Of a DNA stretch of 64,000 nucleotides, positions 1-64,000 are shown one piece after another (within the stretch, counting starts at the first letter, position 1; the number at the start of each line of letters is the position of its first letter). The notes beneath the pieces are model-generated. The model had not been told where the DNA came from. It saw only the letters and a list, made by a program, of their open reading frames with translations, and ran no database searches. Location of the stretch: the NCBI GenBank assembly GCA_021821305.1, contig JAKACP010000001.1, positions 132,934 to 196,933 on the forward strand, written 5' to 3'. This DNA is from a bacterium. GTDB taxonomy: Bacteria > Patescibacteriota > Minisyncoccia > Moranbacterales > UBA1568. The translations under genes were made by a program, and so were the position numbers.

Positions 1-607
1 CAAGGGTCCGTCCGCGCGCACGATACAGCTCGACCTTCCGCGGTTCACCCTGATCGGGGCCACGACACGACTCGGATCCATATCCAACCCCCTGCGGAAC
101 CGTTTCGGTTCCACTCACCGCCTCGAGTTCTACGACGAGGGCGAGATGCAGTCCATCATCACCCGATCGAGCCGGATACTCGGGGTGCCGATCGAGGACG
201 AGGGATCCCGCGCGATCGCGCGGGCGAGCCGGGCCACGCCGCGCGTCGCCAATCGCCTCCTCAAGCGCGTCCGCGATTATGCCGAGATCCACGACCGTGA
301 ACGGATCACGCATGATCTGGCGCGGGAGGCGCTCACGCTTTTCGAAGTCGACGAGATCGGCCTCGAGCCGACGGACCGCAATATCCTCGCCACGCTCGCG
401 AAACGCTTCAAGGGAGGGCCCGCCGGCGTCCAGACGCTCGCCGCGGTCACCGGGGAAGAGGTCGAGACGATCGAGGATGTCTATGAGCCATACCTCATCC
501 AGCTCGGGTTCCTCGCCCGGACCCCGCGCGGCCGCATCGTCACCAAGGAGGGCTATGAGCACATCGGCATGGAGATGCCGGAAAACCACCAGGACAAACT
601 CCTATGA
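1..607 (+). CDS. ruvB: Holliday junction branch migration helicase RuvB, C-terminal part (5' end truncated by window edge)
   Basis: Open frame runs from the window edge to the stop at 605-607; translation matches the RuvB C-terminal winged-helix region (ATLAKRFKGGPAGVQTLAAVTGEE...YEPYLIQLGFLARTPRGR). Confidence 0.9.
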   Translation, partial: KGPSARTIQLDLPRFTLIGATTRLGSISNPLRNRFGSTHRLEFYDEGEMQSIITRSSRILGVPIEDEGSRAIARASRATPRVANRLLKRVRDYAEIHDRERITHDLAREALTLFEVDEIGLEPTDRNILATLAKRFKGGPAGVQTLAAVTGEEVETIEDVYEPYLIQLGFLARTPRGRIVTKEGYEHIGMEMPENHQDKLL

Positions 608-834
608 ACGAGATCATGAACCTCCTCTACCTCGTCGTCGTCCTCGGCATCACCGGAGTGTCGCTTTTCGTCGTGTACCACATCCTCCGATACTCCTTGT
701 CGAGGAAAAAGGCGATCGAAGGGGCCGTGCTGTTCATCTCGGTGTTCCTGTTCCTCCTGTTCACCAACATGATCCTCTTCTCGCAACTCGACTGGCGATC
801 CATACTCGGAACCGCCGCGAACACGACCCTATGA
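604..834 (+). CDS. small hypothetical membrane protein (2 predicted TM helices)
   Basis: 76-aa ORF overlapping the ruvB stop (ATGA) and the next start; two hydrophobic segments; no recognised family. Confidence 0.4.
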   Translation: MNEIMNLLYLVVVLGITGVSLFVVYHILRYSLSRKKAIEGAVLFISVFLFLLFTNMILFSQLDWRSILGTAANTTL

Positions 835-1427
835 AACCGACGGAAACGAAAAACATCACCTTCCCGGGGAAGCATGATCGGGAGACGGTCATCGCCGTCA
901 TCCACCGCCATTGGTTCGACATGTTCTCGCATCTCCTCACCGGGATACTCATGGGCATGGTGCTCCTCGGCAGTCTCGCCGTCCTTCCGGCGCTGTATCC
1001 CGACATCGCCGCCGGACAGCACGCCGCGTTCTTTTTCTTCATGGAAAACACCTTCCTCCTCTTCCTGTGGGTCTACCTCTTCCTCATCTGGATCGATGTC
1101 TACTTCGACGTCTGGATCATCACGGACGAGCGCATCGTGAACATCGAGCAGAAAGGGCTGTTCGTGAGACACATAAGCGAGCTCCGGTTCTCCCAGGTGC
1201 AGGACGTGACGAGCGAGGTGGAAGGGATCATCCCGAGCATACTCGACTATGGCGAAGTCTTCGTCCAGACCGCCGGCGAACAGACGCGCTTCATCTTCCG
1301 CAACGTCCCGAATCCGATCGGGATCAAGGACCTCGTGATGCGGCTTGCGAGCGACGCGCGGGAGGACGATATCGAGGAGGCGGTGAAGCTCCTCCACGAG
1401 ACCAAGCGGCCGGGAATGTTTTCTTGA
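831..1427 (+). CDS. membrane protein with bacterial PH-like (bPH_2, YdbS/YdbT-like) domain
   Basis: ATG at 831 overlaps the previous stop; N-terminal TM helices then IWIDVYFDVWIITDERIVNIEQKGLFVRHISELRFSQVQDV, typical of bPH_2/DUF304. The upstream part of the 279..1427 ORF is antisense/overlap artefact. Confidence 0.6.
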   Translation: MKPTETKNITFPGKHDRETVIAVIHRHWFDMFSHLLTGILMGMVLLGSLAVLPALYPDIAAGQHAAFFFFMENTFLLFLWVYLFLIWIDVYFDVWIITDERIVNIEQKGLFVRHISELRFSQVQDVTSEVEGIIPSILDYGEVFVQTAGEQTRFIFRNVPNPIGIKDLVMRLASDAREDDIEEAVKLLHETKRPGMFS

Positions 1428-1615
1428 TAAAAAGCGCGTCATCGGCTACCATGGAGGCGCTTCTTTGCTTTTAATGACTATCCGAGAAGGCGGGAATTTG
1501 AGTGGAATTCGAGGCGACACGAGGATACGGAGTAAGACGTACTGAGCAAGTACGTCGTCGAGTACCGGAGTGTCAACGAAGAAGTCCGCCAAATTCCCGC
1601 TCTTCGGTCACACCT

Positions 1616-2332
1616 ATGTCCGGACACTCCCACTGGGCCACAACCCACCGACAAAAAGGCGTCAATGACGCCAAGCGCGCCGCCATCTTCACCAAGGCCG
1701 GCCGGCTCGTGACCATCGCGGCGAAAGGCGGCGGAAATCCTGATATGAACTTCAAGCTCCGCCTCGCCATCGACCAGGCGCGCGCCGTCAACATGCCCAA
1801 GGACCGCATCGACCGGGCCATCAAGATCGGCACCGGCGAATCGAAGGAAGGGGCGGAGATCGATGAGCTCCTCTACGAAGCCTACGGTCCGGGACAGGTC
1901 GCGCTTCTCATCGGGGTCGCCACCGACAACCGGAACCGCTCGGTCGGCGAGGTCCGCACGCTGCTCACCAAGAACGGCGGGAAGATGGTCGCCGAAGGCG
2001 CGGTCGCCTATATGTTCGAATCCGTGGGCGAGATCGTCGTCTCGCTCGACGGGAAGGATCGCGACGAAGCGGAACTGCTCGCGATCGAATCCGGCGCCGA
2101 GGACGTGTCCGTCGATGATGGGAACCTCATCGTACTCACCAAGCCCGACCAGCTCCAGATGGTGAAGGAATCGCTCGAAAAGAACGGCTTCACCGTCGAA
2201 TCGGCGGCACTCTCCTATTCTCCGACCCAGAAGACATCCGCTTCCGCGGAAGACACGGAAAAGCTCGAGCGGTTGCTCGAAATCCTCGACGACCACCCGG
2301 ATGTCCAGACGGTGTGGGACAATCTCGAATAA
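1616..2332 (+). CDS. yebC: YebC/PmpR family DNA-binding transcriptional regulator
   Basis: MSGHSHWATTHRQKG...KAGRLVTIAAKGGGNPDMNFKLRLAIDQARAVNMPKDRIDRAIKIG is the canonical YebC N-terminus. ATG at 1616 chosen over the upstream GTG 1502 extension. Confidence 0.9.
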   Translation: MSGHSHWATTHRQKGVNDAKRAAIFTKAGRLVTIAAKGGGNPDMNFKLRLAIDQARAVNMPKDRIDRAIKIGTGESKEGAEIDELLYEAYGPGQVALLIGVATDNRNRSVGEVRTLLTKNGGKMVAEGAVAYMFESVGEIVVSLDGKDRDEAELLAIESGAEDVSVDDGNLIVLTKPDQLQMVKESLEKNGFTVESAALSYSPTQKTSASAEDTEKLERLLEILDDHPDVQTVWDNLE

Positions 2333-2358
2333 CAAGCATCCGATTAACGGATAAAGAC

Positions 2359-2847
2359 ATGAGAATAATCGGCATCGATCCGGGGACGGCGATCATCGGC
2401 TGGGGCGTCATCGACGACGCCGGGGGCAACCTCGCCACGCTCGCCTACGGACACATCACGACCCCGGCGAAGATGCCGCTTGCGGAACGCCTCCCCATCA
2501 TCGAGGAAGCGCTTTCGAAAATACTCGGGGAATGGAAGCCGGAAGAGGCCTCCGTCGAGGAGCTTTTCTTCTACAACAACCAGAAAACTGTCATTTCCGT
2601 CGCTCAGGCCAGGGGAGCTATACTCTTGACATTAAGCCATTTTCATGTTAATATCTTCGGTTACACGCCACTCCAAGTGAAGCAGGCGTTGACCACCTAC
2701 GGAAGGGCCGACAAGCACCAGGTCCAACAGATGGTGAAGAGCGTTCTCAAGTTGGGCGAGATACCAAAGCCGGATGACACCGCCGACGCGCTCGCGCTCG
2801 CCGTGTGCCACTCCTCGGCCAGAAAAATGAACCGTCTTCGGAGTTGA
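2359..2847 (+). CDS. ruvC: crossover junction endodeoxyribonuclease RuvC
   Basis: MRIIGIDPGTAIIGWGVID...ADALALAVCH: RuvC catalytic motifs. Start taken at internal ATG 2359; the ORF extension from 2314 overlaps yebC. Confidence 0.9.
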   Translation: MRIIGIDPGTAIIGWGVIDDAGGNLATLAYGHITTPAKMPLAERLPIIEEALSKILGEWKPEEASVEELFFYNNQKTVISVAQARGAILLTLSHFHVNIFGYTPLQVKQALTTYGRADKHQVQQMVKSVLKLGEIPKPDDTADALALAVCHSSARKMNRLRS

Positions 2848-2917
2848 CATCGCGAGACAAGTCTTGCGGAATGATACCTCTGGGGGGATAATGTACTCGG
2901 AGGGATTTTTTTATTCA

Positions 2918-2969
2918 CCCAGTGAAATAATTCGCTTCGCGAATTCCTGCTTTGCAGGATTTCACGGGG
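2918..2969 (+). ncRNA. conserved three-way-junction palindromic element, copy R1
   Basis: CCCAGTGAAAT / AATTCGCttcGCGAATT / CCTGCtttGCAGG / ATTTCACGGGG. Same architecture as the inverted copy at 22092..22144, with compensatory changes in hairpin A. Ends 9 nt before the 7TM gene ATG. Confidence 0.45.
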
Positions 2970-2978
2970 TAAATCCAT

Positions 2979-3635
2979 ATGGAATACCATCCGTTCATAC
3001 AGTTCGCCGCGGGAGAAGGCGTGCCGATGCAGACCATCGCGCTTCTGCTCATGCTCCCCCTCGTCGCGACCCTCGTCGCGTTCTTCCGGCAGGTCGTCGG
3101 TATCAAGGCGTTCGGCATCTATACGCCGTCGATCGTCACGTTCGCCTTCGTCGCGTTCGATCCGAAGGGATTCAAGTACGGGATCGGGATCTTCTTGGCG
3201 GTCATATTCGTCGGCATGGTATCACGGTATATCCTCAAGCCGTTCCGGCTGCTCTATCTCCCGCGCGTCGCCATCACGCTCTCGCTCATCTCGTTCGTCA
3301 TGTTCGCCATCCTCATCTTCGGCGGCTATTTCCAGCGCACGGGGCTCGCGGCCGTGTCCATCTTCCCGCTCCTCATCATGATCACGCTCGCCGAAAAATT
3401 CGTCGCGGTCCAGATCGAGAAGGGCAACCGGGTCGCGCTCCTGCTCGCCGGCGAGACGCTCGTCATCTCGCTCGTCGGATACGCGCTCGTCAGCTCGTCC
3501 GCGGTGACCCTCACCATGCTCGTCTATCCGTGGCTCGTGCTCCTCGCCATCCCGGTCAATATCATGCTCGGGAAATGGACGGGCCTGCGCCTCGTCGAGT
3601 ATGTCCGTTTCTACAAGATCCTCAGCAAAAAATGA
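2979..3635 (+). CDS. polytopic (6-7 TM) membrane protein, 7TM_transglut-like, partner of RimK-like ATP-grasp ligase systems
   Basis: 218 aa, 6-7 hydrophobic helices, no soluble domain; stop is 4 nt before the ATP-grasp gene start. Family assignment (7TM domain usually fused to an inactive transglutaminase, PF14402-like) is inferred from context plus topology, not from a search. Confidence 0.55.
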   Translation: MEYHPFIQFAAGEGVPMQTIALLLMLPLVATLVAFFRQVVGIKAFGIYTPSIVTFAFVAFDPKGFKYGIGIFLAVIFVGMVSRYILKPFRLLYLPRVAITLSLISFVMFAILIFGGYFQRTGLAAVSIFPLLIMITLAEKFVAVQIEKGNRVALLLAGETLVISLVGYALVSSSAVTLTMLVYPWLVLLAIPVNIMLGKWTGLRLVEYVRFYKILSKK

Positions 3636-3639
3636 CGCC

Positions 3640-5034
3640 ATGTTCGAGCTTCTCAAAAAAAGCGGTGGCATATTGGGAATGAACGCGCGCAACCTCGAGT
3701 ATGTGCGTCCTTTGAACCGTCGCCAGGCGCGGGAGATCGCCGACAACAAGCTCCTCGCGAAGCGGGTCCTCAAAAAAAACGATCTCCCCGTTCCGGGGCT
3801 CATCGCGAAGATCCGGACCGAGGAAGACCTCGAGTCCTTCGACTGGTCCACGCTTCCGGGCAGTTTCGCCCTCAAGCCGAACCGCGGATTCGGCGGCGAG
3901 GGAATCGTCGTCGTCTACGGACGGAAGAAGGGGCGCGATGACGCGTGGGTCAAGGCGAACGGTTCGGTCATCACCGTCGACGACCTGCGGGCGCATATCC
4001 GCAACATCCTCGACGGATCGTTCTCGCTCACCAACACTCCCGACATCGCGTTCTTCGAGGAGCGGCTCAAACTGCTCAAACTCTTCAAGCCGTACGCCTA
4101 CAAGGGAATCCCCGACATCCGCGTCATCGTGTTCAATGGGATACCGATCATGGCGATGCTCCGTCTCCCGACCCGGCAGTCCGACGGCAAGGCCAATCTC
4201 CAACAGGGCGCCATCGGTGTCGGCCTTGACCTCGCGACCGGGACGACGACGACCGCCGTCCTCGGGAAATCGCATATCATCGAGCACATCCCGAGAACCC
4301 GCCTCGTGCTCTCCGGTCTCAAGCTCCCCTACTGGAACGAGATCCTCCGCATCGCGGTCGAGTCCCAGCGCATCTCCGGACTCGGATTCCTCGGTGCCGA
4401 CATCGCGCTCGATCGCGATCGCGGCCCCGTCATTCTCGAGCTCAACGCGCGCCCAGGACTTTCCATCCAGGTCGCCAACCTCTCGGGACTCAAGACCCGT
4501 CTCAACCGCGTGAAGGGGCTCAAGGTCAGGACGACCGAGCGCGGCATCCTCCTCGGCAAACATCTCTTCGGCGGCGAGATCGAGGAAGAGATCGAGGAAC
4601 TCTCCGGACGGCGCGTCATCGGTTCGACCGAAAAGGTGAAGCTCATCGGCAAGGACGGCAAGGAGATCGAGATCGAGGCCAAGATCGATACCGGCGCCGA
4701 TTCCACCTCGATCGATACCGCGCTCGCGCGCGAGCTCGGATTCGGGGATGCGCTCTCGACCTTCGAGAGTCGCCTTGGCGGGCAGGACGTCATGAAGGAA
4801 CTGTCGAAAGAGGAACGGCAGAAGCTCTTCTCCGGTATCCCGGATCTCGCGGATACGGTCCCCGTGAAATCATCCCATGGAACGAGCTACCGGCCTATGG
4901 TCCGCATCGAATTCGTCATGGACACCGTCACCGTCCCGGCGAAGGTCTCGGTGATCGATCGGTCGGGACTCGAATATCCCGTCATCATCGGACGGAAGAG
5001 TCTCCGGAAATTCCTCGTGGACGTGAATAAATAA
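3640..5034 (+). CDS. alpha-L-glutamate-ligase-like (RimK-related, ATPgrasp_ST type) ATP-grasp enzyme fused to a C-terminal retropepsin-like aspartic protease domain
   Basis: N-terminal GMNARNLEYVRPLNRRQAREIADNKLLAKRVL...ILELNARPGLSIQ matches the TIGR02291/PF14397-type ligase. The C-terminus carries IDTGADSTSID (DTG aspartic-protease signature) and resembles the RimK-associated 'Zn_protease' (PF05618) domain. Start at ATG 3640, tight after the 7TM stop; the ORF also allows 3601. Confidence 0.75.
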   Translation: MFELLKKSGGILGMNARNLEYVRPLNRRQAREIADNKLLAKRVLKKNDLPVPGLIAKIRTEEDLESFDWSTLPGSFALKPNRGFGGEGIVVVYGRKKGRDDAWVKANGSVITVDDLRAHIRNILDGSFSLTNTPDIAFFEERLKLLKLFKPYAYKGIPDIRVIVFNGIPIMAMLRLPTRQSDGKANLQQGAIGVGLDLATGTTTTAVLGKSHIIEHIPRTRLVLSGLKLPYWNEILRIAVESQRISGLGFLGADIALDRDRGPVILELNARPGLSIQVANLSGLKTRLNRVKGLKVRTTERGILLGKHLFGGEIEEEIEELSGRRVIGSTEKVKLIGKDGKEIEIEAKIDTGADSTSIDTALARELGFGDALSTFESRLGGQDVMKELSKEERQKLFSGIPDLADTVPVKSSHGTSYRPMVRIEFVMDTVTVPAKVSVIDRSGLEYPVIIGRKSLRKFLVDVNK

Positions 5035-5044
5035 TCGGAATCAT

Positions 5045-6049
5045 ATGAATGAAAAAGCCGTCGACAAATGGACGAAGCATGGCGGATTCCGATCCTTCCT
5101 GAAATGCGCCACGCGGTGCGGCGTGAAAATCACCGTTCTCTCGAAGGAGAGTCACGTCATCAGACTCGGATACGGCGGCGATGTCGCCTTCCTCAAGGGA
5201 GCCAACGCACCGGTCATGAGGAGAATGGGAAACCTCACCCGGAACAAGGACGTGACCAAACAAATCCTCGAGGATGTCGGTATCCGCACGCCCCGTGGCA
5301 TAGTCGCGAATTCCATCCAAGACGCCATAAAAGCCGTGAAGAAGCACCGGATGCCGTTCCCGCTCATCCTCAAGCCGACCCACGGGTCGCGCTCGCTCGG
5401 CGTGACATGGAACATCCGTTCCGAGCAGGACCTCCGTGACGCTTTTTCGAGTTTCGAAAAGATAAAACGCGAACACTCCCTGAAAAAGGACACGGTGCTG
5501 GTCGAGGAGATGTTCGTCGGCCATGAATATCGGGTGCTCGTCCTCAATGGTCGGGTCATCTCCTGCGTACAAAAGGTCCCTGCAAGCGTCATCGGCGACG
5601 GGACATCGTCGATCAAGAAACTCATCGGTGCATTCAACAAGACCCGCCTCCGCGGATTCAAGATACGCCTCGATGCCATCGCCGAAAATACGATCGCGGA
5701 AAACAAGCTCACGCTTGATTCGATCCTCCCGAAAGGTCGCATACTCAGGCTCCGCAACAACCTCAATATGTCTGATGGCGGCCGGTCGATCGATGTCACG
5801 GCATCCATGCACCGATCCTTCAAGGACCTCTGCGTGAAATCGACCGAAGTCACGGGGCTGTCGTTCGCCGGAGTCGACGTGATCGCGAAGGACCTTTCAA
5901 GGCCGGCAAGGAGGGACAACTATGTCATCCTCGAGCTCAATCCGAATCCGTACTACAACATGAACGAAAAGCCGCTCGCGGAAGGTAAGGGCACCGATGT
6001 CTCCTTCCTTCTCCTGAAACAACTGTTCCCGAATATTCGGAAGAAATGA
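5045..6049 (+). CDS. second ATP-grasp domain protein (cyanophycin-synthetase/RimK-like amidoligase)
   Basis: ATP-grasp hallmarks: PLILKPTHGSRSLGV, EEMFVGHEYRVLVLNG, ILELNPNPYY. 10-nt gap after the previous gene. Confidence 0.7.
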   Translation: MNEKAVDKWTKHGGFRSFLKCATRCGVKITVLSKESHVIRLGYGGDVAFLKGANAPVMRRMGNLTRNKDVTKQILEDVGIRTPRGIVANSIQDAIKAVKKHRMPFPLILKPTHGSRSLGVTWNIRSEQDLRDAFSSFEKIKREHSLKKDTVLVEEMFVGHEYRVLVLNGRVISCVQKVPASVIGDGTSSIKKLIGAFNKTRLRGFKIRLDAIAENTIAENKLTLDSILPKGRILRLRNNLNMSDGGRSIDVTASMHRSFKDLCVKSTEVTGLSFAGVDVIAKDLSRPARRDNYVILELNPNPYYNMNEKPLAEGKGTDVSFLLLKQLFPNIRKK

Positions 6050-6107
6050 ACCCTTGAGAAAACCGGTGTTTCGGTGTAGAATCAGCATACGTTTGCTGAT
6101 TTTATCT

Positions 6108-8657
6108 ATGAAAATATTCTTTTTTAAGCCAAAAAAATTGATTTCCGGCGGAGAGAAGCCTGAAAAACCGAAGCGCTCGCGGAAATGGCTTCCGTTGGCG
6201 CTCAAGGTGTCCGGAATCCTGCTTATCCTCGGCTCGATCGCGGCGATAAGCCTGTTCGCCTGGGTCGCGAAGGACCTGCCCTCCCCGGGCAAGGTCAACA
6301 AGCGCGTCATCGCCGAATCGACCAAGATCTACGACCGATCCGGCGAGCATCTCCTCTATGAGGTGCACGGCGAGGAAAAGCGCACCCTTATCCCGTTCGA
6401 GGAGATTCCTCCGACCGTCCGCGCGGCGACACTTGCTCTTGAGGATCAGGACTTCTACTCCCACCACGGTATCAAACTGACCTCGATCGCACGCGCCATC
6501 CTCAAGGATGTCATCGAGCTGAGCGCGGCACAGGGAGCATCCACCATCACCCAACAGTTCGTCAAGAATTCCCTCCTGACCAACGAAAAAACACTCATCA
6601 GAAAGGTAAAAGAGGTCATCTTGTCGCTCGAGATCGAACAAAAATTCTCCAAGGATGAGATTCTCGCGATGTATCTCAATGAGATTCCCTACGGATCGAA
6701 CGCGTACGGGATAGAGGCGGCGGCGCAGACGTTCTTCGGGAAGAGCGCGAAGGATCTTTCCCTCGATGAGGCGGCGCTTCTCGCCGGACTCCCCAAGGCT
6801 CCGACCTACTATTCACCCTACGGGGCCAGGGCCGAACAGTTGAAAATACGGCAGGAAGTGGCCCTGAACCAGATGGCGAAACTCGGCTACATCACCCAGG
6901 AAGAGGCTGACGCCGCGAAACAAGTCGACGTATTCGGGAAACTTTCCATAAATCGGGACGCTATCGCGGCGCCCCACTTCGTCATGTATGTCCGCGACTA
7001 TCTCACCGAGAAGTACGGCGAAGGCGCGATAGAGTCGATGGGCCTCAAGGTCTACACCACGCTCGACTGGGACAAGCAGATGAAGGCTGAGGAGATCGTC
7101 AGGGAAAAGGCTGCGGAAAACGCCACAAAGTGGAACGCGGAAAACGCGTCTTTGGTCGCGATCGATCCGAAAACCGGGCAGATACTCACGATGGTCGGCT
7201 CGAAAGATTACTTCGACAAGGAGATCGACGGGCAGGTCAACGTCGCCATTCGGGACCGCCAGCCGGGATCCTCGTTCAAACCGTACGTTTACCTCGCCGC
7301 CTTCATCAAGGGATACACGCCGGAAACCATGCTCTATGACGTGGAAACCGAGTTTGAGACGGCGGAAGGCAAGGAATACAAGCCGCAGAATTATGATGGG
7401 ACGTTCCGTGGTCCGCTTCATATGAAGGAGGCGCTCGCACAGTCCCTCAATATCCCGGCTGTGAAGACGCTCTACCTCGTCGGCGTCAAGGATGCCATAA
7501 CGCTCGCGAAAAGCCTCGGCATCACCGGACTCAACGACGAGAACCGCTACGGCCTCTCGCTCGTCCTCGGCGGAGGGGAGATCACCCTCCTCGACCACGT
7601 GAGTGCCTACTCGACGCTCGCCACCGGCGGCGTGAAGCATGATAAGACAGCCATTCTCCGCATAGAGAGCGCCCAAGGGGAGGTCATCGAGGAATTCAAG
7701 CCGGATGCAGGCGAACGGGTGATCGAGGAAAAATACGTGGCCATGCTCGATCATATCATGTCGACAAACGCCTATCGGGCGCCGGTATTCGGGGAAAACA
7801 GTCCATTGCGCTCCGATAATCGTCCGATCGCGGCCAAAACCGGCACCACGAACGAATTCCGCGACGGATGGACCATCGGACACACGCCATCGATTTCGGT
7901 CGGTGTATGGGCCGGGAACAACGACAACACCCCGATGAGAGCCGGGGCTGATGGCATCAATGTCGCCGCGCCGATTTTCCGATCTTTCATGGATTTCGCC
8001 CTGCAGAATACGGCCATCGAGAAATTCCCCGAATACAAGCCGGATGAGTTTTTCAACAAGGATGAGGAGTGGATGAAAAAACCGATGTTAAGCGGAAAAC
8101 TCGAGGAAACGAAGGATTTGAAGGTCTGTGAGATAGATGATGATGAGTACTGTCTCGCGAGCAAATATTGCCGCGACAAGGATATAGAAAAGAAGGATTT
8201 CATCGATGCTCACTCGATACTCCACTATATAACCCGCGACGACCCGCGCGGATCGAAGCCGGATAAGCCGGATCGCGACCCTCAATACAAGAATTGGGAA
8301 AAGGGCGTGGAGGAATGGTATAAGAAGGAAAAGAAGATCGTTATCGATGAGCCTCCGAAAAACGAGTGTTCACAGGATGATTTCCCTGATTATCTTCCAA
8401 TGGTATCACTTTCCGCGCCGGATTCCGCTGGCTCATCGTTCTCCATAGAGGCAAGAGCTGACGCTCCGTACGAAGTGGAGTATCTCAAGATATTCGTCGA
8501 TGGTTCGGAAATAGCGTCCGGATCCAGTAGCTCGCTGTCAACAACCTATTCCGTTCCGCTTACGAAAAACAATTCCACGGTGACCGTGGAAGTGAAACTG
8601 AGGGATAAGAACGGGAATGAGAAAGGAACACAGAAAAGCGTTTCCGTAAGTTTCTAA
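6108..8657 (+). CDS. class A penicillin-binding protein (bifunctional glycosyltransferase/transpeptidase, PBP1A-like)
   Basis: GT51 motifs (ALEDQDFYSHHGI, ITQQFVKN) and transpeptidase SxxK/KTGT (GSSFKP, KTGTT). Start placed at ATG 6108; the ORF opens at 6054. Confidence 0.9.
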   Translation: MKIFFFKPKKLISGGEKPEKPKRSRKWLPLALKVSGILLILGSIAAISLFAWVAKDLPSPGKVNKRVIAESTKIYDRSGEHLLYEVHGEEKRTLIPFEEIPPTVRAATLALEDQDFYSHHGIKLTSIARAILKDVIELSAAQGASTITQQFVKNSLLTNEKTLIRKVKEVILSLEIEQKFSKDEILAMYLNEIPYGSNAYGIEAAAQTFFGKSAKDLSLDEAALLAGLPKAPTYYSPYGARAEQLKIRQEVALNQMAKLGYITQEEADAAKQVDVFGKLSINRDAIAAPHFVMYVRDYLTEKYGEGAIESMGLKVYTTLDWDKQMKAEEIVREKAAENATKWNAENASLVAIDPKTGQILTMVGSKDYFDKEIDGQVNVAIRDRQPGSSFKPYVYLAAFIKGYTPETMLYDVETEFETAEGKEYKPQNYDGTFRGPLHMKEALAQSLNIPAVKTLYLVGVKDAITLAKSLGITGLNDENRYGLSLVLGGGEITLLDHVSAYSTLATGGVKHDKTAILRIESAQGEVIEEFKPDAGERVIEEKYVAMLDHIMSTNAYRAPVFGENSPLRSDNRPIAAKTGTTNEFRDGWTIGHTPSISVGVWAGNNDNTPMRAGADGINVAAPIFRSFMDFALQNTAIEKFPEYKPDEFFNKDEEWMKKPMLSGKLEETKDLKVCEIDDDEYCLASKYCRDKDIEKKDFIDAHSILHYITRDDPRGSKPDKPDRDPQYKNWEKGVEEWYKKEKKIVIDEPPKNECSQDDFPDYLPMVSLSAPDSAGSSFSIEARADAPYEVEYLKIFVDGSEIASGSSSSLSTTYSVPLTKNNSTVTVEVKLRDKNGNEKGTQKSVSVSF

Positions 8658-8677
8658 GGATTTCCGGTTATCCTGAC

Positions 8678-8705
8678 AAAAAATCCCCTTTTCGGGGATT
8701 TTTTT
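8678..8705. terminator. bidirectional intrinsic terminator between PBP (+) and DciA-like (-) genes
   Basis: AAAAAATCCCCttttcGGGGATTTTTTT: GC stem with A-tract upstream and T-tract downstream. Confidence 0.6.
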
Positions 8706-9015
8706 AAATTTCTGACACCTTTATTTCCGAAACGATCTCTTCTCCGATTTCCTGATTTATCTTCATCCGGATCGACTCCCGATTGGTCCAGACTTCACCG
8801 ACCCAGAGTGAATTCTGCGAGAAAAGAAAGAGTTTCCCGTCTTTCCAGAATTTCGGGGATATATTCTCCTTTCCTCGGATACCATACTGCGACAAGAGTA
8901 TTTTTTCCGCGAGAAAGAATATCGTCTTTTCATCGAGATCCGTCTTCGTCGGATGCGTCTTCTTTTTTCCTGATGGGCCGCCACCTAAGGAAAGATAGTC
9001 GGAAAGTTTTTTCAT
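8704..9015 (-). CDS. DUF721/DciA-like protein (putative replicative-helicase operating factor)
   Basis: 103 aa directly downstream of dnaN. The C-terminal GKLFLFSQNSLWVGEVWTNRESIRMKINQEIGEEIVSEIKV fits the DUF721 pattern (G.L.v.v.s.w..EL......I..kiN..lG...V..I.). Confidence 0.55.
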   Translation of the reverse strand: MKKLSDYLSLGGGPSGKKKTHPTKTDLDEKTIFFLAEKILLSQYGIRGKENISPKFWKDGKLFLFSQNSLWVGEVWTNRESIRMKINQEIGEEIVSEIKVSEI

Positions 9016-9047
9016 ATTCCTGAGAGCCTATCCTGATAGGGTCCTAA

Positions 9048-10205
9048 TTATTTTCTCACCGGCATCGCGATATAGAGGAAATTATCCTTTTCTCCGGCGG
9101 ATTTATCGGAAGACCCTCCTTTCAGGGCGACAGGAGTGGAATTCGAGTTCGCAAAAAAGGTCACTTTCTCGGAATCAAGCACATTGAGACCGTCAAGGAT
9201 ATATCGGGGATTGAATATGATTTCAAGGAGATCATTACCGGCGACATCACAATGTAGGACAGTCTCATTCTCACCCACATCCGCCGATTTCGATGATATC
9301 CGCATCTCACCCTTACTTGGTATGATAGCGACACTCATCTCGCCGTTCGTTTGTGAAGTGAATACGCCCGCCATACGGACCGCGCGGAGAAATTCCTCAC
9401 GGGAAACCGTCGCCTCATAAGCATATGTCTTCGGAAGTATCTGCTTATAATCCGGATACTTCCCATTTATCACCCTTGAAACGATAGAAATACCGTCTAT
9501 TTCGAAAAACACCTGGTTTTCCTCGAATGATACTTTCACGGATTCGGTTTCCGGAGAAATGACGCGCGCTATCTCTTGAAGCGGCAGCTGTGGGATGATA
9601 AAAGATTGGTTTTGTTCCGCGAAACTCGCATATTCGGGAGAAATATCCTTCTTCGGGACGGAAAGGATGTATTCCGCAAGCCGGAAACTGTCCGTCGCGG
9701 CCATATGGATCTCATTGTCCACGAAAAGAAAATTCACACCAGTAAGCTCGATCCGACTCTCATTCACGGAAACACAAGGGAGGAGTTCCTGAAGAGCGGT
9801 TTTAAGCTCTTGAGCAGGGAGAGTGAGGATATATTCCCCTTGCTTCTCCGGAATGATCGGGAAATCCTTCGGATCCAACCCTTTTATCTTCATGTTGTAG
9901 CCGCCGCTCTCGAGTGAAACGGTATTCCCGTCTATATCCATCGAAACCACATCTCCCGCAGGAAGGTTGTGTATGAAATTACTGACGATCTTCACGGGCA
10001 CCGCTATCTCGCTTGTACCCTCGATCTTCGCGCTGACATACGCGGTGACACCTATCTCCAGGTTCGTCGCCGAAAGCTTCAAATTCCCATTGTCGTTCCG
10101 AAGGAGGAAATTACTCAATATGGGAAGCGTGGATTGTTTTCCTGATGCCCGCTCAAGGAATGAAAGTGCTCGGGCGATATTTTCCTGCGTGCAGACGATA
10201 TGCAT
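9048..10205 (-). CDS. dnaN: DNA polymerase III beta sliding clamp
   Basis: 385 aa with the three-domain clamp; MHIVCTQENIARALSFLERASGKQSTLPILSNFLL... is the typical DnaN N-terminus. Confidence 0.95.
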   Translation of the reverse strand: MHIVCTQENIARALSFLERASGKQSTLPILSNFLLRNDNGNLKLSATNLEIGVTAYVSAKIEGTSEIAVPVKIVSNFIHNLPAGDVVSMDIDGNTVSLESGGYNMKIKGLDPKDFPIIPEKQGEYILTLPAQELKTALQELLPCVSVNESRIELTGVNFLFVDNEIHMAATDSFRLAEYILSVPKKDISPEYASFAEQNQSFIIPQLPLQEIARVISPETESVKVSFEENQVFFEIDGISIVSRVINGKYPDYKQILPKTYAYEATVSREEFLRAVRMAGVFTSQTNGEMSVAIIPSKGEMRISSKSADVGENETVLHCDVAGNDLLEIIFNPRYILDGLNVLDSEKVTFFANSNSTPVALKGGSSDKSAGEKDNFLYIAMPVRK

Positions 10206-10449
10206 AACTATAAGTTATAAGAAGAATTTATATAAAAATCATTACTCTTATTAGTGCTGTGAAGATGTGGATAACCCGCTGACTCCGCCCTACCAAGCTT
10301 TTTTCATCGATCATCCTTCGGTATCCGTTTATACAATATGTCGTGTTTTTTAGGAAAAAATGAACTATCCGTTTCCTTGTGATTTTTTATGAACATATAT
10401 TTCCCATATGATACAGGGATATACGGAGGTTATACAACGTTTATCCACC
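10206..10449. promoter_or_regulatory. candidate oriC in the dnaA-dnaN intergenic region (DnaA boxes plus AT-rich DUE-like stretch)
   Basis: Perfect DnaA box TGTGGATAA at 10265..10273. A 1-mismatch box TTATCCACC at 10441..10449 overlaps the dnaA stop. AT-rich tract 10201..10260. Confidence 0.5.
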
Positions 10450-11886
10450 ATATGATTGGTAGAGCTCCGTTTTTATCGCGGAGAGTTCACCTTTCAATCG
10501 AAGATTCTTTTCTATATCTTTTCCTATTTTTTCAAATGCATGAAGTGCGGTCGTATGATCCCTTCCACCGAAAAACTCCCCTATGGAAGAAAATGACATA
10601 TTGAGTTCGCTTCGGAAAAGGTGCATCGCGACCTGTCTTGGGTGTGATATACCTTTTTTTCGGCCTTTCTTGATAAGGTCTTCCTCGGTGACATCGTAGT
10701 GTTTCGTGATGGCGTCGATGATATCCTTCGTTTGGATATTCTTTTTCCCCTGCACGATGAGTTGGGAGAGGATTTTTTCGACTATGGATGTCGATGGTTG
10801 TACTTTATAGAATTCGGAATACGCGATGACACGGTTCAGCGCTCCTTCAAGCTCCCGTATGTTCTGGGTGATGTTTTCAGCTATGAACCGTATCGAATCA
10901 TCATCGAGCGGAATCGATTTTTCCACCACTTTTTTCTTCAGGATAGCCATCCGTGTCTCAAGATTCGGTTGGCTTATATCGACGATCATACCGCCTTCAA
11001 AGCGGGATCTGAGGCGATCCTCGAGCGTCGGTATCGATTTCGGCGGTCGATCGCTTGATATGACGATCTGTTTGTTGATCTGGTAGAGGGCGTTGAAAAT
11101 ATGAAAAAACTCATTCTGCGTCTTTTCACGCCCTGAGAGGAATTGGACATCATCGATGATGAGGAGATCTATCTGCTGGTAGTATTCCTTGAATTTGTCG
11201 ATTTTTTGGTTCCGTATCGACTCGACCAGCTCGCTCGTGAACCGCTCGGAAGTGATATATTTTATGATCTTTTCCGGATGATTTGCCTTTACTTCGTTCC
11301 CAAGCGATTGGAGAAGGTGTGTTTTTCCGAGGCCGACGCCCCCATAGATGAACAAAGGGTTATATGCGCCCCCGAGATTCTGTGAAACCGAAAAACACGC
11401 GGCTCTCGCGAGTTCATTGTTTTCCGCGACGACGAAATCGTCGAATGTGTACCGCGGGTTCAGGTTCGATTCGTGGTAGAGGGCTGTTGTTTGGCGCTGT
11501 GGGACGGAATGTGACGGATGACCTGCTTGGGGTGGAGAGTTGGGATTCTCACTTGTGTGATCGGAAATCGACTGCGTTCGTTGTACCGCGTCTATCGATT
11601 TCATCGGCGTCATCATCGGTTGCTGTTGTGGTCCTGAGATAAAGCATTTTATTCCATTGATCCGCTCATCAAACCCGCGAAGCGATCTGAGGATCTCAAG
11701 ATTATACTTGTTTTCAAGCCATTCTTTCGCAAAGCCGTTCGGGACGCTGATGGTGACCAAGCCGTTTTCATTGGAAAGAATGGAGGTGTTCCGGAACCAT
11801 GTGACGAAATTCGCCTTCGAAATGGAAAGCTCGACCTGTCCCAAAACCCCCTTCCAAAGCTCTTCGTTCGTCATAACTTTTTCCAT
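10441..11886 (-). CDS. dnaA: chromosomal replication initiator DnaA
   Basis: AAA+ Walker A GGVGLGKTHLL, sensor/arginine finger region, and C-terminal DNA-binding domain (ISHPRQVAMHLFRSEL). Confidence 0.95.
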   Translation of the reverse strand: MEKVMTNEELWKGVLGQVELSISKANFVTWFRNTSILSNENGLVTISVPNGFAKEWLENKYNLEILRSLRGFDERINGIKCFISGPQQQPMMTPMKSIDAVQRTQSISDHTSENPNSPPQAGHPSHSVPQRQTTALYHESNLNPRYTFDDFVVAENNELARAACFSVSQNLGGAYNPLFIYGGVGLGKTHLLQSLGNEVKANHPEKIIKYITSERFTSELVESIRNQKIDKFKEYYQQIDLLIIDDVQFLSGREKTQNEFFHIFNALYQINKQIVISSDRPPKSIPTLEDRLRSRFEGGMIVDISQPNLETRMAILKKKVVEKSIPLDDDSIRFIAENITQNIRELEGALNRVIAYSEFYKVQPSTSIVEKILSQLIVQGKKNIQTKDIIDAITKHYDVTEEDLIKKGRKKGISHPRQVAMHLFRSELNMSFSSIGEFFGGRDHTTALHAFEKIGKDIEKNLRLKGELSAIKTELYQSYGG

Positions 11887-11992
11887 AAACCGGGCGTCAT
11901 AGCCTATGATCGACGAATCCCTACACCCTTACGCCATCCTCGGAAAGGTGAAAAGAAGTATATCATGTTTCCGTTTTTTGGTCGCCATCCTA

Positions 11993-12012
11993 TGTGAATA
12001 ATCGGTGGATAA
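11993..12012. promoter_or_regulatory. pair of imperfect DnaA boxes upstream of dnaA in the dnaA-rpmH divergent region
   Basis: TGTGAATAA (11993..12001) and GGTGGATAA (12004..12012), each one mismatch from TGTGGATAA, in tandem. Possible second oriC half or dnaA autoregulation site. Confidence 0.4.
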
Positions 12013-12114
12013 ATCAAGAATATGGGGTAATTATCGCATGGTTGACTTCTTCGCGGCATCCTGGTATCCTTCTTTTATGTCGAACCGACGTTTTTTTAGG
12101 TTTTTCTCAAAAAT

Positions 12115-12249
12115 ATGAAGCGTACGTACCAACCGAAGAAGCTCCGCCGAGCCAAAAGACACGGATTCTTGGAGCGGATGAACACCGCGGGGGGGCAGAA
12201 AGTCATCAAAAGCAGGAGAACTCAGGGGCGAAAAAAGCTTTCCGTTTAG
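12115..12249 (+). CDS. rpmH: 50S ribosomal protein L34
   Basis: 44-aa ORF below the track's size cut-off: [44 protein letters not shown]. Confidence 0.9.
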
Positions 12250-12263
12250 AGCTTGTTCAATAT

Positions 12264-12611
12264 ATGCTTCCGAAATCGCTCCGCTTGAAAAATTCGGAAC
12301 TCTTTCAAAAGGCTTTTCGTTTCGGAAAGCCCTTTTTCTTTGGAAATATGGGGTGTAAGGTCATATTTTCCCAAGATATGGGGAAAAAAGTAGGATTTTC
12401 CCTTTCGAAAAAGATTTTTCCTCGTGCCGTCGACCGAAATCGGGCCAAAAGGGCTCTGTCGGATGCCGCGGCATTTTTTTGGGATGATATACCCCAAGGT
12501 GTTTTCGTGGTATTCTTCCTTCGTGCCCATGAAGGATTCCTCGGGAAAGAGATCGTGATGAAGGACTTTTCCGGCCTGATTTCGAAGGTAAATGCCTCTA
12601 AACCCAAATGA
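12264..12611 (+). CDS. rnpA: ribonuclease P protein component
   Basis: MLPKSLRLKNSELFQKAFRFGKP...FPRAVDRNRAKRALSDAA is the RnpA fold with RNR motif; sits directly after rpmH; internal ATG of ORF 11994..12611. Confidence 0.85.
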   Translation: MLPKSLRLKNSELFQKAFRFGKPFFFGNMGCKVIFSQDMGKKVGFSLSKKIFPRAVDRNRAKRALSDAAAFFWDDIPQGVFVVFFLRAHEGFLGKEIVMKDFSGLISKVNASKPK

Positions 12612-13351
12612 ATATGATGCAGATATACGATGCGATAGTCTATGAGCCGCTTTACAACAGTATCGTTTTCTTCGCTGACCTCTTTCCGGGCGCGAATTTC
12701 GGCCTCGCCATCATCGCGACGACGATCCTTATAAAATTCCTTTTTCTGTCGCTTTCGAAAAAACAGATCGAAACACAGAAAAAAATGCAGGAAATACAGC
12801 CGAAATTGAAGGAAATACAGCAGAAATACAAGAATGACAAGGAGCGGCAGGCGAAGGAACTGATGGAGTTCTACCGCACCAACAAGGTGAATCCGTTTTC
12901 CGGCTGTCTCCCGCTTCTCGTGCAGATATTCTTCCTGATCACCATATATCAGATCATCATGAAGATCTCGGCCACGGGATTTTCAATAGATTCGTCCCTG
13001 CTTTACCCGTTCGTTTCCAATCCGGGGACCCTCTCGCATACCTTCTTCGGCATAGCGGATCTCGCTGTCCCGAGCGCTCTTTTTGCCATTCTCGCCGCTG
13101 TCGGCCAGTATTTCCAGATGAAGATGCTTATAAAGATGCAGCCGGAAAAACCGAAGGATGCGAAAAAAGATACGGATGAACCGGATTTCGCGACCATCAT
13201 GAACAAACAGATGCTTTATATCGGTCCGGCGCTTACGCTTTGGATCGGGTTCACCTTTCCAGCCGGACTTTCCTTGTATTGGCTTGTTTCCACGATTTTT
13301 GCGATCATACAACAGCAGTTCATCCTGAAGAAGAAGGAAGTTAATCCCTAA
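12608..13351 (+). CDS. yidC: membrane protein insertase YidC (short form)
   Basis: Overlaps the rnpA stop; 247 aa with the YidC/Oxa1 core helices (GCLPLLVQIFFLITIYQ...GLSLYWLVSTIFAIIQQ). Confidence 0.9.
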   Translation: MNMMQIYDAIVYEPLYNSIVFFADLFPGANFGLAIIATTILIKFLFLSLSKKQIETQKKMQEIQPKLKEIQQKYKNDKERQAKELMEFYRTNKVNPFSGCLPLLVQIFFLITIYQIIMKISATGFSIDSSLLYPFVSNPGTLSHTFFGIADLAVPSALFAILAAVGQYFQMKMLIKMQPEKPKDAKKDTDEPDFATIMNKQMLYIGPALTLWIGFTFPAGLSLYWLVSTIFAIIQQQFILKKKEVNP

Positions 13352-13361
13352 GATCGCACCT

Positions 13362-13850
13362 ATGGGAGAAAAAAATTTCCAATCCGTCGTCATGGAAACA
13401 TTGGAGGATGTTCTCGCAAAAATCGGGGTAGAGGATGCGAACATATCGATCCGGTCTGGACGAAGCGGGTTGAACGAGGCTTTCATCTGCGCGGTTTCGG
13501 TCAATAGGGATGATTCGAAGCTGCTTATCGGACAGCATGGAGCGACGCTTTCCGCCCTGCAACACCTCACCCAGGTGCTTGCGAAGCAGAAATCATCCGA
13601 ATACGAGGGATTCTCGGTGGATATCAACGAATACTGGAAGGGAAAGCAATCCCTTCTCGAACGTGATGCGGAAGAGGCCGCTCACAAAGTGATCGCATCC
13701 GGACGACCGGTGCACCTGCGGCCCATGCTTTCCTATGAACGAAAAATCATCCACCTGACGCTTTCCAAGAACGACAAGGTGGAAACCGAAAGTCTCGGTA
13801 AGGGTGAGGAGCGGAAGGTCGTCGTGAAGCCGGCCGCACTCCTTTCCTGA
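13362..13850 (+). CDS. jag: Jag/KhpB RNA-binding protein (KH and R3H domains)
   Basis: Conserved position after yidC; R3H motif region (LRPMLSYERKIIHLTLSKND). Confidence 0.85.
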   Translation: MGEKNFQSVVMETLEDVLAKIGVEDANISIRSGRSGLNEAFICAVSVNRDDSKLLIGQHGATLSALQHLTQVLAKQKSSEYEGFSVDINEYWKGKQSLLERDAEEAAHKVIASGRPVHLRPMLSYERKIIHLTLSKNDKVETESLGKGEERKVVVKPAALLS

Positions 13851-13880
13851 AGTACGAATGTTTTGCCAGGAAAATGAAAT

Positions 13881-13912
13881 ATCCATCCGAACAGGGATGG
13901 ATTTTCCTTTGT
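13881..13912 (+). terminator. intrinsic terminator after jag
   Basis: ATCCATCCgaacagGGATGGAT stem-loop followed by a T-rich tract. Confidence 0.5.
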
Positions 13913-13967
13913 TTGCCTTTTCCTTCCTCAAAACGTACAATGGGAGGGTACTATTTCGGAAAAGTCT

Positions 13968-15422
13968 ATGGCGATTGCCAGAAAAATCGCGTACAACATC
14001 GTCTTCAATTCCTTTTTGAAGGTGCTTACGACGGTCGCGCTCTCACTCCTCTCCATCCGGCTTATCACGGGATATCTCGGCAAGGAGGGCTTCGGAGACT
14101 ACACCACCATTCTCGCTTTCTTCGCCTTCTTTTCCGCGATCGCGGATCTCGGTATCAGCGCCGTCACCGTAAGGGAGATTTCCCGGGAGGGATCCGATGA
14201 AGAGGATATCCTGAGCCGGGTCGTTTCGCTCCGTATATTCTCCTCTCTCGCGCTTTTCCTGCTCGTCCCCGTCATCCTTTTCTTCTTCGCATACCCGTTC
14301 TCGGTCAAGCTCGGTATTTGGATCACCTCGGGCGCGGTCATATTTTCCTCGTTTTCCCTTTTCTTAAACGGTATTTTCCAGAAAAACATAGCCATGGACC
14401 GTGTCGCCATGGTCGAGTTCTTCGGGAAGCTCGCGCAGGTCGGCGCCGTTTTCGCGGTCGTTTCATTCGATCTCGGCTTTCTCGCGATCGTGTCGACCCT
14501 GGTCATTTCGCTCATATTCAACGCGACCCTCGCCTTCGTTCTGAGCCGAAAATATGTCAGGTTCGCCTTTATCGTCGACGTGGCGTACTGGAAGAAATTC
14601 CTCCACGAGTCGCTTCCGCTCGGCGGGAGCGCACTCATAACCTTCTTTTACTTCAAATTGGACGCCATACTCCTCTCCATTCTCCAAGGGAGCGCCGCGG
14701 TCGGTATCTATGGCGTGGCGTACAAGGTCATGGAGAACCTGACGTTCTTCCCAGCCATGCTCGCCGGGCTCATCCTCCCCCTCCTCGCGAGGTCCGTCTT
14801 TACGGACAAGGAAAAATTCCGTGATATCGCGGACACCACGTTCCGCGTGTTCCTCATCGTCGTCGTACCGATCATCATCGGGGGGATTTTCTTCTCATCG
14901 GATATCATAAGCATCGTGAGCGGATCCGGATTCGAGGAATCGGTCGTCGTGCTCGAGCTCCTACTTCTCTCGCTCGGATTCATCTTTTTCGGCCACTATT
15001 TCAACATGATGCTCATCGTGGGGAACCTTCAGAAAAAACTCATGAAGACGCTCCTGTTCGTGGCCATCCTCAATATCTCCATGAACCTCTTCCTCATACC
15101 GAAATATTCCTATCTCGGAGCGGCGATCGCATCGGTCCTGACCGAGTTCTCGGTCGTCACGCTCACTGGCTTTCTCGTCTACAAGTTCCTCGACTACAAG
15201 CCGTCCTTCGGGAAGATATGGCGGGTATTCCTCGCCGGCCTTTCCATGGCGGCTTTCCTCTACGAGTTTCATGGGGCGCTCCCGTTCATCGTCGCGGGAT
15301 TCCTTTCCGTCTTGGTGTACCTTTTCGCTCTCTGGGCGGTACGCGCGGTGACCAGTCAGGAAATAACCGAGCTTTTTTCGAAGAAACCGACCGTGTTCGT
15401 CCCGCAGGAGGAGATAGTGTAG
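13968..15422 (+). CDS. polysaccharide biosynthesis protein / Wzx-like flippase (MOP superfamily)
   Basis: 484 aa, ~12-14 TM helices, typical Wzx N-terminus (LKVLTTVALSLLSIRLITGYLGKEGFGDY). Confidence 0.8.
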   Translation: MAIARKIAYNIVFNSFLKVLTTVALSLLSIRLITGYLGKEGFGDYTTILAFFAFFSAIADLGISAVTVREISREGSDEEDILSRVVSLRIFSSLALFLLVPVILFFFAYPFSVKLGIWITSGAVIFSSFSLFLNGIFQKNIAMDRVAMVEFFGKLAQVGAVFAVVSFDLGFLAIVSTLVISLIFNATLAFVLSRKYVRFAFIVDVAYWKKFLHESLPLGGSALITFFYFKLDAILLSILQGSAAVGIYGVAYKVMENLTFFPAMLAGLILPLLARSVFTDKEKFRDIADTTFRVFLIVVVPIIIGGIFFSSDIISIVSGSGFEESVVVLELLLLSLGFIFFGHYFNMMLIVGNLQKKLMKTLLFVAILNISMNLFLIPKYSYLGAAIASVLTEFSVVTLTGFLVYKFLDYKPSFGKIWRVFLAGLSMAAFLYEFHGALPFIVAGFLSVLVYLFALWAVRAVTSQEITELFSKKPTVFVPQEEIV

Positions 15423-15520
15423 AAAGCTTTTTGCCCCGGTATTCGACAATGGCAGCGTGATGGATGCCGCCACCCACCGTATCCCGGCTTCCGGGATATC
15501 TCCCGGTAAAGAATCACGGT

Positions 15521-16387
15521 ATGAGACAGCAACCGAAAATTTTCGTCGTCATCCTGAATTGGAACGGGAAAGAGGTCCTTTTGGATTGTCTCCGCTCCAT
15601 TTTCTCCCTCGACTACGGGAACTTCGAGGTCGTCGTCGTGGACAACGCCTCCCGCGACGGGTCGCTCGAATCGGCCCGATCCTCTTTCGGGCGGGCGCAC
15701 TTCATCGTGAACGAAGCCAACAACGGGTTTGCCGCCGGTATGAATATCGGCATCAAATTCGCTCTTTCGAAAGGAGCACAGTACGTCTGGGTGCTCAATA
15801 ACGACACCGTCTGCGGCCGGGAATCGCTTCGCGAACTTCTTTCCGCCGCCGAACAGGAAGAAAAATGCGCGATTTTCAGTCCGCTCATACTGACTCCTTC
15901 CGGGAAAGCCTGGTTTTCCGCGGGGAAGATTGATTTCCTACGGATGAGAGCCTATCACGCGGACCCGGAGGTATCGACCCGCGAGAGCGAGCCGTATGAG
16001 AGCGGATACCTTTCCGGCTGCGCGATGTTTTTTTTGGGATCAACGATCAAAAAAATCGGATTTTTCGATGAAAAATACTTCCTGTACTATGAAGATGCCG
16101 ATCTTTCCGTCCGGGCCAAGAAGGCCGGTTGCCGGCTGCTCATGGTCCCGAAGTCGGTGATCGTACACGCCGAACAGAGCGGGCGCAATCCGGAAAAGAC
16201 ATACTGGCTGGTCCGTTCCGGCCTGCGGTTTTTCGCGCTCCATACCCCTGCGGTTCTTCGACCCTGGATGACGCTTTACATTCTGCTGAGAAAGGTGAAG
16301 AATGGTATGGATAAGAGCAAAGGGAAGGAGGAGGCCTTTCTCGTTTCTCGGGCCTATGAAGATTACCGAAAATCAGAAAAATCCTGA
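15521..16387 (+). CDS. glycosyltransferase family 2
   Basis: GT2 DxD-containing fold: FVVILNWNGKEVLLDCLRSI...VVVDNASRDGS...YYEDADLS. Start at ATG 15521 within ORF 15464..16387. Confidence 0.85.
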   Translation: MRQQPKIFVVILNWNGKEVLLDCLRSIFSLDYGNFEVVVVDNASRDGSLESARSSFGRAHFIVNEANNGFAAGMNIGIKFALSKGAQYVWVLNNDTVCGRESLRELLSAAEQEEKCAIFSPLILTPSGKAWFSAGKIDFLRMRAYHADPEVSTRESEPYESGYLSGCAMFFLGSTIKKIGFFDEKYFLYYEDADLSVRAKKAGCRLLMVPKSVIVHAEQSGRNPEKTYWLVRSGLRFFALHTPAVLRPWMTLYILLRKVKNGMDKSKGKEEAFLVSRAYEDYRKSEKS

Positions 16388-17222
16388 ATTTTCCCTCATA
16401 TACGTCAATTTCAGAAGCGCCGACTTGCTCGCCGAGTCGCTCGGGTCGCTTCGAAGGAACGGGGTTTTGGGCGAGGATGTCGAGGTCATTCTCGTGAATA
16501 ATGACCGGGAAGAAGAGGAAAAACTCCGGTACGTGGCGGCGAAGTTTTCCTGCACATCGCTGTCATTTCAGGAAAACCGCGGTTTCGGCTGGGCTGTGAA
16601 TCAGGCGGCCGGAAAGGCGCGCGGGAAATACATCGGCTGTATCAATCCGGATACGGAGTTCCTCGGAGGCTCCCTTTCCCCGATAGCGGGTCTTTTCGAA
16701 AAATATCAGAAAATCGGCATCATCGGTGCGAAAATAGTCGGTCCGGATGGGGCTCCGGAGAAGTGGAGTGCCGGGAAGAAACTTTCGCTGTGGCAGATCA
16801 TACGGAACAACACCGGGTTTCCTTCGGGTCGGCGATTGTGGATGAGCCAAAAGAATCGCTCGGTCGGATGGGTGAGCGGAGCCGCTCTTTTCATCAGGAA
16901 AGAACTTTTCGATCGGCTGTCCGGGTTCGATGAGCGGTTCTTCCTCTATTTCGAGGATGTGGATCTCTGCTATCGGGCCAAGCAAGAGGGTTTCCTCGTC
17001 GCCTTCTGCCCAAAAATCTCTTTTCTTCATAAAGGCGGCATGAGCCATGAATCGAAGCGATCGCAAAAGGAGTTGTTCTACGATTCCCAAAGGAAATATT
17101 TCGAGAAGCATCGTCCGAAGTGGGAACGCCTTTTGTTGGAAGGGGCCCGGAAAACGTTGAAATCCGGGTACTCCGGGGAACCGGACGGGAAGTCGCCCAT
17201 CATACTCCCCCACACATCATGA
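16356..17222 (+). CDS. glycosyltransferase family 2 (second)
   Basis: SLIYVNFRSADLL...ILVNNDREEEEK...YFEDVDLCYRA. Overlaps the previous gene by 32 nt. Confidence 0.8.
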   Translation: MKITENQKNPEFSLIYVNFRSADLLAESLGSLRRNGVLGEDVEVILVNNDREEEEKLRYVAAKFSCTSLSFQENRGFGWAVNQAAGKARGKYIGCINPDTEFLGGSLSPIAGLFEKYQKIGIIGAKIVGPDGAPEKWSAGKKLSLWQIIRNNTGFPSGRRLWMSQKNRSVGWVSGAALFIRKELFDRLSGFDERFFLYFEDVDLCYRAKQEGFLVAFCPKISFLHKGGMSHESKRSQKELFYDSQRKYFEKHRPKWERLLLEGARKTLKSGYSGEPDGKSPIILPHTS

Positions 17223-18502
17223 TCCTTCTGCGGTTATCACAGATTTTTCTCCTGACGCTTCCCTTCCAGGTGGCACTCAGTCCGATTCCCGGAATCGATC
17301 TTTCGGGAGCGAGGATTTTTGCGCTGTCACTCTTCCTTTTCTGGCTCACCACCGGACTTTTCAGGAAAAAACTGTTCATCCCCACATCTTTCGACGCGCT
17401 TCTTCTTGTTTCTTTCGTCTTCCTCTCCTGCGTCTCGTTTCTCTGGGCGGAGAACGCTGAATGGGCCGTCCGTCGAGCCACCTTCTTCCTCTCATTTTCC
17501 CCGCTCTTCCTCGTTTTTTCCGCGCTCGTGAGGGAATTCGGGAAGAGGGCGATTTCCGCATTGCTTCGATCATTCGTCCTCGGTGCGGCCGTCGCCGCCT
17601 TCGTCGGCATCATCCAATCCGTTTCCCAGCTTTTTTTCGGACCGGGTCCCGTCTTTCGTTTCTGGGTCGAGCACGTCATACCGGCATTTCTCGGCGGCTC
17701 GTTCGCGAGTTCCGTAGCCGAGTACCCGAGCCTGCTCGCCAATATCGGCGGGGCGACCGTACTTCGGGCGACCGCCTTTTTCCCCGATCCGCATATGTTC
17801 GCGTTTTATATGGGACTCGCCCTGCCGATCGCTTTCGGGTTCGCGCTTCTTTCGGATACCACCCACGAAAAGATATTCTTTTTTTCGGCATTCTTCCTTA
17901 TCGCGATGGCTGACCTCCTTTCGTTCTCGAGAGGAGGCTATGTCGGCCTCGGGTTCGGCGCCGTCCTCGCGGGAGCGATGACGTTGCGACAGGTGAAAGG
18001 GACCCGATCCTTGCTGTTCGTCGCCGGCATATCGTTCGCGCTCCTCGCGCTCCTGTTCGTCGACAACCCGATAAAACAGCGGCTGTTCTCATCGTTTTCG
18101 CTGGAGGACGGATCCAATCAGGGCCGCGTGGCCATATGGGAGGAGGCCGTGGAAGACATTTCCGAACGGCCGCTCCTCGGATATGGTATCGGAAACTATC
18201 CGCTCGCGGTCAAACCGACGGCCGAATACCGAGAACCCATTTATGCGCACAACCTTTTCCTCGATATCGCCTCCGAAACGGGAGTTCTCGGCGGAGCACT
18301 CTTTTTCATCGCATTTTTCACGGTTTTTTGGAAATTTTTGAAAAACCGATCGGTTCTGTTTTCCGCCTCCGCCATCTCGCTCGCGATTTTTTTCGGACAC
18401 GCGCTTTTCGAACTCCCCCTCTATTCCGTGCACATACTGCCTGTCCTCCTTCTCTTCCTCTCTCTCCCTGGATTCGTGAACGAATCTGAAAAAAAACTAT
18501 GA
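17219..18502 (+). CDS. O-antigen ligase / Wzy-like polymerase family membrane protein
   Basis: Polytopic; Wzy_C-type region (LLSFSRGGYVGLGFGAV...GYGIGNYP...AHNLFLDIASETGVLG). ATGA overlap with the upstream GT2. Confidence 0.75.
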   Translation: MILLRLSQIFLLTLPFQVALSPIPGIDLSGARIFALSLFLFWLTTGLFRKKLFIPTSFDALLLVSFVFLSCVSFLWAENAEWAVRRATFFLSFSPLFLVFSALVREFGKRAISALLRSFVLGAAVAAFVGIIQSVSQLFFGPGPVFRFWVEHVIPAFLGGSFASSVAEYPSLLANIGGATVLRATAFFPDPHMFAFYMGLALPIAFGFALLSDTTHEKIFFFSAFFLIAMADLLSFSRGGYVGLGFGAVLAGAMTLRQVKGTRSLLFVAGISFALLALLFVDNPIKQRLFSSFSLEDGSNQGRVAIWEEAVEDISERPLLGYGIGNYPLAVKPTAEYREPIYAHNLFLDIASETGVLGGALFFIAFFTVFWKFLKNRSVLFSASAISLAIFFGHALFELPLYSVHILPVLLLFLSLPGFVNESEKKL

Positions 18503-19749
18503 TATCACCGGAATTTTTTCTGAAAACGATGCTGTTTCTCGCTTTCCTTCTTTTCCCCTTCGCCCAGGAACGGCTGGTCATATTCGGGATACCGGTCTAT
18601 GCGCTCGAATTCCTGACCATCCTTTCCGGTAGCGCTTTCCTCTTCGGTATATGGAAAGGATCGATCGCGGTGAAACGGATACCGAGAGGGCTGCTATGGG
18701 GCGCAGGGCTCCTCTTCGGCGGTGCGGCCATATCGCTCCTCATGAACGGAGTCGATCGGGAAGGGCTCGGAGCTCTCAAGAGCTGGATACTGTTCCCGAT
18801 GCTGTTCGCGTTCCTGGCGTACCAGGGAATTTCCACTCCCAGTCAAAAAAACGCGGCGCTTCTCCTGTGGTTCGTGGGAATTTCCCTGGTGGCATCCGCC
18901 ACCTTCCTTATACCGAGCTTGTCCACGGAAACGTATGACGGTCGCCTCCGCTCCTTTTTCCCGTCCCCGAACCACCTCGCGATGTTTCTCGTCCCCGGCG
19001 CCGTGATCGGATCATTCCTCCTCTCGCGGTGCATGAAGCCTCTGCCGAAAGGGGGTCTCACGCCGAACCTCTTCGTGATAGCGCTCATGCTTTCGATCGT
19101 CATCGGCGCACTCCTCAAAACCGAATCTCTCGGCGGGGTGGTCGGTTTCGCCTCGGCCGTCGCCGTTCTCCTCGCCTCCTCCTCCCTTCAGCCTCACATT
19201 CTCCGGAAATCGGCCCCGATCCTTTTCCTCTGCGCCGTCGCGATCGTCGGATGTATCGCCTTTTCGGTCGATTGGGCGAGTCTCGCAAGCGGAGAAACCC
19301 GGACATCACTCGGATCCCGGGTGATGATATGGAACACGTCGCTCAGCCTGATAACCGAACATCCGGTAGCGGGGATAGGGATGAGAAATTTCGAGGAGGC
19401 ATACCTCGCCTTGCAACCGTTCTTTCCGTCGTACCTCGAGTGGGCGGTGCCGCATCCGCACAATATCGTGCTCGCCTTCTGGCTCTTCACCGGAGTCGTG
19501 GGGCTCATCGGCTTCCTGACGCTCGTTATTCTCACCGTCAGCTCGCTCCTGGATCGCCTGTCGTCCGGAACCGATCCGGAGGCTCGCCGATTCCACGGGC
19601 TCATGCTGGCGCTCCTGGTGGCGCTCCTGGTGCAGGGGCTCGTCGATACGCCGTACTTCAGGAATGATCTCAGTTTCTTCTTCTGGGCGATCGTAGCGTT
19701 GTCCGCAATTCTGTCCGGAGATGGAAAGCGTGGTTCCGATGCTTCCTGA
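18499..19749 (+). CDS. O-antigen ligase / Wzy-like family membrane protein (paralogue)
   Basis: Same architecture and motifs (HPVAGIGMRNFE...PHPHNIVLAFWLFTGVVG); ATGA overlap with the previous gene. Confidence 0.75.
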   Translation: MISPEFFLKTMLFLAFLLFPFAQERLVIFGIPVYALEFLTILSGSAFLFGIWKGSIAVKRIPRGLLWGAGLLFGGAAISLLMNGVDREGLGALKSWILFPMLFAFLAYQGISTPSQKNAALLLWFVGISLVASATFLIPSLSTETYDGRLRSFFPSPNHLAMFLVPGAVIGSFLLSRCMKPLPKGGLTPNLFVIALMLSIVIGALLKTESLGGVVGFASAVAVLLASSSLQPHILRKSAPILFLCAVAIVGCIAFSVDWASLASGETRTSLGSRVMIWNTSLSLITEHPVAGIGMRNFEEAYLALQPFFPSYLEWAVPHPHNIVLAFWLFTGVVGLIGFLTLVILTVSSLLDRLSSGTDPEARRFHGLMLALLVALLVQGLVDTPYFRNDLSFFFWAIVALSAILSGDGKRGSDAS

Positions 19750-19894
19750 TAGGCTCTGAAACATTCCCATCCGGTACAAATTTTTTCTCGGAGCAAAACT
19801 TGTACCGGAACGGAGTCTTGCGGGTATGTCAAAAAACGGAAAAGGCGCCGAAGCGCCGGAAGAAGTCTTATAAAACATCGAGTCGTATCGACCG

Positions 19895-21034
19895 TTACAG
19901 CCGTATGCGGTAGAGCTTCTTGTCGATCCGGTTCGTGAAGAAGAGGAACCCCTCGTTCGGATCGAGGAAGAGATCGATGCTATCAAGCTCTCCCGGAATG
20001 TTCTCGGGATCGACGATGCGCTCTTTTTTCCCCGTTTCGACGTCCATTTTCCAGAAGGAATCCGTCGTATGGATGGGCCGGTCGAAATAGTCGTTCGGGA
20101 GGACCACTCCTTCCGGCATGGAGAGAGGAAGCGCGTAGTAGAGCGTCTTGCTGTCCTTCGACCAGACGGCTTTCGATACGAACGTCGGTATCTGTATCGT
20201 GTGGTACTCCGCTCCGTTGCTATTGGCCAGTCCGAGCCAGATGGCGCCGCCGCTTTTTTCGGTGACCGAGCTCACAAGGAGACGCTCTCCGTTCGGGGAC
20301 CAGAGATAGCTCCCGCCGAATTTCCCGGAAAATATCCTCTTCGGTTCCCCGCCGGCCACGGGGATGGTGTAGAGATTCGTCTCCTCATGCCCGTTCGGCC
20401 GTGTCCAGAACGAGATGATCGCCGAGTTCGGGACAGTGGCGATGAACGGGTTCGCGAAGGGCGATTTTCCGATCTCTTTCCATTCGCTGCCATCGGGGTT
20501 CGCGGTGTTGATACCGGTTTTCCCGTCTGCGGGGTCCGTGTAGAAATAGAATATCTTTCCGCCGATATTGGCCCATGACGGCGAGGCAAGGCCCGCCTTG
20601 AGCGGGAGCACCGCCTTGTCCACTATCCGGACAAGGTGCCATCGTTGGCCGTCGGCGGTATCGATGAGCGCGAGTATTTGTTCCCGATCGGGAGACCAGA
20701 GAGCGCGGAGCACCTGCCCCGGAAGATTGTCGATCAAGGTCTCTTCCGCTCCTCCGCCGAGAGAGACTTTTTTCAGCGACGTAGCGTTGAAAAAACCGAT
20801 GAAAGTATCATCGAGTGTCGCCGCCCCGGAAGTTTCGATGTCGGTGACCTTCTCTATCGGTGCGTTCTTGAGCTTTTCGAGGAATCCCTTCTCGGCCTCC
20901 TCTTTCGCCTCCTCTTTCGCTTGTTCGTTGGTGGTCGGATTTCCCGGATTGTTCTTGAAGGCGAAGTTGTATACCCCCAGAAAGAGGAGTGTCACCGCGA
21001 AGAGCCCGAGAGATATGGCGAAGAGTTTTTTCAT
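19895..21034 (-). CDS. secreted TolB-like beta-propeller (PD40/WD40-like repeat) protein
   Basis: Signal peptide MKKLFAISLGLFAVTLLF; repeated ...W(S)PDG/PNG... blades (ALWSPDREQ, YLWSPNGERL, AVWSKDSKTLYY). Confidence 0.6.
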   Translation of the reverse strand: MKKLFAISLGLFAVTLLFLGVYNFAFKNNPGNPTTNEQAKEEAKEEAEKGFLEKLKNAPIEKVTDIETSGAATLDDTFIGFFNATSLKKVSLGGGAEETLIDNLPGQVLRALWSPDREQILALIDTADGQRWHLVRIVDKAVLPLKAGLASPSWANIGGKIFYFYTDPADGKTGINTANPDGSEWKEIGKSPFANPFIATVPNSAIISFWTRPNGHEETNLYTIPVAGGEPKRIFSGKFGGSYLWSPNGERLLVSSVTEKSGGAIWLGLANSNGAEYHTIQIPTFVSKAVWSKDSKTLYYALPLSMPEGVVLPNDYFDRPIHTTDSFWKMDVETGKKERIVDPENIPGELDSIDLFLDPNEGFLFFTNRIDKKLYRIRL

Positions 21035-21067
21035 TGAAGCGCTTTGAGACGGTGATCGGAAGCGATC

Positions 21068-22039
21068 TTATTGGACCTGGATGTGGATGTGATTCGGTCC
21101 GGAGGAGCAGGGAACGAATTTTCCGCTGTTATCGCAGATGGCGACCGGTCTCTTGCCTGCGTAGGTTCCGGTATTGAGCTTGTTGAATATATCGGCCATC
21201 TGTTGGTATCCTATCCCGCCCGTCGGTACGATATCGACCCCTATTCCTTTGTAGTGGGTGGAGTTCGTCGAGTGGCTTCCTCCCGCGACACTCGTCACGG
21301 TGAATCCGTAACTCGGATTCATTCCTTTGATCGTGGTGGCGAGTTGGGAGAGTCCCGAGGCGATGCCCGGATGGAGAGTGGATTTCCCGTTGCAGAGACT
21401 GGTCGTATTGTTGCATCCCTTATGGCATGTGATCATCTGGTTTCCCGCGGCTGTTTCCTGAATGTTCCCTTTCGGAAGCACCGGGCCCGCGTTTGAACTG
21501 CAACTTGCCGATGTCCCCCAGCTCACGTTGGAAGCGGAGAGGAGGCTCGATGCCGCCGCTTGAGCGGAAGCGATCGGAGGCGCCGGCGTCCCGAAGTCCC
21601 CTGTGGGAGTTCCGCTCGGTTGGGATGGCGTATAGGAAACCGTCCCGCCGACTGCGCTGAACCTCGACAGGTTCAGGTTGACGAGGTCAGGGTTGATCAC
21701 ATTGAGAATGAGGTAGGCGAGGAGCGCCAAGACGAGCCCGATGAGCGCATCGGAGATATATCCCTTTGCCCGGGAGAGGGTCGCGGTGTTTCCGCCGCTC
21801 GTCATGTAGACGAATCCCCCGACGGTGAGCATGAAGAGAGCCGCTATCCCGACGGTCCAGATGCCGAACTTGTATATGCCGCTTACGTAATCCGGAAGCG
21901 TAGTGGCTCCTGTGGCGCCGGGAATCTGCTCGAGCGGGGTATAGGTGAAGCCTTGCCCGAGCGTAGCGGACGGAGCGGCGAAGAGAAATCCGACGAGTAC
22001 TGCGGCGAACACGGACGCGAAGATGGTTCGTGATTTCAT
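21068..22039 (-). CDS. TrbC/VirB2-like two-TM pilin-type N-domain fused to a Cys-rich LAS/M15-like metallopeptidase C-domain
   Basis: Signal peptide plus two TM helices (GIYKFGIWTVGIAALFMLTVGG ... ISDALIGLVLALLAYLILNV). C-terminal STHYKGIGVD (S-x-H-x-x-G-x-G-x-D = H-x6-D) and terminal HIHIQ (H-x-H), as in M15/LAS zinc peptidases. Upstream: TATACT -10 and GGAGGAG RBS. Confidence 0.5.
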   Translation of the reverse strand: MKSRTIFASVFAAVLVGFLFAAPSATLGQGFTYTPLEQIPGATGATTLPDYVSGIYKFGIWTVGIAALFMLTVGGFVYMTSGGNTATLSRAKGYISDALIGLVLALLAYLILNVINPDLVNLNLSRFSAVGGTVSYTPSQPSGTPTGDFGTPAPPIASAQAAASSLLSASNVSWGTSASCSSNAGPVLPKGNIQETAAGNQMITCHKGCNNTTSLCNGKSTLHPGIASGLSQLATTIKGMNPSYGFTVTSVAGGSHSTNSTHYKGIGVDIVPTGGIGYQQMADIFNKLNTGTYAGKRPVAICDNSGKFVPCSSGPNHIHIQVQ

Positions 22040-22084
22040 ATGTTTGTTATTTTTCTCCTCCAGTATAGCGCATTTTCAGCGAAA

Positions 22085-22144
22085 GAAAAAACCCTGTGAA
22101 ATCCTGCTAGGCAGGAATCCGCAGAAGCGGATTATTTCACAGGG
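22085..22144 (-). terminator. nrdAB operon terminator, formed by three-way-junction element copy R2
   Basis: On the minus strand: CCCTGTGAAAT / AATCCGCttctGCGGATT / CCTGCctaGCAGG / ATTTCACAGGG followed by TTTTTTC. Same element as 2918..2969, with covarying base pairs. Confidence 0.55.
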
Positions 22145-22206
22145 TAAATCAAATCCAGAATAAAACCCGGATTTCATTGGATTTATTCCTCATTCGGTAT
22201 TCGTCT

Positions 22207-23265
22207 TCAAAAGTCCCAGCTTCCGTTCATGCTCGAGGATTGGGTATAGTTGACGACCGTCGTCTCGAAGAAATTGCCTTTGTCGGAGTTCGGGTCCTGG
22301 AGCCGATCGAGGTGCTTGTAGGGGTTTTCGACGGCTTCCGGGTAGAGTGGGGCTATTCCGAGCATACCGAGGCGGTTGTTGGCGAGCCACCGCGTGTAGC
22401 TCTGGGTCGTGTCTCCGTTGAGGCCCGGGATACGGTCTCCGAGTATGTGCCTCGACCACTCGATTTCCTGTTTGACGGCCGTGTCCATCATGTCCACGAT
22501 GAGTTTCTCATCGTAGATTTCCGGGAACTCCCGCCGGATCTCGCGGATGAGGTTGGCGAATATCGTGATGTGGGTCAGCTCGTCTCGGCGGATATAGGCG
22601 ATCATGCGACCGGTCGCGAGCATCTTCATGTGATCGACGAGCGTGTCGAAGAACGCGAACCCGTTGTAGAAATAGATCGATTCGAGGAGGAAGTTCGCCA
22701 CGATACCTCGGAAGAACGTCGCATCCGACGGATCGTCGATGAAATCCTGATAAATGGATCCGATGTACTTGTTGCGTTCGAGGAGGATCTTGTCCGTGCG
22801 CCAGAAGTAGTAGATCTCGTCGCGCTCCTCGCTCTCGACGACCGACTCGAGGATGGTGGCGTAGGACTGGGAGTGGATCGCCTCCTGGTAGGCCTGGATC
22901 GAGAGGATGAGGTTGACCTCGGGCGAAGTGACGTAGTCGGAGAAGTGCGGGAGATTCACCGTCTGTATGGAGTCGAGGAAGATGAGGAACGAGAGCACTC
23001 CCTTGTAGGCGCGCTGTTCGTCGTCGGTGAGCTCGGAATGGAACATCCGGGCGTCGTCCTTGAGCCCCGAGACCTTTTCCGGCACCCAGAAATTCCCGAC
23101 CATCACCTGGTAGAGGGATTTCGCCCACGGGTACTTCGTGGTATTGAGGTTGAAGAGCCCCGTGGTCGATCCCTTGATGATGGTGCGGCGTTCCACCTCG
23201 TCGTGCCCCTCCGGATTGAAGATGGCGTTCCGGTGTATTTTTTCAGTCATAGCCCTTGGAGTCAT
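22207..23265 (-). CDS. nrdB: ribonucleotide reductase class I beta subunit
   Basis: Di-iron ligands and radical site in EAIHSQSY...FLLESIYFYNGFAFF...RDELTH; lies downstream of nrdA. Confidence 0.9.
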   Translation of the reverse strand: MTPRAMTEKIHRNAIFNPEGHDEVERRTIIKGSTTGLFNLNTTKYPWAKSLYQVMVGNFWVPEKVSGLKDDARMFHSELTDDEQRAYKGVLSFLIFLDSIQTVNLPHFSDYVTSPEVNLILSIQAYQEAIHSQSYATILESVVESEERDEIYYFWRTDKILLERNKYIGSIYQDFIDDPSDATFFRGIVANFLLESIYFYNGFAFFDTLVDHMKMLATGRMIAYIRRDELTHITIFANLIREIRREFPEIYDEKLIVDMMDTAVKQEIEWSRHILGDRIPGLNGDTTQSYTRWLANNRLGMLGIAPLYPEAVENPYKHLDRLQDPNSDKGNFFETTVVNYTQSSSMNGSWDF

Positions 23266-23283
23266 TTCGTGATCCGTCCCGAA

Positions 23284-25899
23284 TTATCCCGAACAGTTGA
23301 CACAGTCGTCCTTCACTTCGCCCGAGAGACTTCGTACGTAGTAGACGGTCTTGATGCCCTGCTCCCAGGTCTTGATGTAGTAGCCGAAGAGCTGTTCCGG
23401 CGAGACGCGCGAGGGGTCGATCATCCATTCGAAGCTGATCGACTGGTCCACCCACTTGTAGACGACCGAGATCATATCGATGACGTCGTTCATGTCCATG
23501 TTCACGTACTCCTTGTAGTACCAGAAGTTCTCCTTGTCGAGCTTGGGGGCGACGCGGACGGTCGGCGCGGAGAGGTTGGTTTCGACGAAATAGCGCTTGT
23601 ATATGGGGAGAAGCGCGGCCGTGGTGCCGACGACGCCCGCCGTCGAGGTGTTCGGGGCCGGAGCGGTGTGGTAGCCGAACCGTACGCCGTACTTGCGCAT
23701 GTCGTCGAAGATATCGTCCCAGGCCTTCCCGTGTTCCGTGTTGAGCGAGAACCACTCCCGGTTCTGTCCGAGGATGACCCCCTTGTCGTATTCGCTTCCC
23801 TTGTAGAGCGGGTAGTGTCCGCGCTCCTTCGCGAGGTCGACCGACGAGCGGTAGGTATGGTACGCGTACCGGGAGAAGATTTTGTCGACGAGGTTCCGGG
23901 CCTCCTCGCTGTCGTACGCGAGCTTTCTCGTGGCGAGGAATTCGGCGAGCCCCAGGTACCCGAGGCCGATCGACCGGTACCGCATGGCGGTCCGCTCCGC
24001 TTCCTTGATGGGGTAGAAGTTGAGAGTGATGACGTTGTCGAGGACGCGCATGACGACCGGGAAGACCTCGGCCATCGTTTCCTCCTCGGACACCGTGGCC
24101 ACATTGATCGAGGCGAGGTTGCAGACGACGAGATCGCCGGGATCGTACCGGATGACGATGGTCCCGTCCTCGATCTCTTCCTCGACGAACCGGCTCGCCG
24201 AGGTGTTCTGGCAGATCTCGGTGCACAGCTGGGTCGAGTAGACGTTGCCTGCGTGCTTGTTCGGGTTCAGCCGGTTCACGGTGTCGCGGAAGAAGACATA
24301 GGGCATGCCGGTTTCCACCACGGACTTGAGGAACTTCTTGAAGAGGTCCTTGGCCTTCACGGTGCGCTTCATCGTGAGCGAGTCGTCTTTCTCGAGCGTC
24401 TCGTAGAACTTCTCGAACGCTTCCCCGAAATGGTCCTGGAGCGATTTGCCGTATTTGTCCGAGATCTCGTGCGGATCGAAAAGGGTCCAGTCCCCGTTCT
24501 CCTTCACGCGGCGCATGAAGAGATCCGGTACGGAGATCGACGGGAAGATGTCGAACGCCTTCGACCGGATGTCTCCGGTTTCCGTCTGCAGGTCGAGGAA
24601 GTCATAGATATCCCCGTGCCAGGCGTCGAGCGTGACCGAGATGGCGCCGAGCCGGGATCCGAGCTGATTGACGGCGACCGCGGTGTCGTTGATGACCTTG
24701 ATCCACGGGTTCACGCCGCCGGACATCCCGAGGACGCCGCGTATGGCGCTTCCGCGCGACCGGATGTTTCCGAGGTAGACGCCGACCCCGCCGCCGAATT
24801 TCGAGATCTGCGCCATGTTCTCGATGGCATGGTAGATGCCGCGCAGATCGTCGTCGACATTGATCTTGAAGCACGAGGAGAGCTGGTGGTAGTTGGTCCG
24901 GGAGTTGAGCAGGGTCGGGGTCGGGAGCGATATGCGTTGTTCCGAGCAGTGCCGATAGACCTTGAAGGCGAAATCGAGACGGGTCTCGTCGGATTCCGGG
25001 ATCGCAAGGAAGAGCGCGATCGACATGTACATCTCCTGCGGGAGCTCCTTGACGATCTTGTTCGGGTTCAGAAGATACCGTTTGGCGAGGGAGAGGAGCG
25101 TCGTATATTCGTACCGCTCGTCGATATCCGTCGAGAGGAGCGCTCCGGCCTTGAGGATGTCCTCCTTGGAATAGTATTTGTAGAAGTCCTTGTAATAGAG
25201 TCCGTCCCGCACGTATTCGTCGAACAGCGCCGCGTAGGCCGCCGGAGAATAGATGTCCTTCTGCGCGAGCCCGCGGTTCTTGACCGCCTGCTTGTAGAGC
25301 GTCCCGAGGAATATCCTCGCGGCGACCTGCTGCCAGGCGATGTTCTCCACCGTGACGAGGTCGATACAGGTCTTGACGAGGAGCTTGCCGATATCGGATG
25401 TCTTGATATCCTCGACGATGTTCTTCTTGAACGTTTCCATGAGATCCTCGAAGCGGCACTCCGCCTCGTACCCCTTGGCGGCCCGGTCGAACACCGCGCG
25501 GATCTTCGCGAAATCGAACGCCTCCTTCGACCCGTCCGCCTTGGTCACCTTGAGCGATCGGTTCTCGAACTGCTCGATGAGCTTCTCCTTCTTCTCCTCG
25601 CGCTCCTCCTTCCGCTTCTCGCGATAGATGATGTAGGCCTTGGCGACCTCGAACTTGTTCGCCTTGACGAGATTGCGCTCGACGATGTCCTGGATATCCT
25701 CGACCGCCGGAGTCCGGTTGACGAAGATGTCCGTGTAGACATGCTCGATGTCGCGTATGACGGTATCGGTCAGCTCGGGGATGAATCCTTTCTCGGTCTC
25801 GCCGATGGCGTCGCACGCGAGCGCGATCGCGTTCTCGATCTTCGATCGGTCGAAGTCGACCACCTCTCCGTCTCGCCGCTTGATTTTCGTGAGGGGCAT
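23284..25899 (-). CDS. nrdA: ribonucleotide reductase class I alpha subunit with N-terminal ATP-cone
   Basis: 871 aa; ATP-cone (KIKRRDGEVVDFDRSKIENAI), catalytic NSRTN...CFKIN, C-terminal redox Cys pair (CVNCSG). Confidence 0.95.
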   Translation of the reverse strand: MPLTKIKRRDGEVVDFDRSKIENAIALACDAIGETEKGFIPELTDTVIRDIEHVYTDIFVNRTPAVEDIQDIVERNLVKANKFEVAKAYIIYREKRKEEREEKKEKLIEQFENRSLKVTKADGSKEAFDFAKIRAVFDRAAKGYEAECRFEDLMETFKKNIVEDIKTSDIGKLLVKTCIDLVTVENIAWQQVAARIFLGTLYKQAVKNRGLAQKDIYSPAAYAALFDEYVRDGLYYKDFYKYYSKEDILKAGALLSTDIDERYEYTTLLSLAKRYLLNPNKIVKELPQEMYMSIALFLAIPESDETRLDFAFKVYRHCSEQRISLPTPTLLNSRTNYHQLSSCFKINVDDDLRGIYHAIENMAQISKFGGGVGVYLGNIRSRGSAIRGVLGMSGGVNPWIKVINDTAVAVNQLGSRLGAISVTLDAWHGDIYDFLDLQTETGDIRSKAFDIFPSISVPDLFMRRVKENGDWTLFDPHEISDKYGKSLQDHFGEAFEKFYETLEKDDSLTMKRTVKAKDLFKKFLKSVVETGMPYVFFRDTVNRLNPNKHAGNVYSTQLCTEICQNTSASRFVEEEIEDGTIVIRYDPGDLVVCNLASINVATVSEEETMAEVFPVVMRVLDNVITLNFYPIKEAERTAMRYRSIGLGYLGLAEFLATRKLAYDSEEARNLVDKIFSRYAYHTYRSSVDLAKERGHYPLYKGSEYDKGVILGQNREWFSLNTEHGKAWDDIFDDMRKYGVRFGYHTAPAPNTSTAGVVGTTAALLPIYKRYFVETNLSAPTVRVAPKLDKENFWYYKEYVNMDMNDVIDMISVVYKWVDQSISFEWMIDPSRVSPEQLFGYYIKTWEQGIKTVYYVRSLSGEVKDDCVNCSG

Positions 25900-25958
25900 A
25901 GGGTTTTCTTTTGTTGCTGATTGTAATCGGTTCCCTCCAGAACCTCATCAAAAATCAA

Positions 25959-26522
25959 TTACGCGAGCCGTTTTTCCGCCTCGCTCCAGTCTACGGACGC
26001 GAAGAATGCGGTGATGTAATCCGCGCGCTTGAGTCCGTAGTCGATCATGAACGCGTGTTCGAAGACGTCCATGACGAGGAGCGGCGTCGCGCCGGCGAGG
26101 TGTCCCAGGTCATGCTCGTTCACCCAGATATTGAACAGTTTGTTCTGCTTCGTGTCATGGACGAGCATGACCCACCCGATGCCGCGCATGGTCCCGATGC
26201 CGATGAAGTCCTTCTTCCACTCCTCGACGCTTCCGAAGTCGGCTGCGATCTTCTTCGCGAGCGCGCCGTCCCCGAGGGACGAGCCGCCCTTCTTCATGTT
26301 GCCGAAGTAGAGCTCATGGAGACGCATGCCGTTCCATTCCCATCCGAACCGCCGATGCAGTTCGGAATATTCCGGCGTCCCCGGCTCAGCGGCCAGGAGC
26401 AGTTCCACGAGCTTGTTCGTGTTGTTCACGTAACCCTCGTAGAGCGCGAAGTGATTGGTGAGAAGCGTGTCCGAGAACCCTTCGGTTCCGAGGAGATGCG
26501 AGAAGTCGTGCGCGGCGTACAT
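25959..26522 (-). CDS. sod: Fe/Mn superoxide dismutase
   Basis: Metal ligand contexts NHF, LHELYF, DVFEHAFMIDY; C-terminal domain WVNEHDLGHLAGATPLLVMDVFEHA. Confidence 0.9.
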   Translation of the reverse strand: MYAAHDFSHLLGTEGFSDTLLTNHFALYEGYVNNTNKLVELLLAAEPGTPEYSELHRRFGWEWNGMRLHELYFGNMKKGGSSLGDGALAKKIAADFGSVEEWKKDFIGIGTMRGIGWVMLVHDTKQNKLFNIWVNEHDLGHLAGATPLLVMDVFEHAFMIDYGLKRADYITAFFASVDWSEAEKRLA

Positions 26523-26534
26523 ATTTTTTTGTTT

Positions 26535-27152
26535 TTAGATTTTTCCGACGAGATCGATACCCGGCTTGAGCGTCTTCTTTCCCGGCTGCCATTTCGCTGG
26601 GCACACTTCACCTCCGTGCTCACGGACGAACTGCGCGGCCTGGAGCTTGCGGATCAACTCGTCCGAGCTGCGTCCGATGTTGTTGGAGTTCACTTCGAAC
26701 GACTGGAGTACTCCGTCCGGGTCGACGATGAACGTGCCGCGACGCGCGAGACCTTCGTCCTCGCCTTCTTCTATATAGACGCCGAGCATCCGCGAGAGTA
26801 CGCCGGCCGGATCCGCGAGCATCGGGTACTTCACCTTCTTGATCGCGTCCGAGTGATCATGCCACGCCTTGTGGGTGAATTTCGTGTCGGTGCTCACCGA
26901 AACGATCTCCGCACCGAGCTCCTGGAACTTCGCATAGTTGTCGGCGAGGTCTTCGAGCTCCGTCGGGCAGACGAACGTGAAGTCCGCCGGGTAGAAGAAA
27001 ATGATGAGCCATTTTCCCTCGTAGTCCGAAAGATGCGTCTTCTTGAACGTTTCTCCGTGGTACACTTCACCGCCGAAATCGGGAATTTTTTCCCCGATGA
27101 TGGGCAGCATATTTCCGCTACCGCACCCGTCTCCACAGCTATTTCCACACAT
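26535..27152 (-). CDS. peroxiredoxin (AhpC/Tsa 2-Cys family)
   Basis: FTFVCPTEL peroxidatic Cys motif; C-terminal resolving Cys region (GEVCPAKW). Confidence 0.9.
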   Translation of the reverse strand: MCGNSCGDGCGSGNMLPIIGEKIPDFGGEVYHGETFKKTHLSDYEGKWLIIFFYPADFTFVCPTELEDLADNYAKFQELGAEIVSVSTDTKFTHKAWHDHSDAIKKVKYPMLADPAGVLSRMLGVYIEEGEDEGLARRGTFIVDPDGVLQSFEVNSNNIGRSSDELIRKLQAAQFVREHGGEVCPAKWQPGKKTLKPGIDLVGKI

Positions 27153-27350
27153 AGTCGTACGTGTTATTGTTTAGTTCGACGCTCCTTTAGAGTGTCTCAT
27201 CATAATAGGATTCTCCTGAAAGAATGTCAAATATGGCCATATGAAGCCATTATTTCGATAATCGTCAAGGTGTGTTCACGAAATATCGTCGAAAAAACAA
27301 CAACATATTGTGTTTTGACAGATTGAAAATAACGATAGGTAGTCCATTCT

Positions 27351-28331
27351 ATGGAAGAAATAGTCGAAAAAACGGTAGGGACACAAGGTTCGAACATGCG
27401 TTTGGATGCCTTTTTGGCGGATTTCCTGAAACGAAACGCCCCGGATTCCGGTTCCTATTCCCGGACCCGCGTTCGGCAGGATATCGAACAGGGAACGGTC
27501 TCGGTGAACAGTGCTGTCGAAACCGACCCCGGTCGACGGCTGAAATACGGCGATCGCGTACATGCGACTCTCCGGTCGAAAGGATTTTCGATACGTCCGA
27601 ATCCGGAGCTCACGGTCCCCGTCTTGTTCGAGGACGAGCATATCATCGTGATCGACAAGCCGGTCGGTATGCAGATGCATCCCGGATCGGTCGAGGCGGA
27701 TGATACGGTCGCCAATTGGGCGCTGGCCCATTTCCCGGCCATAGCGGCGGTGGGCGAGGACCCGCTCCGCCCCGGCATCGTGCATCGGCTGGACCGTAAC
27801 ACGAGCGGCGTGCTCGTGCTCGCCAAAACACCCGATGCGTTCGTCGAGCTCAAGCGCATCTTCCAATCGAGGCTGATGCGCAAGACGTATACGGTGCTCG
27901 TTCTCGGAAATATCGAGCCGACTTCCGGCGAGATCGCGCATCCGATCGCACAGCGAACCGGGACGCTCAAGCGGATGGCGGTAGAACATCCGGAATCGTT
28001 CCGCGGGGAAATGAAGGAGGCGATGACGGAGTATCGGCTCGAGGAACGCTTCCCGGGATACGATCTCCTGTCCGCATTTCCGAAAACGGGACGGACGCAC
28101 CAGATACGCGTACACTTCGCCTCCGTCGGCCATCCGGTCGCGGGCGATCATCTCTATGGCGGACGAAGGATGCGGGAGTCGGGGATGCCGTCGCGGCAAC
28201 TGTTGCACGCTTCGGCGCTCGAATTCGAGCTTTTCGGGGAAAAACTGAGCTTTGTCGCGCCGCTTCCCGAGGACTTCCGTGCCTTTATTCAAAAAATCGC
28301 CGCAGGGGGTGTTCCGGGGTTGACGGAATAG
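27351..28331 (+). CDS. RluA-family 23S rRNA pseudouridine synthase (RluD-like, with S4 domain)
   Basis: HRLDRNTSGVLVLAKT catalytic Asp motif; N-terminal S4-like (MRLDAFLADFL). Confidence 0.85.
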   Translation: MEEIVEKTVGTQGSNMRLDAFLADFLKRNAPDSGSYSRTRVRQDIEQGTVSVNSAVETDPGRRLKYGDRVHATLRSKGFSIRPNPELTVPVLFEDEHIIVIDKPVGMQMHPGSVEADDTVANWALAHFPAIAAVGEDPLRPGIVHRLDRNTSGVLVLAKTPDAFVELKRIFQSRLMRKTYTVLVLGNIEPTSGEIAHPIAQRTGTLKRMAVEHPESFRGEMKEAMTEYRLEERFPGYDLLSAFPKTGRTHQIRVHFASVGHPVAGDHLYGGRRMRESGMPSRQLLHASALEFELFGEKLSFVAPLPEDFRAFIQKIAAGGVPGLTE

Positions 28332-28445
28332 GAGTTCCAAGCTATGCTGGTGAAGCTTTGAACCGATAGGGCGAAGCTTTATTTTATATGTCGCTTCCGT
28401 TTTTCTGAGGCCGTTTCCGGTTCCGAGCGGATTTATCCAAACGTT

Positions 28446-28913
28446 ATGCACAAAGATCTCATCGCTTTCAACGCCGCCCGCCGCACCAAGGAGGTCGCGA
28501 ACCTTCACTCCGGCGACGTCGTCAAGGTCTATCGCAAGATCGTCGAGGGTGGCAAGGAACGGACCCAGGTGTTCCAGGGCATGGTCATCGCCCTTCGCGG
28601 CGGACAGAGCTCTTCCCCTACCGTCACGGTGCGGAAAGTCTCGTTCGGCATCGGCGTCGAGATCGTGTTTCCGCTGTATTCCCCGAATATCGAGAAGATC
28701 GAGGTGCTCAAGAGCACCCGTTCCCGCCGTGCCAAGCTCTACTTCGTCCGCGACAAGTCTTCCAAACTGCTCAGCCGGAAACTGAAGGAAGTGACGATAA
28801 AGACCGGAAAGGACGCGAAGATGGTCGCTCCGATGGAAGAGGCGGTCGCCGAAGAAGTTGTCGAGGCCGAGGCAGTGAAGGAAGAGGTGTCGGAGGAAGC
28901 CCCGAAAGCCTAG
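28446..28913 (+). CDS. rplS: 50S ribosomal protein L19 with acidic C-terminal extension
   Basis: VVKVYRKIVEGGKERTQVFQGMVIA...YSPNIEKIEVL is the L19 core. Confidence 0.9.
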   Translation: MHKDLIAFNAARRTKEVANLHSGDVVKVYRKIVEGGKERTQVFQGMVIALRGGQSSSPTVTVRKVSFGIGVEIVFPLYSPNIEKIEVLKSTRSRRAKLYFVRDKSSKLLSRKLKEVTIKTGKDAKMVAPMEEAVAEEVVEAEAVKEEVSEEAPKA

Positions 28914-28928
28914 GGTTTTCGGATATTT

Positions 28929-29012
28929 GCCCAGGTGGCGGAATTGGTATACGCGCTAGCTTGAGGTGCTAGTTCTCGCAAGGGATTGGAGGTTCGAGTC
29001 CTCTCCTGGGCA
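28929..29012 (+). tRNA. tRNA-Leu(GAG)
   Basis: Acceptor GCCCAGG/CCTGGGC; anticodon stem CTAGC/GCTAG with loop TTGAGGT; long variable arm; T-arm GGTTCGAGTCC; discriminator A; no encoded CCA. Confidence 0.85.
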
Positions 29013-29072
29013 CAAGCGAGGGAAAAAACTGGCAATCGCCAGTTTTTTGTTTATAATTGATGAAGCATGATC

Positions 29073-29094
29073 GGACGATTAGCTCAGTTGGTTA
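29073..29094 (+). pseudogene. tRNA-Val-like 5' fragment (acceptor 5' strand plus D-arm up to GGTTA), interrupted in the D-loop
   Basis: GGACGATTAGCTCAGTTGGTTA matches the first 22 nt of the downstream tRNA-Val (GGGCAATTAGCTCAGTTGGTTA-GAGC). The D-stem 3' strand GAGC reappears only after a 63-nt insert; no anticodon or T arm follows. Confidence 0.45.
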
Positions 29095-29157
29095 CCCGCC
29101 CGAACGACCGGGTCCCCGCCAGAATGACTCTGTCGGGCTGGGTCCGGTCGGGCGGGG
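29095..29157 (+). repeat. GC-rich palindromic element (CCCGCCCGAACG...CGGGCGGGG) inserted in the tRNA-like D-loop
   Basis: CCCGCCCGAACGACCGGGTCC ... GGGTCCGGTCGGGCGGGG: imperfect long inverted repeat. Shares the CCCGCCCGAACG/CGGGCGGG core with the elements at 37983..38018 and 38145..38180. Confidence 0.5.
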
Positions 29158-29191
29158 AGCATCTCATTTTCCCGCCATACAGTGAAACTTT

Positions 29192-29265
29192 GGGCAATTA
29201 GCTCAGTTGGTTAGAGCGCCTCGTTTACACCGAGGAAGTCGGAGGTTCGAGTCCTCCATTGCCCA
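29192..29265 (+). tRNA. tRNA-Val(TAC)
   Basis: Acceptor GGGCAAT/ATTGCCC; anticodon stem CCTCG/CGAGG with loop TTTACAC; T-arm GGAGGTTCGAGTCCTCC. Confidence 0.85.
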
Positions 29266-29449
29266 CAGGCGAAAAGAATGACTCAAAATAAATGCACATC
29301 ATGCGGAGAGTTCTGGAGCAGGCACCATTGATTTTTTCCGCTGATACGATACAATAGCTCCTGTATCAGCAAGAGCCTGTTGAGAAAGTCTCTTTCGTCG
29401 CAATTCCCGGATTGCAGCAGAATACGGACTTTTTCAACAGACTCTCAGA

Positions 29450-29521
29450 GCCGGGGTAGCTCAGTGGTAGAGCAGAGGACTGAAAATCCTCGTGTCGGCA
29501 GTTCAATTCTGCCCCCCGGCA
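29450..29521 (+). tRNA. tRNA-Phe(GAA)
   Basis: Acceptor GCCGGGG/CCCCGGC; anticodon stem GAGGA/TCCTC with loop CTGAAAA; T-loop TTCAATT. Confidence 0.85.
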
Positions 29522-29583
29522 CAGGCCGTTTTGTGGATAAGGGGTGTATATCCGTTCATTGGAGAGCGATTTCCACAGGTCCT

Positions 29584-29656
29584 GGGACTGTAGCTCAGCG
29601 GTTAGAGCAGGCGGCTCATAACCGCTTGGTCGCTGGTTCGAATCCAGCCAGTCCCA
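29584..29656 (+). tRNA. tRNA with CAT anticodon, most likely tRNA-Ile2 (lysidine, k2CAU) rather than elongator Met
   Basis: Acceptor GGGACTG/CAGTCCC is fully paired, so not an initiator. The D/anticodon/T region GCAGGCGGCTCATAACCGCTTGGTCGCTGGTTCGAATCCAGC closely resembles E. coli ileX (from memory). tilS is present in this window. Confidence 0.7.
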
Positions 29657-29671
29657 CAGAAGCGCAGTAAA

Positions 29672-29743
29672 GCGGGTATCGTATAGCGGCTATTATGTGA
29701 CCTTGCCAAGGTCAAGATACGGGTTCGACTCCCGTTACCCGCT
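29672..29743 (+). tRNA. tRNA-Gly(GCC)
   Basis: Acceptor GCGGGTA/TACCCGC; anticodon stem TGACC/GGTCA with loop TTGCCAA; T-arm ACGGGTTCGACTCCCGT; atypical D-arm. Confidence 0.8.
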
Positions 29744-29814
29744 CAAAAGAGGCAAAAAGCGGCACCAAGTGTGCTGTTTTTTGCTTTAAAATAGGGAAAA
29801 TATGGAAATTATCC

Positions 29815-29843
29815 TTGACAGCGACGAGAAAATCTGCTATACT
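29815..29843 (+). promoter_or_regulatory. consensus sigma70-type promoter for the 3D-domain gene
   Basis: TTGACA (29815..29820), 17-nt spacer, TATACT (29838..29843); ~90-nt structured leader before ATG 29940. Confidence 0.5.
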
Positions 29844-29939
29844 CCTCCGTTATCGTGAAAACCCGAGAAATCATGGTTTTCCCGGCAACCCGAGCGGGAC
29901 GCAGCCTCGTACGTCTCGGATAAGCATTGAAAGTACGAT

Positions 29940-30521
29940 ATGAGTGGTAAACGCCTGGCGCTGGTCCTCGGAATAGCCATATTCTCATGGGCGAACGTCG
30001 CGAATGCCGAAACCGATATCGAAACCGTCGAAACGAACAACGAGATACTCCGTATTTCGGAGAAAAATACATACGATTTCATGAAGGATCCGTTCCTTCT
30101 CTCGCTCATCCTCATGAAGGAAGACGCGATCGAGACGCCGAAGCCGGAACAGAGTCGCGAAGAGACGCCGGAGGAAAAGATCCTTTCCAAGTGGCGCGTG
30201 AAACAGCAGGACAAGTGGGCGAGCCTTCCGAAAGGAAAGTTCGTCGTCAATGCCTCCGCGTATACCGCCTCGGCTGACGAGTGCGGAAACGACAAGGGCA
30301 TCACGGCCTCCGGCCTGCTTGTCAAGAAAGAGCGGACGCTCGCCTGCCCTCCCGAATTCCCGTTCGGTGCCAAGGTGGCGATCGAAGGAATCGGAGTGCT
30401 CCGCTGCGAAGACCGCGGCGGTGCGATCAAGGGAAATCACTTCGACATCTACATGGAAACCAAGACGGAAGCCTTCGCCTTCGGGCGCAGGAACCTCGTC
30501 GCCGAAGTCGTCCTTGACTAA
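29940..30521 (+). CDS. secreted 3D-domain (MltA-like/YuiC-type) cell-wall-binding protein
   Basis: Signal peptide MSGKRLALVLGIAIFSWANVANA. C-terminal 3D domain with conserved Asp residues (TASGLLVKKERTLACPPEFPFGAKVAIEGIGVLRCEDRGGAIKGNHFDIYM). Confidence 0.7.
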   Translation: MSGKRLALVLGIAIFSWANVANAETDIETVETNNEILRISEKNTYDFMKDPFLLSLILMKEDAIETPKPEQSREETPEEKILSKWRVKQQDKWASLPKGKFVVNASAYTASADECGNDKGITASGLLVKKERTLACPPEFPFGAKVAIEGIGVLRCEDRGGAIKGNHFDIYMETKTEAFAFGRRNLVAEVVLD

Positions 30522-30609
30522 GGCGGCCAATGAAAACGCCCCGGCATCCGTCGGAGCGTTTTTTTGTTGACGCTCACCACTCTCTTTGGTACGCTTGGCA
30601 GGTGGTACC

Positions 30610-30683
30610 GGCCAGGTGTCCGAGCGGTTAGGAAGAGGTCTGCAAAACCTCGTACAGGAGTTCGACTCTCCTCCTGGCCTCCA
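30610..30683 (+). tRNA. tRNA-Cys(GCA), CCA encoded
   Basis: Acceptor GGCCAGG/CCTGGCC; anticodon stem GAGGT/ACCTC with loop CTGCAAA; T-arm AGGAGTTCGACTCTCCT; discriminator T then CCA. Confidence 0.85.
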
Positions 30684-30736
30684 GATGAAAATTATGGTAA
30701 TCTTACAGGTGTGACAACCTCTGTAAGTTTGCCATT

Positions 30737-31207
30737 ATGCGGCCTCGAAAATGGACGGATGCCCAGTTGATCGCGGCGGTAAAAAAATTCAAGAGTACCA
30801 GGGCCGTTATCAATGCATTGGGGCTCATCCCTGCCGGAGGAAATTATCTCCAAGTGAAAGAAAGAATACGGGATCTTGGCCTCGACACCTCGCATTTTCT
30901 CGGTATGGGATGGTGCAAAGGGATGTCTTTTGATCGTCCGATGATCCCTCTTGAGAACATTCTTGTCGAAAATTCGTCATATCAGAGTTATAAATTGAAA
31001 AAACGACTCTTCCGTCTGGGCTTGAAGATTCCTAAGTGCGAGGAATGCGGATGGGCGAAGATATCCGCTGATGGCCGGATCCCATTGGAGCTTGACCATA
31101 TCAACGGAAATTCCAGGGATCACCGGATCGGAAACTTACGGGTGCTTTGCCCCAATTGTCATAGCTTGAAGCCGACACATCGTGGAAAAAACAAGAACAG
31201 GAAGTAG
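30737..31207 (+). CDS. HNH endonuclease (free-standing, homing-endonuclease-like)
   Basis: C-terminal HNH motif ELDHINGNSRDHRIGNLRVLCPNCHSLKP plus CEECGW zinc-hook Cys. N-terminal helical region (WTDAQLIAAVKKFKSTRAVINALGL...LGLDTSHF) as in phage/actinobacterial HNH proteins. Confidence 0.85.
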   Translation: MRPRKWTDAQLIAAVKKFKSTRAVINALGLIPAGGNYLQVKERIRDLGLDTSHFLGMGWCKGMSFDRPMIPLENILVENSSYQSYKLKKRLFRLGLKIPKCEECGWAKISADGRIPLELDHINGNSRDHRIGNLRVLCPNCHSLKPTHRGKNKNRK

Positions 31208-31215
31208 TTTGTTTC

Positions 31216-31297
31216 GGGTCGGTGGTGGAACTGGCATACACGCGACACTTAAAATGTCGTGCCGAAAGGCTTGAGGGTTCGACTCCCTCCCGACCCA
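31216..31297 (+). tRNA. tRNA-Leu(TAA)
   Basis: Acceptor GGGTCGG/CCGACCC; anticodon stem CGACA/TGTCG with loop CTTAAAA; long variable arm; T-arm GAGGGTTCGACTCCCTC. Confidence 0.8.
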
Positions 31298-31397
31298 CAG
31301 AGCTTTTTCTTTCGTATCTGACGCTGGACGAAATATTCACTTTCTGTTAGGCTTTTCGGAAGTTCTTTTTCAACCGAAACTGTTAGGAGGGTGCAAC

Positions 31398-32507
31398 ATG
31401 ATACTAGGAACAGGTGTTCTATCCGATCGGATGATTCGGGTACTCGTGGCTGATGGCCATATAAGGAATGCGAAGGATGCGAATGTAAGTCCAGCCTCGC
31501 TCGATCTCTCAATCAGTCGGGAAATATACCGTATCACGAGCTCCGCTTTGCCCATCAAGGGACAGTCGATCCGCGACCTTATGAAAATCCTCGGGGTAGT
31601 TCCAATGCATCCGGGTGAAATTTTCGAACCGGGGACGATGTACCTTGCGAGAGCGAACGAGTCGTTCGCTCTTCCTGATGACATCTACGGATACTGTAAC
31701 CCGAAGTCATCGGTCGGACGGGACGGGCTTCTTGTCCGCGTTATTACTGATGGCGTCGATGGGTTTGACTCCATTCCGACAGGGGTGAGTGAGCTCACGG
31801 GGAAGCCGCGAAATCCATGGTTTCTCATCTCGCCGACAGTTATGCCGATACGGATGTTTCCTGGAGAAACGCTTGCACAGGTACGGTTCTTCACTTGGGA
31901 CACACGGCTTGACCAGCAAGAGATGGAACGGCTTTATCGCAAACAACCGCTCTTCTTTGATGAAAGTGGAAAGCCGATTCCGTGGGAGAGCGTAACATGT
32001 TCGAAGGACGGGGCGCTTGCAGTCACACTTGATCTTCGCCCCGGGAAGGTCATCGGCTGGCGGTGCAAGGAAAGTCGCCAGGTGGTTGATTATTCCACCA
32101 CCCAGAAAACGGAAGAATATTTTGATCCGGTTATCGCGGACAAAAATAGCGGTGTTCTTCTTAAGAAGGGAGGCTTCTATATCCTTGGGACGGAACAAAA
32201 CATTCTTGTCCCGCCAGAGTTTGCCTGCGAAGTGAAAGCGGTCACGAAGCGGTACGCTCATGCTGATATCCACGCCGCTGGCTTTGCAGAAGGCGGGTGG
32301 GGAAAGAGAAAGGACGGGCGAGGTCTCGGCAGGCGCATTACCCTCGAAGTCTGGCCGCACGAAGACTGGTATATTCAGTCGGGACAGCTTATCGGAGAAC
32401 TCAGTTATGAATGCATGATTGAACCGCCGCTTGTCCACTATGATGAGAAAGAGACGAGTCACTACCGTCATCAGAAGGGAGCGCTCCCCTCCAAACGGTT
32501 CGTGTGA
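31398..32507 (+). CDS. 2'-deoxycytidine 5'-triphosphate deaminase-like protein (long, tandem-domain DCD family)
   Basis: 369 aa. The N-terminus resembles the dCTP deaminase/dUTPase beta-clip (MILGTGVLSDRMIRVLVADGHIR...VSPASLDLSISREIYRI). Length and layout match the ~360-aa DCD family (PF06559-like, from memory). Confidence 0.65.
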   Translation: MILGTGVLSDRMIRVLVADGHIRNAKDANVSPASLDLSISREIYRITSSALPIKGQSIRDLMKILGVVPMHPGEIFEPGTMYLARANESFALPDDIYGYCNPKSSVGRDGLLVRVITDGVDGFDSIPTGVSELTGKPRNPWFLISPTVMPIRMFPGETLAQVRFFTWDTRLDQQEMERLYRKQPLFFDESGKPIPWESVTCSKDGALAVTLDLRPGKVIGWRCKESRQVVDYSTTQKTEEYFDPVIADKNSGVLLKKGGFYILGTEQNILVPPEFACEVKAVTKRYAHADIHAAGFAEGGWGKRKDGRGLGRRITLEVWPHEDWYIQSGQLIGELSYECMIEPPLVHYDEKETSHYRHQKGALPSKRFV

Positions 32508-32527
32508 TTTCAAAAACCCCGACCTGG

Positions 32528-33139
32528 TCAATCCAGTTCGGGGTCCTTTTTTATCTTCTCGAGCAACTTCGGAATCCTGCCGAAATCCTCGATGAGCGTG
32601 GCCCGCATTCCTCCGTTGTAGAGCGCGGCCGCCGGATGGTAGAGGACGTAGAAGGTATGTTGTCCGATTCCGGGGAGGTCGCAGCGGAACGCATGCCCGT
32701 GCACTTCGGATATCTTCGCGTCCGGGAAGAAACGGTTGAGCGCGTGCCGCCCGAGCGTCACGATGATCTTCGGTTCGATGAGCGCTATCTGCTCGCGGAG
32801 CCACTCCGCGCAATCCTCGATCTCCTCGGGAGTGGGATCGCGATTGTCCGGCGGGCGATACTTCACGACGTTGGTTATGTAGATATCCTCGCGCGCCATC
32901 CCGATCGAGCCGAGCATGGTCTCGAGGAATTTCCCCGCGGCGCCGACGAACGGTTCCCCTTTCAGATCCTCGTTCTTCCCCGGCGCTTCGCCGATGAACA
33001 GGATGTCGGCATCGGCGCTCCCCTTGCCGGGGACGGCCTGCGTCGCGGTTTCTTTCAGCGCGCAGTGGCACTCCTTCGCCATGCGGGCATTGAGATCGTC
33101 GAGGAGCTTTTCTTTTATTTCAGATACGGAATTGTTCAT
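32528..33139 (-). CDS. uracil-DNA glycosylase, family 4 (Fe-S type)
   Basis: GEAPG motif (ILFIGEAPGKNEDLKGEPFVGAAGKFL), Cys ligands (CHCALKE...C), and HPAAALYN C-terminal motif. Confidence 0.85.
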   Translation of the reverse strand: MNNSVSEIKEKLLDDLNARMAKECHCALKETATQAVPGKGSADADILFIGEAPGKNEDLKGEPFVGAAGKFLETMLGSIGMAREDIYITNVVKYRPPDNRDPTPEEIEDCAEWLREQIALIEPKIIVTLGRHALNRFFPDAKISEVHGHAFRCDLPGIGQHTFYVLYHPAAALYNGGMRATLIEDFGRIPKLLEKIKKDPELD

Positions 33140-33160
33140 AACTCGTGCACAACGCGCGTA

Positions 33161-34144
33161 TCAGCGGACTTCCCATCCTTGCGGCGTCTCGACGATGGTG
33201 CCGGGAATCTCGAATCCGCCCGCGAGCGCGTGTCCTCCCCCGCCGAGATCTCTCGCGATCGAGGAGACGTCCACGTTCTTGTGCGGTTCGCTTCGGAGAC
33301 TGCCGCGGACGATCCCTGGCTGCAGCTGATAGAAGAGGAGGGAGAACTTCGCATCGGGCACGGCGTTGAGCAGTGTCGATGCGATGTAGAGATCTTCCGT
33401 CGAGGGGTTGCCGAGTTCCTCTATGTCACGTTCCGTGATCGCGGAATAGATCATGCCGTTTCCGGAATTGATCCGCGCGCGCGACAACGCTTTCCCCCAC
33501 AGCTGCAGTGTCGATATCTTGTTGTTCGCGAAGACGTCCGATGTGATCTTCTGAAGCTGTGCGCCTTTCTGTATGAGTGTCGATACCGCCGCGAACGTAT
33601 CGAGGCTGGTGCAGGAATGTTGGAGGTTTCCGGTGTCGCCGAGAATTCCCATGAGGAGCGGGGTCGCCATCTTCGGAGTGATGGTGATATTTTCCGTCTG
33701 AAAAAAGTGGAAGAGCATCTCGCATGACGATGACATCGTGTCATCGATGATGACGATATCGCCGGTCATGCGGATGTTCGGGTGGTGGTCGACGAGCACG
33801 ATGACCTGTTCTTCCCGGAAGCGTTCCTTCAGAAGTTGGAATCCCCTGTCGACGCTGTCGGAGGCGATGACGGCGTCGTATGTCTCGACCGGGAGCGCGT
33901 CGGGATCGCGGAAGACGATGCCCGGGAACAGCTCAGCCGCGAATTCCGGAAGACGGTCAAAACAAGCGATGTCGGCTTTTTTCCCGAGCGATCGGATATA
34001 TTCACGAAGAGCGATGCTCGCCCCGACCGCGTCGGGATCCGGCCGGGTATGAGCGAAAAGGAGCACGCTCTCCGCATTCCGTATGACGTAGTGAAGATTT
34101 CGGAATTCGGAAGAAAAATCCTGCATAACCCGTGTATAACTCAA
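33161..34144 (-). CDS. nrnA: DHH-family phosphoesterase, NrnA-like oligoribonuclease/pAp phosphatase
   Basis: DHH motifs (HTRPDPDAVGAS, LVDHH) and DHHA1 C-terminal GGGH (LGGGGHALAGGF). Confidence 0.8.
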   Translation of the reverse strand: MSYTRVMQDFSSEFRNLHYVIRNAESVLLFAHTRPDPDAVGASIALREYIRSLGKKADIACFDRLPEFAAELFPGIVFRDPDALPVETYDAVIASDSVDRGFQLLKERFREEQVIVLVDHHPNIRMTGDIVIIDDTMSSSCEMLFHFFQTENITITPKMATPLLMGILGDTGNLQHSCTSLDTFAAVSTLIQKGAQLQKITSDVFANNKISTLQLWGKALSRARINSGNGMIYSAITERDIEELGNPSTEDLYIASTLLNAVPDAKFSLLFYQLQPGIVRGSLRSEPHKNVDVSSIARDLGGGGHALAGGFEIPGTIVETPQGWEVR

Positions 34145-34536
34145 ATTTCCCCTTTCTCAAGGCCTTTCAGGATGCGCTCGATCTCATCCGCCTTGCTCTC
34201 CGTCGGGTCGAAAGAGAAGGAAAGCTTCGGAAGCGGCTTCATATACAGCTTCTCGTGGAGCGCTTTCTGGATGGAGTGCTTCTCGTTCGCTATGGTCTTC
34301 ATGACATAGCGCTCTTCCGATTCCGGAAAGACGCTGACCAGGACGTCCGATCGCCTGAGATCGGGGGTAGTGTCGACTTTCGTGATCGTCGCGAGCACGC
34401 CGGGTTTTAGATTGACCTCATGGGCGAAGATTTCCCCAAGATGGGCCCGTATGAGCTCGTTTATCTGTATGATTCGTTTTGACATAGGCAAAAGGTGAAA
34501 TCGTTCTATCTTGAAGCAAGAGAGCGTTTTTGTCAA
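34141..34536 (-). CDS. rbfA: ribosome-binding factor A
   Basis: KH-like RbfA fold (RIIQINELIRAHLGEIF...LRRSDVLVSV). Real start may be the internal Met at 34485. Confidence 0.8.
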   Translation of the reverse strand: MTKTLSCFKIERFHLLPMSKRIIQINELIRAHLGEIFAHEVNLKPGVLATITKVDTTPDLRRSDVLVSVFPESEERYVMKTIANEKHSIQKALHEKLYMKPLPKLSFSFDPTESKADEIERILKGLEKGEI

Positions 34537-34595
34537 AGGTCGGTAAAAATCCGATTTCTTGGCGTTTGATGGACGCCTTTGCCCGACGATGGTTG

Positions 34596-34667
34596 TGCCC
34601 CCAGAGGGAATCGAACCCCCATCTCTCCCTTAGGACGGGATAGCTCTATCCATTGAGCTATGGAGGC
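34596..34667 (-). tRNA. tRNA-Arg(CCT)
   Basis: Minus strand: acceptor GCCTCCA/TGGGGGC (one G-U pair); anticodon loop GTCCTAA; T-arm GGGGGTTCGATTCCCTC. One A-G mismatch at the top of the anticodon stem. Confidence 0.7.
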
Positions 34668-34679
34668 AGGATGGCTATG

Positions 34680-34752
34680 TGGACCGTACCGGATTCGAAC
34701 CGGTGACCTCCTCCATGCCATGGAGGCGCTCTACCAACTGAGCCAACGGCCC
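34680..34752 (-). tRNA. tRNA-Ala(GGC)
   Basis: Minus strand: acceptor GGGCCGT/ACGGTCC with the diagnostic G3-U70 wobble; anticodon stem CCTCC/GGAGG with loop ATGGCAT; T-arm ACCGGTTCGAATCCGGT. Confidence 0.85.
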
Positions 34753-34884
34753 TGATTTGACTACCCGAAGTGTTATCTATGGTATATCGAATCGTTTCTT
34801 CCGTCAATTTTGTTTTACAGAGTGTGGGCCGCTTTTATGATTAAAATATATTAAACAATAAATAATATAAAATGTCAAGTATAT

Positions 34885-35540
34885 TGTTCCACGTGGAACA
34901 TTACACTCTTGTCTTTACGATTGCCAGTTACTCAGATTCAATTTGATATTGTTCCACGTGGAACAATTCTATCGCGACTTTTCTTTGAAGATGTATAAAA
35001 GAAGGACGTGCAAATGTTCCACGTGGAACAAATGTTTTTATATGCGTTGAGTTAAAATGTTCCACGTGGAACATTCTTATGAACATCCATAGATCAGTTC
35101 GGCTCATTCTTAATTGTTCCACGTGGAACAATTGGTCGATATTTTTTTGTGCCTTAAATAAAGAAATTGGTTAATTGTTCGCTTCAAGATAAAGATCATC
35201 GGCATAATGTTCCACGTGGAACAAATATTCAAATAAAAGAAATCGACTCCCAATACCTTAAATTGTTCCACGTGGAACAATTTATTCCTACTCTCTCATC
35301 CATATTAAATTCAAAAACACAAAATGTTCCACGTGGAACATTTTTGTAATATTAAAAACCAGGATATGTTCCACGTGGAACAATTAAGAGAATTTGTTTA
35401 CAACGTCACCTTTCATATGGATTTTGTTCCACGTGGAACAAAATCAGGGAATTCTTAAATCCCTAGAGATCTGCATGTCCGTCACAATGTTCCACGTGGA
35501 ACATTGTTGCTCCTGGGCGCCTTATGTTCCACGTGGAACA
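34885..35540. repeat. array of 12 perfect 16-bp palindromes TGTTCCACGTGGAACA (symmetric parS-like sites) in an AT-rich intergenic region
   Basis: Exact copies start at 34885, 34950, 35015, 35058, 35115, 35208, 35264, 35325, 35367, 35425, 35488, 35525; spacing 37-93 bp. Several extend to 20-26-bp palindromes (e.g. TAAATTGTTCCACGTGGAACAATTTA at 35259..35284). A degenerate half-site lies at 35171..35180. Differs from B. subtilis parS TGTTCCACGTGAAACA by one base. Confidence 0.9.
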
Positions 35541-35555
35541 ATCTTGATAGATATA

Positions 35556-35584
35556 TTGACAAAATATATATATTATTGTATAAT
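35556..35584 (+). promoter_or_regulatory. consensus sigma70 promoter immediately downstream of the palindrome array
   Basis: TTGACA (35556..35561), 17-nt spacer, TATAAT (35579..35584). Followed by a ~240-nt leader before the first secreted-protein gene. Confidence 0.6.
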
Positions 35585-35830
35585 ATAATACTTGAAAGGA
35601 TCACTCGACTTTATTTCATATATATAGAGAGCCACCGAATCATCCTGACTCCGGATTTTCAAATCGGTATCCTTTCGAGAAAAGAGTGGGTGGTTTCTCG
35701 GAATTCGGCATGCGTGGTGTGCTCGAATCGGTGTCCCAGTGATTTACGCATCTTGGCATGACTTGCGTGCATGACGGCTATTGTCGTATCCCTCCAAAAG
35801 TGCTATAATGGAGTCAAACAAAATTCTCGT

Positions 35831-36838
35831 ATGGAAAAGACGGACAACCGAAACGCTCTCGCCGGGATGAGAAAGCATTTTTTCGTTTTATTCGGCCTAC
35901 TCTTCTTGAGTGGAGCCTTTTTTGTTTCCGCCGCGGAGGAAATGACCGGAAAAAATATCGTCGAAGATCCCGACCAGGACGGATTGACGACCGCAGAGGA
36001 AAAACTGTATGGAACCGATCCGATGAACCGTGATTCCGATGGTGACGGATATTCCGATGGCGTCGAAATCAAAGGCGGCTATGACCCGCTCAAGAAAGCT
36101 CCCGGAGATAAGATCATCCCGGATCAGGAAACCGATGCGGACGATGCGGGGGAATTCGGAATCGGCGGTGACAATCTCACCGAGCAGGTTTCCGAGAAGA
36201 TAGCGGCGCTCGTTCAGGAAAACAGTTCCGGTGAAGATGAGAATGCGGAAGTGTCCCTCGAGGAAATCAATCTTCTGGCTCAGAACCTGTCCGCCGGGAA
36301 CGTCGAGGAAGTGGTGCTCCCCGAAATCGATACCGATACCATCAAGGTGAAGAAGCAGTCGTACAAGAATCTTTCCGATGAAAAACGCGAGGAGCGGATC
36401 AAGGAAGATATCACCGAATATCTGACTATCATCGCCTACATCTTCGCGAACAACTCGCCGGAGCCGTTCGGGACGGATGATGAATTCAAGGACATGTCGA
36501 CGTCGCTTGTCGACAGCGCTTTGTCATCGATCTCGCTCGGCAACGTCGCCCAGCTGAACTCTCTCGCGGAAAACGGGGAGAAGGTGCTCGCGCAGATATA
36601 TGAGGTGGAGGTTCCCGAACAGATGCTCGATGTGCATGTGAAGGCGATCAAGCTCGCCAAATACGCGACCACGCTCAAGGGGGAACTCGCGGTCGACCCG
36701 GACTCCGATCCGATGAAGATGATCGCCTCGCTTTCGAAGGTGCAAGGCTTCCTGAACATCGTCGTTTCCTTCACGACGGAGATACAGTCGAAACTCTCCG
36801 AATATGGGATTTCGGAAATTCCTCTCGACATCAATTAA
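35831..36838 (+). CDS. secreted protein with thrombospondin-type-3-like Ca-binding Asp-rich repeats
   Basis: Signal peptide after MEKTDNRNALAGMRKHFFVLFGLLFLSGAFFVSA; DPDQDGLTTAEEKLYGTDPMNRDSDGDGYSDGVE repeats. Start at ATG 35831 (ORF opens at 35771). Confidence 0.6.
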   Translation: MEKTDNRNALAGMRKHFFVLFGLLFLSGAFFVSAAEEMTGKNIVEDPDQDGLTTAEEKLYGTDPMNRDSDGDGYSDGVEIKGGYDPLKKAPGDKIIPDQETDADDAGEFGIGGDNLTEQVSEKIAALVQENSSGEDENAEVSLEEINLLAQNLSAGNVEEVVLPEIDTDTIKVKKQSYKNLSDEKREERIKEDITEYLTIIAYIFANNSPEPFGTDDEFKDMSTSLVDSALSSISLGNVAQLNSLAENGEKVLAQIYEVEVPEQMLDVHVKAIKLAKYATTLKGELAVDPDSDPMKMIASLSKVQGFLNIVVSFTTEIQSKLSEYGISEIPLDIN

Positions 36839-36871
36839 CCGAGGCTCCTCGGACCGCATCACCGACTTATT

Positions 36872-37894
36872 ATGAGAATCAAGAAATCCATCGTCATCTC
36901 GATATTCACGCTGGTGTTTTTTTCTCAGGCGATCGTTTCGGCTCCCCGTGCTCAGGCCGGATACTGGGGTGAGCCTATCTTCGCCGCCTTCATAGATGAT
37001 ATGCTCGAGAAGATCATGCGACAGATCGAGGGAGCGATGCTCGCCGCGCTCAAGGCGAGTGCCGTCAACCTGATCAACAGCCAGGTGGGACAGCTCATCG
37101 GAGGTGCTTCCGCGGGGGAATCGCTTGTCATCAACGATTGGAAGGGATTCCTCTATGACGAGCCGGAACAGCGGGTACAGATAGAGATGGAAAACTTCTT
37201 CGCCTCGATGACGAGCGGCCGTTCGTCGTCCGCGAATTATGGCAGTCCCTATAGTCTGGCATCCGGAAACCCGACTCTCGGCAACTACAGCGCCCGTCTC
37301 GTCGAAGGCGCGAAGCTGAGCCTGGGGACTCCTTATCAGCCGACGGACATATTGGAGGTGTCTCCGGATCCCGAGACCGCGTTAGCGGAGGGGGACCTAC
37401 GAACGCTCAACGCGCTCTTCTCGAATCCGATGAACAATCCTTTCGGGTTCACGCTCGCCGCGCAGAGCTATGAGCGTTCCGTCCGTGAGCGCGAACAGCA
37501 GGAGCAGGTCGTGCAGTCCATCTCGCACGGATATCGGAGTAGCCCAGGCCTCCCGGGAAGCACCGTCGGTCAGTTGGTGGCGGATGCGCAGGATGTCGGA
37601 AACAAGATCATCGCGGCCGCCTCGAACCCGGGTGAACTTGCGAGTGGCATCATCACCTCGCTCGTGAACAAGACGATCACGAATATGGTACAGAAGGGAA
37701 TCGGCGATGTGCAGGCGAATATACAGCGTGAAATCGGGAACGTCGACCGGCAGATTTCGGGGCAGATCAAAACGCTCGACCAGACGCTCGGACCGGCGGC
37801 AGGATTCATCGACGAGGTGCGCCAGCAGACCAATGTCATCGTCAAGCCCGCGACGGACCCCGGCGCCGCCATACCGAAGGGGACATCGCTCTAG
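36872..37894 (+). CDS. secreted hypothetical protein
   Basis: Signal peptide MRIKKSIVISIFTLVFFSQAIVSAPRAQA; no recognised domain; probably co-transcribed with 35831..36838. Confidence 0.55.
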   Translation: MRIKKSIVISIFTLVFFSQAIVSAPRAQAGYWGEPIFAAFIDDMLEKIMRQIEGAMLAALKASAVNLINSQVGQLIGGASAGESLVINDWKGFLYDEPEQRVQIEMENFFASMTSGRSSSANYGSPYSLASGNPTLGNYSARLVEGAKLSLGTPYQPTDILEVSPDPETALAEGDLRTLNALFSNPMNNPFGFTLAAQSYERSVREREQQEQVVQSISHGYRSSPGLPGSTVGQLVADAQDVGNKIIAAASNPGELASGIITSLVNKTITNMVQKGIGDVQANIQREIGNVDRQISGQIKTLDQTLGPAAGFIDEVRQQTNVIVKPATDPGAAIPKGTSL

Positions 37895-37982
37895 GGGGCG
37901 GTGGACAGCGGCAATCGAAACGAAAACAGCACAGGCTGAGGCCTGGGCTGTTTTTCTTCTTCGGTGGGTGATACTGGATTCC

Positions 37983-38018
37983 CCGCCCGTACCGAACGGT
38001 ACGTTCGGGCGGGGAACC
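37983..38018. repeat. GC-rich palindromic repeat, direct copy flanking tRNA-Val(GAC)
   Basis: CCCCGCCCGTACCGAACGGTACGTTCGGGCGGGGAACC: outer stem CCCGCCCG/CGGGCGGG, inner perfect palindrome GTACCGAACGGTAC. Near-identical direct copy at 38145..38180. Confidence 0.6.
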
Positions 38019-38042
38019 AGTGACTTTTTCCCGTATGCTTTG

Positions 38043-38116
38043 TGGGCGACACAAGATTCGAACTTGTGACCTCCACAATGTCAATGTGGCGCTCTAACCA
38101 ACTGAGCTAGTCGCCC
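38043..38116 (-). tRNA. tRNA-Val(GAC)
   Basis: Minus strand: acceptor GGGCGAC/GTCGCCC; anticodon stem CCACA/TGTGG with loop TTGACAT; T-arm ACAAGTTCGAATCTTGT. Confidence 0.85.
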
Positions 38117-38144
38117 ACAAAGCATGGGATCAATGTTGTGAGGC

Positions 38145-38180
38145 TCCCCGCTCGTACCGAACGGTACGTTCGGGCGGGTA
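38145..38180. repeat. GC-rich palindromic repeat, second direct copy; on the minus strand it is inserted in the D-loop of a tRNA 5' fragment
   Basis: CCCCGCTCGTACCGAACGGTACGTTCGGGCGGGTAACC; two substitutions relative to 37983..38018. Confidence 0.6.
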
Positions 38181-38200
38181 ACCAGCTGAGCTAATCACCC
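38179..38200 (-). pseudogene. tRNA-Val-like 5' fragment, minus strand (GGGTGATTAGCTCAGCTGGTTA)
   Basis: Matches the first 22 nt of tRNA-Val(GAC) (GGGCGACTAGCTCAGTTGGTTA) with 3 substitutions. Followed on the minus strand by the GC palindrome, then GAGC, then ~29 nt to the intact tRNA. Same layout as 29073..29265. Confidence 0.45.
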
Positions 38201-38214
38201 GATTTCGTACCCGA

Positions 38215-39090
38215 TTATCCGATACCGGGTACTTCTTTTTGTATCACGTTTTTTTCCTTTTGGGAAGCCTCGTCCGCTGTCTCCGTCTGCGCCGGTTCTT
38301 CGGGAGTCGCGATGAATCGAAAGAACGAGAGCCAGGCGCTTTTCTGGATCACGGCCATCGCGCCCTGGAAAAGGAAGAGCACCGCTATGACGAAGAGGGC
38401 GCCGCCGTTCGAATTGGGGATCAAGGCGTCGCTTATGCCGAGCATGATACCGATAACGACGGAGAAGATGATGAGAACGAGGATCGAGAGGGCTCCGAAG
38501 ACGAGGCTCGTCGCGGCGCGCTTCACGAAAAGCGCATAGGCGAGTTCGACCGAGGATCGGAGGGTGGTTTTCGACAGGACCAGGTAAAAGAACGCGTAGA
38601 TTTCCATCAGGGCGATGACGATGGAAATCGGGAGAAAGACCGCGATACCGAGGAAGGCGAGATTGTTCCAGAGCCCGGGCGTATCCGCCGTGAGCATGGC
38701 CGGAACGAGGAGTACGACGAGCAGAAGGAAGAGCGAAAGCAGTGCACCCACTTCGAGCGCGTAGAGCTTCCAGAACGACGAAGAGATCCGTTTGGATATC
38801 TTTCCGAATGCGGGCTTCCGTTCGGCAAGAGCGAGGATGAGTCCTCCCTTGAAGAACGTCGAGAGCGCTATCGTCACGGGAAGTACGGCGAGGAGCCACG
38901 GCTGCGCCGAGAAGAGGTCGATGGCGGCATAGCGGTACCGATCGAGCGGAGCACCCTCCTCGAGAAGCGATGAGAAGTATTCCAGGCTCGAGAGCGTGAG
39001 CAGAAGTCCGAATGCCAGGGCGACGCGGTTCCTGACCACGGTCGGGATCGCGTCGCGGAAGAATCTGATGAAGAGCTTGAATTCGTTCAT
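38215..39090 (-). CDS. hypothetical polytopic membrane protein
   Basis: 291 aa, ~6-7 TM helices, no recognised motif. Overlapping + strand ORFs are antisense artefacts. Confidence 0.5.
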   Translation of the reverse strand: MNEFKLFIRFFRDAIPTVVRNRVALAFGLLLTLSSLEYFSSLLEEGAPLDRYRYAAIDLFSAQPWLLAVLPVTIALSTFFKGGLILALAERKPAFGKISKRISSSFWKLYALEVGALLSLFLLLVVLLVPAMLTADTPGLWNNLAFLGIAVFLPISIVIALMEIYAFFYLVLSKTTLRSSVELAYALFVKRAATSLVFGALSILVLIIFSVVIGIMLGISDALIPNSNGGALFVIAVLFLFQGAMAVIQKSAWLSFFRFIATPEEPAQTETADEASQKEKNVIQKEVPGIG

Positions 39091-39121
39091 AGGGGATTGG
39101 TCGTTGTTTCGCTTTGGTCCT

Positions 39122-41041
39122 TTATTCCTGAGACGCGGAAGTCGGCTGATCCGACTGATCGGAGGCGGTCGCCGACTCTTCCCGCGTTTCGGGTTCGGTC
39201 GGCTTCACTTCGATTTCCGGGAGCGTCTCTCCCCGTACCAAGGCGTCGAAGGCTTCCTTCTCGAGGGTTTCCCTGACGAGGAGCGTCTGCGCTATCCGCT
39301 CGAGCACTTCGCGTTTCTCCGTCAGTATGGCGGTCGCCTTCTTGAACGCTTCGTCGACGAAGCGGGACACTTCGGAGTCGATCATCTTGGCGGTCTCGTC
39401 GGAGTAGTCGCGTTCCTCATGGAGCTCGCGGCCGAGGAAGACGAGCTCTTCCTTGTGGCCGAAGGTGCGTGCGCCCAAGGTGCTCATCCCGTATCGCGTG
39501 ACCATGCCGCGCGCGGTGTGCGTGGCCCGTTCGAGATCGTTCGAAGGACCGGTGGTCGTATCGTCGAACACGAGTTTCTCGCTCGCGTATCCGCCGAGGA
39601 GGACGGCGAGTTCGTCTATGAAGTAGGCTCGCGAGTGGAGCGTCTTGTCTTCGGTCGGGACGGCGAGCGTGTATCCGCCGGCGTGGCCTCGGGAGATGAT
39701 CGAGACCTTCTGCACCGGATCGGCGTTCGGGAGCGATGCCGCGATGAGTGCGTGGCCGGCCTCATGATAGGCGACGATCTTCTTTTCCTTCTCGTTGATG
39801 ATGCGGCTCTTACGTTCGGGGCCGAGGATGACCTTTTCGATCGACTCCGCCAGCTCGTCCATGTGGATGAGTTTCTTTTTCCGCCTCGTCGCGAGGATAG
39901 CTCCTTCGTTGACGAGGTTGGCGAGGTCGGCTCCGGAGAATCCCGGCGTGCGCTCGGCGAGTCGGCGGACGTTCACGTCCTTCGCGAGCGGCTTGCCCTT
40001 AAGGTGTATCCCGAGGATCTGTTCGCGATCGTTGATATCGGGGAGGTCGATCGTGACGCGCCGGTCGAAGCGGCCGGGGCGCAGGAGCGCCGGGTCGAGG
40101 ACATCGGGGCGGTTGGTCGCGGCGATGACGATGACGTTCGTTTCCGTCTCGAAGCCGTCCATCTCGACCAAGATCTGGTTGAGCGTCTGTTCGCGCTCGT
40201 CGTGACCGCCGCCGAGGCCCGCGCCGCGGTGCCGGCCGACGGCATCGATCTCATCGATGAAGATGATCGCCGGGGCGTTCTTTTTGGCCTGTTTGAAGAG
40301 GTCGCGGACGCGGCTCGCGCCCACGCCGACGAACATCTCGACGAACTCGGATCCGCTGATGTTGAAGAAGGGGACGCCCGCCTCTCCGGCGACGGCCTTG
40401 GCGATGAGCGTCTTGCCCGTTCCCGGAGGGCCGAGAAGCAGCACGCCTTTGGGAATCTTGGCTCCCATGGCGAGGAATTTCTTCGGATGCTTGAGGAATT
40501 CGACGACTTCCTCCAGTTCCTCCTTGGCTTCCCGGGCGCCGGCCACATCGGAGAACGTGATGCGTTTCTTCTTGTCACGCGGGTCGACCATGCGGGCCTT
40601 GGACATACCGAAGCTCATCGCCTGGTTGTTGCCGCGCTGTGCCTGCCGCATCATGAACCAGATGAACGCGCCGATGAGGAGGAACGGTATCAGGAAGGGG
40701 AGTATCGCCGCCGCCCAGAAGGCGCCGCCGGATTCCTTCTTGATCTCCACCGATACCGCGTTCAGCTTCGCGGTGTCGACCCCGTAGTTCTTGAGCGTTT
40801 CGGTGAGCGACGCTTCCGGCTCCTTCTGCGCGACCTGCTGTTTCCCGTCGAGGAGTTCTATCGAGAGCTCGTTCGATTTCACGTCGATCTTTTTCACCTG
40901 TCCTTCGTTGATCTCTCCGACGAGCGCGGAAAGGGAGACCTCCTCCGGGCGGGTTCCGGTGTCCTGATAGAGGACGAGGATTCCCGAGACGATGAAGAAG
41001 ATGATGATGATCGTCGCGATATTCTTGAAAAATTTGTCCAT
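39122..41041 (-). CDS. ftsH: ATP-dependent zinc metalloprotease FtsH
   Basis: Walker A GPPGTGKT, second region of homology, HEAGH zinc motif; N-terminal two-TM anchor. Confidence 0.95.
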
Positions 41042-41057
41042 AGCGATATTCGGGTAT

Positions 41058-42107
41058 TTAGAACTTTATCATGACAACTGTATCACCTTTCGCCTCCGCT
41101 TTCAACTGTCCGGTACGGATCGTCTGGATCTTGTTCTTGGTGCTTCGGAGCATCTTTTTCAGTTCCTTCACGAACGCTTCGCTCGGATTTTTTCCGGTCC
41201 CGGAGACATCGCGGAAAAGACGTCGCAGTTCGCGCGACCGGTCCCGCTCCGGGAGTGAGAGGAACCGTTTGCGTGAGAAGGAGACGCCACCCGGGATCGG
41301 CGTTGCGGGAAGCGGCGATCGGAGCGTGCCTTTCCCTTCGGATTCCTCGGCGAGAATGAGAGCGGTGCGGGCGAGGATGCCTCTCACGCCCGGCTGGTAC
41401 TTCTTTTCGAGAAGGGGGATGAGTTCGTGCCTGATCCGGTTGCGCAGGATGCCCGTGTCCCGGTTGGTCTTGTCGATACGGAAGCCGATACCTTCCTCAT
41501 GGAGGAATCGGAGGATGTCATCTTTCGAGATCCCGATGAGCGGCCGGATGATGAGACCGTTTTTCGGACGGATGGCTCCGAGACCGGTCATTCCGGATCC
41601 GCGAAGGAGCCGCATGAGTACGGTCTCGGCCTGATCGTCTTCGGTGTGGGCGGTCGCGATGAGGTCGAATCCGAGCTTTTTCCGTACGGACTCGAAGAAT
41701 CGGTACCGCATATCACGGAGCGCCTCCTCGTTCCTGCCGGCCGTGTTTTTCGGGTGGGAGACGAAGATCGGGACGTCGTGGTGTTCGCAGAGCGCACGCA
41801 CGAACGCCTCGTCCCCGTCGGAATCCTTGCCGCGAAGGCGGTAATTCATATGCGCGACAACCAGTCGGAGGCCGAGTTTCGCGCGGAGACGGACAAGGAG
41901 GTGGAGGAGTGCCGTGCTGTCGGGGCCGCCGGATATGGCGACGAGTATGGAACTGTCCTTCCCGAACAGATCGAATGCATGCGAAGTATTCCGTACGCGC
42001 TTAAGAAGACCCCTCCCGAAAGAGGTCAAGGAAAGGTTTTCAGGCAGCGTTCCGGTGCTTTTCGATGATCGCCGTGGCCGCTTCGACGGCCTGCTCGAGC
42101 TGCCCAT
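41058..42107 (-). CDS. tilS: tRNA(Ile)-lysidine synthetase
   Basis: PP-loop SGGPDS (ILVAISGGPDSTALLHLL) and TilS middle/C-terminal domains; upstream of ftsH as in many genomes. Start uncertain: the ORF opens at 42236 but overlaps gmk; Met at 42107 chosen. Confidence 0.75.
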   Translation of the reverse strand: MGSSSRPSKRPRRSSKSTGTLPENLSLTSFGRGLLKRVRNTSHAFDLFGKDSSILVAISGGPDSTALLHLLVRLRAKLGLRLVVAHMNYRLRGKDSDGDEAFVRALCEHHDVPIFVSHPKNTAGRNEEALRDMRYRFFESVRKKLGFDLIATAHTEDDQAETVLMRLLRGSGMTGLGAIRPKNGLIIRPLIGISKDDILRFLHEEGIGFRIDKTNRDTGILRNRIRHELIPLLEKKYQPGVRGILARTALILAEESEGKGTLRSPLPATPIPGGVSFSRKRFLSLPERDRSRELRRLFRDVSGTGKNPSEAFVKELKKMLRSTKNKIQTIRTGQLKAEAKGDTVVMIKF

Positions 42108-42609
42108 CGTGATTTTCGATGGTGTAGTCATAGATATCGGTATGGTCCAGCCATTCCCGGGTATAGGCCATGCGTTCGGCGAGGTAGGCCTCGCTCGGGT
42201 TGTCGCGCTTCCGTAGGCGCGCTTCGATACTCTCAAGCGGAGCGGATATGAGTATGGCGACGATTCCTGGGAAGAGCCGCTTCGCCGTCACGACGCCTTT
42301 CCACTCCATCTTCCAGACACCCACCTTCCCGCATCCCGCGACGCGTTCGAGTTCGTCTTGTGTCACGCCGTAGAGCTCGTCGTTGTATTCCTGCGCCCAC
42401 TCGATGAATCGCTCCTCGGCAATTCCGGCCTCGAAGACGGACCGGTCGAGAAAATAGTAGGGATGTCCCTCCGCCTCTCCGGGGCGCGGCTTCCGCGTGG
42501 TCGAGGTGATGACGCGCTCGAGGGGGAGGCGATCGGCGAGTTCCTCGATGATGGAGTCCTGGCCGGATCCGGACGGGCCGGAGATGATGAAGAGGTGTTT
42601 CGTGTCCAT
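42040..42609 (-). CDS. gmk: guanylate kinase
   Basis: P-loop GPSGSGQDS; TTRKPRPGEAEGHPYYF is the GMP-binding signature. Confidence 0.9.
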   Translation of the reverse strand: MDTKHLFIISGPSGSGQDSIIEELADRLPLERVITSTTRKPRPGEAEGHPYYFLDRSVFEAGIAEERFIEWAQEYNDELYGVTQDELERVAGCGKVGVWKMEWKGVVTAKRLFPGIVAILISAPLESIEARLRKRDNPSEAYLAERMAYTREWLDHTDIYDYTIENHDGQLEQAVEAATAIIEKHRNAA

Positions 42610-42653
42610 AATCCGATAGCGAAAGTCCCGCGGCGCGCGGGACTTCGGCTTTC

Positions 42654-43838
42654 TTATTTTTGTTCAGGAGTCGCTTCGGCTTCCTTGGTCTCCTTTTTCG
42701 TGCCTGCCTTTTTCTTGGCGTCGGCTTTGACCGGCAGTAAGCCCATACGGTGGGATTTCGGCTCTATGGAAAGGATTTTCCAATCGTAGGTCTCTCCGAC
42801 CTGGAAGACGTCTTCCATCTTCTTGCCGGGGTAGACGTCCTGGAATTCGCTCACGTGCGCGAGACCGTGGATGTCCTTGTCAAGATAGACGAACGCACCG
42901 AAGTGGTTGATCTTGTCGACCTTTCCGGATACGACCTGGTCGACGGAGTACCGCTCGAGCGCCGTCGTCCACGGGTCGTCGCGGAGCGCCTTCATGGAGA
43001 GCGAGATACGGGTGTCCTCGATACCGATGATCTTGGCCTTCACCTTGTCGCCCGTCTTCACGATTTCGCGAGGATTGTCGATGAGCTGCCAGGCGAGCTC
43101 GGAAATGTGGACGAGTCCCTCGAGTTTCTGGCTGGGCTTCTTGCCGTCCTTGTCCGTCGGAGCGTCGAATTTGAGGAAGGCGCCGAAATCGACGACGCCG
43201 CTGATCTCTCCCTCGACCTCATCGCCGACACGGAGACGGTTGATGAGCTCGCGGTCGCGCTCGCTCTGCGCCGCCTTCTCGCTGACGATGAGCTTCTCGT
43301 TCTCGCGGTCGGCGTCGAGGATGCGGACCTTGATGGTCTCGCCCACGATGGCGCGGAGGAGCTCGAGGATCTTGTTCTTGTCACCGTCCTCGACGCGCGG
43401 GTAGTGCTCGCTCGAGAGCTGTGAAACCGGGAGGAATCCCATGATCCCGTTGAGTTCGATCATGAGACCGCCCTTGTTCGCGTCGAGCACCTTGGTCTCC
43501 ACGACGCCTTTGTTGTCCCGCTTCTCGATCAGATCTTCCCAGGACTTGTCGTAGGATGCCTCGCGGATGGAGACTTCTATGTCGCCGTCCTCGTTCTCGA
43601 AGCTCATGAGCGTCGCGCTCACGGTGTCGCCTTCACGGAGCTTGAGACCTCCTCCGAGACCGCTCTTCATTTCCTTGCCCAAGACGACGCCGGTCCCGAG
43701 CGGTCCGAGGTCGATGATCGCGTGGTTCGAGGAAACGTGGATGACCACTCCCTCGACGACGTCGCCCACCGCCGGTATCTGGACGGTTTCTTCATTTAAA
43801 AGGCTCTGTAAAGCCGATGTAGTCTGTTCTTCGGTCAT
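42654..43838 (-). CDS. rpsA: 30S ribosomal protein S1 (four S1 domains)
   Basis: 394 aa with repeated S1-domain motifs (GDVVEGVV, GDKVKAKIIGIE, GETYDWKILSIEPKSHRMGLL). Confidence 0.9.
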   Translation of the reverse strand: MTEEQTTSALQSLLNEETVQIPAVGDVVEGVVIHVSSNHAIIDLGPLGTGVVLGKEMKSGLGGGLKLREGDTVSATLMSFENEDGDIEVSIREASYDKSWEDLIEKRDNKGVVETKVLDANKGGLMIELNGIMGFLPVSQLSSEHYPRVEDGDKNKILELLRAIVGETIKVRILDADRENEKLIVSEKAAQSERDRELINRLRVGDEVEGEISGVVDFGAFLKFDAPTDKDGKKPSQKLEGLVHISELAWQLIDNPREIVKTGDKVKAKIIGIEDTRISLSMKALRDDPWTTALERYSVDQVVSGKVDKINHFGAFVYLDKDIHGLAHVSEFQDVYPGKKMEDVFQVGETYDWKILSIEPKSHRMGLLPVKADAKKKAGTKKETKEAEATPEQK

Positions 43839-44160
43839 AATGGTGTTCGTGAAACGGTGCGCGTCCGCTTCGGGTTAGTGATTAGCGCGCCTTACTGATT
43901 AAAAAACCCCGGGCTGAACCCGAAAGTCAGAAGAAGTATAGGGCACCGAGAGCATTTTGGCAAGGGCCGGAGGCCGACGGGAAACGAGGGGGCCGAGGGC
44001 TCGTATCCGTGGCGCTTCATGGAAAATCTGAGGGCACGCGGACAGCTCTCAGGAACAGGCGCGATGGCTCTGCCGATAGGGTTGTTTCCCCTTGGCAAGG
44101 CCGTCTTCGTATGCTAGACTTTCCTTGCTCGAGGAGAGGTTTTTTTGTTTCAAACCGGTT

Positions 44161-44820
44161 ATGAACATCCAATATTACGGCGATTATTGTTTCAAGATAA
44201 CGACAAAGCCCGCGGGACGTGCCACGGACGACATCGTCATCTGGACCGACCTTCCGGAAAAGAAGACCGGCATACGTTCGCCCTTCGGTCACGCGGATAT
44301 CGCCCTTCTCTCGCATGTTTCTCCGGATGACGAGGCGCTCTCCGGGTTGAAGGATGATCCGACCATGATCTATACTCCCGGAGAATACGCGGTAAAGGGC
44401 GTAAGCGTGTTCGGTTATCCGTCATCGCGGGATGAGGAATGGGGGGCGAAGAGCGGGAAAAACACCATTTTCGTGTTCGACTCCGAGGATGTGCGCCTGG
44501 CCTACCTCGGTGCGATCGGGCATACGCTCGATGAGAAGACCGTGGAGAAGATCGGCGATGTCGATATCCTCTTCGTGCCGGTAGGCGGTGAGGACACCCT
44601 CGCTTCCAAGGAAATCGATGCGCTCATCCGCGAAATAGAGCCGAAAATGGTCATACCGATGCACTACAGCCTGCCTTCGGCGACGATTGCCACCTCCGGG
44701 ACGGAGGCCTTCTGCAAGGAAATGGGTTGTTCGCGGGATAATGAGGTTTCGAAGCTCAATTTCAAGAGAAAGGACCTCGACGGGAAGAGCATGGAGATCG
44801 TCTTCCTGGAGAAGTCCTAG
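44161..44820 (+). CDS. MBL-fold metallo-hydrolase (UPF0173-like)
   Basis: Beta-lactamase-fold His/Asp cluster (LSHVSPDD) and C-terminal His (PMHY). Start at ATG 44161 inside ORF 44092..44820. Confidence 0.7.
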   Translation: MNIQYYGDYCFKITTKPAGRATDDIVIWTDLPEKKTGIRSPFGHADIALLSHVSPDDEALSGLKDDPTMIYTPGEYAVKGVSVFGYPSSRDEEWGAKSGKNTIFVFDSEDVRLAYLGAIGHTLDEKTVEKIGDVDILFVPVGGEDTLASKEIDALIREIEPKMVIPMHYSLPSATIATSGTEAFCKEMGCSRDNEVSKLNFKRKDLDGKSMEIVFLEKS

Positions 44821-44845
44821 TCGTTTTCATAAACGTGAATCCGGT

Positions 44846-45124
44846 ATGCGAAACCGCATAGTCGAAAAGATAGAGGAAATACGGCAGAAACCCGAGCATG
44901 TCCGCATCTGGTATGCGTGGGCATCGGTGCTGGTCATCATGTTTTTCGTCATCATCATCTGGATATTCACCCTGCAGGAGAGTCTGCGGGAAAGCGCCCC
45001 TATCGAGGACGTGAGAAAGATCCAAAGCAGGCTTCCATCCGCGGATACGGGGCAGGAAAAGCAGTCCCTGGAAGAGATATTCAAGTCGCAGGGAGGAGCT
45101 TCGGGAAGCTCGGATTACCGATAG
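44846..45124 (+). CDS. small single-pass membrane protein, hypothetical
   Basis: 92 aa from internal ATG 44846: MRNRIVEKIEEIRQKPEHVRIWYAWASVLVIMFFVIIIWIF... Confidence 0.4.
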   Translation: MRNRIVEKIEEIRQKPEHVRIWYAWASVLVIMFFVIIIWIFTLQESLRESAPIEDVRKIQSRLPSADTGQEKQSLEEIFKSQGGASGSSDYR

Positions 45125-45145
45125 GGAGCGTGGCCGTTTCAAAAG

Positions 45146-45349
45146 AATGATAATCTGAGAGCCTGTCTAATATCTCATGTCGAACTGAAAATTCAGAATT
45201 TCGAGCGAAAATCATGCATCGTGAGAAGGCCTATCGCGATAAGCCGACGAGCGATAAATGATTTGCAGCCGAAATTCTGAACTTTCAGATGACAAGCAAA
45301 AAAAAGTCTTTCTCTTATTTCATGCGTTGAGATATGAGACAGGCTCTAA
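45146..45349. mobile_element. MITE-like element with nested inverted repeats upstream of gyrA
   Basis: Outer IR GAGAGCCTGTCTAATATCTCA (45146-45166) versus TGAGATATGAGACAGGCTCTA (45329-45349). Inner IR CTGAAAATTCAGAATTTCG (45175-45193) versus CGAAATTCTGAACTTTCAG (45267-45285). No ORF inside. Confidence 0.4.
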
Positions 45350-45355
45350 TACCGT

Positions 45356-47815
45356 ATGAGCAAGCAGACACAGGAGGAAATCGATATACATGGCCGGATC
45401 GATCCGAGAGCGATCACCGACGAGGTCCGCCAGTCGTACCTCGACTATGCGATGAGCGTCATCGTGGCGCGTGCCCTGCCGGACGTCCGTGACGGATTGA
45501 AGCCGGTGCACCGCCGCATCCTCTATTCGATGTGGGCGACGGGCCTCCGTTCCACCGCGAAATTCCGGAAATCGGCGACGGTCGTCGGTGAGGTGCTCGG
45601 AAAGTATCATCCGCACGGCGACTCCGCCGTGTACGAGACCATGGTCCGCATGGCGCAGGATTTCTCACTCCGCTATCCGCTCATCTGGGGCCAGGGAAAC
45701 TTCGGCTCGCTCGACGGCGACGGTGCCGCGGCCTACCGCTATACCGAAGCGAAGCTTTCCCCGATCGCCGAGGAGATGCTGCTCGACATCGAGAAGGACA
45801 CCGTCGATTTCATACCGAACTTCGACGGCGTGCATATGGAGCCGACCGTGCTCCCGGCCAAGCTTCCGCAGCTCCTCCTCAACGGGACGGTCGGTATCGC
45901 CGTCGGTATGGCGACCAATATCCCCCCGCACAATCTGAGCGAGCTCGTGGACGGCATCTGTCACCTCATCGACAACCCCGACGCGGGAGTCGACGAGCTT
46001 ACGGAGTTCATCAAGGGCCCGGACTTCCCGACGGGCGGCATCATCTATGACGCGAAGGATATCCGCGAGGCGTACGCGACCGGCAAGGGTAGGATAGCGA
46101 CGCGCGCCAAGGCGGAGATCGTCGAGACCAAGGCCGGAGCGTTCCAGATCATCGTGACCGAGATCACCTACCAGACGAACAAGTCGACGCTCATCGAGAA
46201 GATCGCCGACCTCGTGAAGGAAGGCCGGCTCACCGGTATCCGCGACCTGCGCGACGAGTCCGACAAGGACGGCGTTCGGATCGTGGTCGAGCTCAAGAAG
46301 GAAGCCTATCCGCAGAAGGTGCTCAACCAGCTCTACACCCTCACGGATCTCCAGAAGAATTTCAACGTCAACATGCTCGCGCTCGTCGACGGCATCGATC
46401 CGCAGATCCTCAATCTCAAATCGATACTCGAGCACTACATCATCCATCGCGAGAAGGTGGTGGTGCGTCGCGCGGAATACGAGCTCGCGAAAGCGAAGGA
46501 CCGCGCGCATATCCTCGAAGGGCTCAAGAAAGCCCTTGATTTCATCGACGCGGTCATCGATACGATCCGAAAATCCAAGACGAAAGAGGAGGCGCACGCG
46601 AACCTCATGAAGAAGTTCAAGCTCTCCGATCGCCAGTCGACCGCGATTCTCGAGATGCGGCTCCAGACACTCGCCGGACTCGAGCGCAAGAAGATCGAGG
46701 ACGAGCTCGGGGAAAAGTACAAGATCATCGCCGAACTCGAGACGTTGCTTGCGAGCAAGAAGAAGATCTTCGCGCTCGTGAAGAGCGAACTCCTCGAGCT
46801 CAAGGAGAAATACGGCGACGAGCGCAAGACCCGCGTCGTGAAGTCCGGCATCGGCGAGTTCAAGCAAGAGGACCTCGTCCCGAACGAGGAAGCCATCGTC
46901 ACGATCTCGGACGACGGCTACATCAAGCGCATGAATCCTTCCGTCTACCGCGTGCAGAAGCGCGGCGGCAAAGGCGTCATCGGCGCGGTCGCGAAGGACG
47001 AGGATCGGATCTCCATGGTGATCTCGCTCGAGACGCACGACGACCTCATGTTCTTCACGAACACCGGCAAGATATTCCAGCTCAAGGCATACGAGATTCC
47101 CGAATCGTCCCGCACCGCCAAGGGGACGGCCGTCGTCAACTTCATCCAGACGAGCCCCGAAGAGAAGATCACCGAGATGGTGTCCTTTCGCAAGGGGAGC
47201 GACGCGAAGTACCTCTTCATGGCGACGCGTCAGGGGACGATCAAGAAGACCAAGATCGAGGATTTCGCGAACGTCAGGCGAAGCGGCCTCATCGCGATCA
47301 ACCTCGACAAGGGCGATGTCCTGGGATGGGTCAAGCTCACGACCGGATCCGACGAGATCATCATGACGACCCGCGACGGGCAGGCGATCCGTTTCAAGGA
47401 GACCGACGTGCGCGCGATGGGACGTTCCGCCGCCGGCGTACGCGGTATCAAGCTCGGCGCGGGCGACGAAGTGGTCGGCATGGATATGATCTCCAAGGAC
47501 CAGAAGGGGCTCGAGCTCCTCATCCTCTCGCAGAAGGGTCTCGGGAAGCGCAGTGAACTCAAACACTACAAGATCCAGAAGCGCGGCGGCTCGGGCATCA
47601 AGACGATGAAAATCACACCGAAGACGGGCTCGCTCGTCGGCGCGATGATCACCTCCATGGCCAACATCGAGGACGATCTCATCCTCACGTCCGAGAAGGG
47701 GACGATCATCCGGATCCCGTTCAAGTCCGTTCCACTCCTTTCCCGCGTGACCCAGGGTGTCCGCATCATGAAGCCGCAGGCAGGCGACCAGGTCGGTGCC
47801 TTCACGATGCTGTAG
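45356..47815 (+). CDS. gyrA: DNA gyrase subunit A
   Basis: Active-site Tyr region ([10 protein letters not shown]), QRDR-like segment, C-terminal beta-pinwheel repeats. No gyrB adjacent in this window. Confidence 0.95.
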
Positions 47816-47954
47816 GCTTGCCAAACCGAAATAATCGTGTTATTGTTCCATCGTTAATTCATTGAGAAGAAGCGTACAGTGGTGCGGGTGGGGGCGCGGA
47901 AGCGTCTTGTGAGCTTGAAAAAGCCACGGCACGACGGTATGGCTTACGAAGCAT

Positions 47955-48218
47955 ATGGCGCTCACGCATGCGCAGAAGGATCGGGTGACCAAGGAGGTCA
48001 AACGCCACGAGAAGGACACGGGGTCTCCCGAGTACCAGATCGCGATGTTCACCGAGAAGATCAAGAAGCTGACGGCCCACTTGAAGAAGAACAAGCAGGA
48101 TTTCCATTCCCGCCGGGGACTTCTCAAGATGGTCTCGAAGCGCAAGAAACTGTTTTCCTATCTCGAGTCGACCAATGAGAAGGCCGCCAAGGCGATCCGG
48201 AAGAAGCTCGATTTATAG
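47955..48218 (+). CDS. rpsO: 30S ribosomal protein S15
   Basis: [48 protein letters not shown]-type S15 signature. Confidence 0.9.
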   Translation: [87 protein letters not shown]

Positions 48219-48226
48219 TATCTCTG

Positions 48227-48256
48227 ACTGCTCCTTCGGGAGCAGTTTCATTTTTC
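48227..48256 (+). terminator. intrinsic terminator after rpsO
   Basis: ACTGCTCCttcgGGAGCAGT hairpin followed by TTCATTTTT. Confidence 0.6.
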
Positions 48257-48293
48257 AATAACCAACGCCGAATTCCCGGAGAGGGAAATTCCG

Positions 48294-48863
48294 ATGACCA
48301 CGGCAGAGCCGAAACATTTTCGGCACTCGGGTATCGGCACTCGGTATATCCATAAGAGTATGGCAAAATTCGCGGAACAGAGGGTCGGCGTCCTGGTGGA
48401 CATTTCCAATCTCTACCACAGCGCGCGCGTCCTCTATCACAAGAAGGTGAACTTCAAGGCGGTTCTCGAGACGGCCGTCGCCGAGCGGAAGCTCATCCGC
48501 GCCATCGCGTACGGCATCACGACGACGGAAGGCATGGAGGAGAAGTTTCTCGAGACGCTCAAGACGTACGGCTACGACGTGAAGACCAAGGACCTGCAGA
48601 TATTCCCGGACGGCTCCAAGAAAGGCGACTGGGACGTCGCGATCGCGATCGACGCGATCAAGATGGCCCCGAAACTCGATGTCGTCGTCCTCATTTCCGG
48701 CGACGGGGACTATATCCCGCTCGTCGAATACCTCCAGGGGACGTTCGGCTGTCGCGTCGAGGTCCTCGCCTTCGCCGAATCGACCTCGGCCAAGCTCATC
48801 GAGGCATCGGACGACTTCCTCGACCTCTCGAGCGACAAGCGAAAATTCCTTTTGGGGAAATAG
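48294..48863 (+). CDS. NYN-domain (LabA/YacP-like, PIN-related) predicted ribonuclease
   Basis: VGVLVDISNLYHSARVL...VVLISGDGDYIPLVEYLQGTFGCRVEVLAF is the NYN acidic core. An alternative start exists at ATG 48360. Confidence 0.7.
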   Translation: MTTAEPKHFRHSGIGTRYIHKSMAKFAEQRVGVLVDISNLYHSARVLYHKKVNFKAVLETAVAERKLIRAIAYGITTTEGMEEKFLETLKTYGYDVKTKDLQIFPDGSKKGDWDVAIAIDAIKMAPKLDVVVLISGDGDYIPLVEYLQGTFGCRVEVLAFAESTSAKLIEASDDFLDLSSDKRKFLLGK

Positions 48864-49061
48864 CGTACGCTCGCGGGACAAGACCGCTCCGACGATGGTC
48901 GGAGCGGTCTTTCTTTGACAACAGGCCCCGAAAAAGGTAGGGTATGAGCAGTTAATTAATGTAGAAAGGCGCGCTCGGGAAGTCGCTTGATGCCTTGTGA
49001 ACTCAAATATCTTGAGCTCATAGCCGCGTCCGGCGAGTTCGTGGACAAGCCGATTTTTCGT

Positions 49062-51200
49062 ATGAAGAATGAGAAGAAGTGGTCGCTCCAACTGGGCGGC
49101 CGGGAGCTCTCCATCTCCACCGGCGTCTATGCCGGTCAGGCGAACGGAGCGGTGACCGCACGCTACGGCGACACGGTCGTTTTGGCGACGGCGGTCATGT
49201 CGAAGAGCGCGGGGCAGTCGAGGGGATATTTCCCCCTCATGGTGGACTATGAGGAGCGGTACTACGCGGCCGGGAAGATCAAGGGATCGCGTTTCATCAA
49301 GCGCGAGGGGCGCCCGTCGGATGACGCGGTGCTGTCCGGACGCGCGGTCGATCGCACCATCCGTCCGCTTTTCGACGCGAGGATGCGCAACGAGATACAG
49401 GTCATCGCGACCACGCTTTCCTTCGACGGCGAGAACGATCCTGATCTCGTCGCGATGATCGCGGCGTCGGCGGCGCTTACCATCTCCGATATCCCGTGGA
49501 ACGGCCCAATCGGTGCGGTCCGCGTCGGGAAATCGCCCGCCGGCTTCATACTCAATCCGTCGACGGAAGAACGGGAGAATACCGAGAGCGATCTCGATCT
49601 GCTCGTTTCCGGGACCAAGGACAAGATCAACATGATCGAAGCCGGTGCCAAGGAGCTCTCCGAGGCGGAAATGGCGGCCGCGTTCGCGTTCGGATTCGAG
49701 AATGTACAGAAAATCGCCCTCTTCATCGAGGACATCGGGAAAGAGATCGGGAAGCCGAAGGCTGTCCCGACGCTCCTTTCGGGTCCGGAGGGATTCGACG
49801 AGGACCTGAAGGCCTTCCTCCGCAAGGAGGGAATCGCCGATGCGCTCTTCGCCAAAGCCAAAAAAGAGGAAAAGTACGCGTCTATCGACGAGATCGGTGA
49901 GCGTATGAAGGCCTATGTCGCCGAGAAATATCCGGATCAGGCGTCGAGTCTCGGGGAAGTCTCGAGCCACGTCATGGACGAGCTCTCCGACGAGATCCTC
50001 CACGAGAAGATCCTCAAGGAAAAGACCCGTCCGGACGGCCGCGGCGTGACCGAAATCCGTCCGATCTGGTGTGAGGTCGGGGTGCTCCCGAGGACTCATG
50101 GATCCGGCGTGTTCACCCGCGGTGAGACGCAGGCCCTGACGGTGACGACGCTCGGCGCCCCCGGCGCGGAGATGATCGTCGACACGATGGAGACCGACGA
50201 GAAGAAGCGGTACATGCACTTCTACAACTTTCCGCCGTATTCGGTCGGCGAAGTGCGTCCGATGCGGGGTCCCGGTCGACGCGAAGTGGGCCATGGCGCG
50301 CTCGCGGAAAAGGCGTTGCTCCCGGTGCTCCCTTCCAAGGAAGAATTCCCGTACACGATACTCCTCGTTTCCGAGGTGCTCTCCTCGAACGGATCCTCCT
50401 CGATGGCGTCGACCTGCGGGTCGACCCTCTCCCTCATGGATGCCGGCGTCCCGATCAAGAAGCCGGTCGCGGGTATCGCGATGGGCATCATCATGGGCAA
50501 GGACGGCGACTATCAGGTACTCTCCGACATCCAGGGCCTCGAGGATCATTTCGGTGACATGGACTTCAAGGTCGCCGGAACCCGCGACGGTATCACGGCC
50601 ATGCAGATGGACGTGAAGATCGACGGACTGACCCCGGAAGTGCTCGGGAAAGCCATCATCCAGGCGAAGGAAAGCCGTCTCTTCATCCTCGAGAAGATGC
50701 TCGAGGCGATGCCGGAAGTGCGCAAGGAGATGTCCCCGTACGCGCCACGCATCATCACGCTCCACATCAACCCCGAGAAGATCCGCGATGTCATCGGCCC
50801 GGGCGGCAAGATGATCAACCGGATCATCGACGAGACCGGTGTCGACATCGATATCGAGGACGACGGATCGGTCTTCATCACGTCGACCGACGAGACGAGC
50901 GCCAAGGAAGCGGTCGAATGGATCAAGAACATCACCCGCGAGGTGAAGGCGGGCGAGATGTTCCAGGGCCGCATCACGCGTCTCATGAACTTCGGCGCGT
51001 TCGCCGAGGTGCTCCCGAACCAGGAAGGATTGATCCACATCTCCGAACTGGCGGACTACCGCGTGGAAAAAGTCGAGGATATCGTCAAGGTCGGCGATAT
51101 CATCCCGGTCATCGTCAAGGAAATCGACGACCAGGGTCGTATCAACCTCTCGCACAAGCAGGCCAAGCGTCGGCTCGAGGACGAGGCTCACGGCGAATAG
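49062..51200 (+). CDS. pnp: polynucleotide phosphorylase
   Basis: Two RNase PH domains, then KH (IGPGGKMINRIIDETGV) and S1 (GEMFQGRITRLMNFGAFAEV) domains. Start at MKNEKKW (49062) within ORF 48987..51200. Confidence 0.9.
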   Translation: MKNEKKWSLQLGGRELSISTGVYAGQANGAVTARYGDTVVLATAVMSKSAGQSRGYFPLMVDYEERYYAAGKIKGSRFIKREGRPSDDAVLSGRAVDRTIRPLFDARMRNEIQVIATTLSFDGENDPDLVAMIAASAALTISDIPWNGPIGAVRVGKSPAGFILNPSTEERENTESDLDLLVSGTKDKINMIEAGAKELSEAEMAAAFAFGFENVQKIALFIEDIGKEIGKPKAVPTLLSGPEGFDEDLKAFLRKEGIADALFAKAKKEEKYASIDEIGERMKAYVAEKYPDQASSLGEVSSHVMDELSDEILHEKILKEKTRPDGRGVTEIRPIWCEVGVLPRTHGSGVFTRGETQALTVTTLGAPGAEMIVDTMETDEKKRYMHFYNFPPYSVGEVRPMRGPGRREVGHGALAEKALLPVLPSKEEFPYTILLVSEVLSSNGSSSMASTCGSTLSLMDAGVPIKKPVAGIAMGIIMGKDGDYQVLSDIQGLEDHFGDMDFKVAGTRDGITAMQMDVKIDGLTPEVLGKAIIQAKESRLFILEKMLEAMPEVRKEMSPYAPRIITLHINPEKIRDVIGPGGKMINRIIDETGVDIDIEDDGSVFITSTDETSAKEAVEWIKNITREVKAGEMFQGRITRLMNFGAFAEVLPNQEGLIHISELADYRVEKVEDIVKVGDIIPVIVKEIDDQGRINLSHKQAKRRLEDEAHGE

Positions 51201-51223
51201 ACGGAAGGAATCGCGGATACGAA

Positions 51224-51262
51224 AACGCTCCGGCTCATGTCGGAGCGTTCTTGTTTCTTTTG
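51224..51262 (+). terminator. intrinsic terminator after pnp
   Basis: AACGCTCCGgctcatgtCGGAGCGTT followed by CTTGTTTCTTTTG. Confidence 0.6.
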
Positions 51263-51299
51263 TGGTATACTATAGCTCATCAGCACTGACGAACGGCGT

Positions 51300-52325
51300 A
51301 TGGGTTTCTTCGGAAAAATATTGAAAAAGGACGATCAGACGGCCGCGGGTACCATACCGCCGGAGATATACAAGAGCGTCCGGGTGATGCGCGACGACCT
51401 GAACGAGCTCGAGGGAAAGCCGCCGGAAGGGATTCCGGGTGCCGTTGCTCCGGAGGCGAGCGATGCGGGACACCCCTTTCTCGGGGCGCATGGGCACCCG
51501 TCCGCACCGGAGGCACCCGTCGCCGACACCTCCGTGGCGCCAGCTTCGAAAAATTTAAAAAAATGGCTCATTCCGGCCGCTGTCGTGATTCTTGTCCTCA
51601 TGATCGGCGGTATTACGGCATATTTTTTCCTCCGTTCCACGCCCGAAAACGATACCGTCGAATCCGTACCGACCACCGAAATCCCGTCGCCGGTCGACGG
51701 TATGCAGGCACCGACCGCTGAACCCACGCCCGCGCCGACGTCCGCGTTCTCTCCCGACAGCCCCAACTATCTCGCGCTTGATCCGGAGTCGGATGCGGCG
51801 ACACCCGAGGGTATCGTGGCTACGCTCGAAGGTGTCGGCATGAAGGTGAGGGAGATGAACCCGTCCGGGCCGGTCGAATTCCTCCTGCGCGACGGGAACA
51901 ACAATCCGATCGCCTTTTCCCGCTTCTCATACCTCATGAAACTCGGTATCCCCGAGGACACGCTTTCGTTCCTGGATGAGTCGTTCTCGCTCTATTTCGT
52001 TCCGGAGGGATCCGATATCCGGATGACGCTGGTCCTGGACATCAAGGATGCCGCTAACCTCGTGGGGGCGGTGAACCGGGATGAGGCTGTGGTACCGACG
52101 TGGTTCAGCGGACTCCTGTACCGGCCCGCCGGTGTCGAAGTACCGGCGTCGGTCGAGTTCCGCAGCGGGACGTATGGCGCGCTTGAGACGAGGTTCGTCC
52201 CGATCGACGCCGCGAAGAATTATTCGTTCGACTACATCTTCCTCGCGGACAAGTGGATGATCGGAACCAGCAAGGATTCGTTCCGGGCGACCGTCGATGC
52301 CGTGATCAAAGATGGCGTGCGATAG
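51300..52325 (+). CDS. membrane-anchored hypothetical protein (single TM, Pro/Ala/Thr-rich linker, C-terminal globular domain)
   Basis: TM helix WLIPAAVVILVLMIGGITAYFFL; no recognised family. Confidence 0.5.
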   Translation: MGFFGKILKKDDQTAAGTIPPEIYKSVRVMRDDLNELEGKPPEGIPGAVAPEASDAGHPFLGAHGHPSAPEAPVADTSVAPASKNLKKWLIPAAVVILVLMIGGITAYFFLRSTPENDTVESVPTTEIPSPVDGMQAPTAEPTPAPTSAFSPDSPNYLALDPESDAATPEGIVATLEGVGMKVREMNPSGPVEFLLRDGNNNPIAFSRFSYLMKLGIPEDTLSFLDESFSLYFVPEGSDIRMTLVLDIKDAANLVGAVNRDEAVVPTWFSGLLYRPAGVEVPASVEFRSGTYGALETRFVPIDAAKNYSFDYIFLADKWMIGTSKDSFRATVDAVIKDGVR

Positions 52326-52450
52326 GGATTTTTGGAAGGGAAACAGAAAGTCGGATCACTTTATTTTTCGATCGGGTTTCGGGAAAATTTCCACTCGTAT
52401 CCACAACTCCCTGAAAACGGCTTGTATGAAGTGTAAATAAGGAATGATAA

Positions 52451-52479
52451 TTGACCGGAGGTCAAATTCCTGCTATAAT
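52451..52479 (+). promoter_or_regulatory. consensus sigma70 promoter with no downstream ORF
   Basis: TTGACC (52451..52456), 17-nt spacer, TATAAT (52474..52479). Confidence 0.55.
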
Positions 52480-52485
52480 GGCTTT

Positions 52486-52998
52486 GTAAGTGTCCATTGA
52501 AAACCGAATACGGGGAACGGAGAAAGAGTTTTCAGTCACAATTTCCCCCTGATTGTGACTGAGCATTCTTTCACTGTTCAAGAGCCTGAGGTAAACTCGA
52601 CCTCGGCCGCCCTGATCTGACCAGGGACCCAAAACAAAAACAAAAACACCTTCGAAAAAATAATACAGTCGAAGGAGTCGAAACAAAAACAAACAGAGAA
52701 AAATAGTTCTTTGAATAAAGGGCCAAGTGCCAGAGAATGGTGAAAGGAAAAAAGTCGATGCTACCAGAAGTCAGACAAGCACGGCGAACATGCAAGTCCA
52801 CAAACTACATGCAGCTGAAATGGATTACGAGTGTCTTCTCACCCGGGACGCCGTAACCTCGCTACATGTTGGGACATGCAGTCGGGCGCTCCAGCCAAAT
52901 ATTTATATTATTGGGCGCAAGGAGCGCCCGACACCAACACTTTCCCCGAGTGTCGTGTCGGGAGAAGGAAGATGAATGCCTCGCAAGGGCGTTTTTTT
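52486..52998 (+). ncRNA. candidate structured non-coding RNA of unknown family (~510 nt)
   Basis: Between the promoter and a GC hairpin plus T7 tract (52978..52998). Perfect hairpins include CAGTCACAAT/ATTGTGACTG, CCCTG/CAGGG, CCTTCGA/TCGAAGG, and 12-bp GTCGGGCGCTCC/GGAGCGCCCGAC. Local GC is below the genome average. Only short, implausible ORFs overlap. Confidence 0.3.
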
Positions 52999-53320
52999 AT
53001 TGTTCGTCTCCGCTTTGGCGGAGCAACGAACAATAAACCCCGCTGTTTTTCTTAAAAACATTTGCGGGGTCGTGCCTTGTTTTTATCGAATTCGGAATTT
53101 TTTGTATTCAGACCCCGGCCCCGCTCCATGCAACTTTTTCTCCTCGCTCCGGACTCATCGCGGCTTTCGATTATCGGAATATTTCCCTCATTCGACGGCA
53201 TCCTGAGGAAATATTCCGAACCGAAAGCCGCTCTTCAGACAGGCGGAGGCGAAAGAGAAAAAATTCATGGAGCAGGGTCGGATTGCGCTCGATTCGGGTG
53301 ATGCGCTATAGTGAGCATAT

Positions 53321-53731
53321 TTGAAATACCCTATGCCATTTCTTCGGCGGTTCCGTCTCACGAACCCGCTCGGTGTCCGGGGGGAGGACGAGGCGGTGAT
53401 ATTTTTGAAGAAACGGGGATTCGCGATCATCGAACGGAATTGGAAGAATCGGACCGGTCGCGCCATAGGCGAGATCGATATCGTTGCGAAAGAAGGGAAC
53501 GAACTGGTGTTCGTCGAGGTCAAAGCGAGGAAATCGAGACGAGAGGAAACCGTGCTCCCCGAAGAAAGCATCACCCGAGGGAAGCTTCGACGCCTCTCGC
53601 GTATCGCGGAAGGGTATATACGTGAAAAAAGGCTTGGAAATGCCCCGTATCGGATTGATGCGCTCCTTCTCGTATTTTCGGATTCCGGAAAAGAGACCGA
53701 AGTACGGCATTTTCGGAGCATTTTTCTTTAG
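53321..53731 (+). CDS. yraN: YraN-family (UPF0102) predicted endonuclease
   Basis: GEDEAVIFLKKRGFAIIERNWKNRTGRAIGEIDIVAKEGNELVFVEVKAR is the YraN signature. Confidence 0.8.
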   Translation: MKYPMPFLRRFRLTNPLGVRGEDEAVIFLKKRGFAIIERNWKNRTGRAIGEIDIVAKEGNELVFVEVKARKSRREETVLPEESITRGKLRRLSRIAEGYIREKRLGNAPYRIDALLLVFSDSGKETEVRHFRSIFL

Positions 53732-53814
53732 AGAAAGCGGTGACAGGCACCCTGTCTGGACGCGAATATTTTTTTGGAATACAATGGATACGCGATAACC
53801 ATTCTTTAGAAGCT

Positions 53815-54159
53815 ATGGCACTCAGCAATGAATTCGTGGCGGAAATGAAGGTGCTTCTGACCGCGGAGAAGGAGAAGCTGGAACAGCAGCTCTCGCGATT
53901 CGCCGCTCCGACCGAGGTTTCCGGCGAGTATGAGACGAAATTCGAGGATATCGGGCCGGACGTCGACGAGAACGCCTCGGAGGTGGAGATGTACGCGGAC
54001 AATATCGCGCTTGAGGACAATCTGGAACAGCAGCTCGAGCGGGTCAATGCCGCGCTTGCCCGCATCGAAGGAGGGACGTACGGTATCTGCGTGAAGACCG
54101 GCAAAGAAATCTCCGAAGATCGCCTCCGCGCCTACCCGGCGGCCGAGACCGCTCTTTAG
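53815..54159 (+). CDS. DksA/TraR-family protein lacking the C4 zinc finger
   Basis: Coiled-coil N-region and C-terminal GTYGICVKTGKEISEDRLRAYPAAETAL, aligning to the DksA finger region with only one Cys. Start at MALSNEF within ORF 53740..54159. Confidence 0.5.
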   Translation: MALSNEFVAEMKVLLTAEKEKLEQQLSRFAAPTEVSGEYETKFEDIGPDVDENASEVEMYADNIALEDNLEQQLERVNAALARIEGGTYGICVKTGKEISEDRLRAYPAAETAL

Positions 54160-54174
54160 TAGCCGAAAGCTGGG

Positions 54175-54645
54175 ATGAGACATACCGAGTCAATCGAAGG
54201 AAAAATAAAAAAACGGGCTTCCGGCATCATCATCGCCGGAGCCCTTTTTTGTCTGGATCAGTCGGTGAAGTATTCCTTTCCCGCTTCGGATCGGTACTAC
54301 TGCAATCACGACGGACCGTGGGGGACAGTCATGCATGAGGAAGTCCTCCTGTCCGGAGGCGCGCTCCTCCTCGTCGCCTTCGGTACTTTTCTCCTGCGGG
54401 CCAGGGGATGGAGGGAGATCGTCGCGTTCGCGTTCCTTTTCGGTGGCGGACTCTCGAATCTCGTGGACCGCGCCCTATATGGGTGTGTGCGGGATTTTTC
54501 GGTCGTTTCCTGGTTCCCGGCGTTCAATTTCGCGGACGTCTGCCTCTCCGTCGGCGCGGGGCTCCTCCTGACCACGCTTTTCTCGCGCGCACGGAATAGC
54601 GAGATCAGTATTTCTCGAGAATCTCACGACGCTTCGGTTCGATGA
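54175..54645 (+). CDS. lspA: lipoprotein signal peptidase II
   Basis: Four TM helices with conserved GGGLSNLVDR and FNFADV motifs. Confidence 0.8.
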   Translation: MRHTESIEGKIKKRASGIIIAGALFCLDQSVKYSFPASDRYYCNHDGPWGTVMHEEVLLSGGALLLVAFGTFLLRARGWREIVAFAFLFGGGLSNLVDRALYGCVRDFSVVSWFPAFNFADVCLSVGAGLLLTTLFSRARNSEISISRESHDASVR

Positions 54646-55960
54646 CGGCGAGGACGGAATCGATGAACTTCCAGGAAAGGAGGATCTCCTGGGCGTTGAG
54701 GAATGTTCCCTGGTCCTTGGCGAAGAAGTCGTGGAGCGCATTGTCGTAGGGCTCCTTGAAGGAATAGGCGTTGTCCGCGAAGGCGAAACGGAGATCGGCC
54801 GGGTAGGCGCACTTCTTTTCGGTCGAGAATTCGGAGTTGAGGCGGAGGCGGATCTCGTTTTCCGGCTGGATATTGATCCGGATGCGGTTCTCGGCGAGCG
54901 CGCAGCCGGACGCCTCCCAGAGCGTGTGCTCGGGTTTCCTGAAGGTGACGGTGATGTCGGTCGTTTTCTTCGGCATCTTCTTGCCGCTCGCTATGGTGAT
55001 GGGGATGCCGCGCCATCGGGGCGTATCGATCTCGAGACGGATGGACGCCCGGGTTTCCACGAGCGAGTCGCTCGCGACGAGCGGCTCCTTCCGATAGCCG
55101 TCGTATTGGCCGATGCTGATATTCTCGAGTTTCTCGTTTCCGAAGAGACGGAGTTTGCGGAAGATGCGGATTTTCTCATGGTGGATGTCCTCCGGATCCT
55201 GACTTTTCGGCTGATCCATGGTCGTGAACGCGAGGAGCTCGAGAGCATGATTCTGGAGCATGTCGCGGATGGCGCCGGAGCGCTCGTAGTATTCGGCGCG
55301 CTTGCGGATGCCTTCATCCTCCCAGATCTCGATCGTGATATCGCGGATGAAACGGCTGTTCCAGACAGGATCGAAGATAGGATTGGCGAAGCGGAGCGCG
55401 AAGAGGTCGCGGACCATGTCTTTGGCGAGGTAGTGGTCGAGGCGGTAGATCTGCGATTCGTCGAGGTGCCGCGCGAGGAGCGCGTTCAATTGTTTCGCCG
55501 AGGCGAGGTCGGAACCGAACGGCTTCTCGAGCGCGAGGCTCGTCGTCTTGCCGAGGAGATCGTTTCCTGCGAGACCGTCGATGATGGCCTCTATGAGTCC
55601 GTATTCCGACGGGATCGCGAGGTAGAAGAAGAGCGATTTCTTCGGCGTTCCACGGAGCGCTTCCGAGAGCGCCTTCATGCCGCCTCGGTCGTAGGTCCCG
55701 GAATAGTAGCGGAAGCAGGAAGAGAAGGTCTCGATATCTTCCGGGGTCGCCTGCGCGCGTTTCGCGGAGACAGCCTCCCGTACGAGCGTGCGGAAGTCAT
55801 CGTGCGAGAACGCCGTGCGGCCGAATCCGGTCACGCGCACGCCCTCGTCGCGCATGAAGAGGTCGAAGAGCGCGGGGTAGAGCTTTTCCTTGGCAAGATC
55901 GCCGGAGGCGCCGAAGAGGATGAGCTCCTTGTCGATATGGAGCGGGGACGGGCAGGTCAT
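54605..55960 (-). CDS. zwf: glucose-6-phosphate 1-dehydrogenase
   Basis: N-terminal FGASGDLA NADP motif; RIDHYLGKE-type (RLDHYLAKD) and EKPFG signature. Confidence 0.9.
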   Translation of the reverse strand: MTCPSPLHIDKELILFGASGDLAKEKLYPALFDLFMRDEGVRVTGFGRTAFSHDDFRTLVREAVSAKRAQATPEDIETFSSCFRYYSGTYDRGGMKALSEALRGTPKKSLFFYLAIPSEYGLIEAIIDGLAGNDLLGKTTSLALEKPFGSDLASAKQLNALLARHLDESQIYRLDHYLAKDMVRDLFALRFANPIFDPVWNSRFIRDITIEIWEDEGIRKRAEYYERSGAIRDMLQNHALELLAFTTMDQPKSQDPEDIHHEKIRIFRKLRLFGNEKLENISIGQYDGYRKEPLVASDSLVETRASIRLEIDTPRWRGIPITIASGKKMPKKTTDITVTFRKPEHTLWEASGCALAENRIRINIQPENEIRLRLNSEFSTEKKCAYPADLRFAFADNAYSFKEPYDNALHDFFAKDQGTFLNAQEILLSWKFIDSVLAVIEPKRREILEKY

Positions 55961-56124
55961 AGGGGAGTATCAAGTATAAGGTATCTTTATATTCAAAGCA
56001 TTGTACCCTAAAGCTGAAAAAAGAGGAAGTGCGAAAAAAAGTCTTTCTCCTTTAGGTTTTTTCCACTAAACTGGAGAAGAACATACGTGATACCGGATAC
56101 TTCATACTTAATGCCCCTTCAATT

Positions 56125-57648
56125 ATGCCGGCCAGAATATTTTCCGTGGCGACGGTCGGTCTCGACGGCGTGTCCGTCGAAGTGGAGCTCGACATACTCT
56201 CGCAGGGGCTTCATCACTTCACGCTCGTCGGATTGCCCGACGCATCGGTCAAGGAATCCCGCGATCGTGTCAGCTCGGCGATCAAGAACAGCGGATTCAG
56301 ACCCCCGCATCAGAGCGGCCGCATCACCGCCAATCTCGCGCCGGCCGACCTCCCCAAGAACAGTCCGGTCTACGATCTCCCGATGGCGCTCGGCTACCTT
56401 CTCGCGACGGAACAGATGCATTTCGACCCGAAGGGAAAGCTCTTCCTCGGGGAATTGGCGCTCGACGGGAAGATGCGCCGGGTCAATGGCGTCCTATCCG
56501 CGGCGTTCTTCGCCAAGGAATCCGGCGCGAAGGAACTCTACGTGCCGGAGGAGAATGCCGATGAAGCGGCGCTCATCCCCGGCGTGACGGTCTATCCGGT
56601 GCGCGACCTCCTCTCCATCGTGAAACATCTGACCCGGACGGAACCGATCGGGGAATGGCGGGCGGATCCGTCCGCGCAGGCGGACGAGGAGGACTATCCT
56701 TTCGATATGGCGGAAGTCCGCGGACAGGAGCACGCCAAGCGCGCGCTCGAGATCGCCGCGGCCGGCGGCCACAACAGTATCCTCGTCGGACCGCCCGGTT
56801 CCGGGAAGACGCTCCTCGCCCGGGCGCTCCCGTCCATACTTCCGAAGCTCTCGTTCGAGGAGAGTCTCGAGGTGACCAAGATCTTTTCCGTCGCAGGGAA
56901 ACTTCCCGGCGACAGATCGCTCGTGCGGACCAGGCCGTTCCGTTCCCCGCATCACAGCGCGTCGGCGATATCGCTCGTCGGCGGGGGAAGCCTGCCGAAG
57001 CCGGGCGAGGTCAGTCTCGCGCATCGCGGCGTGCTCTTCCTCGACGAGTTCGCCGAATTCCCCAAATCGGTACTCGAGAATCTCCGTCAGCCGCTCGAGG
57101 ACGGATTCGTGACGGTATCGAGGATAAAAGGCAGCAACTCGTTTCCGGCGCGGTTTTCGCTCGTCGCGGCGATGAATCCCTGCCCATGCGGCTACGCGGG
57201 CGACCCGGAGCGCATGTGCTCATGCGCGCCGTTCCAGGCGTCGCGGTATCGCGAGCGCGTGTCCGGTCCGATACTCGACCGGATCGATCTGCAGGTGGAG
57301 GTGCCGCGCATCAGGATCGAGAAGCTCGAGGAGACGGAGCGCGGCGAGCCGAGCGCGGATATCCGCGAGCGGGTGGAACGGGCGCGGGCGGTACAATCCG
57401 CGCGCTTCGAGGGTACCGACGCCCGGACCAACAGCGAGATGGGGCCGGACGCGATACGCAGGCACTGCGCGCTCGACGAGGCGTCGAAGGAGCTCCTCCG
57501 CGGCGCGGTGTCGCGCCTTAAGCTTTCCGCGCGTAGTTACCATCGCATACTCAAGGTCTCGCGCACGATCGCCGATCTCGCGGGAGCCGAGGCCATCCTC
57601 GCTCCGCACATCGCCGAAGCGTTGCAATACCGGTTCAAGAGCGAATGA
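56125..57648 (+). CDS. comM: Mg-chelatase-like AAA+ ATPase YifB/ComM
   Basis: N-terminal Lon-like domain; Walker A GPPGSGKT; C-terminal Mg_chelatase_C region. Confidence 0.9.
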   Translation: MPARIFSVATVGLDGVSVEVELDILSQGLHHFTLVGLPDASVKESRDRVSSAIKNSGFRPPHQSGRITANLAPADLPKNSPVYDLPMALGYLLATEQMHFDPKGKLFLGELALDGKMRRVNGVLSAAFFAKESGAKELYVPEENADEAALIPGVTVYPVRDLLSIVKHLTRTEPIGEWRADPSAQADEEDYPFDMAEVRGQEHAKRALEIAAAGGHNSILVGPPGSGKTLLARALPSILPKLSFEESLEVTKIFSVAGKLPGDRSLVRTRPFRSPHHSASAISLVGGGSLPKPGEVSLAHRGVLFLDEFAEFPKSVLENLRQPLEDGFVTVSRIKGSNSFPARFSLVAAMNPCPCGYAGDPERMCSCAPFQASRYRERVSGPILDRIDLQVEVPRIRIEKLEETERGEPSADIRERVERARAVQSARFEGTDARTNSEMGPDAIRRHCALDEASKELLRGAVSRLKLSARSYHRILKVSRTIADLAGAEAILAPHIAEALQYRFKSE

Positions 57649-57713
57649 CGCCCCTTCCCCAAACAGAGCCGAAGTCGTATAATTGAAACCCCAATTCCCA
57701 TGGTCGCCATCCC

Positions 57714-58646
57714 ATGAAGAAAGCCTTATTCATCATCATCGCCCCTATCGGATCGTATCTCATCTTCTCCGGGACCGGGGAGGAGAGAACCTTCGAAACC
57801 GGTGGGCCGAAAGACGTGACCGTCTCGATCGACGGTTCAGCCGTCCCGTTTTCCGGTGCGAGTTCGGGCACGGTGGGCGATCTGCTCGGGGAACTGCGTT
57901 CCGGGACGATGGAAGGGGACAGGGTCTTCCCCGCGCGCGACGTGCGGCTCTCATCCGGCATGACGGTATTCGTGGAGCGCGAGAAGAAAGTCGCGATCAA
58001 GGTCGACGGCGGAACGAAAGACGTCGTGACGCACGCGCGGACGGTGGAGGAGGCGCTCGATGAGGCGGGAGTCGCCACCGAGGAGGATGATATCGTGAAG
58101 CCCGCACGCGGAGCCCGGCTTGATCCGGAGACGGACATCACCGTCACGCGCGTGGAGATCCGCGAGGAGACGGTCGAGAAAAAGATCGCGTTCGACACGG
58201 AGGAGACGGAGGACGATGAGCTCTCGTGGCGCAAGCGCGTCGTGACCCGAAAGGGCGAGAACGGGGTCCGCACCTACCGATACCGCGTGAGCTATCATGA
58301 CGGCGAGGAGGTGGGGCGGAAACTCCTCGGCAGCGAAGTGACCCGCGAGCCGGTCACGGAAATCGTGACCCAGGGCACGTACGTGAAGACGGGAAAATCG
58401 CATCGGGGCGCCGCGTCGTGGTATGCTCATACCGGTACGATGGCGGCGGCCAACCCGTGGCTTCCGATGGGATCGTACGTGAAGGTGACGAACATGGACA
58501 ACGGAAAATCGGTTATCGTGAAGATCAACGACCGCGGGCCGTTCGTCCCGGGGCGCATCATCGATCTCGATCGGGTCGCCTTCGCGGAAATCGCCTCGGT
58601 GGGCGCGGGCGTCATCAACGTGAAGATGGAGGAAGTCGTGAATTGA
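57714..58646 (+). CDS. cell-wall-binding protein with DUF348/G5 domains and C-terminal RlpA-like double-psi beta-barrel
   Basis: Signal/TM anchor; G5 region (VEKKIAFDTEETEDDELSWRKRVVTRKGENG); DPBB (ASWYAHTGTMAAANPWLPMGSYVKVTNMDNGKSVIVKINDRGPF). Confidence 0.7.
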   Translation: MKKALFIIIAPIGSYLIFSGTGEERTFETGGPKDVTVSIDGSAVPFSGASSGTVGDLLGELRSGTMEGDRVFPARDVRLSSGMTVFVEREKKVAIKVDGGTKDVVTHARTVEEALDEAGVATEEDDIVKPARGARLDPETDITVTRVEIREETVEKKIAFDTEETEDDELSWRKRVVTRKGENGVRTYRYRVSYHDGEEVGRKLLGSEVTREPVTEIVTQGTYVKTGKSHRGAASWYAHTGTMAAANPWLPMGSYVKVTNMDNGKSVIVKINDRGPFVPGRIIDLDRVAFAEIASVGAGVINVKMEEVVN

Positions 58647-58649
58647 TAT

Positions 58650-59459
58650 ATGGAAAAAGTGAAACCGAAAAAATCCCTGGGACAGAACTTCCTCCGCGAC
58701 GGCGCGATCGTCGAGGGGATCCTTCGCGTCGCAGATGTCCATACGGATGACCGGGTCCTCGAGATCGGTCCCGGCGATGGGGCGCTGACCGCACCGCTCC
58801 TCGCTCGCGGCGCGAGGGTGACGGCGATCGAGCTCGATCACGAACTCGTCGAGCGCCTCACCGATCGTTTCCTGGATTCCGACGGACTCTCGCTCCTCGA
58901 GGGGAATATCCTCGATCTTGACATGAACCAGTACCTCTCGGAGTCCGCCCTCGAGGACGGGAAGTACAAGGTGGTCGCGAACATACCCTATTACATCACC
59001 GCTCCGATCATCCGGCTTCTCCTGTCTCTTTCCGTCCGTCCGGAACGGATCGTGCTCATGGTACAGAACGAGGTGGCGAAACGGCTCGCCGCGGCGCCCG
59101 GTGATATGAGCATCCTCTCGGTGATGGCGCAGTACTACGCCGATGTCCGGATAGAGATCTTCGTCCCGAAGACGTCGTTTTTTCCGGTGCCGAAAGTCGA
59201 CAGTGCGGTGGTGGAGCTTCGTCCGAAACGGCGCTTTTCACAGGAAGGTGATCGGAAGATCTTCCGTGTCGTCCGTGCCGGATTCGCCGCACGCCGCAAG
59301 ACGCTCGCGAACAACCTCTCCTCGAGTTTCCGTATCCCGCGCGAGGAGATCACGGCGATGTTCGTCGGAATCGGTCTCGGCGCATCGGTACGGGCGCAGG
59401 AGCTTTCGGTGGAGGATTGGGAGAAACTCGCGGATATGATCGCCGCCCGGCCGGAGTGA
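58650..59459 (+). CDS. rsmA: 16S rRNA (adenine1518/1519-N6)-dimethyltransferase
   Basis: LGQNFL motif, SAM-binding EIGPGDGALT, NIPYYIT. Confidence 0.9.
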   Translation: MEKVKPKKSLGQNFLRDGAIVEGILRVADVHTDDRVLEIGPGDGALTAPLLARGARVTAIELDHELVERLTDRFLDSDGLSLLEGNILDLDMNQYLSESALEDGKYKVVANIPYYITAPIIRLLLSLSVRPERIVLMVQNEVAKRLAAAPGDMSILSVMAQYYADVRIEIFVPKTSFFPVPKVDSAVVELRPKRRFSQEGDRKIFRVVRAGFAARRKTLANNLSSSFRIPREEITAMFVGIGLGASVRAQELSVEDWEKLADMIAARPE

Positions 59460-59526
59460 GGAAGTATGATGCCGAAAGGAAAAGAGCGCCCCGGAAGGAG
59501 CGCTCTTTCGTGTCCGCGAGGACGGG

Positions 59527-61197
59527 CTATCGGAGGAGAATGGCGGCGACCGATATGCCGTAGAGGGTGGCGAAGAGCATGTTCCACCCCGAGAGCGTCC
59601 GGAATGTCCCCCAGGCCTTCTCGCTCCGCTGGGCGCGATTGATGCTCCAGAAAGCGAGGCCGCCGAAGAGCACGGCCGGGACGATGAGGTCGGCCTCGCG
59701 GAAGACGACGGGACTCGCCGCATAGCAGAGGAAGAGCGCCGTGCCGACGACGAGGCGCGCTTTTTCTTCCCCGAGTATCACCGGTATCGTGTGGACGCCG
59801 TCGGCGCGGTCGCCCGCGATGTCCTTGAAGTCCTTGAGCGGGAGCGTCACGGCGTAGGCCACGAAGAGGAAAGCGAGTATCGGAAACGGGACCGCACCGA
59901 GGTCGGCTTCCGGAGCGAGGACGGAATACCCGGTGATGAGTACGGCCATGCCGGCGAGCGCCGCGAGGACGGTCGCGAGTATCGGGATCCGCTTGAGCCG
60001 CAGGGGCGGCATGGAGTAGACCCATGCGAGGCCGTGATAGGCGAGAATGAGAAGCATCGCCTTGAAGCTGACGATGGCCGAGAAGAGGAGTGACACGGCG
60101 AAGAACGCCCAGCCGATCTCGGCGTACCGTCGCGGCGGGATGTCGCCGGTCGGGAGCGGGCGCTTCGGATTCGTAGCTTCGTCGATCGCACGGTCGGCGA
60201 GGTCGTTTCCCACCACGGAGGCGAACCAGGCGCTTTCGATCGCCATCACCAGGAGCAGTATCGAGAGCACTTCGAAGAAGTGGAAATCCGGTCTCGCTCC
60301 GGCGAAGATCATCGCGAGCGCGCCGCCGAGGAAGAGGAGTCCGCCATGCCATACGACTTGCGGGAAGCGGCTGTTCCACAGGAGGGCGAGAAAGGTTCCT
60401 TTCGACATGCGGTAGAGGAGCGCTCCGACGCCGAGCGCCGAGAGGATCGCATAGACGATGCTGAGCCGTGAGCCGAGCGACATACGCGGGTCGACGATGT
60501 CCTGGCCGAACAGCTTGCTCGGGGCGAGCATCGTACCGACGACGTCGAACTCCGTGACGGCGAAGAATCCTTTCTCCATGCCGAGCATGAGAATGGCGAT
60601 GTATGACGGGAAGGTGCCGAGGACGAAGAAGGTCGCATAGGTGAGGAGCGCGACACCGAGCGCTTTCAGGAGATTCCGGGAGCGGAAAAACGCGTAGCCC
60701 CCGAGCGCGGCCGTCATGAGCGCGACCTCGACGCGGACGCCGTAGGTGATCCCCATGTTGGGCGTATCATCGAAAAAGGTGAAGAACTGGCTCATGAGTC
60801 CCCGGAGGCTGTCGAGTTCATAGAAACTCCAGAACCGCTCGCCCTGGAAGACGAGCACGTCTATCAAGGGCGGGGTCCAGATGATGAGAAAGCCGAAGAG
60901 GAGGAGATTGGCGGCGCGGGACCATGAGTCGGCTCCGGCGATCCGGACGATCGGCATGAAGAGGAGAAACGCGAAAAGGAAGAAGAGAAAGGTGTGGGAG
61001 AACTCGAAGAACATGTAGTGGAGGGATTCCGTCTCGTACGCGCTCGTTCCGCCCTCGATGAAGAGTCGGACGAGGATGATGCCGAGGAACGCGAGGATAA
61101 AGGTCGAAAGGCTGAGCGGAGCCGTCTCGATAGCTTCGACCATTCTCCTCATTCCGTGGGCGGCGGTCTTCCATGCGGACCGGATTCTTCGTGGCAT
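59527..61197 (-). CDS. UbiA-family prenyltransferase with ~280-aa N-terminal polytopic membrane extension
   Basis: C-terminal half carries NDLADRAIDEATNPKRPLPTGDI (first Asp-rich motif) and KDFKDIAGDRADGVHTIPV (second). N-terminal half is 7-8 additional TM helices of unknown function. Confidence 0.7.
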   Translation of the reverse strand: MPRRIRSAWKTAAHGMRRMVEAIETAPLSLSTFILAFLGIILVRLFIEGGTSAYETESLHYMFFEFSHTFLFFLFAFLLFMPIVRIAGADSWSRAANLLLFGFLIIWTPPLIDVLVFQGERFWSFYELDSLRGLMSQFFTFFDDTPNMGITYGVRVEVALMTAALGGYAFFRSRNLLKALGVALLTYATFFVLGTFPSYIAILMLGMEKGFFAVTEFDVVGTMLAPSKLFGQDIVDPRMSLGSRLSIVYAILSALGVGALLYRMSKGTFLALLWNSRFPQVVWHGGLLFLGGALAMIFAGARPDFHFFEVLSILLLVMAIESAWFASVVGNDLADRAIDEATNPKRPLPTGDIPPRRYAEIGWAFFAVSLLFSAIVSFKAMLLILAYHGLAWVYSMPPLRLKRIPILATVLAALAGMAVLITGYSVLAPEADLGAVPFPILAFLFVAYAVTLPLKDFKDIAGDRADGVHTIPVILGEEKARLVVGTALFLCYAASPVVFREADLIVPAVLFGGLAFWSINRAQRSEKAWGTFRTLSGWNMLFATLYGISVAAILLR

Positions 61198-61309
61198 AGG
61201 CGTTATTCTAGTGGTTGTTTTTCCATTATAGCGTGTTTTTCGGCATTTGCCTCAAGGGTGCTTTTTTGCTATTCTTCGGTGACGGAAAGTAATATTTGAG
61301 ACCATATCT

Positions 61310-61858
61310 ATGTTGATACCGATCATCATCCTGGGAGCCGTCGTACTCGTCGCCGGCATATTCATGTACAACCAGCTCGTGACGCTCAAGAACCGCACGG
61401 ACGAGTCGTGGAGCGACATCGACGTACAGCTCAAGCGCCGGTACGACCTCATCCCGAACCTCGTGAACACCGTCAAAGGATATGCGACGCACGAGAGCGA
61501 GGTGCTCCAGAAAGTGACGGAAGCCCGTTCGCAGGCGATGCAGGCGGGGACGGCCGGCGGCAGGGCTCAGGCCGAGAACATGCTCTCCGACGCGCTCAAG
61601 AGTCTCTTCGCGGTTTCGGAAAACTATCCCGATCTCAAGGCGAACACGAACTTTCTCGAGCTCCAGCGCGAGCTGTCCGATACCGAGAACAAGATCCAGG
61701 CGGCGCGCCGGTTCTACAACGCCAATGTCCGTGATTTCAACACCAAGATCGAATCCTTCCCGAACAACGTGATCGCGGGGATATTCACCTTCGGCAAGCG
61801 CGAATTCTTCGAGCTCGAGGAGGGTGCGGCCAAAGAGCCGGTCGCGGTACAATTTTAG
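61310..61858 (+). CDS. lemA: LemA family protein
   Basis: N-terminal TM plus QLKRRYDLIPNLVNTVKGYATHE...ENYPDLKANTNFLELQREL is the LemA signature. Confidence 0.85.
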   Translation: MLIPIIILGAVVLVAGIFMYNQLVTLKNRTDESWSDIDVQLKRRYDLIPNLVNTVKGYATHESEVLQKVTEARSQAMQAGTAGGRAQAENMLSDALKSLFAVSENYPDLKANTNFLELQRELSDTENKIQAARRFYNANVRDFNTKIESFPNNVIAGIFTFGKREFFELEEGAAKEPVAVQF

Positions 61859-61933
61859 CCTCAGGAAAACCATCAGGAATCACGGAGCACGGAAAGAGAA
61901 GAGAGGGCCTTCCTGATTCTCTATCCGATACCC

Positions 61934-62845
61934 GTGATTCCTTTATTTCTTATGACGCTCTACACGCATTACGACAAGAACGTACGATTGACGTGGGTAT
62001 ACCTCACGGGTTTCCTCGTGCTCGTGATCGGGGCGGGGTATGTCTTCTCCGAGGCGCTGGGTCAGCGGTGGATCCTTCCGGTGGCGGTCGGTTTCTCGAC
62101 TCTGATGAGCGTCGGCTCATACTGGTGGAGCGACCGCATCGTGCTGTCGATGAGCGGCGCGAAACCGGTCGAGTTCGAGACGGACAAGGAGCTCTACCGC
62201 GTCGTCGAGAACCTCGCCATCACCGCGGGACTGCCGACCCCGAAAATATATACCATCGATGACACCGCGATGAACGCGTTCGCGACCGGGCGCGATCCGG
62301 AACACGGCGTCATCTGCTTCACGACCGGACTCCTCTCACGGCTCGACCGTTCCGAGGTCGAGGCGGTCGCCGCACACGAGCTCTCACATATCGGCAACCG
62401 CGATACGCTCGTCTCGACCGTCGTCGTCGTGCTCGTGGGCCTCGTCGCGCTGCTCGCGGACTGGTTCCGGCATGCGGCGTTCTACGGATTCGGCGGACGG
62501 GACGACAACCGCAACACCCATCCGGCGATGATCGTAGCCGCCCTCGTCCTCTCGCTCCTCGCGCCGATATTCGCGATGCTTATCCAGCTCGCGATCTCGC
62601 GGAAACGCGAATTCCTCGCCGACGCGTCCGGAGCGCTCCTCACCCGGTATCCGGAGGCGCTCGCCTCGGCGCTCGAGAAGATTTCCGGCGACACGGAGCC
62701 CTTGGAGGCGGCGAACCGGGCGACGGCACATCTCTACATCTCGAACCCGTTCAAGGGGAAGAATATCTCCAAGCTTTTCATGACCCACCCGCCGATGGAG
62801 GAGCGCGTCGCGGCGCTCCGCGGAACCGATGTCGGAGGGAAATAG
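61934..62845 (+). CDS. htpX: HtpX-like M48 zinc metalloprotease
   Basis: HELSHI (HExxH) within four-TM M48 topology; conserved lemA-htpX pairing. Confidence 0.85.
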   Translation: MIPLFLMTLYTHYDKNVRLTWVYLTGFLVLVIGAGYVFSEALGQRWILPVAVGFSTLMSVGSYWWSDRIVLSMSGAKPVEFETDKELYRVVENLAITAGLPTPKIYTIDDTAMNAFATGRDPEHGVICFTTGLLSRLDRSEVEAVAAHELSHIGNRDTLVSTVVVVLVGLVALLADWFRHAAFYGFGGRDDNRNTHPAMIVAALVLSLLAPIFAMLIQLAISRKREFLADASGALLTRYPEALASALEKISGDTEPLEAANRATAHLYISNPFKGKNISKLFMTHPPMEERVAALRGTDVGGK

Positions 62846-62848
62846 CGT

Positions 62849-63280
62849 ATGCCGTCCCCGTACCAGGAATTTCTCGAGAAGGCCCGGGCGCGGTTCCATG
62901 CCAACCGGGAGAAAAAGCGCTCCGGCAACTTCGTCCTGACGCGGCATGCGGAGTTCAAGATGCGCCAGTACGCGCTCTCCGAACAGAAGGTGCGCGGCGT
63001 CATCCGCAATCCGCGTCGCATCGAGGAAGGTATCGCCAAGGATACGGTCGCGGTCATGCAGCCCGTGTCACCGAAGCGCGACGCGAAGGGTGTCGAGACC
63101 TGGAAGCAGGAAATCTGGGTGATGTTCCAGAAGAAGGCGAACAAAAACGACCTGCCGGGAGCGATCGGACGCGTGAGGATAATCAGCGCGTGGCGGTACC
63201 CGGGCGTGAGCCCGAAAAGAAACCCGATACCGGACGATATCCTTCTGGAACTTGAGAGGGAGGATATCTTGGAAGAGTGA
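62849..63280 (+). CDS. hypothetical basic protein
   Basis: 143 aa, Lys/Arg-rich, no recognised motif; 4 nt after the htpX stop. Confidence 0.45.
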   Translation: MPSPYQEFLEKARARFHANREKKRSGNFVLTRHAEFKMRQYALSEQKVRGVIRNPRRIEEGIAKDTVAVMQPVSPKRDAKGVETWKQEIWVMFQKKANKNDLPGAIGRVRIISAWRYPGVSPKRNPIPDDILLELEREDILEE

Positions 63281-63372
63281 TGGAGGCTTGTCCGCCTTTG
63301 GCGGAAGATTTTGCGGGAACTCGAGGAAGGGAGTATCATGGAGGAGGAGTTTAACGAGTAATACATACGAAT

Positions 63373-63783
63373 ATGTCGGAAGACATGCAGTCGGTTCCGG
63401 CTCCGGAAGAGCCGAAGATGGAAGCCCCGGTCCAGCCGGTGGCCCCCGCCCCGGAAGCGCCGAAGGCGGACATGTCCGATGTCGAGCAGAACAAGGTCAT
63501 GGCGATCGTGGGGTACATCATCCCGCTCCTGTTCTTCGTACCGATGCTGGCGGAGAAGAAGAGTCCGTTCGGGATGTTCCACGCGAACCAGCAGCTCGCG
63601 CTGCTCATAACGGCGATTCTCGTGCAGATCGTCGGGACCGTCATCCCGATTCTCGGGTGGTTCATCATCCTTCCCCTCGGTATGATCGCGGTGATCGTGT
63701 TCGCGATCATGGGCATCATCAACTCGGCGAAGGGCGAGATGAAACCGCTCCCGTTGATCGGAGGGTTCTCGATCATCAAGTAG
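63373..63783 (+). CDS. DUF4870/TM2-like small membrane protein
   Basis: AIVGYIIPLLFFVPMLAEKKSPFGMFHANQQLALLI matches the DUF4870 core; N-terminal Pro/Ala-rich tail. Confidence 0.6.
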   Translation: MSEDMQSVPAPEEPKMEAPVQPVAPAPEAPKADMSDVEQNKVMAIVGYIIPLLFFVPMLAEKKSPFGMFHANQQLALLITAILVQIVGTVIPILGWFIILPLGMIAVIVFAIMGIINSAKGEMKPLPLIGGFSIIK

Positions 63784-63897
63784 TCTGTCACGAAGTCGTT
63801 CGCATCGGAGCTCCGGCACATGCCGGAGCTTTTTCGTTTGACTCATGTGTCGGAGTGGTGTAGACAGGAGACAGTTCCTTTTGGAAGGAGAACGTGA

Positions 63898-64000
63898 TGA
63901 ACAAGTTCCGGATTGATTTGTTTCTGTTCGCATCGGTGGCCGCCCTCGTTCTGGTCGCCGTTCCCGGGGAGGAGAAGAAGCCACCTCCTCCTCCGACGAA
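63898..64000 (+). CDS. secreted hypothetical protein, N-terminal fragment (runs off window)
   Basis: MNKFRIDLFLFASVAALVLVAVPGEEKKPPPPPT...: signal peptide then Pro-rich segment; 3' end outside window. Confidence 0.3.

Follow-up and report, generated by a model that had tools for sequence, protein, structure and literature searches.

The locus at positions 2979 to 6049 of the window (the whole 64-kb stretch of DNA that was analysed) is by its sequence a stripped-down Patescibacteria variant of the RloABC and RimBK systems of Proteobacteria. We favour, with a probability of about 0.55, its being an Rlo-like module for the membrane-associated synthesis and trimming of acidic (poly-glutamate-like) peptides. 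Amidoligase systems of this kind were reportedly first predicted by Iyer et al. in 2009. The original prediction for this locus treated them as predictions only, which does not hold for its relatives: the RloABC operon of P. aeruginosa and Gammaproteobacteria (Lormand et al., 2025, PMC12239564) and RimB/RimBK (Little et al., 2025, PMC11957791) were characterised in 2025, and both the RloA and the RimB proteases cut poly-glutamate (PMC12239564; PMC11957791). A search of the literature on Patescibacteria with RimK, retropepsin or polyglutamate, and on the Pfam names, returned no description of the variant. The features of the locus were as follows.

2314 to 2847, plus strand: ruvC, flanking gene outside the system (PF02075, NF000711)
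2979 to 3635, plus strand: gene 1, 7TM protein of 218 aa (ORF call, PF14402)
3640 to 5034, plus strand: gene 2, ligase-protease fusion of 464 aa (ORF call, profile matches)
3661 to 4518, plus strand: ATP-grasp ligase domain of the RloC type, aa 8-293 of gene 2 (PF14397, TIGR02291, Foldseek)
4564 to 4611, plus strand: linker LFGGEIEEEIEELSGR, aa 309-324 of gene 2 (translation; invariant acidic motif)
4615 to 5028, plus strand: RimB/RloA-like retropepsin domain, aa 326-463 of gene 2 (PF05618, NCBIfam RloA3/2/1)
4681 to 4698, plus strand: catalytic K-I-D-T-G-A (KIDTGAD at 4681-4701; motif in translation)
5045 to 6049, plus strand: gene 3, putative stand-alone ATP-grasp ligase of 334 aa (partial TIGR02068 match, CphA1 structures)
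6054 to 8657, plus strand: class A PBP, flanking gene not demonstrably in the system (TIGR02074 at 526 bits)

The ORF coordinates agreed with the proposal of three closely spaced genes on the plus strand, with gaps of 4 nt (TGA-cgcc-ATG) between genes 1 and 2 and of 10 nt between genes 2 and 3. By their strong model matches all three appear to be conserved genes, chance ORFs being excluded. The length previously given for gene 2 (465 aa) had included the stop codon and the protein has 464 aa; a start of this gene at ATG 3601 (477 aa) was rejected, since 3640 has the backing of over 100 homologues as well as of independent gene calls. Gene 1 is separated from ruvC by an intergenic gap of 131 nt, in which a scan for promoters and terminators gave nothing decisive, and no second copy (paralogue) of the cassette genes was found elsewhere in the 64-kb window. 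Profile (HMM) matches and sequence matches to PDB entries upheld the domain calls of the original prediction for the three genes, and the neighbours are, as it had stated, ruvC and a class A PBP.

The N-terminal part of gene 2, read earlier as an alpha-L-glutamate-ligase-like ATP-grasp, matched PF14397 over aa 17-292 with 224.9 bits (cut-off 31.4) and TIGR02291 with 297.7 bits, slightly under the equivalog cut-off of 314.2 because the linker replaces the last 26 positions of that model. The RimK model TIGR00768 gave 47.9 bits against a cut-off of 143.4 and PF08443 only a partial match of 42 residues; with PF05618 matching at the other end of the protein, an ordinary RimK or GshB ligase devoid of a retropepsin was not what was found. 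The best solved matches of the gene 2 structural model in Foldseek were RimK (5zct, 7qys), ArgX/LysX and Ddl, with a probability of 1.00 for the RimK and Ddl matches. RimK is a poly-alpha-glutamate synthetase, and ArgX/LysX extend acidic C-terminal tails. The ATP-grasp motifs (K79, the GFGGEG loop, D254 and E267-L-N269) were invariant in the 73 homologous proteins of Moranbacteria. With a median identity of 77% among Moranbacteria, the ligase domain was the best-conserved protein of the neighbourhood (medians of 63% for RuvC, 65% for PBP1A, 59% for YebC and 50% for DnaN). Purifying selection on the Patescibacteria form is unusually strong, which in genomes smaller than 1 Mb suggests a core role in Patescibacteria episymbionts.

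The DTG retropepsin proposed for the C-terminus of gene 2 was recovered by PF05618 (aa 326-463, 36.3 bits, E 6.5e-9, cut-off 27), by the NCBIfam models RloA1-3 over the same residues and by a sequence match to the PDB entries 9g58/9g59 (E 1.7e-5). Foldseek with the whole fusion model returned only ATP-grasp structures and no retropepsin among its top 50 matches, so that this domain is assigned from the sequence models and from the match to PDB sequences; the AF2 model of the fusion (pLDDT 78) is a monomer, beyond whose reach the obligate protease dimer lies. K348, D350, R418 and R441 of gene 2, all invariant in the 73 Moranbacteria homologues, align with K46, D48, R114 and R137 of RloA if a numbering offset of 20, which we inferred, is assumed. 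In RloA, cleavage of poly-Glu in vitro depends on all four residues, of which R114 and R137 are required in vivo as well (PMC12239564). The domain carries neither a signal peptide nor a Cys, which indicates a cytosolic type, and its fusion behind the ligase likewise places it in the cytoplasm.

Between both domains lies an acidic linker, in which FGGEIEEEIEE was the longest invariant run (11 residues) of a 15-sequence Patescibacteria alignment, with synonymous codons differing freely between sequences. The linker was also invariant or almost so in the 73 Moranbacteria proteins. FGGEIEEEIEE was invariant in 46 of 46 fetched loci too, a value inflated by the retrieval, as EIEEEIEE itself belonged to the six search peptides with which 43 loci were fetched; our statement on invariance relies mainly on the sets gathered without this peptide, namely the 73 Moranbacteria proteins, the unfused RloC-like proteins and the D[TS]G representatives. 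Among these representatives an acidic linker (at least 5 D/E in 8 positions) occurred in 13 of the 36 that keep D[TS]G vs. 1 of the 61 without it (raw counts that ignore phylogeny), and unfused RloC-like proteins stop before the linker position. The linker thus appears to decay where the DTG motif of the protease is lost. AF2 confidence was low at aa 313-328, in the linker region.

RimB needs at least 5-6 consecutive Glu (PMC11957791) and RloA at least 8 (PMC12239564), whereas the linker has at most three in a row, which argues against its being a canonical substrate. Most likely it occupies the positively charged channel of the protease as an in-cis pseudosubstrate or regulatory element. We propose only tentatively, and hold to be rather improbable, that GGEIEEEIEE, just before the first retropepsin strand, is a built-in protease target, either an autoprocessing site or a pseudosubstrate latch. 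The retroviral protease in Gag-Pol, which has an N-terminal cleavage site, offers a model for autoprocessing. Cleavage would release the protease and leave the ligase with an acidic ...EIEEE tail, a C-terminus such as ligases of the RimK/LysX type lengthen. The enzyme would in this way serve as the primer for its own poly-glutamylation at the membrane, as a self-contained and self-timed switch between writer and eraser.

Gene 1 matched PF14402 (7TM_transglut) with 93.3 bits (E 2e-26, cut-off 25) and the RloB model only at positions 312-506 of 508 (61.6 bits, cut-off 900). As just the last 195 of the 508 model positions are covered, the protein has the 7TM part but lacks the transglutaminase domain, in accordance with the earlier description of a 7TM protein lacking that domain; gene 1 thus appears to be equivalent to the 7TM module of RloB. 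Its AF2 model (pLDDT 84) consisted of seven long helices, for which the predicted topology has the N-terminus outside, the C-terminus inside and a strongly basic cytoplasmic face, with about 15 Lys/Arg in the cytoplasmic loops and tail. Glu159 in helix 6 was invariant in the homologue alignment. A fold search with the 7TM model gave no specific relative.

The survey of related genomes yielded more than 100 near-full-length homologues of the fusion, as well as 43 species loci, by which the idea of a fusion unique to this genome was rejected; it is conserved across Patescibacteria and is the standard form there. The 7TM gene directly preceded it in all 38 loci, from the set of 43, with enough upstream sequence, and this obligate pairing spans Moran-, Pacei-, Parcu- and Dojkabacteria. 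The core of the system is a two-gene pair of 7TM protein and fusion. The second ATP-grasp ligase, presented earlier as a component of the system, is not conserved: an orthologue of gene 3 occurred in only 12 related loci (median identity 51%), and its slot is variable and accessory, being taken elsewhere by RimK-, GshB-, YheCD- or CphA-G-like ligases, by MATCAP-like peptidases or DUF3541, or left empty. In one type of accessory cassette the slot carries a GT4 glycosyltransferase. MATCAP-like peptidases are adjacent or fused in relatives, and this domain is absent from the 64-kb window. Such further writers and erasers, in the slot or fused, fit a chemistry of peptide chains.

Under the favoured reading, synthesis and trimming of acidic peptides at the membrane, the ATP-grasp domain would work on the cytoplasmic side of the 7TM protein and, at the expense of ATP, join L-glutamate or some other acidic residue stepwise to the C-terminal carboxylate of a growing peptide or acceptor. 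The fused retropepsin would pair with a second copy to form the two-aspartate active site and cut poly-Glu stretches, thereby limiting or recycling chain length, and would probably stimulate the ligase as RimB does RimK. With a basic surface towards the cytoplasm and a conserved Glu inside the membrane, the 7TM protein may anchor the enzyme at the membrane, and most likely it hands the product over, or presents it, to the cell envelope. The CphA-G-like ligase of gene 3 would be an optional extra writer, providing a different residue or a primer.

The original prediction had put forward the tagging of a protein or membrane target with peptides. This proposal retains some probability but is not the best-supported option; we consider it possible, at well below even odds, that a specific protein is poly-glutamylated at its C-terminus by the ligase and cleared of this tag by the retropepsin, in the manner of RimK and RimB. 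Candidate targets would be a ribosomal protein like RpsF, a protein of the envelope, or the ligase/7TM pair as such. The accessory ligases would then attach a terminal residue that is not acidic and the MATCAP-like peptidases take it off, much as tubulin is cyclically tyrosinated. Among relatives that are solved or characterised, the closest (RimK/RimB, ArgX/LysX) all act on acidic protein tails, MATCAP, whose family recurs beside or within the fusion of relatives, is a tubulin detyrosinase, and the cytosolic type of the retropepsin agrees with such a role. However, RimK systems contain no equivalent of the obligate 7TM partner, RpsF is the only in vivo substrate known for RloA/RimB, and among the proteins encoded in the 64-kb window, to which this search extended, none of note had a poly-Glu stretch or an acidic C-terminal tail.

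A role in envelope decoration is unlikely. There, the ATP-grasp, which Pfam names and describes under PF14397 as sugar-transfer-associated, would amidate a carboxylate on a lipid-linked or surface glycopolymer or on a peptidoglycan precursor, with the 7TM protein as flippase or scaffold and the neighbouring PBP reflecting a cell-wall role. Besides the Pfam description, the GT4 cassette, the adjacency of PBP1A in Moranbacteria and the cell-shape and beta-lactam phenotypes of rlo mutants would suit it. Against this, the fused protease retains residues specific for poly-Glu peptides, and most cassettes, as well as the 64-kb window, contain no glycosyltransferase. The position between ruvC and the PBP, from which an envelope-associated function had been suggested, is a weak hint: the ruvC/PBP1A surroundings are a Moranbacteria-wide synteny beside dnaN-dnaA, 0-5 kb of variable accessory genes lie between the fusion and PBP1A in other Moranbacteria genomes, and in distant Patescibacteria the pair stands in unrelated contexts, save for two loci with YebC-RuvC upstream. 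The linkage to the PBP is thus missing outside Moranbacteria and interrupted by inserts within them.

Gene 3 had been described as a cyanophycin-synthetase-like ATP-grasp, with which its best solved relatives (CphA1 7txv/7lg5, E 4.6e-40, and the C-terminal half of GshAB, 3ln7) and its match to TIGR02068 (E 2e-64) are in accord. The source databases annotate it automatically as cyanophycin synthetase, from which a pathway for a cyanophycin-like storage polymer might be read. The TIGR02068 match, however, covers only positions 164-474 of 862, with 218 bits against a cut-off of 850; this corresponds to the ATP-grasp G domain alone, the N domain and the Mur-ligase-like M domain being absent from the 334 aa. 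Gene 3 shares fold and sequence of this ATP-grasp subfamily with the CphA1 G domain and GshAB over about 300 residues. Since it lacks the polymer-anchoring N and Arg-adding M domains of CphA1 as well as the GshA half of GshAB, it is neither a cyanophycin nor a glutathione synthetase. Members of the subfamily couple an amino acid to the alpha-carboxylate of either a short peptide or the end of a polymer. Furthermore, most related loci have the core pair but lack gene 3 or carry something else in its place, and no cyanophycinase was found in the locus; a storage polymer pathway is therefore very improbable and was discarded on domain content. An anti-phage defence or toxin module, which the compact build and the variable accessory slot might evoke, is scarcely credible and was rejected, as PADLOC models matched none of the three proteins and the core is inherited vertically, is better conserved than its housekeeping neighbours and stays at the same chromosomal site near dnaA throughout a class.

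The Patescibacteria form reduces the system to a minimum of two genes and unites all its catalytic parts in a single soluble chain. Its acidic linker, the natural occurrence of both active and dead proteases, and the interchangeable accessory ligases and MATCAP-like peptidases are handles that could reveal the chemistry and how the writing and erasing of acidic chains are coupled in bacteria.

Compared with RloABC, the same three modules are encoded together (PF14397/TIGR02291 ligase, PF14402 7TM and PF05618 retropepsin), and the retropepsin keeps the DTGA and the Lys/Arg poly-Glu-binding residues of RloA. In P. aeruginosa, deletion of rloB (7TM) or rloC (ligase) suppresses the loss of the RloA proteases, which indicates that ligase and 7TM protein act together, upstream of the protease, and the system affects osmotic tolerance, with a role in hypo-osmotic conditions, as well as antibiotic sensitivity, biofilm and cell shape in Pseudomonas (PMC12239564). 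Ligase, protease and 7TM protein are separate genes there, as had been stated to be usual. In contrast, the protease described here is fused to the C-terminus of the ligase and cytoplasmic, whereas RloA is a separate, secreted protein with a conserved disulfide; as the Pseudomonas protease is extracytoplasmic and the present one cytoplasmic unless exported, the logic of both systems may differ. Our 7TM protein lacks the N-terminal periplasmic inactive transglutaminase domain of RloB, the gene order is 7TM followed by ligase-protease instead of A-B-C, and the variant adds the invariant acidic linker and the variable accessory slot. The variant is hosted by an ultra-small, monoderm-like Patescibacterium, whereas 96% of RloB belongs to Proteobacteria (PMC12239564).

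RimK-RimB and RimBK likewise couple a cytoplasmic ATP-grasp glutamate ligase with a retropepsin that cuts poly-Glu. RimB binds to RimK, whose poly-Glu synthesis it stimulates, and a single-chain fusion of RimB and RimK that occurs in nature is proteolytically active (PMC11957791), a precedent for the coupling of both activities in one chain. In RimBK, however, the protease precedes a true RimK (PF08443/TIGR00768) in the chain, whereas here an RloC-type ligase comes first, and RimK systems, whose known target is ribosomal protein S6, have no 7TM partner. The tubulin tail code, with its ATP-grasp writers (TTL/TTLL) and peptidase erasers including MATCAP, is a functional analogy only, the present system being bacterial, partnered with a membrane protein and devoid of tubulin.

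The cassette consists of three closely spaced ORFs at 2979-6049, with 4 nt between genes 1 and 2 and 10 nt between genes 2 and 3, in agreement with the original prediction, and its proposed location between ruvC and a class A PBP gene was also borne out. The features of this region were as follows.

804-1427: membrane protein with a bacterial PH domain, between the putative end of ruvB and a YebC/PmpR-family gene
end at 2847: ruvC, upstream of gene 1, with a 131-nt gap between them
2979-3635, + strand: gene 1, 7TM protein, ORF of 218 aa
3640-5034, + strand: gene 2, ligase-retropepsin fusion, ORF of 464 aa
4564-4611: linker LFGGEIEEEIEELSGR, between the two domains of gene 2
5045-6049, + strand: gene 3, CphA-G-like ATP-grasp, ORF of 334 aa
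6054-8657: class A PBP, downstream of gene 3

A longer reading frame starting at 3601 was possible for gene 2; the start at 3640 was backed by more than 100 homologues (463-465 aa) and by independent gene calls in two other assemblies. The genes dnaN and dnaA were located beyond the PBP gene on the opposite strand, and no paralogues of the cassette genes were found elsewhere within the 64-kb window. The upstream block (146-2847) was syntenic across Moranbacteria; it opens, at the window start, with a candidate 3' part of ruvB, as judged by eye, and its YebC-frame ORF shares 19 nt (2314-2332) with ruvC. Between the PBP gene and dnaN, an ORF of 103 aa (8704-9015, - strand) was also called as a gene, without a Pfam match, in an independent assembly. 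The GC content was around 46% at 8000-14000 (3' end of the PBP gene and dnaN-dnaA-yidC, the product of yidC belonging to the YidC family, PF02096) as compared to 56-60% in the surrounding genes; a chimeric assembly is unlikely here because related genomes share the gene order. An AT-rich, apparently non-coding stretch (34869-35543; GC around 44% vs. around 57% elsewhere) contained the perfect 16-bp palindrome TGTTCCACGTGGAACA 12 times, irregularly spaced by 37-121 bp; the TTCCAC core of this palindrome is similar to a DnaA box, with 6 of 9 positions matching. This array, about 23 kb from dnaA, could be oriC-like or a regulator-binding array.

The fusion of an ATP-grasp to a retropepsin-like domain in gene 2, as first proposed, was recovered in HMM searches. 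Residues 17-292 matched PF14397 (225 bits) and residues 8-293 matched TIGR02291 'alpha-L-glutamate ligase-like' with 297.7 bits, below its cut-off of 314, whilst residues 326-463 matched PF05618, now named 'RimB-like' (E = 6.5e-9), and also the NCBIfam RloA1-3 models. In the AF2 model (pLDDT 78) the best solved matches of the ATP-grasp domain were RimK, ArgX/LysX and D-Ala-D-Ala ligases; the C-terminal domain matched PDB 9g58/9g59, a 'putative ATP-dependent zinc protease' (E = 1.7e-5). In the crystallised construct, K348, D350, R418, and R441 aligned to positions 26, 28, 94, and 117, which would correspond to RloA K46, D48, R114, and R137, assuming an offset of 20. D48 serves as the catalytic Asp of RloA, poly-Glu being contacted by K46, R114, and R137, and mutants in D48, R114 or R137 lose function (Lormand et al., 2025, PMC12239564). 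These four residues of gene 2, together with the Ala following the DTG that marks retropepsins, were invariant among 73 homologues. The retropepsin domain contained no cysteine and the protein no signal peptide; by its sequence, the protease is predicted to be of the cytosolic (RimB-like) and not of the secreted (RloA-like) type.

Gene 1 matched PF14402 '7TM_transglut' (93 bits, E = 2e-26) and only the last 195 of the 508 positions of the NCBIfam RloB model. It thus corresponds to the seven-helix module and lacks the inactive transglutaminase domain that RloB has at its N-terminus, as anticipated for this 218-aa protein made only of TM helices. Its AF2 model (65 homologues, pLDDT 84) displayed seven long helices, with short amphipathic ones at the ends. 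According to the positive-inside rule, the N-terminus would lie outside and the C-terminus inside, with around 15 Lys/Arg in the predicted cytoplasmic loops and tail. E159, in helix 6, was invariant.

Gene 3 had been described as a cyanophycin-synthetase-like ATP-grasp and does align to positions 164-474 of the 862 of that enzyme, its best solved relatives being the CphA1 G domain and the GshAB C-terminal ligase. The label 'cyanophycin synthetase' given by some sources was rejected as a misnomer, since the remaining CphA domains are absent. The slot right behind the fusion varied between related genomes.

Contents of the slot behind the fusion in related loci
gene 3 orthologue (12 loci and the window)
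pair of ligases, RimK-like and GshB-like
YheC/D-like ligase and GT4 glycosyltransferase, at times with a MATCAP-like protein
second CphA-G-like ligase and a RimK-DUF3541 fusion
bigger mixes of ligases with MATCAP-like and DUF3541 proteins
empty (no gene)

The fusion was not a local event. The best 120 database matches were all around 464 aa long with both domains (69-96% identity), the named sources among them being mostly Candidatus Moranbacteria/Moraniibacteriota; the protein of the window itself is encoded on an 826-kb contig. With one genome scanned per species, 43 loci were obtained, mostly from Moranbacteria, the others (43-59% identity) coming from Paceibacteria, Parcubacteria, a complete Dojkabacteria genome, and unclassified Patescibacteria. 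Several TPA/MAG records titled 'uncultured Bdellovibrionales' or 'Candidatus Fimivivens' (L004, L006, L008, L012, L013, and L016, among others) also carried the Moranbacteria-type locus at 68-78% identity; they are probably mislabelled, because they share this identity and the Moranbacteria synteny (YebC-RuvC-...-PBP1A-DnaN-DnaA). Of the 43 loci, 38 had sufficient upstream sequence, and in all of these the 7TM gene was directly 5' of the fusion. In the suggested survey of the fusion and its PBP neighbour, the fusion proved widespread in Patescibacteria; the YebC-RuvC ... PBP1A-DnaN-DnaA frame was kept within Moranbacteria and lost in most of the more distant lineages. There, the core pair of genes 1 and 2 occurred amid unrelated genes, with YebC-RuvC upstream in two loci (L034 and L046). 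In Moranbacteria, median identities to the window proteins, which rest on loci fetched via the fusion protein itself, were 77% for the ligase domain, 68% for both the 7TM protein and the retropepsin domain, 65% for PBP1A, 63% for RuvC, 59% for YebC, 51% for gene 3, and 50% for DnaN. These values indicated that the core pair is at least as constrained as its housekeeping neighbours.

An exhaustive search of 1.84 billion representatives returned 2121 relatives, 446 of them at E <= 1e-30. Their architectures comprised ligase plus retropepsin, alone or followed by YdjC, by a second ATP-grasp or, in a large class of around 770-820 aa, by MATCAP, as well as unfused RloC-like proteins of around 300-330 aa. 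In L046, one of the distant loci (GCA_964391305.1, 1870-10678), a 516-aa PKD-PKD-7TM protein and an 800-aa fusion of ligase, degenerate retropepsin and MATCAP were found in the order YebC, RuvC, [PKD-PKD-7TM], [ligase-retropepsin-MATCAP], ATP-grasp, ATP-grasp, MATCAP, ATP-grasp. Bacterial domains of the MATCAP family, which includes tubulin detyrosinase, are thus tied to ATP-grasp ligases at this locus. The 7TM protein therefore has an interchangeable outer domain, which is transglutaminase in Proteobacteria, PKD in L046, and absent in the window. Taken as a whole, the system resembles a kit in which peptide 'writers' and 'erasers' are combined with a ligase/7TM core that stays constant.

When the window protein was aligned with 14 diverse fusions from Patescibacteria, the longest invariant run was the linker segment FGGEIEEEIEE (11 residues), followed by DTGA and FEER (4 residues each), in a set biased by the use of EIEEEIEE among the six peptides that fetched the loci. 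In the unbiased set of 73 Moranbacteria proteins, every position of the motif was invariant or at least 90% conserved, and most DTGA-retaining HMMER representatives, also unbiased (45-60% identity), kept E-hydrophobic-E-x-E-hydrophobic-E-E. Since synonymous codons of the linker varied freely, it is the peptide and not the DNA that is under selection. The 97 representatives with a length of 400 aa or more comprised 36 with D[TS]G and 61 that had lost it; the linker was acidic (at least 5 D/E in 8 positions) in 13 of the former and in 1 of the latter (Mann-Whitney P = 3e-5, phylogeny not controlled). Unfused RloC-like proteins stop around 0-15 residues past the helix preceding the linker. The motif thus arrived with the fusion and decays upon death of the protease, a pattern suggesting that what it does is linked to the protease. 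As a canonical substrate the linker was rejected, since it has at most three Glu in a row and contiguous runs of at least 5-6 are needed by RimB (Little et al., 2025, PMC11957791) and of at least 8 by RloA (PMC12239564). AF2 placed a helix of low confidence at the linker.

RimK synthesises poly-alpha-glutamate, and ribosomal protein S6 has its acidic tail lengthened by this ligase. The dimeric retropepsin RimB trims tails of this kind, cleaves within runs of Glu and also stimulates RimK; a natural RimB-RimK fusion is active (PMC11957791). In P. aeruginosa, poly-Glu is cut by secreted RloA proteases, and loss of RloC (ligase) or RloB (7TM) suppresses the defects of protease-less cells (PMC12239564), which indicates that ligase and 7TM protein act together, upstream of the protease. 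We consider, with a probability of roughly 0.55, that the window locus encodes a membrane-side acidic-peptide ligase with a fused trimming protease; established are only its component parts, the integrity of the catalytic residues, the linkage of the genes, and the selection pattern. On the cytoplasmic side of its 7TM partner, the ligase domain would either polymerise Glu or extend an acidic acceptor; the retropepsin, paired with that of a second chain as a dimer, would trim or size the product and tune the ligase. The 7TM protein may anchor the enzyme and probably passes the product to the envelope, gene 3 could supply a primer or add another residue, and the linker may act as an in-cis pseudosubstrate or regulatory latch. 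In this scheme we infer the Glu substrate, the direction of transport, and the role of the linker. Reversible tagging of a specific protein is a distinctly less probable explanation, and the decoration of a glycopolymer or wall precursor with amino acids is doubtful. Cyanophycin-like storage is very improbable, and defence, for which PADLOC gave no match, even more so.

The sequences are public under generic automatic names. We found no paper on the form seen in Patescibacteria, nor any that describes its constant association with a bare 7TM protein, the variable slot for accessory genes, the class fused to MATCAP or the linker, although the founding 2009 survey may mention some of the architectures. 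The main interest of the locus is that it is a minimal and strongly conserved version of a chemically unsolved system and that its linker hypothesis is testable. It shares its three modules with RloABC but lacks two defining features of that system, the transglutaminase domain of RloB and a separate, secreted RloA. RimBK is also a ligase-protease fusion, but its domain order is opposite to that of gene 2, its ligase belongs to another family, and it has no membrane partner.

Follow-up and report, generated by a model that had tools for sequence, protein, structure and literature searches.

Short, ORF-less and dispersed repeats with terminal inverted repeats and a folded palindromic shape are represented in bacteria by MITEs (miniature inverted-repeat transposable elements, e.g., Correia/NEMIS, ERIC, and RUP) and by Rickettsia palindromic elements. 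Their presence or absence differs between relatives, they can land in 3' UTRs and act on transcripts, and some, like Rickettsia palindromic elements, insert in frame in genes. In turn, REP/REPIN elements, which are associated with RAYT transposases, consist of two palindromic units in inverted orientation around a spacer; they occur in many copies per genome with few or no copies of the enzyme gene and are intergenic, often next to terminators (PMC3116915, PMC3337134). Free-standing GIY-YIG homing endonuclease genes (I-TevI or Seg type) share the GIY-YIG catalytic domain with the UPF0213/YhbQ/YazA proteins, which are grouped with Slx1 (PMC7017083), a structure-specific nuclease for branched DNA (PMC7017083, PMC8287910). 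Mobile elements of roughly 50–60 nt are also known from fungal and sponge mitochondria (PMC10085805, PMC2800124). These double-hairpin and repetitive hairpin elements fold into two adjacent hairpins and are found in intergenic regions and genes.

Here, we analyzed a 64-kb stretch of DNA (64,000 nucleotides, hereafter the window), in which a preliminary description had proposed a three-way-junction RNA acting as the nrdAB terminator, with a second copy and a compensated base pair taken as evidence of selection on the fold. We found that the observation holds, as both copies, the fold and the compensated pair are real. The interpretation is supported only in part, since the element is not a dedicated or conserved nrdAB terminator RNA, but most probably a recently inserted copy of a small mobile repeat of a very large family. 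It resembles MITEs, but is much smaller (about 60 nt), its interior is not conserved across lineages, its arms are identical across phyla, and the related ORF-bearing unit encodes a GIY-YIG nuclease and not a DDE or HUH transposase. As for REP/REPIN elements, these are species-specific, whereas the arms described here are shared by unrelated phyla, carry no GTAG or CGTC tag, and enclose an enzyme gene which overlaps one of them and is not of the IS200/IS605-like Y1 type. The mitochondrial elements show a resemblance of form only: they are organellar, have no conserved flanking arms and share no sequence with this family.

The element downstream of nrdB and its second copy

Copy 1 lies on the minus strand at 22149..22091 and consists of a complete left arm, A-TTTACCCT-GTGAAAT (22149–22134), palindrome A, AATCCGC-ttct-GCGGATT (22133–22116), palindrome B, CCTGC-cta-GCAGG (22115–22103), and a right arm, ATTTCAC-A-GGG-T (22102–22091), which is truncated, as the outer RAA of the family consensus is missing. 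The 11-bp closing stem is followed directly by TTTTTT-C-TTTC (22091–22081), 58 nt after the nrdB stop codon (TGA, 22209–22207). Both nrdB and nrdA were confirmed by Pfam (for nrdB, Ribonuc_red_sm, E = 2e-72). The true start of nrdB (22207..23265, minus strand) is probably about 5 codons inside this ORF, as homologs are 347 aa long. Copy 2, with both arms complete, is located on the plus strand at 2913..2974 and has the same module order: A-TTCACCCA-GTGAAAT, AATTCGC-ttc-GCGAATT, CCTGC-ttt-GCAGG, and ATTTCAC-G-GGG-TAAAT. Relative to copy 1 it carries a C-G to T-A double change in hairpin A and different loops. Three details had been missed in the preliminary description: the closing stem of copy 2 has an A.G mismatch, copy 2 is not followed by a T-run, and the element extends 4–5 nt further out (TTYA.../...TRAA).

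The bracketing pattern GTGAAAT-N25-50-ATTTCAC occurs twice in the window against 0.01 expected by chance. RNAfold returns the three-way junction as the minimum-free-energy structure of both copies (z = -6.5 for copy 1 and -4.5 for copy 2), and a covariance model, an approach which had been named in advance as a check, finds only these two copies in the window, at 75 and 69 bits. Comparison against Rfam of the whole window, of the locus at E <= 10, of the full-length unit described below and of 8 related loci gave no family: nothing reached the gathering score and nothing credible appeared at E <= 10. Hammerhead and other small ribozymes were rejected by eye because there are no unpaired core nucleotides, CRISPR repeats because the copies are isolated, and the attC core, dif/Xer sites, NrdR boxes, and CRP and Rex sites were likewise considered and rejected.

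We next examined the orthologous loci of five close relatives (L176–L180; 87–95% NrdB identity), an examination of relatives having been proposed beforehand as a test of the RNA reading. NrdB homologs place the window in Candidatus Moraniibacteriota, and the relatives keep the gene order sodA-nrdA-nrdB-pilin-like gene, yet none of them has the element. L176 (95% identity) reads AATCCGGGC-ta-GCTCGGATT followed by TTTTTTCTTTC, then a TATACT box and the ATG. Equivalent plain hairpin terminators are present in L177 (AAATCCGGC-tcat-GCCGGATTT), L178, and L179, where T-rich tracts follow the hairpin, while L180 is T-rich further downstream. The window keeps the T-tract TTTTTTCTTTC (22081..22091) in full, but about 30 nt downstream of the nrdB stop codon retains only a decayed, positionally equivalent remnant of the hairpin, AAATCC-gggttttattct-GGATTT (22174–22151), followed by GA; the element sits exactly between the two. 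The TATACT sequence (22067–22062), a -10-like box of the downstream pilin-like gene (21068–22039, ATG at 22039), is conserved in all relatives, an assignment resting on sequence only. The simplest history is a recent insertion into the terminator, and the T-run that made the element look like a terminator is ancestral and not part of it. The counts fit a duplication of GGATTT followed by loss of 7 nt, which would have brought the closing stem up against the T-tract, but this reconstruction is speculative.

Copy 2 is also lineage-specific. It lies 4 nt before a start codon and immediately downstream of a ruvC terminator-like hairpin (CCTCTG...CGGAGG) plus T7 (2877..2912, plus strand). The same hairpin and T-run are present in L201, L202, and L203, the ruvC loci of relatives, which are empty; absence was read at the orthologous ruvC-7TM_transglut spacer of L201 (94% RuvC identity) and L203 (83%). 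Here, copy 2 replaces 40 nt of native spacer and is not a clean insertion.

As an intrinsic terminator, copy 1 shows a stable stem ending directly at a U-tract downstream of a stop codon, and local terminator activity is therefore plausible. Yet, its loop is a 31-nt branch of two hairpins and not a short loop of about 3–10 nt, for which reason a consensus terminator scan does not call it; transcript ends were not mapped. REP- and MITE-type repeats are reported to attenuate transcription in other bacteria. Nevertheless, a structured RNA selected as the terminator or 3'-end stabilizer of nrdAB seems very unlikely given the empty loci of the relatives and the behavior of the family.

Distribution and behavior of the repeat family

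A scan of species-representative genomes with a pattern that left hairpin A free returned 55 loci, of which about 38 are true relatives. They come from several Cloacimonadota MAGs (many copies per MAG), Moraniibacteriota and other Patescibacteria, Bdellovibrionales, and Bacteroidales. A metagenome scan that fixed only the arms yielded at least 120 loci, whereas no copy was found in viral contigs. In total, more than 150 copies were retrieved. In about 150 non-redundant copies the 15–16-nt arms are invariant, R-TTYACCCY-GTGAAAT on the left and its inverted partner ATTTCAC-R-GGGTRAA on the right, and information content falls to zero beyond position -9. The interior, in turn, shares no sequence between lineages and is usually composed of two short perfect palindromes: of 150 interiors, 95 fold as two hairpins and 52 as one. 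Loops of 3 nt account for 144 of 242 loops, most commonly in the contexts GC-TTT-GC, GC-AAA-GC, and GC-GAA-GC.

The preliminary description would have been refuted had only two copies existed without covariation in relatives, and this is not the case. On a model-guided alignment of about 150 relatives, all ten pairs of the two inner hairpins show changes on both sides and 98% of cells are paired, so that the compensated pair is real and general. However, only 0–2 sequences per pair carry a G.U among about 120 sequences, which is the signature of perfect DNA palindromes and not of an RNA, which tolerates wobble pairs. The two imperfect positions between the arms (-1 and -6, usually mismatched) were examined for a strand-specific G.U (T.G) pattern and do not favor one strand. 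One arm is TTC and the other TTT in 84 of 147 elements; this asymmetry is not tied to the orientation of the interior and flips between the two window copies.

Neighboring genes are unrelated housekeeping or accessory genes, and all-against-all clustering of ORFs in 153 loci found no recurrent protein family, the most frequent cluster covering 6 loci. With a crude gene caller, copies were found to lie in tandem (66), convergent (16), and divergent (14) spacers, and arm polarity shows no bias relative to transcription (19 sense against 23 antisense). Most family members, like copy 2, have no U-tract. Copies occur abutting or in tandem (loci L094, L099) and nested one inside another (L021), an inverted pair flanks an AbiEii-like module (L098/L106), and copies also lie inside genes, including two 57-nt in-frame copies in an RHS/YD-repeat gene.

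Each arm is itself a near-palindrome (TTCAC-CCY-GTGAA), which a closing stem does not require. This 13–17-bp symmetry (ATTTCAC-N3-GTGAAAT), the resemblance of the half-sites to parS (TGTTTCAC/GTGAAACA), and weak covariance-model hits on the parS-like array at 34.9–35.5 kb of the window could suggest a pair of operators or ParB/Noc-like binding sites forming a stem only as a by-product. We consider this improbable, as the center triplets are always in inverted order (CCY...RGG), arm spacing ranges from 3 to 280 nt, there is no association with particular genes, presence is polymorphic between close relatives, and the right arm is coding sequence in the full-length units. Even less likely is an integron-type attC or another folded single-strand site for a tyrosine recombinase. 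Paired boxes with fixed mismatches at -1 and -6, a variable terminal structure and cassette-like spacing in L105 and L002 recall attC design, but the core RYYYAAC/GTTRRRY is absent, no integrase recurs nearby, orientation is not uniform, and elements flank housekeeping genes.

The family thus shows the terminal inverted repeats, small size, lack of ORF, many dispersed copies, and presence or absence at orthologous sites expected of MITEs. Flanking direct repeats of at least 5 nt occur in 31 of 160 copies against 4.1 in permutations, and of at least 6 nt in 16 against 1.5 (e.g., AGGGACGG, ATCTGTGT, and AGTTATAA). Yet, they are seen in only about 20% of copies, with variable length and boundary, and in neither window copy, which does not settle whether a target-site duplication is formed.

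The nuclease gene of long-interior members

Interiors range from 3 to about 280 nt, and the long ones encode an 84–87-aa GIY-YIG nuclease of the UPF0213/YhbQ/Slx1 type (PF01541, E = 1.3e-17, residues 1–71 of 84). The full-length unit, of about 285–300 bp, comprises the left arm, 13–35 nt, and the nuclease gene, whose last codons, TAT-TTC/TTA/TTG-ACN-GGG-TAA/TGA, are the right arm. Five independent lineages carry both arms (L172, L094, L116, L181/182, where L181 stems from a complete Moraniibacteriota genome, and L183–190). In all of them the ORF ends in KSY-F/L-T-G-stop, and the R of GGGTRAA is the second base of the stop codon. Of 120 close homologs, 103 end in SY[F/L]xG. The arms change together with the F/L codon: TTC (F) goes with GTGAAAT and ATTTCAC, TTA (L) with GTTAAAT and ATTTAAC, and TTG (L) with GTCAAAT and ATTTGAC, while a neighboring paralog has a fourth pair, GTGTAAT with ATTACAC. 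Short twin-hairpin copies exist for the first three of these arm types.

The proteins are about 75–89% identical between Moraniibacteriota, Bacteroidales, and Prolixibacteraceae, and the gene family counts 6212 clusters at 50% identity with E <= 1e-3 and 936 with E <= 1e-10. No hit was obtained in the plasmid or phage collections at 1e-8. The closest solved structures are the uncharacterized UPF0213 proteins BH0048 and EF2693 (1zg2 and 1ywl), although identity is low (E = 3e-6) and the C-terminal KSY[F/L]TG tail is specific to this subfamily. We found no report that YhbQ-type genes are mobile or carry inverted arms.

On one Bacteroidales contig (L205/L206), two identical copies of the unit sit at the same codon (LTDQI|RSSR) of two paralogous 23S_rRNA_IVP genes, and the identical block comprises 280 nt of upstream flank plus the unit and ends exactly at the end of the right arm. 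This same-site occupancy, seen in that related locus and not in the window, looks like homing with one-sided co-conversion, as for free-standing homing endonuclease genes; cleavage of the empty target site was not assayed. In contrast to the latter, only the catalytic domain is present, without a separate DNA-binding domain, the unit is bracketed by inverted arms and, in this view, spawns ORF-less derivatives and also inserts at non-homologous sites such as the nrdB terminator. Identical GIY-YIG proteins (P0121 and P0221) occupy the same context in many samples and hence do not show mobility.

Origin of the repeats and implications

Taken together, the element is best read as a non-autonomous, MITE-like derivative of a GIY-YIG element, possibly co-opted locally as a terminator. 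What our data show, and what we hold with fair confidence, is the membership of both window copies in the GIY-YIG-linked family, the link of the arms to the nuclease gene and their co-variation with its codon, the absence of both copies, two recent insertions of a dispersed repeat, from close relatives, and the position of copy 1 between the remnant of the old nrdB hairpin and that terminator's own T-tract. The remainder is inferred. The GIY-YIG protein, probably as a dimer or as a structure-specific enzyme, would recognize the arms, either as a palindromic duplex or as the hairpin, cruciform or three-way junction they form, and cut there, driving spread by homing into similar sequences and occasionally by ectopic insertion with short flanking duplications; short copies would use the enzyme in trans. 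The Slx1 relationship fits such a substrate. We regard this nuclease-driven mobility as about as likely as not. No experiment or computation in this analysis shows that the protein cuts the arms or moves anything, and GIY-YIG nucleases are hydrolytic and not known to perform strand transfer, so the integration step is unexplained. Similarly balanced is our view that, with the displaced hairpin decayed, the closing stem abutting the native U-tract substitutes for it in terminating or stabilizing the nrdAB transcript, which would be a secondary, local by-product of insertion.

Several findings speak against this reading. No GIY-YIG gene lies in the window, none was found in about 240 kb of Cloacimonadota loci rich in short copies, and the interiors of short copies are unrelated to the nuclease gene, so they are not simple deletion derivatives. 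An ORF-bearing partner with the same ends does exist, but its product is not a recognized transposase, which leaves undecided whether it is the autonomous partner expected of a MITE. Alternatively, a RAYT/HUH, DDE or tyrosine recombinase encoded elsewhere might mobilize a REPIN-like repeat, the GIY-YIG genes being cargo or a frequent target. The two inverted palindromic arms around a spacer, the direct repeats of 5–8 nt typical of staggered-cut transposases, the lack of known DNA integration by GIY-YIG enzymes, and a short copy interrupting a GIY-YIG gene (L122) speak for this. However, cargo would not show a right arm formed by the conserved C-terminal codons and stop of the gene in five independent lineages with a co-varying left arm, no transposase-like or HUH-type family recurs in the 153 loci, and the REP tags are absent. 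We thus consider this alternative unlikely.

No description of GIY-YIG units with inverted arms, or of their ORF-less derivatives in bacteria, was found in the literature, a large MITE survey included, although coverage was incomplete and prior description is not excluded. It is possible, with a substantial chance that nonetheless falls short of even, that these repeats are the non-autonomous members of a previously unrecognized class of very small bacterial selfish elements, the autonomous form being a unit of about 285 bp with 15-bp inverted arms around a single 84-aa Slx1/YhbQ-like GIY-YIG nuclease gene whose stop codon lies inside one arm. In this reading, the nuclease cuts the palindromic, hairpin or three-way-junction form of its own arms and so drives both homing and ectopic insertion, which would be a mobility mechanism outside the known DDE, HUH, serine, tyrosine, and Cas1 classes.

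For the nrdB locus, the apparently exotic terminator is best seen as an insertion into an ordinary one, and Term-seq-style expectations and RNA-motif claims should be tempered accordingly. More broadly, the family is a highly abundant repeat with sequence-identical ends shared by candidate-phyla-radiation bacteria, Cloacimonadota, Bacteroidales, and Bdellovibrionales, and tied to the smallest conceivable enzyme gene. It offers a marker for recent insertion events in uncultured, streamlined genomes. If the nuclease drives mobility, this is a new way for DNA to move, which would explain an abundant repeat in CPR bacteria, Cloacimonadota, and Bacteroidota, provide a compact, structure- or palindrome-specific nuclease with a defined natural substrate, and assign a biological role to part of the uncharacterized UPF0213/YhbQ (COG2827) family.

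A parS-like palindrome array and an inverted tRNA repeat

We found that an AT-rich spacer of about 1 kb in the window contains twelve perfect copies of the 16-nt palindrome TGTTCCACGTGGAACA (34885-35540), positioned at irregular intervals of 37-93 nt, against 0.01 expected by chance. The sequence is nearly the Bacillus parS consensus; thus, the region looks like a centromere-like parS cluster or an iteron array. The neighbors include two tRNA genes and genes encoding a TSP3-repeat protein and a dCTP deaminase, while no dnaA or parB gene was seen nearby. The covariance model built for the mobile element gives weak hits (E from 2e-5 to 0.2) on pairs of these parS-like palindromes (34881-35544), whose half-sites (GTTCCAC/GTGGAAC) resemble the arm half-sites of the element (ATTTCAC/GTGAAAT). 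The tRNA cluster and the parS-like array are bracketed by an inverted repeat (29070-29267 and 38041-38203), in which a tRNA gene (29192-29265, plus strand) and its upstream 37 nt recur in inverted orientation about 8.8 kb away (38043-38116, minus strand). The arms are 77% and 92% complementary, and this could be an invertible or duplicated segment.

Borders of the elements, empty sites and paired copies

In some family members, short tandem or direct repeats sit immediately outside the arms, as observed at locus L021 (5217-5290) and in Cloacimonadota loci such as L026 and L001. Examples are (AAAGTCGG)x5 in a Moranbacteria genome, GTTCGTGnnn repeats, and ATCAGT on both sides in Cloacimonadota. 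These sequences resemble the outer arm and might be slippage or repeated nicking at the element border. The empty ruvC-downstream spacer of the relatives L201 (about 3000-3015) and L203, orthologous to the window at about 2913, contains TTTTCAGGGGAAC, which resembles a degenerate right arm (ATTTCACGGGGTAA). The site may therefore have been occupied before, yet the resemblance could also be coincidence. At loci L098 (1805-4419) and L106 (2814-5429), two complete elements with an unstructured AT-rich interior are found in inverted orientation around a 2.5-kb module encoding an AbiEii-like nucleotidyltransferase and a TrmB-like protein; this arrangement resembles a composite or invertible unit.

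Insertion sites of GIY-YIG units and short copies

At loci L205 and L206, which belong to one 12.9-kb contig, and L208 (1320-2480), identical GIY-YIG units are inserted at the same codon of two paralogous 23S_rRNA_IVP genes. Sequence identity covers 280 nt upstream and stops exactly at the right arm. A second, different GIY-YIG unit with its own arm type is inserted 260 nt downstream in the same gene. At locus L172 (5340-7370), four family members lie within 2 kb of one RHS/YD-repeat gene: an intact GIY-YIG unit splitting the ORF at a GW|KGVN motif, a decayed GIY-YIG unit, and two 57-nt short copies that stay in frame. Two of the four sit at homologous YI(H/Y) motifs of different repeats, which suggests a target preference that includes TTYAC.

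What the first reader, a model, noticed from the sequence alone, without database searches (positions are those of the whole stretch)
29073..29265. tRNA-Val(TAC) preceded by a tRNA 5' fragment whose D-loop is split by a 63-nt GC-rich palindrome
GGACGATTAGCTCAGTTGGTTA (a near copy of the first 22 nt of the downstream tRNA-Val) is followed by CCCGCCCGAACG...CGGGCGGGG, then GAGC (the missing D-stem 3' strand), then ~34 nt, then the intact tRNA-Val. No anticodon or T arm follows the fragment, so this is not a simple intron-containing tRNA. The same tripartite layout recurs on the other strand at 38043..38200 with a related palindrome. This suggests a specific element that targets or duplicates the 5' end of tRNA-Val genes. 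Alternatives are a tRNA-derived leader/processing signal or the scar of a site-specific integration using a 5'-proximal tRNA att site.
Basis: seen in the sequence. Interest (0 to 1): 0.7.

Follow-up and report, generated by a model that had tools for sequence, protein, structure and literature searches.

The report
Palindrome-invaded old tRNA genes with replacements
The "tRNA 5' fragment plus GC-rich palindrome" is the wreck of the original tRNA-Val gene, displaced by a working replacement copy and carrying a small palindromic DNA element that inserts only into the loops of tRNA genes; this element family is widespread in ultra-small (CPR) bacteria, often travels with a tiny GIY-YIG nuclease gene, and I found no description of it in the literature.

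Summary
There the intact tRNA-Val(GAC) sits inside an older tRNA-Val(GAC).

Relatives carry a single intact tRNA at the same positions. Its sequence matches the window's fragments (59/62 nt at locus 2), so the fragments are displaced resident genes.

The palindrome is not a generic REP. In the window it occurs only at these three sites. A metagenome scan hit the 120-locus limit, and most hits lie in tRNA D loops (A21|G22) or T loops (C56|G57). It occurs in both orientations.

An intact copy of the same tRNA usually lies next to or inside the broken one. Deleting the palindrome restores a tRNA in only 4 of 127 cases.

In 36 of 120 loci a ~79-aa GIY-YIG nuclease ORF lies between fragment and intact tRNA. 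The link also held in 4 of 5 GIY loci chosen without regard to hairpins.

I read the window's loci as nuclease-less relics of a homing-type, tRNA-invading element. The mechanism is inferred. Four of seven targeted literature searches found nothing like it.

The parts
29029..29057 (+). Promoter-like site (CTGGCA-17-TATAAT) just upstream of the old tRNA fragment. The same promoter context precedes the intact tRNA-Val(TAC) in relatives.
   Evidence: compared by eye with L016/L018/L019
29073..29094 (+). Old (displaced) tRNA-Val(TAC): acceptor 5' strand, D-stem 5' strand and D loop up to A21 (GGACGATTAGCTCAGTTGGTTA).
   Evidence: With 29157-29169 it matches the intact 'type A' tRNA-Val(TAC) of relatives at 32/35 nt.
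29095..29156 (.). Palindrome W-1, 62 nt, CCCGCCCGAACG...CGGGCGGG. It is inserted between A21 and G22 of the old D loop.
   Evidence: MFE -39.7 kcal/mol. The termini are those of the metagenome family.
29157..29169 (+). Old tRNA continued: D-stem 3' strand, nt 26, anticodon-stem 5' strand and the first 3 loop nt (GAGCATCTCATTT). The gene breaks off inside the anticodon loop.
   Evidence: In the family, break points cluster at tRNA nt 27-48, median 34.
29170..29191 (+). 22-nt filler between the old fragment and the replacement tRNA. It holds no ORF.
   Evidence: In 17 D-type related loci a GIY-YIG ORF sits at this position.
29192..29266 (+). Intact replacement tRNA-Val(TAC), 'type B' (GGGCAAT...ATTGCCCA).
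   Evidence: It matches L024 at 71/75 and L025 at 72/76, against about 60/75 for type A.
38179..38200 (-). Old tRNA-Val(GAC) shell: acceptor 5' strand, D-stem 5' strand and D loop (GGGTGATTAGCTCAGCTGGTTA).
   Evidence: Together with 38137-38146 it matches the single intact tRNA of relative L007 at 31/32 nt.
38147..38178 (.). Palindrome W-2a, 32 nt (CCCGCCCGAACGTACCGTTCGGTACGAGCGGG on the - strand), in the old D loop at A21|G22.
38137..38146 (-). Old D-stem 3' strand, nt 26 and anticodon-stem 5' strand (GAGCCTCACA).
38035..38125 (-). Cargo: the intact tRNA-Val(GAC) (38116-38042) with a perfect 16-nt leader/trailer inverted repeat (ATGCTTTGTGGGCGAC / GTCGCCCACAAAGCAT) that extends its acceptor stem.
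   Evidence: repeat I19. The inner tRNA is identical in L010, L013 and L014 and matches the ancestral tRNA at only 63/75.
38014..38026 (-). Old variable loop, T-stem 5' strand and TTC of the T loop (AAGTCACTGGTTC).
37982..38013 (.). Palindrome W-2b, 32 nt (CCCGCCCGAACGTACCGTTCGGTACGGGCGGG on the - strand), in the old T loop at C56|G57. It is absent from the orthologous shells of L013 and L014.
   Evidence: It is the commonest variant in metagenomes: 5 identical copies plus 8 as the reverse complement.
37965..37981 (-). Old T-loop remainder, T-stem 3' strand, acceptor 3' strand and A73 (GAATCCAGTATCACCCA). It pairs with 38200-38194.
   Evidence: 28/30 with L007 when taken together with 38014-38026
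37932..37945 (-). Terminator-like hairpin followed by a T run, after the whole nested unit.

Best explanation
Both loci are relics of the invasion of a resident tRNA-Val gene by a selfish DNA element family that specialises in tRNA genes of CPR (Patescibacteria) bacteria.

Shown:
- The 5' fragment at both loci, and the 3' fragment at locus 2, is the old resident tRNA.
- A complete tRNA of the same anticodon now sits in or after the old anticodon arm and does the work.
- The old gene's D loop (and T loop at locus 2) carries a GC-rich palindrome with CCCGCCCG/CGGGCGGG ends. It is inserted exactly at A21|G22 or C56|G57, with no target duplication.
- The same palindrome family, including the identical 32-mer, is found in many different tRNA genes of many metagenomic organisms. 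It occurs at the same two sites and in either orientation.
- The invaded copy is usually degenerate, and an intact copy of the same tRNA usually lies adjacent to or inside it.
- In about 30% of those loci a ~79-aa GIY-YIG nuclease gene lies between the displaced fragment and the intact tRNA.

Inferred:
- The nuclease-bearing forms are the autonomous elements. They spread like free-standing homing endonuclease genes: a break in a naive tRNA gene is repaired from an element-bearing allele.
- Instead of splicing, they keep the host alive by bringing a replacement for the displaced part of the tRNA, or a whole tRNA.
- The palindromes are companion, non-autonomous stem-loop elements that insert into the loops of tRNA-arm stem-loops. 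They can only persist in the redundant copy, because insertion in the working copy would be lethal.
- The window copies have no nuclease gene and are non-autonomous or fossil copies.
- The fragment, palindrome and tRNA are probably co-transcribed from the old tRNA promoter.
For: 1. The fragments are the old resident genes.
- L007 and L008/9 have one intact tRNA-Val(GAC) at the position of locus 2. For L007 the match to the window shell is 31/32 at the 5' end and 28/30 at the 3' end, whereas the inner tRNA matches at only 63/75.
- L016, L018 and L019 have an intact tRNA-Val(TAC) behind the same promoter as the locus-1 fragment, matching 31-32/35; L022 and L023 carry the same type-A gene (32/35).

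2. Intermediate states exist in closer relatives.
- L014 and L013 have the nested gene with an intact old 3' half and no T-loop palindrome.
- L010 has the shell almost deleted.

3. There is a second nested case in L014, in tRNA-Arg(CCT). It has a D-loop palindrome, and the new tRNA sits inside GC-rich inverted repeats inserted at the T-loop site.

4. The family is widespread and loop-specific.
- Most of the 127 lie in tRNA D or T loops; at least 8 loci, and up to about 15 hits (roughly 12%), look like chance GC-rich matches. This was judged by eye, not counted.
- All 9 additional family hairpins in the 750 kb are in what I read as tRNA-derived sequence.
- In 1.26 Mb of mostly non-CPR control loci the family is confined to CPR loci, apart from one chance hit.

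5. The invaded copies are usually dead and an intact copy is usually nearby.
- Deleting the hairpin restores an ARAGORN tRNA in 4 of 127 cases.
- 56 of 77 D-type hits have an intact tRNA within 600 nt downstream, 38 of them within 150 nt. 26 of 50 T-type hits have one within 600 nt upstream.
- The acceptor strand is identical in 15 of 32 D-type pairs, a mean of 4.6 matches against 2.7 when partners are permuted.
- The 3' ends match 18/18 in 16 of 26 T-type pairs.

6. Cargo-carrying forms with the same termini exist, up to three nested layers (L173, L154, L218, L135).

7. Orientation is close to even: 30:33 in D loops and 12:13 in T loops. The window's W-2b is the commonest variant, with 13 copies.

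8. The GIY-YIG link.
- It is the largest ORF cluster in the loci.
- tblastn finds it in 36 of 120 loci; in nearly all it lies next to a family hairpin, but one of the two copies in L237 is about 1.3 kb away.
- It matches Pfam PF01541 with E-values down to 1e-14.
- The order is fixed: fragment+hairpin, then ORF, then tRNA in 12 of 13 D-type cases with enough sequence (the exception, L148, shows a tRNA start at the contig end); tRNA, then ORF, then fragment+hairpin in 14 of 15 T-type cases.
- The link also holds in 4 of 5 GIY loci not selected by hairpin: L250, L252, L253 and L254 (L252 only partly: an intact tRNA abuts the ORF, with an unclear 5' remnant).

9. A promoter-like site lies before the locus-1 fragment. 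No terminator lies between either fragment and its tRNA, and a terminator follows the nested unit at locus 2.
Against: - No GIY-YIG homologue is present in the 64-kb window or in the fetched Moranbacteria loci. The link between the window's copies and the nuclease rests on shared palindrome sequence and architecture only.
- The metagenome loci were selected by the palindrome with tRNA-like flanks, so the 'only in tRNA' figures are partly circular. Only the 9 extra hairpins, the window itself and the control loci are unbiased.
- One more distant GIY-YIG homologue (L080) is not next to a tRNA.
- Nuclease activity, target site and homing are untested.
- How the intact copy escapes cleavage is unexplained.
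- At locus 1 a simpler history fits equally well: two tandem paralogues A and B, one decaying in each lineage.
- A few hairpin-bearing genes look otherwise intact (L142, L187/L239, L221).
Confidence: 0.62

Rival explanations
1. Passive decay. The tRNA-Val genes were duplicated by ordinary tandem duplication or recombination, one copy became a pseudogene, and an unrelated REP- or MITE-like palindrome happened to settle in the dead copy. No dedicated tRNA-invading element or nuclease is involved in the window lineage.
For: - At locus 1, relatives show two tRNA-Val(TAC) paralogue types, with either one decayed: L022 has A intact and a B remnant, L024 has A decayed and B intact, L025 has only B, L023 has only A.
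- There is no nuclease gene in the window.
- Deletions between hairpins are visible when L016 is compared with L018.
Against: - This does not explain the true nesting at locus 2, or in L014-Arg, L135, L173, L154 and L204.
- It does not explain why the palindrome lands at exactly A21|G22 or C56|G57 in dozens of different tRNAs, and nowhere else in the window or among the 9 flank-unselected hairpins of the 750-kb sample.
- It does not explain the recurrent GIY-YIG ORF in a fixed position.
Confidence: 0.2
2. RNA-level function. The tRNA-like shell with its hairpins is kept as a leader/trailer scaffold that helps transcription, processing (RNase P/Z, RNase III) or stability of the embedded tRNA or of the nuclease mRNA.
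For: - The shell is co-linear with the tRNA between a promoter-like site and a terminator.
- The whole locus-2 RNA folds far better than shuffles do, z = -10.8.
- Leader/trailer helices flank several inner tRNAs.
- Hairpins sit at the 5' or 3' end of the GIY ORF, where stem-loops can stabilise an mRNA (the stabilising role is general knowledge).
Against: - The palindrome occurs in both orientations equally.
- Relatives manage with a plain tRNA.
- Shells decay and are deleted among close relatives, as in L010.
- The strong fold is largely the trivial consequence of two copies of a palindrome plus a tRNA.
Confidence: 0.08
3. The palindromes are intervening sequences of functional tRNAs (a new bacterial tRNA intron or fragmented tRNA). 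They are removed or tolerated after transcription.
For: - In 4 of 127 cases, deleting the hairpin gives an ARAGORN tRNA.
- L187/L239 have no intact copy within 900 nt.
- The D-loop and T-loop positions both lie at the tRNA elbow. Multi-intron archaeal tRNAs are a precedent (from memory).
Against: - 123 of 127 are not restored.
- The window shells lack an anticodon loop and half of the anticodon stem.
- An intact isoacceptor is usually adjacent.
- There is no Rfam intron match.
- The element occurs in both orientations.
Confidence: 0.04
4. Scars of integrase-mediated integration and excision of genomic islands or prophages at tRNA att sites.
For: Partial direct repeats of a tRNA next to an intact tRNA are the classic signature of such elements (general knowledge). 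The T-type architecture resembles attL/attR.
Against: - 5' fragments and fully nested genes are not produced by that mechanism.
- The DNA between the repeats is 20-390 nt, not kilobases.
- No integrase was found among the window's neighbouring ORFs or among the fifteen largest ORF clusters printed for the 120 loci, only the top one of which was annotated.
- The palindrome is not part of known att sites.
Confidence: 0.03

Closest known systems
SegB and other free-standing GIY-YIG homing endonucleases of T-even phages
   Same: - It is a GIY-YIG nuclease gene lying among tRNA genes.
- It is reported to cut within tRNA-containing sequence.
- It drives recombination that copies the nuclease gene together with adjacent tRNA sequence, including tandem amplification through homology between the tRNA 5' region and the segB 3' end (PMC13096335).
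- The CPR loci show nuclease ORFs abutting tRNAs, partial tRNA duplicates and, in L231, a tandem array.
   Different: - The CPR protein is only ~79 aa, a bare catalytic domain of the UPF0213 type. It has no recognisable DNA-binding domain.
- It is chromosomal in bacteria, not in phage.
- It sits between a displaced fragment and the restored tRNA.
- It is accompanied by loop-specific palindromes.
- No nuclease gene is present in this window.
REP/BIME elements and their RAYT transposases; MITEs
   Same: They are short GC-rich imperfect palindromes that are repeated and evidently copied from place to place. The window's W-2a and W-2b differ by 1 nt, and identical 32-mers occur in unrelated contigs.
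   Different: - REPs are dispersed in extragenic DNA. Here every copy that could be checked without selection bias is inside tRNA-derived sequence, at two defined nucleotide positions.
- There is no target-site duplication.
- No Y1/RAYT or IS transposase turned up. The associated ORF is a GIY-YIG.
Mobile GC clusters of yeast mitochondria, double-hairpin elements of Allomyces and other mitochondria, and the Allomyces atp6 insertion that brings a GIY-YIG ORF plus a replacement gene end (from memory, not checked here)
   Same: - They are GC-rich hairpin elements that insert into genes, including RNA genes.
- The Allomyces case is an endonuclease ORF that enters a gene together with a copy of the displaced gene segment, leaving the old segment as a pseudogene.
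   Different: - They are organellar rather than bacterial.
- Their targets are protein or rRNA genes.
- They are not known to be specific for tRNA loops or to build nested tRNA genes.
Genomic islands and prophages integrating in tRNA genes
   Same: The element restores the interrupted tRNA by carrying a copy of the displaced part. The old part stays behind as a partial direct repeat.
   Different: - They use integrases and carry kilobases of cargo.
- They displace 3' parts only.
- Here 5' parts, 3' parts or both are displaced, the cargo is 0-300 nt, and the gene found is a nuclease.
Group I introns in Patescibacteria tRNA genes
   Same: They occur in the same phylum and interrupt tRNA genes in the anticodon loop. 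Such tRNAs are missed by standard tools (PMC13011429).
   Different: Those are self-splicing ribozymes that restore the tRNA at the RNA level. Here there is no ribozyme and the interrupted gene is not restorable. The function is rescued at the DNA level by a second copy.

Membership tests
Intron-containing tRNA (group I or bulge-helix-bulge) | Removing the insert yields a canonical tRNA. | tested here: not met
   ARAGORN with introns up to 400 nt finds only the inner tRNAs. Hairpin deletion restores 4 of 127 family members, none of them in the window.
Intron-containing tRNA (group I or bulge-helix-bulge) | A group I catalytic core or other known intron RNA. | tested here: not met
   Rfam at gathering threshold on the whole window, and at E<=1 on locus 2, gives tRNA only.
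REP/BIME (RAYT-mobilised) | Short imperfect palindrome present in many copies. | tested here: met
   Three copies in the window. At least 120 loci and 86 distinct variants in metagenomes.
REP/BIME (RAYT-mobilised) | Dispersed in extragenic DNA without gene specificity. | tested here: not met
   The window has only the 3 tRNA-shell sites. None of the 9 flank-unselected hairpins lies outside what I read as tRNA-derived sequence.
REP/BIME (RAYT-mobilised) | Cognate Y1 (RAYT) transposase gene flanked by REPs. | tested here: inconclusive
   Only the largest ORF cluster of the 120 loci was annotated, and it is a GIY-YIG; the other clusters were not scanned for Y1 transposases. Whole genomes could not be examined.
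MITE / IS-derived element | Target-site duplication flanking terminal inverted repeats. | tested here: not met
   The flanks read GGTTA|..|GAGC and GGTTC|..|GAATCC, which is the uninterrupted tRNA sequence with nothing duplicated.
Free-standing GIY-YIG homing endonuclease element (Seg-like) | A GIY-YIG ORF within the element. | tested here: not met
   It is absent from the window and from the Moranbacteria loci (tblastn). It is present in 36 of 120 related loci. The window copies can therefore only be non-autonomous relatives.
Free-standing GIY-YIG homing endonuclease element (Seg-like) | The ORF lies next to the target gene, and flanking gene sequence is co-converted or duplicated. | tested here: met
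   This holds for the family. The order fragment+hairpin / ORF / intact tRNA, or its mirror, is fixed. Fragment and tRNA are often identical.
Free-standing GIY-YIG homing endonuclease element (Seg-like) | Site-specific cleavage of the nuclease-less allele, and homing. | not testable with these tools
   This needs biochemistry or population data.
Integrase-type tRNA-targeting island | An integrase gene and kilobase-scale cargo between partial tRNA repeats. | tested here: not met
   The neighbouring ORFs are L19, RluD-like, 3D-domain, HNH, dCTP deaminase and TSP3-repeat proteins. The spacing between fragment and tRNA is 22-25 nt in the window.

The most novel reading that the evidence does not exclude
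A previously undescribed class of minimal mobile element. In this reading, stem-loop DNA (an empty GC-rich palindrome, a palindrome carrying a tRNA, or one carrying a 79-aa GIY-YIG nuclease) inserts into the loops of the stem-loops that tRNA genes form: the D, anticodon and T arms. This is catalysed or triggered by the bare GIY-YIG domain. The element survives in essential single-copy genes of tiny genomes by delivering a replacement tRNA, and so drives continual turnover and Russian-doll nesting of tRNA genes across the CPR.
Probability: 0.3. Interest if true: 0.9.

Novelty: new variant of a known kind. Interest (0 to 1): 0.8.

Why it matters
- **tRNA gene turnover.** CPR bacteria have ~1-Mb genomes with mostly single-copy tRNA genes. 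A selfish element that lives inside those genes and keeps the host alive by supplying a replacement copy would be a new solution to the 'how to parasitise an essential gene' problem. The known solutions are self-splicing introns and inteins. It would also explain rapid tRNA allele replacement in these lineages.
- **Annotation.** The shells, fragments and tandem arrays confuse tRNA finders and break assemblies. Several of the short-read contigs examined here end at tRNA repeats or hairpins. tRNA complements of CPR genomes may therefore be mis-scored.
- **Tools.** A 79-aa nuclease with an apparently precise relation to defined DNA stem-loop positions, if confirmed, would be among the smallest site- or structure-specific nucleases.
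- **Testability.** The palindrome, the insertion positions and the ORF are all defined, so the question can be tested directly in vitro.

Tried and rejected
- **Intron-containing or split tRNA.** ARAGORN in intron mode and in-silico deletion of the palindromes were both negative.
- **Known RNA family.** Rfam at gathering threshold and at permissive E-value gave tRNA only. The ~150-nt element of relatives has no match either.
- **Phage origin.** Viral-contig scans for the inner tRNA with its flank found nothing. Scans for the palindrome found only a chance match in a conserved phage coding region.
- **Generic REP.** Rejected from the window census and from the extra hairpins in related loci.
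- **The window's HNH ORF (30737-31207) as the mobilising enzyme.** It has no homologue in the 120 hairpin loci and no tRNA fragments around it.
- **A GIY-YIG gene in the window or close relatives.** None was found.
- **Literature.** Eight full-text searches were run; four that combined tRNA with palindromes, nesting, MITEs or GIY-YIG found nothing like this. The others yielded only the group I intron paper, unrelated mitochondrial or archaeal papers and the SegB paper.
- **Locating the 3' half of the locus-1 shell.** Only a diverged remnant candidate, 29310-29335, aligns with L018. I left it out of the parts list as uncertain.
Full report
**1. Check of the observation**

Locus 1, on the + strand, runs as follows.
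- GGACGATTAGCTCAGTTGGTTA at 29073-29094.
- A 62-nt palindrome, CCCGCCCGAACG...CGGGCGGG, at 29095-29156.
- GAGCATCTCATTT at 29157-29169.
- 22 nt of filler.
- tRNA-Val(TAC) at 29192-29266.

Locus 2, on the - strand, runs as follows.
- GGGTGATTAGCTCAGCTGGTTA at 38200-38179.
- A 32-nt palindrome at 38178-38147.
- GAGCCTCACA, then filler.
- tRNA-Val(GAC) at 38116-38042.

ARAGORN and Rfam call only the downstream tRNAs. ARAGORN with introns of up to 400 nt finds nothing credible. Locus 1 is identical in three independent metagenome assemblies, so it is not an assembly chimera.

**2.

On the - strand the intact tRNA-Val(GAC) is followed by three further pieces.
- AAGTCACTGGTTC at 38026-38014.
- A third palindrome copy at 38013-37982. 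It differs from the D-loop copy by 1 nt.
- GAATCCAGTATCACCCA at 37981-37965, followed by a terminator.

This is the variable loop, T arm and acceptor 3' strand of a tRNA. Its acceptor pairs with the GGGTGAT of the 5' fragment. Locus 2 is therefore an intact tRNA nested inside an older tRNA. The older gene has palindromes in its D loop (between A21 and G22) and its T loop (between C56 and G57), and its anticodon arm is replaced by the new gene.

**3. Origin of the fragments**

The window comes from a CPR bacterium related to Candidatus Moranbacteria. I used homologues of the flanking proteins to fetch the orthologous loci.

At locus 2:
- L007 and L008/9 have one plain tRNA-Val(GAC), GGGTGATTAGCTCAGCTGGTTAGAGCGTCACATTGACATTGTGAAGGTCACTGGTTCGAGTCCAGTATCACCCA. 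L005 also has a single plain tRNA-Val(GAC) but with a different acceptor stem (GGACAAT...), matching the shell at 27/32 and 26/30.
- The window's outer shell matches the L007 tRNA at 31/32 (5') and 28/30 (3'). The inner tRNA matches at only 63/75.
- Closer relatives show intermediate states. L014 and L013 have the same inner tRNA, an old 3' half that is still intact, and no T-loop palindrome. L014 has a different palindrome variant at the D-loop site. L010 has lost almost the whole shell.

At locus 1:
- L016, L018 and L019 have an intact 'type A' tRNA-Val(TAC) behind the same promoter, matching the fragment at 31-32/35. L022 and L023 carry the same type-A gene (32/35), but promoter context was not compared there.
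- The window's intact gene is 'type B', as in L024 and L025.
- Either type can be the decayed one, and the decayed copy carries GC-rich hairpins in its D or T loop.

The fragments are therefore displaced resident genes, not products of the palindrome.

**4. Is the palindrome a generic REP?**

It is not.
- In the 64-kb window, CCCGCCC-type palindromes occur only at the three shell sites.
- A second nested case turned up by chance in L014. An old tRNA-Arg(CCT) has a palindrome at the D-loop site. At the T-loop site it has a GC-rich inverted repeat that encloses a complete new tRNA-Arg(CCT). The window and L013 have the plain gene.
Most read 'tagctcagytGGTTA|palindrome|GAGC..' (D loop) or '..gggGGTTC|palindrome|GAnTCC..acceptor' (T loop). 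At least 8 loci, and up to about 15 hits, look like chance GC-rich matches outside tRNA context. They belong to Val, Ile, Met, Asp, His, Arg, Trp, Pro, Leu and Thr genes.
- The nine further family palindromes in those 750 kb were not selected by flank, and they also lie in what I read as tRNA-derived sequence.
- In 1.26 Mb of rplS loci from mostly non-CPR genomes the family is confined to CPR loci, apart from one chance hit in Pseudonocardia.
- Of 127 hits, 86 are distinct. Orientation is close to even: 30:33 in D loops and 12:13 in T loops.
- The window's T-loop 32-mer is the commonest variant, with 5 identical copies and 8 as the reverse complement. This speaks for a DNA-level palindromic element that is copied between sites and genomes.

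**5. Architecture of the family**

- Deleting the palindrome restores an ARAGORN tRNA in only 4 of 127 cases, so the invaded copies are mostly dead.
- 56 of 77 D-type hits have an intact tRNA within 600 nt downstream, 38 of them within 150 nt. 26 of 50 T-type hits have one within 600 nt upstream. Many of the rest sit at contig ends.
- The fragment and its neighbour are usually the same tRNA. The acceptor is identical in 15 of 32 D-type pairs (mean 4.6 of 7 matches, against 2.7 when partners are permuted). The 3' end is identical (18/18) in 16 of 26 T-type pairs.
- 5' fragments end at tRNA nt 27-48, median 34. 3' fragments mostly start at nt 42-55.
- Fully nested examples occur in L135 (Trp), L167 and L178 (Pro), L204 (Val) and L173 (Val). 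In L173 the inner tRNA is flanked by perfect 11-bp inverted repeats, CCCGCCCACCA/TGGTGGGCGGG, with the family termini.
- L154 and L218 show three nested layers. L231 has five tandem fragment+palindrome units.
- Several inner tRNAs, including the window's (16-nt repeat), have leader/trailer inverted repeats that extend the acceptor stem.

**6. An associated gene**

- Clustering all ORFs of the 120 loci gave one dominant family, a ~79-aa protein.
- It matches Pfam GIY-YIG PF01541 with E-values down to 1e-14. The nearest solved structures are the UPF0213 proteins 1zg2 and 1ywl.
- tblastn finds it in 36 of 120 loci, in nearly all next to a family palindrome and on the tRNA strand; one of the two copies in L237 lies about 1.3 kb from the hairpin.
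- The order is fixed. D-type loci read old 5' fragment+palindrome, then ORF, then intact tRNA: 12 of 13 cases with enough sequence (the exception, L148, shows a tRNA start at the contig end). T-type loci read intact tRNA, then ORF, then old 3' fragment+palindrome: 14 of 15 cases.
- Loci chosen through the protein alone mostly show the same picture.
  - L250 (Parcubacteria): fragment, palindrome, ORF, then tRNA-Thr, with the stop codon inside the tRNA.
  - L253: a CCTGCC-type palindrome at the same D-loop site.
  - L254 also fits; L252 only partly (an intact tRNA-Arg abuts the ORF, the upstream remnant is unclear).
  - L080, a 45%-identical homologue, is not next to a tRNA. The tally is therefore 4 of 5.
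- Homologues carry names from Taylorbacteria, Uhrbacteria, Parcubacteria, Minisyncoccia and Patescibacteria.
- No homologue is present in the window or in the fetched Moranbacteria loci.

**7. Interpretation**

Shown:
- The displaced old genes, the intact replacement copies, the loop-specific palindromes and their spread.
- The recurrent nuclease ORF in a fixed position.

Inferred:
- The nuclease-bearing units are the autonomous elements. They spread by break-and-repair, as free-standing homing endonuclease genes do.
- The simplest reading of the one-sided forms is that the element carries the nuclease gene plus a copy of the displaced tRNA part. The working tRNA is thereby rebuilt, as with tRNA-integrating islands.
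- The nested forms carry a whole tRNA.
- The palindromes are companion stem-loop elements. They persist only in the redundant copy, because insertion into the working copy would be lethal.
- By interrupting the direct repeat between fragment and tRNA, they might also stabilise the element against deletion. This is speculation.
- The window's loci are nuclease-less derivatives or fossils.
- At locus 1 the fragment, palindrome and tRNA lie between a promoter-like site and the next promoter, with no terminator between them. They are therefore probably co-transcribed.

**8. Comparison with what is known**

- The closest described system is SegB. It is a free-standing GIY-YIG endonuclease in the tRNA cluster of T-even phages. 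It cuts in tRNA-containing sequence and drives recombination and tandem amplification of tRNA+segB segments (PMC13096335).
- Group I introns are common in Patescibacteria tRNAs (PMC13011429), but they are ribozymes that restore the RNA. That is not what is here.
- REP/RAYT elements, MITEs, mitochondrial GC clusters and double-hairpin elements, and the Allomyces atp6 insertion (these last from memory) share single features.
- Four of the eight full-text searches, those combining tRNA with palindromes, nesting, MITEs or GIY-YIG, found nothing like this; the others returned only the intron paper, the SegB paper and unrelated mitochondrial or archaeal papers.
- I therefore rate it a new variant of known kinds (homing-endonuclease-type and palindromic selfish DNA). 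What is unusual is the target, the rescue strategy and the nested tRNA genes that result.

**9. Caveats**

- The metagenome loci were selected with tRNA-like flanks, so only part of the 'tRNA-only' evidence is unbiased.
- The link between the window's copies and the nuclease is by sequence family and architecture, not by a gene in the window.
- Nuclease activity, target and homing are untested.
- It is unexplained how the intact tRNA avoids being cut.
- Locus 1 can also be read as differential decay of two tandem paralogues.
- A few palindrome-bearing genes look otherwise intact, so a minority intron-like role cannot be excluded.

Noticed in passing
window 34886-35539: There are twelve perfect copies of GTTCCACGTGGAAC, the core of the palindrome TGTTCCACGTGGAACA, 37-93 nt apart and nowhere else in the window (0.01 expected by chance). 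They lie between tRNA-Ala/Arg and the ORF at 35771-36838. The array looks like an iteron, operator or origin.
   Followed up: partly
window 29375-29441: There is an inverted repeat, CTGTTGAGAAAGTC...GACTTTTTCAACAG, just before tRNA-Phe. Two independent contigs end at 29438 and a third diverges there. This suggests a dispersed repeat or a structural variant.
   Followed up: no
window 30737-31207: A free-standing 156-aa HNH endonuclease ORF is wedged between tRNA-Cys and tRNA-Leu(TAA). Relatives L018 and L022 have the two tRNAs 25-40 nt apart with no ORF between them. There are no tRNA fragments around it, and it has no homologue in the 120 palindrome loci.
   Followed up: partly
L019 3107-3275; also L016, L018, L023 (twice) and L015: A conserved ~150-nt GC-rich structured element lies after tRNA-Leu(GAG). 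It is followed by a duplicate of the tRNA-Leu 3' end from the T loop onward. It has no ORF and no Rfam match, and it is absent from the window. It looks like a T-type relic of the same kind of invasion.
   Followed up: partly
L231 1-450: Five tandem units of [tRNA-Ile(TAT) 5' fragment + palindrome + stub] precede the intact tRNA-Ile(TAT). This is reminiscent of the segmental amplification reported for SegB.
   Followed up: no
L187 and L239 (T-loop hit): A tRNA-like gene is recognised by ARAGORN (as Ser-TGA, 76 nt) only after the T-loop palindrome is deleted. No intact copy lies within 900 nt. It is a candidate for a palindrome-bearing gene that is still needed.
   Followed up: partly
L080 13285-13509: A GIY-YIG homologue (about 45% identity) in a Doudnabacteria genome has no tRNA or fragment next to it. 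The protein family is therefore not exclusively tRNA-linked.
   Followed up: yes
L253 around 800-900: The second, presumably working, copy of the tRNA after the GIY ORF is itself interrupted after the anticodon stem, and ARAGORN does not call it. The interruption may be a group I intron, as reported for Patescibacteria tRNAs.
   Followed up: no
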